Positions 1 to 6,605 of a stretch of 6,605 bases of DNA are shown in pieces. The stretch is from IMG/VR virus record IMGVR_UViG_2778261256_000001, one strand, 5' to 3'. Origin of the DNA: a virus (lineage: Duplodnaviria > Heunggongvirae > Uroviricota > Caudoviricetes). Numbering within the stretch: the first letter of the stretch is position 1; each line of letters opens with the position of its first letter. The notes under the pieces were generated by a model. It was not told where the DNA came from and did not search any database. It saw nothing but the letters and a program-made list of their open reading frames with translations. The position numbers were made by a program, and so were the translations under genes.

Positions 1-158
1 TCGAAACGTACTCTCAACAGTTCGCTTAGGCATGGAAGTTTTGCGGCATTCTGGCTACACAATAACAAGGGAAGACTCACTCGTGGCTGCAACCCTGCTT
101 ACTCAAAATCTATTCACACATGGTTACGTTTTGGGGAAATTATGAGGGGATCTCTCAG
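1..158 (+). mobile_element. IS10: Terminal segment of an IS10-type insertion sequence (inside end). The reverse complement of 136-158 reads CTGAGAGATCCCCTCATAATTTC, with a GATC at 149-152. The element continues beyond the window start.
   Basis: Recognised from memory as the IS10 inside-end terminal repeat. The transposase C-terminus ends inside the repeat. Lambda ren sequence resumes abruptly at 159. Confidence 0.8.
2..145 (+). CDS. IS10 transposase, C-terminal fragment (5' end outside the window)
   Basis: Frame 2 translates to RNVLSTVRLGMEVLRHSGYTITREDSLVAATLLTQNLFTHGYVLGKL with stop at 143-145, which matches the IS10/Tn10 transposase C-terminus as I recall it. Confidence 0.75.
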   Translation, partial: RNVLSTVRLGMEVLRHSGYTITREDSLVAATLLTQNLFTHGYVLGKL

Positions 159-204
159 TATTATGCGTCCCCAGGTAATGAATAATTGCCTCTTTGCCCG
201 TCAT
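159..204 (-). pseudogene. ren: ren remnant. The first 15 codons (MTGKEAIIHYLGTHN) are interrupted by the IS10 end; the chimeric frame stops at 124-126.
   Basis: ATG at 204-202 overlaps the P stop in an ATGA arrangement as in lambda. The N-terminus matches lambda Ren, then diverges exactly at the IS terminus. Confidence 0.7.
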
Positions 205-902
205 ACACTTGCTCCTTTCAGTCCGAACTTAGCTTTAATTTCTGCGATCTTCGCCAGAGCCTGTGCACGATTTAGAGGTCTACCGCCCATAACAGGAAGT
301 TGTTTTACTGGTTCAGGTATCGTCTCACCACGGTTAATTCGCGCTGTCATACAGGTCAGTTCATCGGCAGCCTTGCGCCGTAATTCCGCATCAGTAAGCG
401 CATTGGCCCGCATGTTCTGATACAGGTTGGTAACCAGCCAGTAGTGCGCGTTTGATTTCCACGGATAAGACTCCGCATCCGGATACAGGCCTCGCTTCCG
501 GCAATACTCGTAAACCATATCAACCAGCTCGCTGACGTTTGGCAGTCCGGCGATAACGGATGCTTCTTCCCGGCACCATGCAACAAACTGCCCGGGTGAT
601 GGCAGAAATGGTCGATTCTGCCGACGGGCTACGCGCATTCCTGCGTTAACCTGTTCCATTGTGGTGATCCCGTTTTCCCGGAAAGCCAGAACCCACTGGC
701 GGCGGATTTCGTTCAGTTCGTTCTGGTCACGGTTAGCCAGACTCGCCGGGAAAGTTGCCAGTAACTGGCTGAACACACCGTTGATGATCTGCGCTACCTG
801 CTGTACCTGTGGCTTTTTGTCGTACTGTTCCGGCATGTTGTTGGCGATCCGACGCATCTGCTCACGGTCAAAGTTAACCATCTGTGCGGCGATGTTTTTC
901 AT
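201..902 (-). CDS. P: Replication protein P (DnaB helicase loader), 233 aa
   Basis: Complete ORF in the track. Sequence matches lambda P as recalled. Its start overlaps the O stop. Confidence 0.95.
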   Translation of the reverse strand: MKNIAAQMVNFDREQMRRIANNMPEQYDKKPQVQQVAQIINGVFSQLLATFPASLANRDQNELNEIRRQWVLAFRENGITTMEQVNAGMRVARRQNRPFLPSPGQFVAWCREEASVIAGLPNVSELVDMVYEYCRKRGLYPDAESYPWKSNAHYWLVTNLYQNMRANALTDAELRRKAADELTCMTARINRGETIPEPVKQLPVMGGRPLNRAQALAKIAEIKAKFGLKGASV

Positions 903-1798
903 AGATCCACCCCGTAAATCCAGTCAGTGTTTGTCAGGTCGAGTTTTGGTTTTCCGGCTGTCACGCCAGCCTGTTGCTTGTTACGGTTGATTTCGAGCTG
1001 GGTCCACTTGTCGCGGAGTTTGGCCGGACTCAGCACGTTACCGGACCAGAAGTTGTCCTGGCAGGCCCAGCGGAAAAGCACACACATATCGCGGTGGTTA
1101 CGTCCGTCACGTTCACGCATCAGGCGGATATCGTTAGCCCACCCAGCAAAATTCGGTTTTCTGGCTGATGGCGCGATGGTCTTCACCATGTCAAACATCC
1201 ACTCTGCGGCGGTCAGGTCTTCTGCTGTTCCCCACTTACTGCCGCTCTGAATTGCAGCATCCGGTTTAACCACAGAAAGATCGTTTTCTGGCTGGTCAGA
1301 GGATTCGCCAGAATTCTCGGACGAATAATCTTTTCTTTTTTCTTTTGTAATAGTGTCTTTTGTGTCCCCCTGTTTTGAGGGATAGCAATCCCCCAATTTG
1401 AGGGATGTTTTATCCCTCGTTTTAGGGGATTTTCCCTCGTTTTGAGGGATGCACCATTCTGAGATGTTTTTGTTTGGTCCAAACATGCCGCCTTGCTGCT
1501 TGATAATATTCATTCTGACGAGTTCTAACTTGGCTTCATTGCACCGTTTGACAGGTAACTTTGTAATCTCGCTAAGTTGAGAATCGGTGATTCTGTCCAT
1601 TGGTTTATTCCACCCATAGGTTTTACGCAGAATGGCAAGCAGCACTTTAAACTGTCGCTTGGTCAGATCTGCGCCCGAATAAGCCTCAAGCAGCATATTT
1701 GATAGTCTGGCGTAACCATCATCGAGATCTGCCACATTACGCTCCTGTCCGGCAAAGTTACCTCTGCCGAAGTTGAGTATTTTTGCTGTATTTGTCAT
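899..1798 (-). CDS. O: Replication initiator O, 299 aa
   Basis: Complete ORF. Matches lambda O as recalled. The origin iterons lie inside the gene. Confidence 0.95.
   Translation of the reverse strand: MTNTAKILNFGRGNFAGQERNVADLDDGYARLSNMLLEAYSGADLTKRQFKVLLAILRKTYGWNKPMDRITDSQLSEITKLPVKRCNEAKLELVRMNIIKQQGGMFGPNKNISEWCIPQNEGKSPKTRDKTSLKLGDCYPSKQGDTKDTITKEKRKDYSSENSGESSDQPENDLSVVKPDAAIQSGSKWGTAEDLTAAEWMFDMVKTIAPSARKPNFAGWANDIRLMRERDGRNHRDMCVLFRWACQDNFWSGNVLSPAKLRDKWTQLEINRNKQQAGVTAGKPKLDLTNTDWIYGVDL
1365..1450. repeat. ori: Lambda-type origin: four roughly 18-bp iterons (TCCC..TTTGAGGGAT-like, at 1365-1383, 1389-1406, 1413-1430 and 1433-1450), with an adjacent AT-rich tract at 1321-1362
   Basis: Four tandem near-identical repeats are directly visible. 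The flanking T-rich stretch is typical of the O-binding origin within the O gene. Confidence 0.85.
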
Positions 1799-1807
1799 AA
1801 TGACTCC

Positions 1808-1875
1808 TGTGGATTGATCCAGTCTTTCTACATCAGGCCTCGAAGAATTCGCCGTTCTTCGGGGCTTTTTCTTTT
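1808..1875 (+). ncRNA. oop: Candidate oop-like antisense RNA over the 3' end of cII. Putative promoter: -35 TTGAGT at 1773-1778 and -10 CATAAT at 1796-1801. Ends at an intrinsic terminator.
   Basis: Position is analogous to lambda oop. A strong hairpin plus T-run lies on the plus strand. The sequence itself differs from lambda oop as I recall it. Confidence 0.45.
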
Positions 1876-2114
1876 GTCAGGTAATTGGCAAGCCGCTTAG
1901 TCAGCTCAGCCATTTCATCGTCTTCGATTCCGTATTCCAGAACAGCCAGCATCATGCTTACCTGCGAGAAGAAACCATTCTTCCATCGGCTTACCTGATA
2001 TTCAGGAACCCCCATTGCTCGAGCGAATGTCTTCTGCCCCATCAGTGCCAGTTTGTTCAGCAAGGCTGACTCGATGCGAGCCGCTTTCTTGCTTTTAGTT
2101 GCAATAGTACTCAT
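1833..2114 (-). CDS. cII: CII-like transcriptional activator, 93 aa, diverged from lambda CII
   Basis: Shares blocks with lambda CII (RIESALLNK, SRWK, MLLAVLE). Has a Shine-Dalgarno AAGGAA upstream and sits between cro and O. Confidence 0.85.
   Translation of the reverse strand: MSTIATKSKKAARIESALLNKLALMGQKTFARAMGVPEYQVSRWKNGFFSQVSMMLAVLEYGIEDDEMAELTKRLANYLTKEKAPKNGEFFEA
1837..1875 (+). terminator. Intrinsic terminator: stem 1837-1847 pairs with 1855-1865, followed by TTTTTCTTTT
   Basis: An 11-bp stem (one G-U pair) followed by a T-run, on the plus strand. Confidence 0.6.
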
Positions 2115-2121
2115 AGATAAT
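2089..2121 (+). promoter_or_regulatory. PRE-like promoter: TTGC-N6-TTGC direct repeat (2089-2092 and 2099-2102) and -10-like GATAAT at 2116-2121, reading toward cI
   Basis: The repeat has the geometry of the CII binding site at lambda PRE and overlaps the cII start, as in lambda. Confidence 0.6.
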
Positions 2122-2190
2122 TTCCTTAATGATTAGATAGAGTTGGCTTCGCAAAGAAACGCAAAACCATAGAGATTTGTTTCTGGTAAT

Positions 2191-2221
2191 GCCCTTTTTC
2201 AGGGCGGGGATGTGTAAGAGC
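2191..2221 (-). promoter_or_regulatory. nutR: nutR: on the minus strand, boxA CGCTCTTAC (2213-2221) and boxB GCCCTGAAAAAGGGC (2191-2205)
   Basis: Both motifs are read directly and lie just downstream of cro on the PR transcript. Confidence 0.8.
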
Positions 2222-2230
2222 GTTAATAAC

Positions 2231-2461
2231 TTAAGCGGCCATTAATTCAGGCCAGATGCTTTCCCAATCAACCGGATGAAGGTCTTTGCGAGTCACTTCA
2301 CCATTGCTGAACTTCTCAATCAGAACACAAAGTGCTGCGCCCAATTCATGATTACGGCTAAGTGCTTTCCTCAAATAGCCGATAGAAGTTCCGCACTTGG
2401 TGGCAAATTCTCTCTGCTCTTCCAGTGAAAGGGAGTTCAGATACAAGCGGAGTTCTTCCAT
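2231..2461 (-). CDS. cro: Cro-like small DNA-binding regulator, 76 aa, not lambda Cro
   Basis: First gene downstream of the PR-like promoter and divergent from cI. Has Shine-Dalgarno GGAGA and a helix-turn-helix-like segment (EFATKCGTSIGYLRKAL). Confidence 0.75.
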   Translation of the reverse strand: MEELRLYLNSLSLEEQREFATKCGTSIGYLRKALSRNHELGAALCVLIEKFSNGEVTRKDLHPVDWESIWPELMAA

Positions 2462-2493
2462 TTGCTATCTCCTTCCCGTTGTTGAATAAGATG

Positions 2494-2563
2494 ATTTTAC
2501 CTGTAGGTAAAAAGCAAATCAATACCCATAGGTTATTTACCGGCAGGTAATCAAAGATAGAAT
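2494..2563. promoter_or_regulatory. OR region. PR on the minus strand: -35 TTGATT (2517-2522) and -10 TAAAAT (2494-2499). PRM-like -10 TAGAAT on the plus strand (2558-2563), placing the transcript start about at the cI ATG. Operators: TACCTGTAGGTA (2498-2509), a weak TACCCATAGGTTA (2523-2535) and TACCGGCAGGTA (2538-2549).
   Basis: Palindromic 12-mers overlap promoter hexamers with 17-bp spacing, in a divergent cI/cro arrangement. Confidence 0.7.
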
Positions 2564-2569
2564 TAAATC

Positions 2570-3256
2570 ATGGATAAATACGAACAAAGACGACTAAGGC
2601 TGATAGAGATAAGAGACCGATTCTGTAATGGAAAGGCCTCAGAGTTGGCTCGTCGAATAGAAAGGGAACCATCATACGTTTCCAGAATGCTGTATCCGGA
2701 AGGAAAAAGCGGAAAAAAACGCATTGCTGACGATATGATGGAACTAATTGAAAAATCTTTTAATCTCCCACGCGGATGGATGGACATGCTTGCAGATGGT
2801 AAAGCTGGAGCTACAGACCATCTTGAGTTTGCGGGTAACGTTCGTGCGGGTTTTGTTCCGGTAATTGGTGAAGCCGTTTTGGGAGTTGATGGCTCAGTGG
2901 ATATGATTGAATTCAGATCCGGTTGGTTAAGCATCTACAGCGGCGATAACGATGCTTACGGTCTGAAGGTTAAGGGTGACAGCATGTGGCCAAGGATTCA
3001 GTCAGGAGAATATGTTGTTATTGAACCAAATACGCCAGTACATCCAGGTGATGAAGTCTTTGTAAGGACCAAAGACGGTCACAACATGATAAAGATCATG
3101 AACAAAACAAGAGACGGTGATTATCAGTTTAGTAGCATAAACAGTGATCACCGCCCAATCACTCTTCCTGTTGAAGAAGTTGATAAAATGCATTTTGTTT
3201 CAGCTATTGTGAAACACACCAGGTACGTAGACCAGGACGATCTGCCAAAAGTTTGA
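2570..3256 (+). CDS. cI: CI-like prophage repressor, 228 aa: N-terminal helix-turn-helix and C-terminal LexA/S24-type autopeptidase domain
   Basis: Helix-turn-helix-like segment GKASELARRIEREPSYVSRML. S24-like motif KVKGDSMWP with a downstream Lys. Ala-Gly candidates at FAGN and RAGF. Divergent from cro. Confidence 0.9.
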   Translation: MDKYEQRRLRLIEIRDRFCNGKASELARRIEREPSYVSRMLYPEGKSGKKRIADDMMELIEKSFNLPRGWMDMLADGKAGATDHLEFAGNVRAGFVPVIGEAVLGVDGSVDMIEFRSGWLSIYSGDNDAYGLKVKGDSMWPRIQSGEYVVIEPNTPVHPGDEVFVRTKDGHNMIKIMNKTRDGDYQFSSINSDHRPITLPVEEVDKMHFVSAIVKHTRYVDQDDLPKV

Positions 3257-3567
3257 GGATAAAGCAGCAAGTGTTTATACCCGGCATAGTAGTCGCTGTT
3301 GTAATCATCTGCTTCATATGGGCAAAGTTATCTCCTGTAAGCTCTAAGCATACAGCTGAACTCATGAAGAAGAAGCATCTTATACATGAGGCAGAATCGA
3401 TAATTAAAAAGTTCAAAGGCATGTCATACGACGACATGTCATCAGAGCAGATTGCTATGTATAAATGCGCCATTGAGCGTCTTGACTACTTAAACGGACT
3501 CAAACCCAAACACACCCCAGTAGAATCAAAATTGCCGCAATGGCCAAGCAATCCAAATAGCTTCTGA
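3253..3567 (+). CDS. Small membrane-anchored protein of unknown function (about 98-104 aa) in the rexAB slot. The start is uncertain: TTG at 3253 overlaps the cI stop, or more likely GTG at 3271 with GAGGA at 3255-3259.
   Basis: ORF sits immediately after cI on the same strand. Hydrophobic segment VFIPGIVVAVVIICFIW is followed by a K/E-rich tail, and an intrinsic terminator follows. Confidence 0.55.
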   Translation: MRIKQQVFIPGIVVAVVIICFIWAKLSPVSSKHTAELMKKKHLIHEAESIIKKFKGMSYDDMSSEQIAMYKCAIERLDYLNGLKPKHTPVESKLPQWPSNPNSF

Positions 3568-3578
3568 CATCTCCTTTC

Positions 3579-3602
3579 AGCCCGCAAAGCGGGCTTTTTT
3601 AT
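3579..3602 (+). terminator. Intrinsic terminator: AGCCCGC-AAA-GCGGGCT followed by TTTTTT
   Basis: Perfect 7-bp GC-rich stem, 3-nt loop and T-run, directly after the small ORF and before PL. Confidence 0.75.
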
Positions 3603-3617
3603 ATCAATCCAAAAAAT

Positions 3618-3713
3618 TAATTACCTGAAAATTCAAGCAGGTAAACTCTTACATCAATTTTATTTACCTGCAGGTATAGACAACTGTTTTACCTGTAGGT
3701 ATATTTTAGGCCA
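3618..3713 (+). promoter_or_regulatory. PL/OL. PL: -35 TAGACA (3677-3682), 17-bp spacer, -10 TATATT (3700-3705), start near 3713. Operators: TACCTGTAGGTA (3690-3701) and TACCTGCAGGTA (3665-3676). A split inverted repeat TTACCTG-N10-CAGGTAA lies at 3621-3644.
   Basis: Same palindrome family as at OR. Promoter hexamers are correctly spaced. Lambda-like sequence begins at the transcript start. Confidence 0.7.
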
Positions 3714-3745
3714 TCAGCAGGACGCACTGACCACCATGAAGGTGA

Positions 3746-3776
3746 TGCTCTTAAAAATTAAGCCCTGAAGAAGGGC
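3746..3776 (+). promoter_or_regulatory. nutL: nutL: boxA TGCTCTTAA (3746-3754) and boxB GCCCTGAAGAAGGGC (3762-3776)
   Basis: boxB hairpin matches lambda nutL as recalled and lies in the N leader. Confidence 0.85.
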
Positions 3777-3933
3777 AGCATTCAAAGCAGAAGGCTTTGG
3801 TGTGTGTGATACGAAACGAAGCATTGGCCGGAAGTGCGAATCCGGATTAGCTGTCAATGTGCCATTGCTGGGTGTTTTCGTTCAGGACTACGACTCCCAC
3901 ACACAACCAAAGCTAACTGACAGGAGAATCCAG

Positions 3934-4257
3934 ATGGATGCACAAACACGCCGCCGCGAACGTCGCGCAGAGAAACAGGCTCAATGGAAAGCAGCAAATC
4001 CCCTGTTGGTTGGGGTAAGCGCAAAACCAGTTAACCGCCCTATTCTCTCGCTGAATCGCAAACCGAAATCACGAGTAGAAAGCGCACTAAATCCGATAGA
4101 CCTTACAGTGCTGGCTGAATACCACAAACAGATTGAAAGCAACCTGCAACGTATTGAGCGCAAGAATCAGCGCACATGGTACAGCAAGCCTGGCGAACGC
4201 GGCATAACATGCAGTGGACGCCAGAAAATTAAGGGAAAATCGATTCCTCTTACTTAG
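3934..4257 (+). CDS. N: Antitermination protein N, 107 aa
   Basis: MDAQTRRRERRAEKQAQWKAANPLL... matches lambda N as recalled. Shine-Dalgarno AGGAG upstream. The longer track ORF from 3802 is leader sequence. Confidence 0.95.
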   Translation: MDAQTRRRERRAEKQAQWKAANPLLVGVSAKPVNRPILSLNRKPKSRVESALNPIDLTVLAEYHKQIESNLQRIERKNQRTWYSKPGERGITCSGRQKIKGKSIPLT

Positions 4258-4812
4258 TTACTTAGATATTGGCCTTGGCTTTATCTCAATATTATATGGA
4301 TCATAGCTGGCAACTAATTCAGTCCAGTAAATATCCTCAATAGGGAATAATATATGCTTCCCGTTCCATCGGGAAAAAGTTTTGTTCAACACACCAAGCT
4401 CAATCAACTCACTAATGTATGGGAATTGTTTTGATGTAACCACATACTTCCTGCCTTCATTAAGGGCTGCGCACAAAACCATAGATTGCTCTTCTGTAAG
4501 GTTTTGAATTACTGATCGCACTTTATCGTTTTGCATCTTAATGCGTTTTCTTAGCTTAAATCGCTTATATCTGGCGCTGGCAATAGCTGATAATCGATGC
4601 ACATTAATTGCTAGCGAAAATGCAAGAGCAAAGACGAAAACATGCCACACATGAGGAATACCGATTCTCTCATTAACATATTCAGGCCAGTTATCTGGGC
4701 TTAAAAGCAGAAGTCCAACCCAGATAACGATCATATACATGGTTCTCTCCAGAGGTTCATTACTGAACACTCGTCCGAGAATAACGAGTGGATCCATTTC
4801 TATACTCATCAA
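4258..4812 (-). CDS. sieB: Superinfection exclusion protein SieB, 184 aa, membrane protein
   Basis: Same length and position (abutting the N stop on the opposite strand) as lambda sieB. Contains hydrophobic segments. Confidence 0.9.
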   Translation of the reverse strand: MMSIEMDPLVILGRVFSNEPLERTMYMIVIWVGLLLLSPDNWPEYVNERIGIPHVWHVFVFALAFSLAINVHRLSAIASARYKRFKLRKRIKMQNDKVRSVIQNLTEEQSMVLCAALNEGRKYVVTSKQFPYISELIELGVLNKTFSRWNGKHILFPIEDIYWTELVASYDPYNIEIKPRPISK

Positions 4813-4936
4813 ACTGTAGGGGTTGTAATAGTTTATCCGATTTCTCGCTGTAGGGGTACACGAGAACCACCGAGCCTGATGTGGTTAAAAGACAGGCACA
4901 ATCTTTACTACCGCTATCCACTATTTAAGGTGATAT

Positions 4937-5023
4937 ATGGAAGAAGAATTTGAAGAGTTCGAAGAGCATCCTCAGGATGTGATGGAACAATACCAGGACT
5001 ATCCGTATGACTACGACTATTGA
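4937..5023 (+). CDS. orf28, small acidic 28-aa peptide (MEEEFEEFEEHPQDVMEQYQDYPYDYDY)
   Basis: Hand-translated; too short for the ORF track. It overlaps the ral start by 17 nt, as in lambda. Confidence 0.75.
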   Translation: MEEEFEEFEEHPQDVMEQYQDYPYDYDY

Positions 5024-5207
5024 TAAAAATCAATGGTGTGGACAATTCAAGCGATGCAATGGATGCAAGCTGCAATCGGAATACATGGTTAAGCCTGAAG
5101 AAATGTTTCCTGTAATGGAAGATGGGAAATATGTCGATAAATGGGCAATACGAACGACGGCAATGATTGCCAGAGAACTTGGTAAACAGAACAACAAAGC
5201 TGCCTGA
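5007..5207 (+). CDS. ral: Ral, restriction-alleviation protein, 66 aa
   Basis: MTTTIDKNQWCGQFKRCNGCKLQSE... matches lambda Ral as recalled. Confidence 0.92.
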   Translation: MTTTIDKNQWCGQFKRCNGCKLQSEYMVKPEEMFPVMEDGKYVDKWAIRTTAMIARELGKQNNKAA

Positions 5208-5344
5208 TAGTGACCTTTATTTTTGGCATAAATAACAGAATAAACACTGCACTGTGTATTCATTCCAACGAGTGAATACACGGAGCAATGTCGCTCGTAA
5301 CTAAACAGGAGCCGACTTGTTCTGATTATTGGAAATCTTCTTTG

Positions 5345-5369
5345 CCCTCCAGTGTGAGGGAGATTTTTT
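5345..5369 (+). terminator. Candidate weak intrinsic terminator (CCCTC-loop-GAGGG then TTTTTT) between ral and ea10; may correspond to a lambda tL site
   Basis: 5-bp GC-rich stem followed by a T-run on the plus strand. Confidence 0.3.
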
Positions 5370-5389
5370 ATCTATGAGGATATGAATAG

Positions 5390-5758
5390 ATGTCAAACAT
5401 CAAAAAATACATCATTGATTACGACTGGAAAGCATCAATAGAAATTGAAATCGACCATGACGTAATGACAGAGGAAAAACTTCACCAGATTAATAATTTC
5501 TGGTCAGACTCTGAATACCGACTCAATAAACACGGCTCTGTATTAAATGCTGTATTAATCATGCTGGCGCAACATGCTCTGCTTATAGCAATTTCAAGCG
5601 ACTTAAATGCATATGGTGTTGTGTGTGAGTTCGACTGGAATGATGGAAGTGGTCAGGAAGGATGGCCTCCAATGGATGGTAGCGAAGGAATAAGAATTAC
5701 CGATATCGATACATCAGGAATATTTGATCCAGATGATATGACTGTCAAAGCCGCCTGA
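5390..5758 (+). CDS. ea10: Ea10 early protein, 122 aa
   Basis: Complete ORF. Length and position match lambda ea10. Confidence 0.9.
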   Translation: MSNIKKYIIDYDWKASIEIEIDHDVMTEEKLHQINNFWSDSEYRLNKHGSVLNAVLIMLAQHALLIAISSDLNAYGVVCEFDWNDGSGQEGWPPMDGSEGIRITDIDTSGIFDPDDMTVKAA

Positions 5759-5830
5759 GCGCGGCGTTACCGCATACCAATTACGCTTCACTCGAGGCGT
5801 TTTTCGTTATGTATAAATAAGGAGCACACC

Positions 5831-5995
5831 ATGCAATATGCCATTGCAGGGTGGCCTGTTGCTGGCTGCCCTTCCGAATCTTTACTTGAACGAATCACCC
5901 GTAAATTACGTGACGGATGGAAACGCCTTATCGACATACTTAATCAGCCAGGAGTCCCAAAGAATGGATCAAACACGTATGGCTATCCAGACTAA
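5831..5995 (+). CDS. cIII: CIII, 54 aa, inhibitor of FtsH-mediated CII degradation
   Basis: Hand translation [54 protein letters not shown] matches lambda CIII. Shine-Dalgarno GGAG upstream. Confidence 0.92.
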   Translation: MQYAIAGWPVAGCPSESLLERITRKLRDGWKRLIDILNQPGVPKNGSNTYGYPD

Positions 5996-6107
5996 ATTCA
6001 CTATCGCCACTTTTATTGGCGATGAAAAGATGTTTCGTGAAGCCGTCGACGCTTATAAAAAATGGATATTAATGCTGAAACTGAGATCAAGCAAAAGCAT
6101 TCACTAA
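5964..6107 (+). CDS. kil: Kil, 47 aa, host-killing/FtsZ-inhibiting peptide; overlaps the cIII 3' end by 32 nt
   Basis: [47 protein letters not shown] is the C-terminal part of track ORF 5838..6107. The overlap geometry is as in lambda. Confidence 0.88.
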
Positions 6108-6478
6108 CCCCCTTTCCTGTTTTCCTAATCAGCCTGGCATTTCGCGGGCGATATTTTCACAGCTATTTCAGGAGTTCAGCCATGAACGCTTATTACATTC
6201 AGGATCGTCTTGAGGCTCAGAGCTGGGCGCGTCACTACCAGCAGATCGCCCGTGAAGAGAAAGAGGCAGAACTGGCAGACGACATGGAAAAAGGCCTGCC
6301 CCAGCACCTGTTTGAATCGCTATGCATCGATCATTTGCAACGCCACGGGGCCAGCAAAAAAGCCATTACCCGTGCGTTTGATGACGATGTTGAGTTTCAG
6401 GAGCGCATGGCAGAACACATCCGGTACATGGTTGAAACCATTGCTCACCACCAGGTTGATATTGATTCAGAGGTATAA
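6062..6478 (+). CDS. gam: Gam, RecBCD inhibitor: long form 138 aa, with a short-form start at 6182 (MNAYYIQ...)
   Basis: Complete ORF. Matches lambda Gam as recalled. Confidence 0.95.
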
Positions 6479-6483
6479 AACGG

Positions 6484-6605
6484 ATGAGTACAGCACTCGC
6501 AACGCTGGCTGGGAAGCTGGCTGAACGAGTCGGCATGGATTCTGTCGACCCACAGGAACTGATCACCACTCTTCGCCAGACGGCATTTAAAGGTGATGCC
6601 AGCGA
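6484..6605 (+). CDS. bet: Bet recombinase (Red-beta), N-terminal 40 codons; continues beyond the window
   Basis: MSTALATLAGKLAERVGMDSVDPQELITTLRQTAFKGDAS matches the lambda Bet N-terminus. Starts 5 nt after the gam stop. Confidence 0.9.
   Translation, partial: MSTALATLAGKLAERVGMDSVDPQELITTLRQTAFKGDAS

Follow-up and report, generated by a model that had tools for sequence, protein, structure and literature searches.

A solo IS10-Left-type element very probably interrupts ren in a lambda-like prophage of Escherichia coli

In bacteriophage lambda, ren (NP_040633.1) is the last replication-cluster gene of the pR operon. It is placed directly after P, with its start codon overlapping the P stop codon (ATGA), and is a non-essential accessory gene. 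IS10, a member of the IS4 family, moves by non-replicative, cut-and-paste transposition with a 9-bp staggered cut of the target, for which the preferred sequence is NGCTNAGCN. Dam methylation of the GATC site in the inside end of the element is regulatory, and a fully methylated site limits the use of this end. The two IS10 copies of R100 (NC_002134.1), the plasmid that carries Tn10, differ from each other at 15 positions, 6 of which lie within the last 158 bp, and they can be told apart by the jemA...tetD-IS10-right gene order of Tn10 (PMC5571418). The transposase of IS10-Left has been reported to have little or no activity (PMC5571418, PMC11148124), and solo IS10L hops have been seen in laboratory strains (PMC11481808).

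The window analyzed here, the whole 6605-bp stretch of DNA, is the early region of a lambda-like prophage in the orientation opposite to that of the lambda map, and its first 158 bases are one end of an IS10 element. Positions 1 to 158 match IS10 copies at 158 of 158 positions (E = 6e-77) and correspond, on the plus strand, to IS10 nucleotides 1172 to 1329, the remainder of the element lying beyond the contig end. Matches at ≥99% were found in 571 plasmid records, including that of R100. Frame 2 of the plus strand encodes the C-terminus of the transposase (positions 2 to 145), in which 47 codons, cut by the contig end, are followed by a stop codon at 143-145. This tail (RNVLSTV...LTQNLFTHGYVLGKL and stop) is exactly that of the R100 IS10-Left-type transposase. 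The gene reads toward the inside end, and its remaining 355 codons are past the contig end. In the minus-strand reading, the inside-end terminal repeat CTGAGAGATCCCCTCATAATTTC occupies positions 136 to 158 with its Dam site (GATC) at 149-152, and positions 133 to 158 agree base for base with the two inside ends of the R100 Tn10. An earlier note, made from the letters alone, had recognized an IS10 inside end with a dam GATC site and a frame 2 transposase C-terminus ending in ...LFTHGYVLGKL with its stop at 143-145. The Dam site and the frame were found where it had read them, and the alignment, which might have pointed to some other sequence, agrees with IS10 at each of the 158 bases. An ATG within the inside end (ATGAGGGGATCTCTCAG; 142-144) opens outward-reading frames, among them a 92-aa ORF that crosses the IS10/phage junction on the plus strand (142-420), antisense to P. 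The protein look-up gave no record for this ORF, and it is probably spurious. The same ATG has been called as the start of IS10-truncated host genes in two comparison contigs (L015, 142-612; L016, 142-1029).

On its sequence, this IS10 end is of the IS10-Left type. The comparison with both reference copies, which the earlier note had recommended, gave no mismatch with the R100 copy beside gltS/jemA and six mismatches with the tetD-side copy, IS10-Right, at window positions 78, 97, 100, 101, 110, and 129. Together with the jemA/tetD gene order, this assigns the window allele to the Left type, and an IS10-Right identity was rejected on the six mismatches. Three of the six Left/Right differences alter residues of the transposase tail (S/L, T/A, and V/A). 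The IS10-Left of the R100 Tn10, annotated by PGAP as "IS4-like element ISVsa5 family," is therefore like the window element in all 158 bases, including the six diagnostic positions. The R100 copy is the arm of a composite transposon, whereas the window element is free-standing in a prophage gene, without adjoining tet or jem genes.

The gene in question is ren, of which the window retains a 5' remnant on the minus strand (159-204). The start codon lies at 204-202 and overlaps the P stop codon (ATGA) as in lambda, codon 15 lies at 162-160, and the final ren base, the first of codon 16, is position 159. Codons 1 to 15 read MTGKEAIIHYLGTHN, and these 15 residues are identical to those of lambda Ren (NC_001416) and to those of the intact ren of the closest relative. 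BLAST alignments with prophage DNA carrying intact P and ren begin exactly at position 159, at 100% identity. Since the intact ren (...CATAATA/GCTTC) and the window (...CATAATA/CTGAG) diverge right at the junction, the breakpoint at 158/159 is unambiguous. The complete 96-aa Ren frame is missing from the window, where 15 native codons remain, and both the sequence and the comparison with lambda Ren uphold the earlier claim that ren is truncated after codon 15. From position 158 downward, the minus strand reads CTGAGAGATCCCCTCATAATTTCCCC, so that the ren frame continues into IS10 as a fusion (124-204) of 15 Ren and 11 IS10-derived codons with a stop at 126-124. The resulting 26-aa peptide, MTGKEAIIHYLGTHNTERSPHNFPKT (MTGKEAIIHYLGTHN-TERSPHNFPKT and stop), is absent from a collection of 15 billion proteins. 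Ren is presumably inactivated, with this 26-aa peptide left. Downstream of the insertion, the first in-frame start is Met40. Translation from it would yield 57 aa, and exactly this product is recorded on 70 contigs. In comparison with lambda, then, the placement after P, the ATGA overlap, and residues 1 to 15 are alike; the window copy differs in being cut to 15 native residues and in belonging to a prophage with non-lambda immunity and no rexAB. The intact 96-aa Ren of the relative matches phrog_142, "Ren-like exclusion protein," at 5e-42. In addition, residues 1 to 66 of the intact Ren (L002, 5756-6046) match phrog_1687, a family of MarR-like winged-helix regulators (E = 1.5e-10), which hints that Ren may be a DNA-binding protein; the NCBIfam models gave no match to this protein.

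The nine bases next to the IS10 end, TATTATGCG at positions 159 to 167 (CGCATAATA in the ren sense; ren nucleotides 38 to 46), are one of the two copies of a 9-bp target duplication. The earlier note had proposed these bases as the candidate target and had advised looking for their duplicate at the other junction. That duplicate was found on a separate contig of 12,617 bp, L030 (NNVY01000081.1 of GCA_002485945.1). Positions 1 to 75 of L030 are an IS10 outside end with no mismatch to the Left type and four to the Right type, agreeing with the IS10-Left of R100 at all four diagnostic positions. Positions 76 to 84 are CGCATAATA, the reverse complement of window positions 159 to 167, and after position 84 follow ren from nucleotide 47 to its stop and then NinB, Dam, NinE, NinX, RusA, YlcG, Q, and the late region. 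The phage DNA of L030 (6254 bp) is 100% identical to that of L005 and L007, both of which differ from window positions 159 to 6605 at only 2 to 3 bases. From these identities we strongly infer that the window and L030 junctions belong to one genome. The target matches the IS10 consensus weakly, at 3 of the 6 specified positions; 10 other inside-end junctions matched at 2 to 6 positions (mean, 4.2), with 1.5 expected by chance. A 40-mer spanning the window junction and the predicted opposite junction each had no match among the GTDB representative genomes, a collection of one genome per species that is little informative here. A junction 27-mer had no match in the IMG/VR viral contigs or in the JGI metagenome contigs, and none of 5,426 complete E. 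coli genomes spans the IS10/ren junction. The look-up of the window's P protein returned contigs that all have an intact ren, and literature searches for IS10 together with ren and for the NNVY accession gave nothing relevant.

We consider it highly probable that these junctions result from a simple cut-and-paste insertion of one solo Left-type IS10 into ren of a lambda-like E. coli prophage, with duplication of 9 bp. A complete solo element would have entered ren at CGCATAATA and duplicated it, with its inside end toward P, as in the window, and its outside end toward the remainder of ren and the nin region, as on the other contig. Exactly one 1329-bp element would then lie between the two junctions. 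The transposase may have been supplied by the element itself or by an IS10-Right-type copy in the same cell, and its source is uncertain because of the reported inactivity or weakness of the IS10-Left enzyme (PMC5571418, PMC11148124). The earlier note had reasoned that an inside end abutting phage DNA pointed to a solo IS10 or to an inside-out or engineered configuration and away from a canonical Tn10, and this logic was right. Of its three options, the solo IS10 was chosen on the complementary junction in L030, with its outside end, CGCATAATA, and ren from nucleotide 38; nothing supports the inside-out or the engineered configuration. An insertion of Tn10 itself was rejected, as the target is bordered by an inside end at one junction and by an outside end at the other and no tet or jem gene adjoins the inside end.

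Of the element, the window contains 158 bp and a single junction, and the interior is assembled neither there nor in L030, so the two junctions might bracket more than one IS10, for example a direct-orientation pair or an IS10-flanked segment with an outside end as its left boundary and an inside end as its right. The deposited record NZ_CP026085.1 has, within nupG, a tandem pair of a Right-type and a Left-type IS10, 9 bp apart. Insertions of a single 1329-bp element are by far the more common form, however, and they produce just what is seen here, an outside end at one boundary, an inside end at the other, and a 9-bp direct repeat, which makes a complex structure unlikely. The window junction might also stem from a Tn10/IS10 rearrangement, such as inside-out transposition, an adjacent deletion, or an inversion, with the L030 junction being unrelated and in a different genome. 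Such events are known from Tn10 to leave an inside end against foreign DNA as well, and the origin of the window and L030 in one genome is itself deduced. The coincidence would nevertheless have to involve the same 9-bp target, the opposite end of the same allele, and the same prophage lineage, and the junction was otherwise seen neither in the three large collections nor in the 5,426 complete E. coli genomes, so the site is not a hotspot; we hold this to be very improbable. The short contig with repeats at both sides might suggest an assembly chimera, and engineering had been raised as a possibility in the earlier note. The breakpoint, however, falls exactly at the last IS10 base and is paired with a matching 9-bp-duplication junction, whereas a chimera would not mimic transposition chemistry; the close relatives are all wild isolates of human, pig, goat, or food origin, and the window contains no vector sequence. 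A chimera or an engineered construct is accordingly extremely improbable.

Free-standing insertions like the single Left-type IS10 preferred here occur elsewhere in E. coli. Full-length copies that are 100% identical to the Left-type allele split chromosomal genes in complete E. coli genomes. In FORC_042, a solo full-length (1329-bp) Left-type IS10 lies in a lysR-family gene between yhjD and yhjB, with the 9-bp target TACTCAGTT duplicated perfectly on its two sides. This insertion resembles that in the window in the 1329-bp allele, the single insertion, the 9-bp direct duplication, and the disruption of a gene, and differs from it in the target gene. Among complete E. coli replicons, counted per replicon and not per genome, 380 have a Left-type inside end without a Right-type one and 542 show the reverse, the rest having both. 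The IS10-Left type, called defective in textbooks, is yet common as a free element. In the nupG record (L021; NZ_CP026085.1, named DH5alpha), the two IS10 copies point the same way, one with a Right-type and one with a Left-type transposase. The 9-bp spacer between them, CGCCCAGCA, is the flanking TGCTGGGCG in reverse complement, and the arrangement is either unusual or an artifact of the assembly.

Both ends of the window are, on sequence comparison with other contigs, breaks of an assembly made at k=77 and not biological edges. The 47-aa transposase edge fragment is recorded in 556 blocks of public draft assemblies, and 10 of 10 contigs inspected open with the same 158 bases, beside which stand unrelated chromosomal genes. 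Position 1 of the window is IS10 nucleotide 1172, 77 nucleotides before the first Left/Right difference at nucleotide 1249; since 158 is the sum of 77 and 81, a 77-mer node falls immediately 5' of this difference. A de Bruijn graph with k=77 merges two IS10 alleles at such a point. A short-read assembly of this kind does not bridge the 1.3-kb repeat, and the contig therefore stops 158 bp inside IS10. With position 1 at such a break, the contig offers no sequence for the leftward extension that the earlier note had advised. Judging by the position of the break, at nucleotide 1249, an IS10 with the other allele may be present in the source genome as well. The breaks within IS10 are asymmetric, with 75 bp kept in L030 and 158 bp in the window, which would be explicable if the source genome had other Left-type outside ends. 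At the other end, the last 77 bases of the window are exactly common to L032, and the two sequences diverge immediately upstream of them. The contig L032, which belongs to the assembly that also contains L030, comes from another lambdoid prophage and meets the window sequence at a shared point in bet. The practical value of these comparisons is that the window boundaries are shown to be assembly artifacts and that GCA_002485945.1 can be named as a public assembly with the other half of the insertion.

The rest of the window has the gene content of a lambda-like early region. P (201-902, minus strand) is intact and lies directly upstream of ren in the pR operon; its 233-aa product is 97.4% identical to lambda P, and exactly the same protein occurs in relatives beside an intact ren. 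It is followed in the window by O (899-1798), a cII homolog (1833-2114), and a cro-like gene (2231-2461), all on the minus strand, and by a gene for an S24-peptidase repressor on the plus strand (2570-3256). N (ending at 4257, plus strand), sieB (4258-4812, minus strand), ral (5007-5207, plus strand), an ea10/DUF2528 gene (5390-5758, plus strand), and, on the plus strand, cIII, kil, gam, and the first 40 codons of bet complete the region. Compared with lambda (NC_001416), positions 3712 to 6294 are 98.7% identical and positions 159 to 2222 are 90% identical, and the segment from about 2222 to 3712 is a non-lambda immunity segment. Where lambda has rexA and rexB, in the interval from the repressor gene to N, the window has a plus-strand ORF of 98 to 104 aa (about 3253-3567). 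This ORF belongs to phrog_10450, a conserved phage family of unknown function (E = 1.4e-54), and gave no match in NCBIfam. In tblastn searches of the window, lambda RexA and RexB reached best E-values of 0.24 and 1.2, that is, no homolog, in agreement with the earlier statement that the prophage lacks rexAB. The link hinted at in the same statement, between this absence and the loss of ren, is not supported: the closest relatives share the immunity region without rexAB, yet the 96-aa ren is intact in all of them, and the connection was rejected.

This prophage lineage repeatedly gathers insertion sequences. In the closest complete-genome relative, that of E. coli 2018-18.25PC (NZ_AP023286.1; L006, 16056-20702, and L002, 1-850), an ISApl1-flanked unit lies in an AraC-like gene of the prophage late region. 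This unit carries a PAP2 gene and a gene for MCR-1 family colistin resistance (mcr-1; 1302.7 bits against a cutoff of 1100), and the prophage of the same strain has an IS1 in sieB. The ren gene is disrupted in other contigs as well, in ways that differ from the IS10 event. In L022, the ren junction is at nucleotide 47 and adjoins an exo-type (YqaJ) gene; in L023 and L024, the ren frame is shifted by a 1-bp deletion; and in L026 to L029, there is a mosaic ren junction near nucleotide 20. L025 and L031 have a transposase-like fragment (HTH_23/HTH_38) upstream of a ren junction at nucleotide 61, for which ISApl1 was considered and rejected, there being no similarity. Among the contigs with a disrupted ren, only L030 fits an IS10 insertion, the others showing different elements or mechanisms, and the existence of several unrelated disruptions fits a dispensable gene. 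The insertion reported here is one more example of the frequent landing of insertion sequences in this lineage. With a known element, a known behavior, and a dispensable target, it is already known biology. It carries little biological weight, since IS10 is among the best-studied insertion sequences and insertions of such elements in prophages are routine.

RNA polymerase that starts at pR and is modified by N passes terminators and insertions. The prophage is probably still inducible, since such N-modified transcription would read through the insertion and ren is not an essential gene. Transcription from pR would enter IS10 via its inside end, antisense to the transposase gene. At the other end of the element, pOUT would point into the remaining part of ren, and a tR2-like terminator lies between the ren stop and ninB (L030, 355-378). 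Unmodified transcripts from pOUT would stop at this terminator, which makes constitutive expression of nin and Q unlikely. Weak outward promoters near the inside end, pIII and OUTIIp, have been described in IS10 nucleotides 1000 to 1230 (PMC11481808). In the window, transcripts from them would read antisense into P and O and would stop at the latest at an oop-type terminator at 1835-1867.

The only unexplained item is a private single-base change at position 2495, in the control region between the cro-like gene and the repressor gene (2462-2569). The window has T at this position, whereas G is found in 5 of 5 close relatives and in 52 of 52 complete E. coli genomes with this immunity control region (best identity, 99.1%). 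The G-to-T change converts the -10 hexamer of a predicted minus-strand pR-like promoter from TAAACT to TAAAAT (TTGATT-17-TAAAAT, 2522 to 2494). It lies at the edge of an operator-like palindrome, which it lengthens to TTTTACCT-gt-AGGTAAAA (2495-2512). The change would improve the -10 of the predicted promoter and could be an up-promoter or operator mutation, or equally a sequencing or assembly error. It is very unlikely that the insertion is other than neutral, such that an IS10 between the replication genes and nin/Q together with the change at 2495, or outward transcription from IS10, affects the prophage switch or the expression of replication genes. If so, IS10 and the change at 2495 could be a linked pair that retunes early rightward transcription, for example, with the up-promoter offsetting polarity on Q. 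Independently of this, pOUT reading toward the ren remnant and tR2, and pIII and OUTIIp reading antisense into P and O, could modulate replication-gene expression in the lysogen.

Follow-up and report, generated by a model that had tools for sequence, protein, structure and literature searches.

An mEp043-Type Immunity Cassette in the Early Region of a Lambda-Like Escherichia coli Prophage

The 6,605-nucleotide stretch of viral DNA analysed here (IMG/VR record IMGVR_UViG_2778261256_000001; "the window" denotes this whole stretch) very probably comes from a natural lambda-like Escherichia coli prophage in which an mEp043-type immunity cassette, whichever lineage was the recipient, has been joined to lambda-type flanks through homologous recombination in two short conserved linkers. 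Alignment identifies the window as the lambda early region in reversed orientation, interrupted at approximately 1811-3711 by a non-lambda block, so that identity jumps from about 98% with lambda to 99% with phage mEp043 and then returns to lambda. A preliminary description, made from the letters alone, had proposed a recombinational swap of the immunity region at the classic lambdoid junctions and had recommended alignment to lambda as the check; the alignments support this proposal, the switch is abrupt at both ends, and the breakpoints could be mapped as described below.

Lambda Backbone and Junctions

Comparison of the whole window with lambda by blastn returned DNA matches at 159-1823 (97.4% identity) and 3712-6605 (98.7%), and none between 1824 and 3711 at the blastn/megablast level. 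The left flank contains O and P and the right flank runs from N through gam into the start of bet, the proteins P, O, N, sieB, ral, ea10, cIII, kil and gam being 97-100% identical to those of lambda (100% for both sieB and cIII). Outside the swapped cassette lie P (201-902, minus strand; Pfam Phage_lambda_P; 97.4% amino acid identity) and O (899-1798, minus strand; Pfam Phage_rep_O; 99.7%), the latter holding four ori iterons (1366-1450) that are all identical to lambda iterons, as well as the N antiterminator gene on the other flank (3934-4257, plus strand; Pfam N36), whose product matches lambda N at 106 of 107 residues. Between PL and N, nutL is composed of a boxA-like sequence (TGCTCTTA; 3746-3753, plus strand) and a boxB identical to lambda (3762-3776, plus strand). 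The boxB (GCCCTGAAAAAGGGC; 2191-2205, minus strand) and boxA (CGCTCTTA; 2215-2222, minus strand) of nutR are also identical to lambda, and these lie inside the swapped segment. Thus the lambda character of the flanks, and with it the retention of lambda N/nut and O/P/ori, had been correctly recognised in the preliminary description.

On the left, the final lambda-specific base of the alignment is 1802 and the earliest mEp043-specific base is 1811, which places the crossover at 1803-1810, within a 33-bp block common to lambda and mEp043 that comprises the O start codon, the Shine-Dalgarno sequence and the oop promoter and start. On the right, the crossover is held by the PL leader with nutL (3712-3806, plus strand), common to lambda and mEp043 in a three-way alignment, and mEp043 diverges from 3807 on. 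An attempt to place it more finely within 3712-3806 failed because the informative sites of this block disagree, 3729 being lambda-like and 3746 mEp043-like, and the same conflict implies that neither reference phage is the literal parent. The perfect lambda match ends at 1810 and restarts at 3712, and the breakpoints first estimated (about 1800 and 3711) were therefore correct to within about 10 bp.

The mEp043-Type Cassette

From 1791 to 3806 the window is 99.0% identical in DNA sequence to the immunity region of mEp043 (JQ182734). The encoded proteins follow the same pattern, with amino acid identities of 99.6% (227/228) for CI, 100% (76/76) for Cro, 97.8% for CII and 98% for a 98-aa open reading frame; the donor lineage, for which a database search with CI and Cro had been suggested beforehand, is on these figures the mEp043 immunity type. 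The cores of OR1, OR2, OR3 and OL1 are identical in the two phages, and OL2 is off by two central bases (TACCTGCAGGTA in the window versus TACCTATAGGTA in mEp043). Ten lambdoid phages including mEp043 were reported to form separate immunity groups, save two that share lambda's (PMC3442831), and frequent co-transfer of cI and cro has been described for lambdoid phages (PMC9836094). Other known specificities do not fit: relative to the lambda type, which is defined by lambda CI, Cro and 17-bp operators, CI is 18% and Cro 20% identical and rexAB is absent; CI is 19% identical to both the 434 and the 21 repressor, and Cro 21% to 434 Cro and 18% to 21 Cro. CI, which the preliminary description had been unable to match to lambda, 434 or P22, reaches only 18-19% identity with the lambda, 434 and 21 repressors, and these sequence comparisons support the prediction of a phage heteroimmune to lambda. 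The first reading, that cI, cro, cII and all operators between the flanks differ from lambda, needs some adjustment: the protein lengths (228, 76 and 93 aa) are exact and CI, Cro and the operators are indeed non-lambda, but cII is a diverged homologue (45% amino acid identity) and the nutR boxes are those of lambda.

The cro-like gene (2231-2461, minus strand) encodes a YdaS-family related protein, assigned to phrog_35, with a Pfam YdaS_toxin score of 26 bits that is under the cut-off; it matches the PDB entries 8co2/8c7k, "antirepressor protein Cro" (E=2e-10), for which a literature search (as 8C7K and 8CO2) returned nothing informative. The cII-like activator gene (1833-2114, minus strand; Pfam Phage_CII, E=7e-30) is 86-88% identical at the DNA level to c1 of P22-like Salmonella phages. 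A TTGC-N6-TTGC box (TTGCTTTTAGTTGC; 2089-2102, plus strand), the sole such box on its strand and also annotated in mEp043, is presumably the CII-binding site of a PRE promoter directed at cI; together with nutR, located between cro and cII, these elements make up the arrangement of a lambdoid switch. At the O-proximal end, a Po-like promoter (1773-1801, plus strand; TTGAGT-17-CATAAT with an upstream TG), lambda-identical in sequence and taken by us to be lambda Po/oop, is predicted to give rise to an oop-like antisense RNA from about 1808-1809 onwards. The corresponding intrinsic terminator (1835-1877, plus strand), with a 14-pair stem and a T run, lies opposite the 3′ end of cII in antisense orientation; it is of mEp043 type, having been inherited with cII. 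Rfam recognised only the cIII thermometer in the window and matched neither the predicted oop nor the predicted nut sites, so that oop was assigned from the promoter and terminator scan and from knowledge of lambda.

At the position of lambda rexAB, the 98-aa frame (3271-3567, plus strand) begins with GTG (the mechanically called frame opens at 3253) and encodes a protein with a hydrophobic N-terminus. It belongs to phrog_10450, of unknown function (E=1e-54), and has no match in Pfam or PADLOC; among phage records it was found only in mEp043, with weak matches in N7 and HZ41. It is probably co-transcribed with cI, the immunity operon ending in a scan-predicted intrinsic terminator (3579-3601, plus strand) that precedes OL at the same position in many related viral contigs. 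Other genomes carry the cassette next to a DUF2740 protein, its mEp043-type neighbour, and it therefore moves as a unit. It also has a mosaic make-up of its own.

The Repressor and Its Operators

The cI gene (2570-3256, plus strand) encodes a 228-aa protein with a helix-turn-helix N-domain (about residues 1-72) followed by an S24 peptidase domain (Pfam Peptidase_S24, E=1e-17) that retains the GDSM serine (S138) and the conserved lysine (K175). Pfam does not recognise the N-domain (best match MarR, E=0.1), and searching the PDB with the CI sequence yielded zero matches. A structural model of the N-domain (pLDDT 86.9) had as its top PDB match the Rep repressor of a Salmonella temperate phage (5D50), followed by XRE-type HTH proteins; a single-sequence AlphaFold model of full-length CI was discarded at pLDDT 39.7. 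The Pfam hit and the N-domain model together give the pairing of an HTH N-domain with a LexA-like S24 domain, of which the cleavage is predicted: if LexA and lambda CI are taken as the model, S138 and K175 would be catalytic and A93-G94 is the probable cleavage site.

The operator pattern TACCTGNAGGTA is found at 2498, 2538, 3665 and 3690 with at most one mismatch. Allowing up to two mismatches on both strands, nine occurrences were observed versus 1.06 expected, and nine or more were reached in none of 200 shuffles. In agreement with the non-lambda palindromes noticed at the outset, these TACCT-NN-AGGTA sites make up three OR and two OL operators. The 108 bp separating cI (plus strand) from cro (minus strand) hold the OR region (2494-2563) in the layout of a lambda-type switch, with OR1 (TTTACCTGTAGGTAAA; 2496-2511) inside PR (2522-2494, minus strand; TTGATT-17-TAAAAT), the OR2 core (TACCCATAGGTT) at 2523-2534, and OR3 (TTTACCGGCAGGTAAT; 2536-2551) inside PRM (2536-2563, plus strand; TTTACC-16-TAGAAT). 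A second set lies upstream of nutL and N, where OL2 (TTTACCTGCAGGTATA; 3663-3678, plus strand) and, 25 bp from it, OL1 (TTTACCTGTAGGTATA; 3688-3703, plus strand) are interleaved with PL (3677-3705, plus strand; TAGACA-17-TATATT), a 10/12 promoter match. PL, PR and PRM were predicted independently by a promoter scan, and each overlaps operators. The three-site OR layout recurs in Escherichia sp. E1V33, Paraburkholderia and a Rac-like prophage, and the two-site OL layout in 22 viral contigs. Searching the literature with the operator sequences brought up only irrelevant primer matches.

A split palindrome, TTACCTG-N10-CAGGTAA (3621-3644), sets two operator half-sites too far from each other by a helical turn. 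The mEp043-type loci conserve it, even two whose spacer has a substitution, and it is absent from the Paraburkholderia and Rac-like loci; its designation as OL3 was considered and not adopted, as it is kept only within the mEp043-type lineage and missing in more distant modules. The additional TTACCTG half-sites within cII (1878, 1958 and 1991) were also rejected as operators, because two of the three correspond to repeated Gln-Val-Ser codons.

Proposed Function and Alternative Explanations

The cassette begins at the oop start, takes in cII, nutR, cro, OR, cI and the 98-aa frame, and ends with OL/PL; recombination very probably took place in the O start/Shine-Dalgarno/Po block at its O-proximal end and in the PL leader/nutL block at the opposite end. 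The sequence elements and homologies described above are observations, from which the following regulatory roles are read by analogy with lambda. CI dimers would bind 16-bp sites with the TACCT-NN-AGGTA core through the XRE-type HTH N-domain; occupancy of OR1 and of OL1/OL2, which overlap PR and PL, would turn lytic transcription off, OR2, with its centre some 41.5 bp upstream of the cI start codon, appears positioned for activation of PRM, and OR3, located over PRM, may serve auto-repression. The predicted PRM start approximately coincides with the cI ATG, and we infer a leaderless mRNA from this. The OR2-OR3 spacing is 15 bp centre to centre, at which 16-bp sites would abut; the two sites may be unable to bind repressor together, and in its details the parallel with lambda may not hold. 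The S24 domain, with S138/K175 and the probable A93-G94 site, would allow RecA-stimulated cleavage of CI and make the prophage SOS-inducible. The YdaS-like Cro would bind the same operators in lytic growth, and CII would activate PRE at the TTGC-N6-TTGC box, oop RNA being antisense to cII. Each cis site travels with its cognate protein, and the shared nutL/nutR sites and the TTGC boxes should let the cassette work with lambda N and with CII-dependent promoters outside it; from these two properties it follows that the hybrid should be viable and heteroimmune to lambda.

Could the block instead be lambda's own immunity region, diverged in place by point mutation? The alignment of cII with lambda cII (45% at the amino acid level, about 60-65% in nucleotides by eye) and the conservation of nutR would suit such a history, to which we nevertheless give practically no chance: at either end the lambda identity of about 98% is lost within a few bases, beyond which the sequences do not align; CI and Cro share 18-20% of their residues with the lambda proteins and come with different operators; and these sharp boundaries, together with the 99% match of the whole block to an otherwise different phage (the mEp043 O protein is 34% identical), refute it. 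It is also very improbable that the junctions are artefactual, arising from an assembly chimera or from a laboratory-built lambda imm hybrid, of which lambda imm434, with its almost identical PL-side junction, is an example. The same arrangement is carried by 13 complete genomes of wild E. coli isolates (counted as complete genomes with the arrangement of window 159-6605 over at least 80% of the window) from different countries and from goat, human, pig, chicken and mink, and a search of phage records found no laboratory hybrid with this cassette. In the one genome examined more closely, that of strain R32_14_1F, the prophage is chromosomal and adjoins ybhC, a site that we take to be the lambda attachment site; it has lambda-like int, xis, exo, bet, gam, head and tail genes along with additional non-lambda segments, namely Q and the lysis genes.

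Less remote, and still unlikely, is the reading that the cassette now sits in a decaying, non-inducible prophage and that the functional heteroimmune phage is gone from this host. An IS10/ISVsa5 end does interrupt ren at window position 158/159 in the source prophage, which may have lost some function, and an IS1 lies within the region in another carrier. Against this, ren is not known to be essential in lambda, most carriers are without the IS, and no immunity, replication or recombination frame of the window is damaged, each being 97-100% identical to its functional counterpart in lambda or mEp043. A natural lambda-like prophage with a recombined mEp043-type cassette thus remains our preferred reading.

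Exchange of the immunity block is an ordinary, well-documented form of lambdoid mosaicism, and the present case is known in kind. It illustrates cleanly, in a natural prophage, modular exchange as a model of lambdoid phage evolution: both crossovers map to short conserved linkers at which transcripts begin (PL +1 and the oop start). It also allows the prophage to be labelled as lambda-like with mEp043-type immunity and its superinfection-immunity behaviour to be predicted. Its import beyond annotation is small; mildly new are the domain-chimeric repressor and the DNA-binding specificity that it would share with the repressors of Rac-like cryptic prophages.

Comparison with Known Immunity Systems

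The CI N-domain has kin in short CI-like repressors (about 135-140 aa) of Rac-like E. coli prophages and of a Paraburkholderia xenovorans LB400 prophage, with which it is 64-81% identical and shares the nearly invariant segment SYVSRMLYPEGK, M40, L41, Y42 and K46 being invariant. Cro is 73% identical to its E. coli Rac-like and 45% to its Paraburkholderia counterpart, and the operators of these loci are likewise of the TACCT-NN-AGGTA type, with a set of three at OR and a pair at OL. The operator motif tracks the CI N-domain and Cro across genera, and relatives that have just the C-domain in common carry other palindromes. In contrast to the repressor of the window, the short repressors have no S24 domain and are therefore presumably not RecA-cleavable; their genomic neighbours are also different (YdaT, DicB and RecE). 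The C-terminal part of CI is related to 933W-type CI of Stx phages, with 59% identity over the hinge and S24 domain and about 50% over the full length, whereas the N-domain is only 20% identical (16/78). Only two canonical OL sites have been reported for 933W as well (PMC5977221). However, 933W operators are 15-bp sites (PMC3317979), its OR has TTTATC/GATAAA-like sequences where the window has TACCT-NN-AGGTA, and the Cro proteins are 22% identical; the immunity is not of the 933W type, only the C-domain being related. Judged from these sequences, CI is a domain chimera, its N-domain having its kin in short S24-less repressors and its C-domain being 933W-like.

Such a chimera, joining a Rac-like DNA-binding domain to a 933W-type RecA-cleavable C-domain, raises the possibility, which we consider rather doubtful, that a Rac-like cryptic prophage gives SOS-insensitive immunity in trans to lambdoid phages of the mEp043 immunity type, or keeps a co-resident prophage of that type uninducible. 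Cross-immunity of this kind is conceivable because the presumed recognition segment is nearly invariant and the operator cores are the same. The Rac-like cryptic prophages that carry such short repressors are widespread in E. coli (one cluster has 543 member sequences); if true, this would amount to a cross-immunity network joining cryptic and active prophages, and a shared specificity that proved functional would be relevant to the influence of cryptic prophages on susceptibility to temperate phages.

mEp043 itself (NC_019706; Aguilavirus mEp043) has the same operators, PL, terminator and split palindrome as the window, and differs outside the cassette: its O-type replication protein is preceded by a DUF2740 gene where the window has lambda O/P, its recombination module is of the Erf type and its N is 91% identical, where the window has lambda N and the lambda pL operon. 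The nearest parallels to the arrangement as a whole are lambda imm434 and lambda imm21, in which the block of repressor, cro and operators has similarly been replaced within a lambda backbone. The PL-side junction of the window corresponds to lambda 35583, 4 bp from that of lambda imm434 (35587), and the O-side junction to approximately lambda 38661-38674, about 70 bp away from the one in lambda imm21. In specificity, the repressor, Cro and operators of the window have no relation to those of either hybrid; in comparison with imm434 the block swapped here also includes cII and nutR, and in comparison with imm21 it excludes N.

Gene Content and Lambda Backbone

The ORF list and a megablast against phage genomes identify the window as lambda's early region, oriented in reverse. 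P (201-902), O (899-1798), a cII-like gene (1833-2114) and a cro-like gene (2231-2461) lie on the minus strand, followed on the plus strand by a cI-like gene (2570-3256), a small ORF of 98 aa (3271-3567) and N (3934-4257), and on the minus strand by sieB (4258-4812), beyond which come ral, ea10, cIII, kil, gam and the first part of bet, in that order. Blastn matches to lambda cover 159-1823 (97.4%) and 3712-6605 (98.7%), with no lambda match at megablast level between 1823 and 3712. Identity to the lambda proteins is 99.7% for O, 97.4% for P, 106/107 residues for N, 100% for sieB and cIII, 98.5% for ral, 97.5% for ea10 and 97.1% for gam, but only 18% for CI, 20% for Cro and 45% for CII. All four ori iterons match lambda exactly in sequence, as do nutL boxB and nutR boxA/boxB. 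The preliminary description, which placed foreign cI, cro and cII genes (228, 76 and 93 aa) between lambda-like flanks, with breakpoints near 1800 and 3711 and with lambda N/nut and O/P/ori retained, is thus borne out, ORF sizes included.

Two further features were observed. In the lambda-derived part, the cIII mRNA thermoregulator is intact (Rfam Lambda_thermo, 5818-5876, plus strand, 88.5 bits, E = 3e-21). Positions 1-158 form the end of an IS10/ISVsa5 element of the IS4 family (end ...GGGGATCTCTCAG), inserted in ren about 15 codons past its start (lambda 40325), directly downstream of P; the 13 E. coli genomes otherwise sharing the window all lack it at this position.

Origin and Junctions of the Immunity Cassette

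The donor lineage, which the preliminary description proposed to name by searching with CI and Cro, is that of phage mEp043. Window 1750-3760 is 99.0% identical to mEp043 (JQ182734, NC_019706, PV340537) across 98% of its length, and all other phage records cover 26% of this segment at most. The blastn match spans 1791-3806, and identity reaches 227/228 for CI, 76/76 for Cro, 91/93 for CII and 98% for the 98-aa ORF. Outside the cassette mEp043 is a different phage, with an O-type protein only 34% identical and Erf-type recombination genes. That the repressor could not be placed initially is explained by its 19% identity to the 434 and 21 repressors.

On the left, a 33-bp block is common to lambda, mEp043 and the window; it takes in the start codon of O with its Shine-Dalgarno sequence and the bases that come directly after. 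Since the final lambda-specific base is 1802 and the initial mEp043-specific base is 1811, the crossover lies within 1803-1810. The promoter and terminator scans returned a Po-like promoter at 1773-1801, on the lambda side of the crossover, and an oop-like terminator at 1835-1877, on its mEp043 side, a pair that we take to be oop, so the join lies approximately at the oop transcript start. On the right, 3712-3806 is common to all three sequences and contains the PL +1, a boxA-like sequence and nutL boxB; mEp043 diverges from 3807 and lambda upstream of 3712. The informative sites within this block disagree (3729 is lambda-like, 3746 mEp043-like), and the right crossover is therefore placed no finer than 3712-3806. 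Neither of the two reference phages is the literal parent. The junctions are those classic for lambdoid exchange, as had been proposed: the PL-side junction is at lambda 35583, compared with 35587 in lambda imm434, and the O-side junction at ~38661-38674, compared with ~38590 in lambda imm21.

Such a hybrid could in principle be an assembly or laboratory artefact, but this is ruled out by its genomic occurrence: window 159-6605 is present at 99.4-100% identity in 13 complete E. coli genomes (sources: goat, human, pig, chicken, mink and pork), and in one of them, R32_14_1F, the arrangement belongs to a chromosomal prophage that adjoins ybhC, presumably at the lambda attachment site. The cassette itself occurs in 50 genomes, in some of which an mEp043-type neighbour (a DUF2740 protein) replaces lambda O. 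The claim of an otherwise lambda-like phage holds broadly for the R32_14_1F prophage, whose int, xis, exo, bet, gam, nin, head and tail genes are lambda-like. Its Q and lysis cassette differ from those of lambda, so that the backbone is mosaic beyond the window too. In this prophage (locus L003, 12613-17409) the Q-family antiterminator has 125 aa and the lysis genes are of the essD/rrrD type; cargo genes encode a lipocalin and a protein of the YbgA family.

Operators and Promoters

The TACCTG-N-AGGTA-type operators of the preliminary description are present in both regions: the palindrome TACCTGNAGGTA occurs with at most one mismatch twice in OR (2498, 2538) and twice in OL (3665, 3690). The observed number of matches (9, counting both strands with up to 2 mismatches) was reached by none of 200 shuffles. 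With the core written as TACCT-NN-AGGTA, an additional, weaker symmetric site at 2523 (TACCCATAGGTT) corresponds to OR2. An independent promoter scan predicted PL (TAGACA-17-TATATT, 3677-3705), PR (TTGATT-17-TAAAAT, 2522-2494, minus strand) and PRM (TTTACC-16-TAGAAT, 2536-2563). OL1 occupies the PL spacer and OR1 the PR spacer, each overlapping the -10 of its promoter, OL2 abuts the PL -35, PRM contains OR3, and the centre of OR2 lies ~41.5 bp ahead of the cI start codon (ATG). By analogy with lambda, CI would repress PR and PL, activate PRM from OR2 and repress it from OR3, a lambda-like switch logic qualified by an OR2-OR3 spacing of just 15 bp. The PRM transcript would start at the cI ATG, yielding a leaderless cI mRNA. 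OL has two canonical sites, and 933W likewise is reported without OL3 (PMC5977221).

A split palindrome, TTACCTG-N10-CAGGTAA (3621-3644), lies upstream of OL2, right after the immunity-operon terminator, and consists of two perfect operator half-sites with one extra helical turn between them. It is kept in mEp043-type loci, among them two whose spacer carries a substitution, and is not present in the Rac-like and Paraburkholderia modules compared. Three further TTACCTG/CAGGTAA half-sites within cII (1878-1884, 1958-1964, 1991-1997) are probably coincidental as operators, because two of them stem from repeated Gln-Val-Ser codons (CAG GTA AGC).

Repressor, CII and the 98-aa ORF

CI carries an S24 peptidase domain (Pfam E = 1e-17) with S138 in GDSM, a conserved K175 and, at A93-G94, a VRAGF motif similar to the sites at which LexA and the lambda repressor are cleaved; from these features the prophage is expected to be SOS-inducible via CI cleavage. 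Compared with the 933W-type CI of phage Stx2a_WGPS9, residues 1-75 are 16/78 identical and the remainder 94/159 (59%); the repressor is a chimera whose N- and C-domains have different relatives. The OR region of Stx2a_WGPS9 differs, with TTTATC/GATAAA-like sequences; 933W operators are described as 15-bp sites (PMC3317979). The AlphaFold model of the N-domain, built with its family alignment (pLDDT 86.9), gave as top Foldseek PDB match the Rep repressor of a Salmonella temperate phage (5D50, TM 0.8, 25-27% identity), followed by controller C-proteins, 434 Cro and lambda repressor, and is thus predicted to adopt an XRE-type HTH fold.

CII is a Phage_CII protein; cII DNA is 86-88% identical to c1 of P22-like Salmonella phages, and a TTGC-N6-TTGC box lies at 2089-2102. 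The 98-aa ORF, downstream of cI in the rexAB position, has a hydrophobic N-terminus, precedes a strong terminator (3579-3601) and belongs to phrog_10450, a family annotated as of unknown function; it is a candidate exclusion or conversion gene expressed from the prophage. In several carrier genomes, R32_14_1F among them, it is missing from the PGAP annotation.

Relatives Sharing the Operators

Scanning one genome per species for CI relatives returned two kinds. Those related in the C-domain only (Citrobacter, Erwinia, Pantoea, Photorhabdus, Proteus and others) have other palindromes upstream of the repressor gene. A prophage of Paraburkholderia xenovorans LB400 encodes a 136-aa protein with only the N-domain in common (64% over residues 1-72) and a Cro homologue (40/88 identical); its OR has three sites, as here, spaced 24/15 bp vs 25/15 in the window, and its OL two sites 25 bp apart. 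This betaproteobacterial prophage (L021, chromosome 1 locus, 2651-3960) has the same switch with a repressor devoid of S24, and about 60% of columns are invariant in a three-way OR alignment.

A database search with the N-domain found 47 proteins, mostly of 135-140 aa without S24, among them an E. coli cluster of 543 sequences (P0012). The P0012 locus, a Rac-like prophage with YdaT, DicB and RecE as neighbours, has the OR/OL layout of the cassette (Cro 53/73, N-domain 55/72 identical). This E. coli locus (L028, 2619-3500, GCA_021058705.1) encodes the S24-less repressor of 139 aa, a Cro-like protein of 93 aa and YdaT, and its putative operators are also TACCT-NN-AGGTA. Among viral contigs matching OL2 and the -35, 22 of 120 have a second site at 25-26 bp, after an operon terminator. 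The operator layouts of the relatives thus indicate that the motif goes with the N-domain and Cro, not with the C-domain. On this comparative evidence, one operator specificity appears to span a surprisingly wide host range, up to the LB400 prophage, and lambdoid phages of the imm-mEp043 type may be functionally cross-immune with cryptic Rac-like prophages, via the shared DNA-binding domain and operators.

Comparison With Known Systems

No paper describing these operators was found in the open-access literature, which is weak evidence of novelty. The cassette is a 99% copy of the immunity region of a sequenced phage, and the hybrid arrangement is already among RefSeq genomes. All of these results agree with the established view of lambdoid phages as modular; cI and cro are reported to be frequently co-transferred (PMC9836094).

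Follow-up and report, generated by a model that had tools for sequence, protein, structure and literature searches.

In phage lambda, rexA and rexB form a two-gene abortive system that is transcribed with cI in lysogens, RexA being the sensor and RexB a polytopic membrane protein. The slot between cI and N is a mosaic hotspot, which contains rexAB in lambda and bstA in BTP1 (PMC8585504). Prophage-encoded inner-membrane proteins acting on incoming DNA have been described from other positions. SieA, of which types A, B and C have been distinguished, is described as having 162–164 aa and three transmembrane helices; it blocks DNA injection, and the gene is present in only 22 of 66 P22-like phages, the other 44 being without it (Leavitt et al. 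2024, PMC10883804). The moron protein gp15 of HK97, an inner-membrane protein of 62 aa, blocks DNA entry (Cumby et al. 2012, as cited in PMC3594210) and derives from the host YebO family (PMC3594210).

The window analysed here, the whole stretch of 6,605 nucleotides, is the early and immunity region of a lambda-type E. coli prophage, with its orientation reversed in relation to the standard lambda map (Table 1). The flanks of the window are about 98% identical to lambda, and the immunity module from cII through PL is of the mEp043 type (99.4% identity). The cI gene has a DNA identity of 99.4% with the mEp043 gene annotated as 'prophage repressor', and its product matches Pfam Peptidase_S24 (E 1.4e-17). 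Near-identical whole windows are carried by E. coli chromosomes, where the prophage adjoins ybhC and includes lambda-type head and tail genes. The ORF studied here (3271–3567) is the next gene after cI, its upstream neighbour on the same strand. The slot between cI and N is occupied by lambda rexAB when the window is compared with lambda, and the rexAB-slot position given in the earlier note was borne out, the ORF being placed between cI and the terminator, OL/PL and N as in lambda. The slot (3' of cI, 5' of OL/PL and N) is thus the same as that of the Rex genes, but here it includes one gene with one predicted transmembrane (TM) helix. All coordinates of the earlier note proved correct on recheck.

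Table 1. Features of the 6,605-nt window, in order of position.
Feature	Position	Strand	Basis or description
P	201-902	-	ORF list, Pfam, comparison with lambda
O	899-1798	-	ORF list, Pfam, comparison with lambda
cII-family gene	1833-2114	-	gene order in the window
cro-like gene	2231-2461	-	gene order in the window
OR operator palindromes	2498-2509, 2523-2534, 2538-2549		operator pattern search
PRM-like promoter TTTACC-16-TAGAAT	2536-2563	+	promoter scan; role by analogy with lambda PRM
cI repressor, 228 aa, S24 peptidase C-terminal domain, mEp043 immunity type	2570-3256	+	ORF list, Pfam, mEp043 identity
GAGGA, Shine-Dalgarno-like motif	3255-3259	+	overlaps the cI stop, 11 nt 5' of GTG 3271
ORF after cI	3271-3567	+	98 codons and TGA stop, GTG start; product MFIPGIVVAVVIICFIWAKLSPVSSKH...WPSNPNSF
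Predicted N-terminal TM helix, codons 2-18	3274-3324	+	hydropathy, flank charges, AF2 helix 5-20
Predicted helical hairpin, codons 24-76 (helices 24-47 and 58-76)	3340-3498	+	21-member alignment, AF2 model
Invariant C-terminal W91-P92	3541-3546	+	21-member alignment
Intrinsic terminator	stem 3579-3595, T run to 3601	+	-12.6 kcal/mol, z -3.4 versus shuffles
Inverted repeat TTACCTG-N10-CAGGTAA, wide-spaced	3621-3644		OL/PL region (3621-3705)
OL operator TACCTGCAGGTA	3665-3676		operator pattern search
PL-like promoter TAGACA-N17-TATATT	3677-3705	+	promoter scan; 'putative PL' of mEp043 annotated at the matching position
OL operator TACCTGTAGGTA	3690-3701		operator pattern search
N	3934-4257	+	downstream of OL/PL
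sieB	4258-4812	-	after N; then the ral, cIII, gam side

On the + strand the reading frame is open from the cI stop through 3567 (ORF list). The earlier note had left two starts for it, TTG at 3253–3255, which overlaps the cI stop TGA at 3254–3256, and GTG at 3271 with GAGGA 11 nt upstream, a motif that is indeed present. Codon 1 was either GTG or ATG among the close alleles of the ORF. The homolog of the distant cI-linked lineage L062 begins with ATG (M-Y-I-S-G) and has an in-frame stop two codons upstream of that ATG, and every family member has the N-terminus M-[YFW]-I-[PS], closely preceded by a Shine-Dalgarno sequence. On the basis of these three observations, GTG 3271 is taken as the start and TTG 3253 was rejected. 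The predicted product is consequently 98 aa long, and the basic N-terminus (MRIKQQ) that the earlier note had ascribed to it falls outside the protein. The distance from the cI stop to the start of the ORF is 14 nt in the window, 4 nt in the lineage L059 and 3 nt in L062, and these short distances in three cI-linked lineages make translational coupling to cI plausible. In the P22-type copies described below, a TAAGGAG(G) Shine-Dalgarno sequence is present 5–7 nt ahead of the start codon.

The ORF is a real gene under purifying selection. All 32 close copies, taken from phage, viral-contig and genome records, are intact, and they represent 11 alleles with 12, 5 and 2 polymorphic sites at codon positions 3, 1 and 2, respectively. 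The pooled pN/pS was 0.20 in the ORF and 0.11 in cI when measured in the same way, and homologs down to about 30% identity (30–43%) keep both the length and the motifs. The antisense ORF 3204–3473(-) was rejected as coding because the phase of the polymorphism matches the + frame. The Rfam scan of 3253–3602 found no RNA family, and on this ground an RNA element instead of a gene was rejected. Annotation of the ORF is missing from those complete RefSeq genomes that were inspected, with a gap of 677 bp between cI and N; phage records name its product a hypothetical protein. The lack of annotation by the NCBI pipeline in these genomes, together with the GTG start and its distant Shine-Dalgarno sequence, would agree with the alternative that the region is only the 3' UTR of cI and its terminator, perhaps an RNA element, or a decaying remnant. 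This alternative is effectively refuted by the 32 intact copies, the low pN/pS and the third-position bias, as well as by the conservation of the protein to about 30% identity in two genomic contexts, the strong Shine-Dalgarno sequence of the copies in immI and the empty Rfam scan.

By hydropathy, the sole hydrophobic segment of the product covers residues 2–18. This segment, FIPGIVVAVVIICFIW (Kyte-Doolittle 2.5 over 19 residues), agrees with the one hydrophobic helix reported in the earlier note, and also the description of a K/E-rich tail is fair, with altogether 13 K+R and 9 D+E. All 20 full-length members have no K/R before the TM helix and 1–4 K/R in the next 15 residues. The earlier note had considered the protein membrane-anchored; since K/R occur only after the helix, the flank charges of the 20 members predict, by the positive-inside rule, an N-out/C-in topology with the remainder of the protein in the cytoplasm. 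A cleavable signal peptide or a lipoprotein was rejected, as there is no conserved AxA signal-peptidase site and no lipobox, and Cys14 is variable. The AlphaFold2 model (19-sequence alignment, mean pLDDT 80) consists of a TM helix at 5–20, a hairpin of helices 24–47 and 58–76, and a C-terminal tail. In the 21-member alignment the residues I38, E40, A41, C66, A67, L71, W91 and P92 are invariant, and H27, K34, L37, S52, M56, Q60, R70, L74 and K78 are nearly so. A fold search with the model found no match to a characterised protein, and the modelled fold is a generic helical hairpin, uninformative on function.

The only family match of the product was phrog_10450 (E 1.4e-54, residues 7–104 of the protein against 1–98 of the 98 profile positions), of which it is a full-length member and which carries no assigned function. 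No match was found in Pfam (best E 0.098), in NCBIfam (best E 0.1) or among the PADLOC models, and the best hit of the PDB sequence-profile search (E 0.31) was to designed helical filaments. The statement of the earlier note that the protein is not recognised thus held in the Pfam, NCBIfam, PADLOC, PDB and fold searches, and none of the sequence, profile or structure searches produced a confident match to a characterised protein that would give it another role. As far as these sequence comparisons reach, the protein appears to have no relationship to any characterised protein. The public names of the cluster members are all 'hypothetical', 'uncharacterized' or 'phage protein'. The literature on mEp043, the other mEp phages and the rexAB slot included no study of the product, and the literature searched held no experiment, transcript, lysogen transcriptome or proteomic datum for the family.

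A word-indexed search retrieved relatives at ≥93% identity only; when 1.84 billion representatives were scanned exhaustively with HMMER, proteins of similar length at 32–43% identity were detected. The clusters recovered by a profile search numbered 25 and came without exception from enterobacteria (E. coli, Shigella, Salmonella, Citrobacter and E. fergusonii), and the genomic contexts of the family were divided into two classes. In the first class, formed by the window, mEp043, 31 viral or genomic loci and the distant lineages L059 and L062, the ORF directly follows an S24 cI of the same immunity family and precedes N. Conservation of the ORF next to cI in related prophages, a point raised in the earlier note, was thus found in 31 loci and in L059 and L062, and in the latter two the tight junction between cI and the ORF is kept despite an ORF identity of 40–42%. 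In the second class (phages N7 and HZ41, 25 viral contigs, L060 and L061), the homologs of 27 loci in P22-like phages adjoin gene 16, which encodes an ejection protein and lies on the other strand. An Arc-family repressor gene resembling mnt was detected upstream, in the orientation of the homolog, in about 18 of the 27 loci, its product being 36% identical to P22 Mnt. The phrog_10450 profile apparently covers the cI-linked subgroup only, the immI-linked relatives having come from the exhaustive HMMER search. One viral contig had a copy of each class (L006 and L042). Carriers of the cI-linked copies are siphoviruses (mEp043 and the prophage of the window) and also a P22-like contig. Among 5426 complete E. 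coli genomes, the cI-linked form was present in 52 and the immI-linked form in 62, about 1% each, and contigs of Salmonella, Shigella and Citrobacter, in the hundreds, also carried members of the family. Two different lysogeny repressors, cI and Mnt, have the family as a neighbour, and among the loci examined it was present in prophage contexts only, with no host-core homolog.

The position of the second class, between mnt and gene 16, is the position of sieA in P22. Neither type A (P22) nor type B SieA was present in any of the 27 loci; the reference for type B was HS1, a prophage of E. coli HS, confirmed as SieA-like. In phages that lack SieA, its position, which is convergent with gene 16 and next to mnt in immI, is thus filled by the homologs. 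All 27 immI-linked loci, unlike the copy of the window, lie between genes 16 and 9, where the sieA family is located.

The cI-linked lineages (the window, L059 and L062) share 89–92% identity in Cro and 83% in cI, and 40–48% in the ORF. The ORF is thus the rapidly changing margin of an immunity module that is conserved elsewhere. The fast divergence is compatible with an arms race, in which the protein would be engaged with changing phage targets, but it could equally mean that constraint is weak or that diverged alleles have been exchanged through mosaicism.

The cargo of the slot varies. The nearest other cI relatives, those of 933W and H-19B (about 50% identity), have different genes in it; in 933W these are L0084, L0083, the stk kinase and L0081, followed by the annotated tM terminator. 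The family HMM matched none of the cargo ORFs of 933W and H-19B, which were rejected as relatives. Non-exclusion cargo, including a kinase and a Panacea toxin-antitoxin pair, is also found in the same slots. BstA of BTP1 and Stk of 933W are likewise encoded 3' of the repressor gene, closed by a terminator, and act in defence, presumably sharing the repressor promoter; they differ from the ORF product in being large, soluble and unrelated to it in sequence, BstA as a DNA-binding abortive protein and Stk as a kinase. With cargo that varies between related cI types, a closing terminator and a putative lysogenic promoter, the ORF has the characters of a prophage moron or accessory gene.

The operator pattern TACCNNNNGGTA had six matches against 1.3 expected, a number reached in none of 200 shuffles, and 12-bp palindromes TACC-N4-GGTA were present three times at OR and twice at OL. 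The PRM-like promoter ends 6 nt before the cI ATG, which implies a leaderless cI mRNA, and by analogy with lambda it is likely the lysogenic promoter of both cI and the ORF. A cII-type TTGC-N6-TTGC site at 2089–2102 suggests that PRE transcription reads through into cI and the ORF during establishment. The junction of 14 nt between cI and the ORF includes no terminator, and a strong one follows the ORF; co-transcription with cI from PRM and PRE is therefore the natural reading of the layout. The terminator (3579–3601) consists of a 7-bp GC-rich stem AGCCCGC/GCGGGCT, a 3-nt loop and a T6 run. Both the strong intrinsic terminator that the earlier note had located just before PL, and PL directly beyond it, were recovered, the latter as PL-like hexamers among operator palindromes. 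An analogous terminator is present 3' of the L062 homolog, and none 3' of the L059 homolog. With the immI-linked copies, co-transcription with mnt is no more than possible: P22 sieA has a promoter of its own, and neither a promoter nor a terminator was detected around the gene in the immI copy L040.

Direct comparisons separated the family from SieA and HK97 gp15. SieA has 162–212 aa, 3–4 TM helices and the motif FxRYPxEAxxFNK, compared with about 100 aa, one TM helix and the motifs LIxEA, CAxERL and WP in the ORF family. In hhalign, the family profile reached a probability of 0.3% with P22 SieA and 0.1% with the type B SieA of HS1, and the SieA motif was absent from the family alignment. Membership in the SieA family (types A and B) was rejected on these grounds and by the length of 98 aa and the one hydrophobic segment. 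P22 orf59a was rejected as a homolog by direct comparison. SieA and the ORF family are nevertheless alike in being encoded by prophages and located in the inner membrane, as predicted in the case of the ORF, with the conserved part predicted to be cytoplasmic. With gp15 the likeness is in architecture only: in both proteins a few residues precede the only TM helix, and the charged remainder up to the C-terminus is helical. Like the ORF as predicted here, gp15 is expressed from the prophage and has its own terminator, while its gene is part of the tail operon, unlike the ORF. The hhalign probability was 0.5% and the E value of the family HMM against the gp15 ORF 6 in hmmsearch, and homology with gp15/YebO was rejected. 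The single 98-aa ORF is set apart from the two-gene RexAB system by its gene number and, as indirect evidence, by the lack of Pfam, NCBIfam and PADLOC matches. The ORF also showed no similarity to the SieB encoded in the window.

The reading preferred here, held tentatively, is that the ORF product is a prophage-expressed inner-membrane protein excluding superinfecting phages at the membrane. It builds on the substitution for sieA in P22-like phages and on the architectural likeness to HK97 gp15; position and architecture argue for such a role only as guilt by association. The 98-aa protein would span the inner membrane once, its N-terminus facing the periplasm and the conserved helical hairpin, a domain about 75 aa long, lying in the cytoplasm. 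Lysogens would produce it from the second gene of the cI operon, the one farther from the promoter, which would be transcribed from PRM and at establishment also from PRE, transcription stopping at 3579–3601. As a prophage accessory ('moron') gene, the ORF would then guard the lysogen against other phages at the inner membrane, hindering incoming phage DNA from entering or becoming established, in the manner of P22 SieA and HK97 gp15 and not as a Rex-type two-component abortive system. We infer each of these three elements, expression in lysogens, membrane topology and exclusion function. Since both siphoviruses and a P22-like contig carry the cI-linked form, whatever it acts on, if anything, need not be the P22 ejection proteins, and no target common with SieA is implied. 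A broader proposal, which is possible but is advanced with more reserve, is that the family comprises new single-pass inner-membrane proteins of about 100 aa for superinfection exclusion, which replace SieA in P22-like and RexAB in lambdoid prophages and act from the cytoplasmic face against the DNA-delivery machinery of the incoming phage, one scaffold having been recruited to two repressor-linked loci.

Two other functions were weighed against exclusion at the membrane. Many small single-pass proteins of E. coli modulate membrane complexes, and the ORF product could be such a factor of lysogenic conversion or host physiology, modulating a host inner-membrane protein (a transporter, a protease or a stress sensor) or lysogeny itself. 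The linkage to the two lysogeny repressors fits a role in the prophage state, and the derivation of HK97 gp15 from the host YebO family (PMC3594210) provides a parallel. This is nevertheless rather unlikely, considering that the loci examined place the family in prophage contexts only, with no homolog in the host core, and that the replacement of sieA in P22-like phages points to conflict between phages.

A membrane-anchored abortive or toxic effector, an analogue of RexB or SieB that stays idle until triggered by a phage and then depolarises or disables the cell, would suit a slot common to two abortive systems, lambda rexAB and BTP1 bstA. The product is a predicted membrane protein also under this alternative, and its conserved, predicted cytoplasmic domain could serve as the sensor. 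RexB and SieB, however, differ from the product, in which a single TM helix is accompanied by no amphipathic or multi-helix pore element; no gene for a partner sensor is present, the ORF being alone between cI and the terminator; PADLOC gave no match; and similarity to SieB was lacking, the window having a separate SieB of its own (4258–4812). An abortive effector thus appears distinctly improbable.

The proposal of the earlier note, a lysogen-expressed accessory gene with plausibly an exclusion, abortive-infection or membrane-acting conversion function, is reasonable, and the reading of the ORF as an excluder at the membrane is somewhat strengthened by the distant homologs in the sieA slot, a second slot downstream of a repressor. 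The ORF would represent a known kind of element, a small membrane moron beside the repressor, and not a new kind of system. The family has been nameless, and annotation missed its cI-linked form in those RefSeq genomes that were inspected. The hypothesis suggested by the substitution for sieA in P22-like phages is concrete and cheaply testable. If it is true, a very small new exclusion protein would become available for comparison with SieA and gp15; if exclusion fails, the result would still be a correctly delimited gene for a conserved small membrane protein that current annotation overlooks. Prophage genes co-expressed with the repressor decide which other phages infect the lysogen, and are relevant to phage therapy, to how converting phages such as those with Stx spread, and to the ecology of prophages in E. 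coli, Shigella and Salmonella.

RefSeq (PGAP) annotates no gene anywhere in the interval between cI and N in those complete E. coli genomes that were examined. Despite this empty annotation, every copy of the small membrane-protein gene of 98 codons that lies in the interval is intact and the gene is under purifying selection; it is called in GenBank phage records and in some draft genomes.

On the N side of this gene, an inverted repeat has the same half-sites as the operators, but these are separated by a 10-nt spacer instead of being contiguous as in the operators. The repeat is kept also in the distant cI-linked lineages L059 and L062; it may represent a third OL site with an atypical arrangement, or else a place where another protein binds. 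Further towards N, a terminator-like match on the minus strand (3762-3776, GCCCTGAAGAAGGGC) looks, by comparison with lambda, like the boxB hairpin of nutL upstream of N and not like a terminator.

Upstream, in the region 2536-2570, 6 nt separate the cI ATG from the end of the -10 hexamer (TAGAAT) of the PRM-like promoter, which implies a leaderless cI mRNA, as is also found in lambda. The adjacent minus-strand gene encodes a protein which the mEp043 record labels 'prophage antirepressor' and which scores 26 bits against Pfam YdaS_toxin, slightly under the 30-bit cutoff. Against the mEp043 label, its position and the phrog_35 match indicate that it is Cro. At the left end, positions 1-158 match neither lambda nor the best-matching E. 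coli prophages, and the alignments to these all begin at position 159 or 161; this marks a mosaic junction on the ren side of P, just past the 3' end of that gene.

Coordinates of the features in the window and in the compared loci
Feature	Locus	Position	Strand	Basis or setting
Cro-like gene	window	2231-2461	-	position; PHROG match phrog_35 (transcriptional repressor)
cI-N interval	window	3257-3933		RefSeq (PGAP): empty
cI-N interval	L003	3505-4222		RefSeq (PGAP): empty
cI-N interval	L071	23099-23775		RefSeq (PGAP): empty
Inverted repeat TTACCTG-N10-CAGGTAA	window	3621-3644		between terminator and two 12-bp OL palindromes
Lambda cIII thermoregulator element	window	5818-5876		Rfam, 88.5 bits; at start of cIII gene (5831-5995)
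Panacea-domain (SocA-like) antitoxin gene and partner	L035	3732-4605	-	mnt-to-family-gene interval
Family homolog P0008, 114 aa	L063	5001-5345

Both family paralogs (L006 and L042) are present on one 38-kb P22-like viral contig, IMGVR_UViG_2563366933_000009, the cI-linked copy being 98-99% identical to that of the window and the immI-linked copy ~37%. The only family context fitting neither the cI-linked nor the immI-linked slot is that of P0008, whose surroundings, with gp7 and a truncated gp20, look like a decayed P22-like prophage; genes for T6SS Hcp and a Tlde1-domain protein adjoin. In some P22-like phages, a Panacea-domain antitoxin gene and its upstream partner, likely toxin-antitoxin cargo, lie between mnt and the family gene, so that the immI slot gathers accessory or defence genes.
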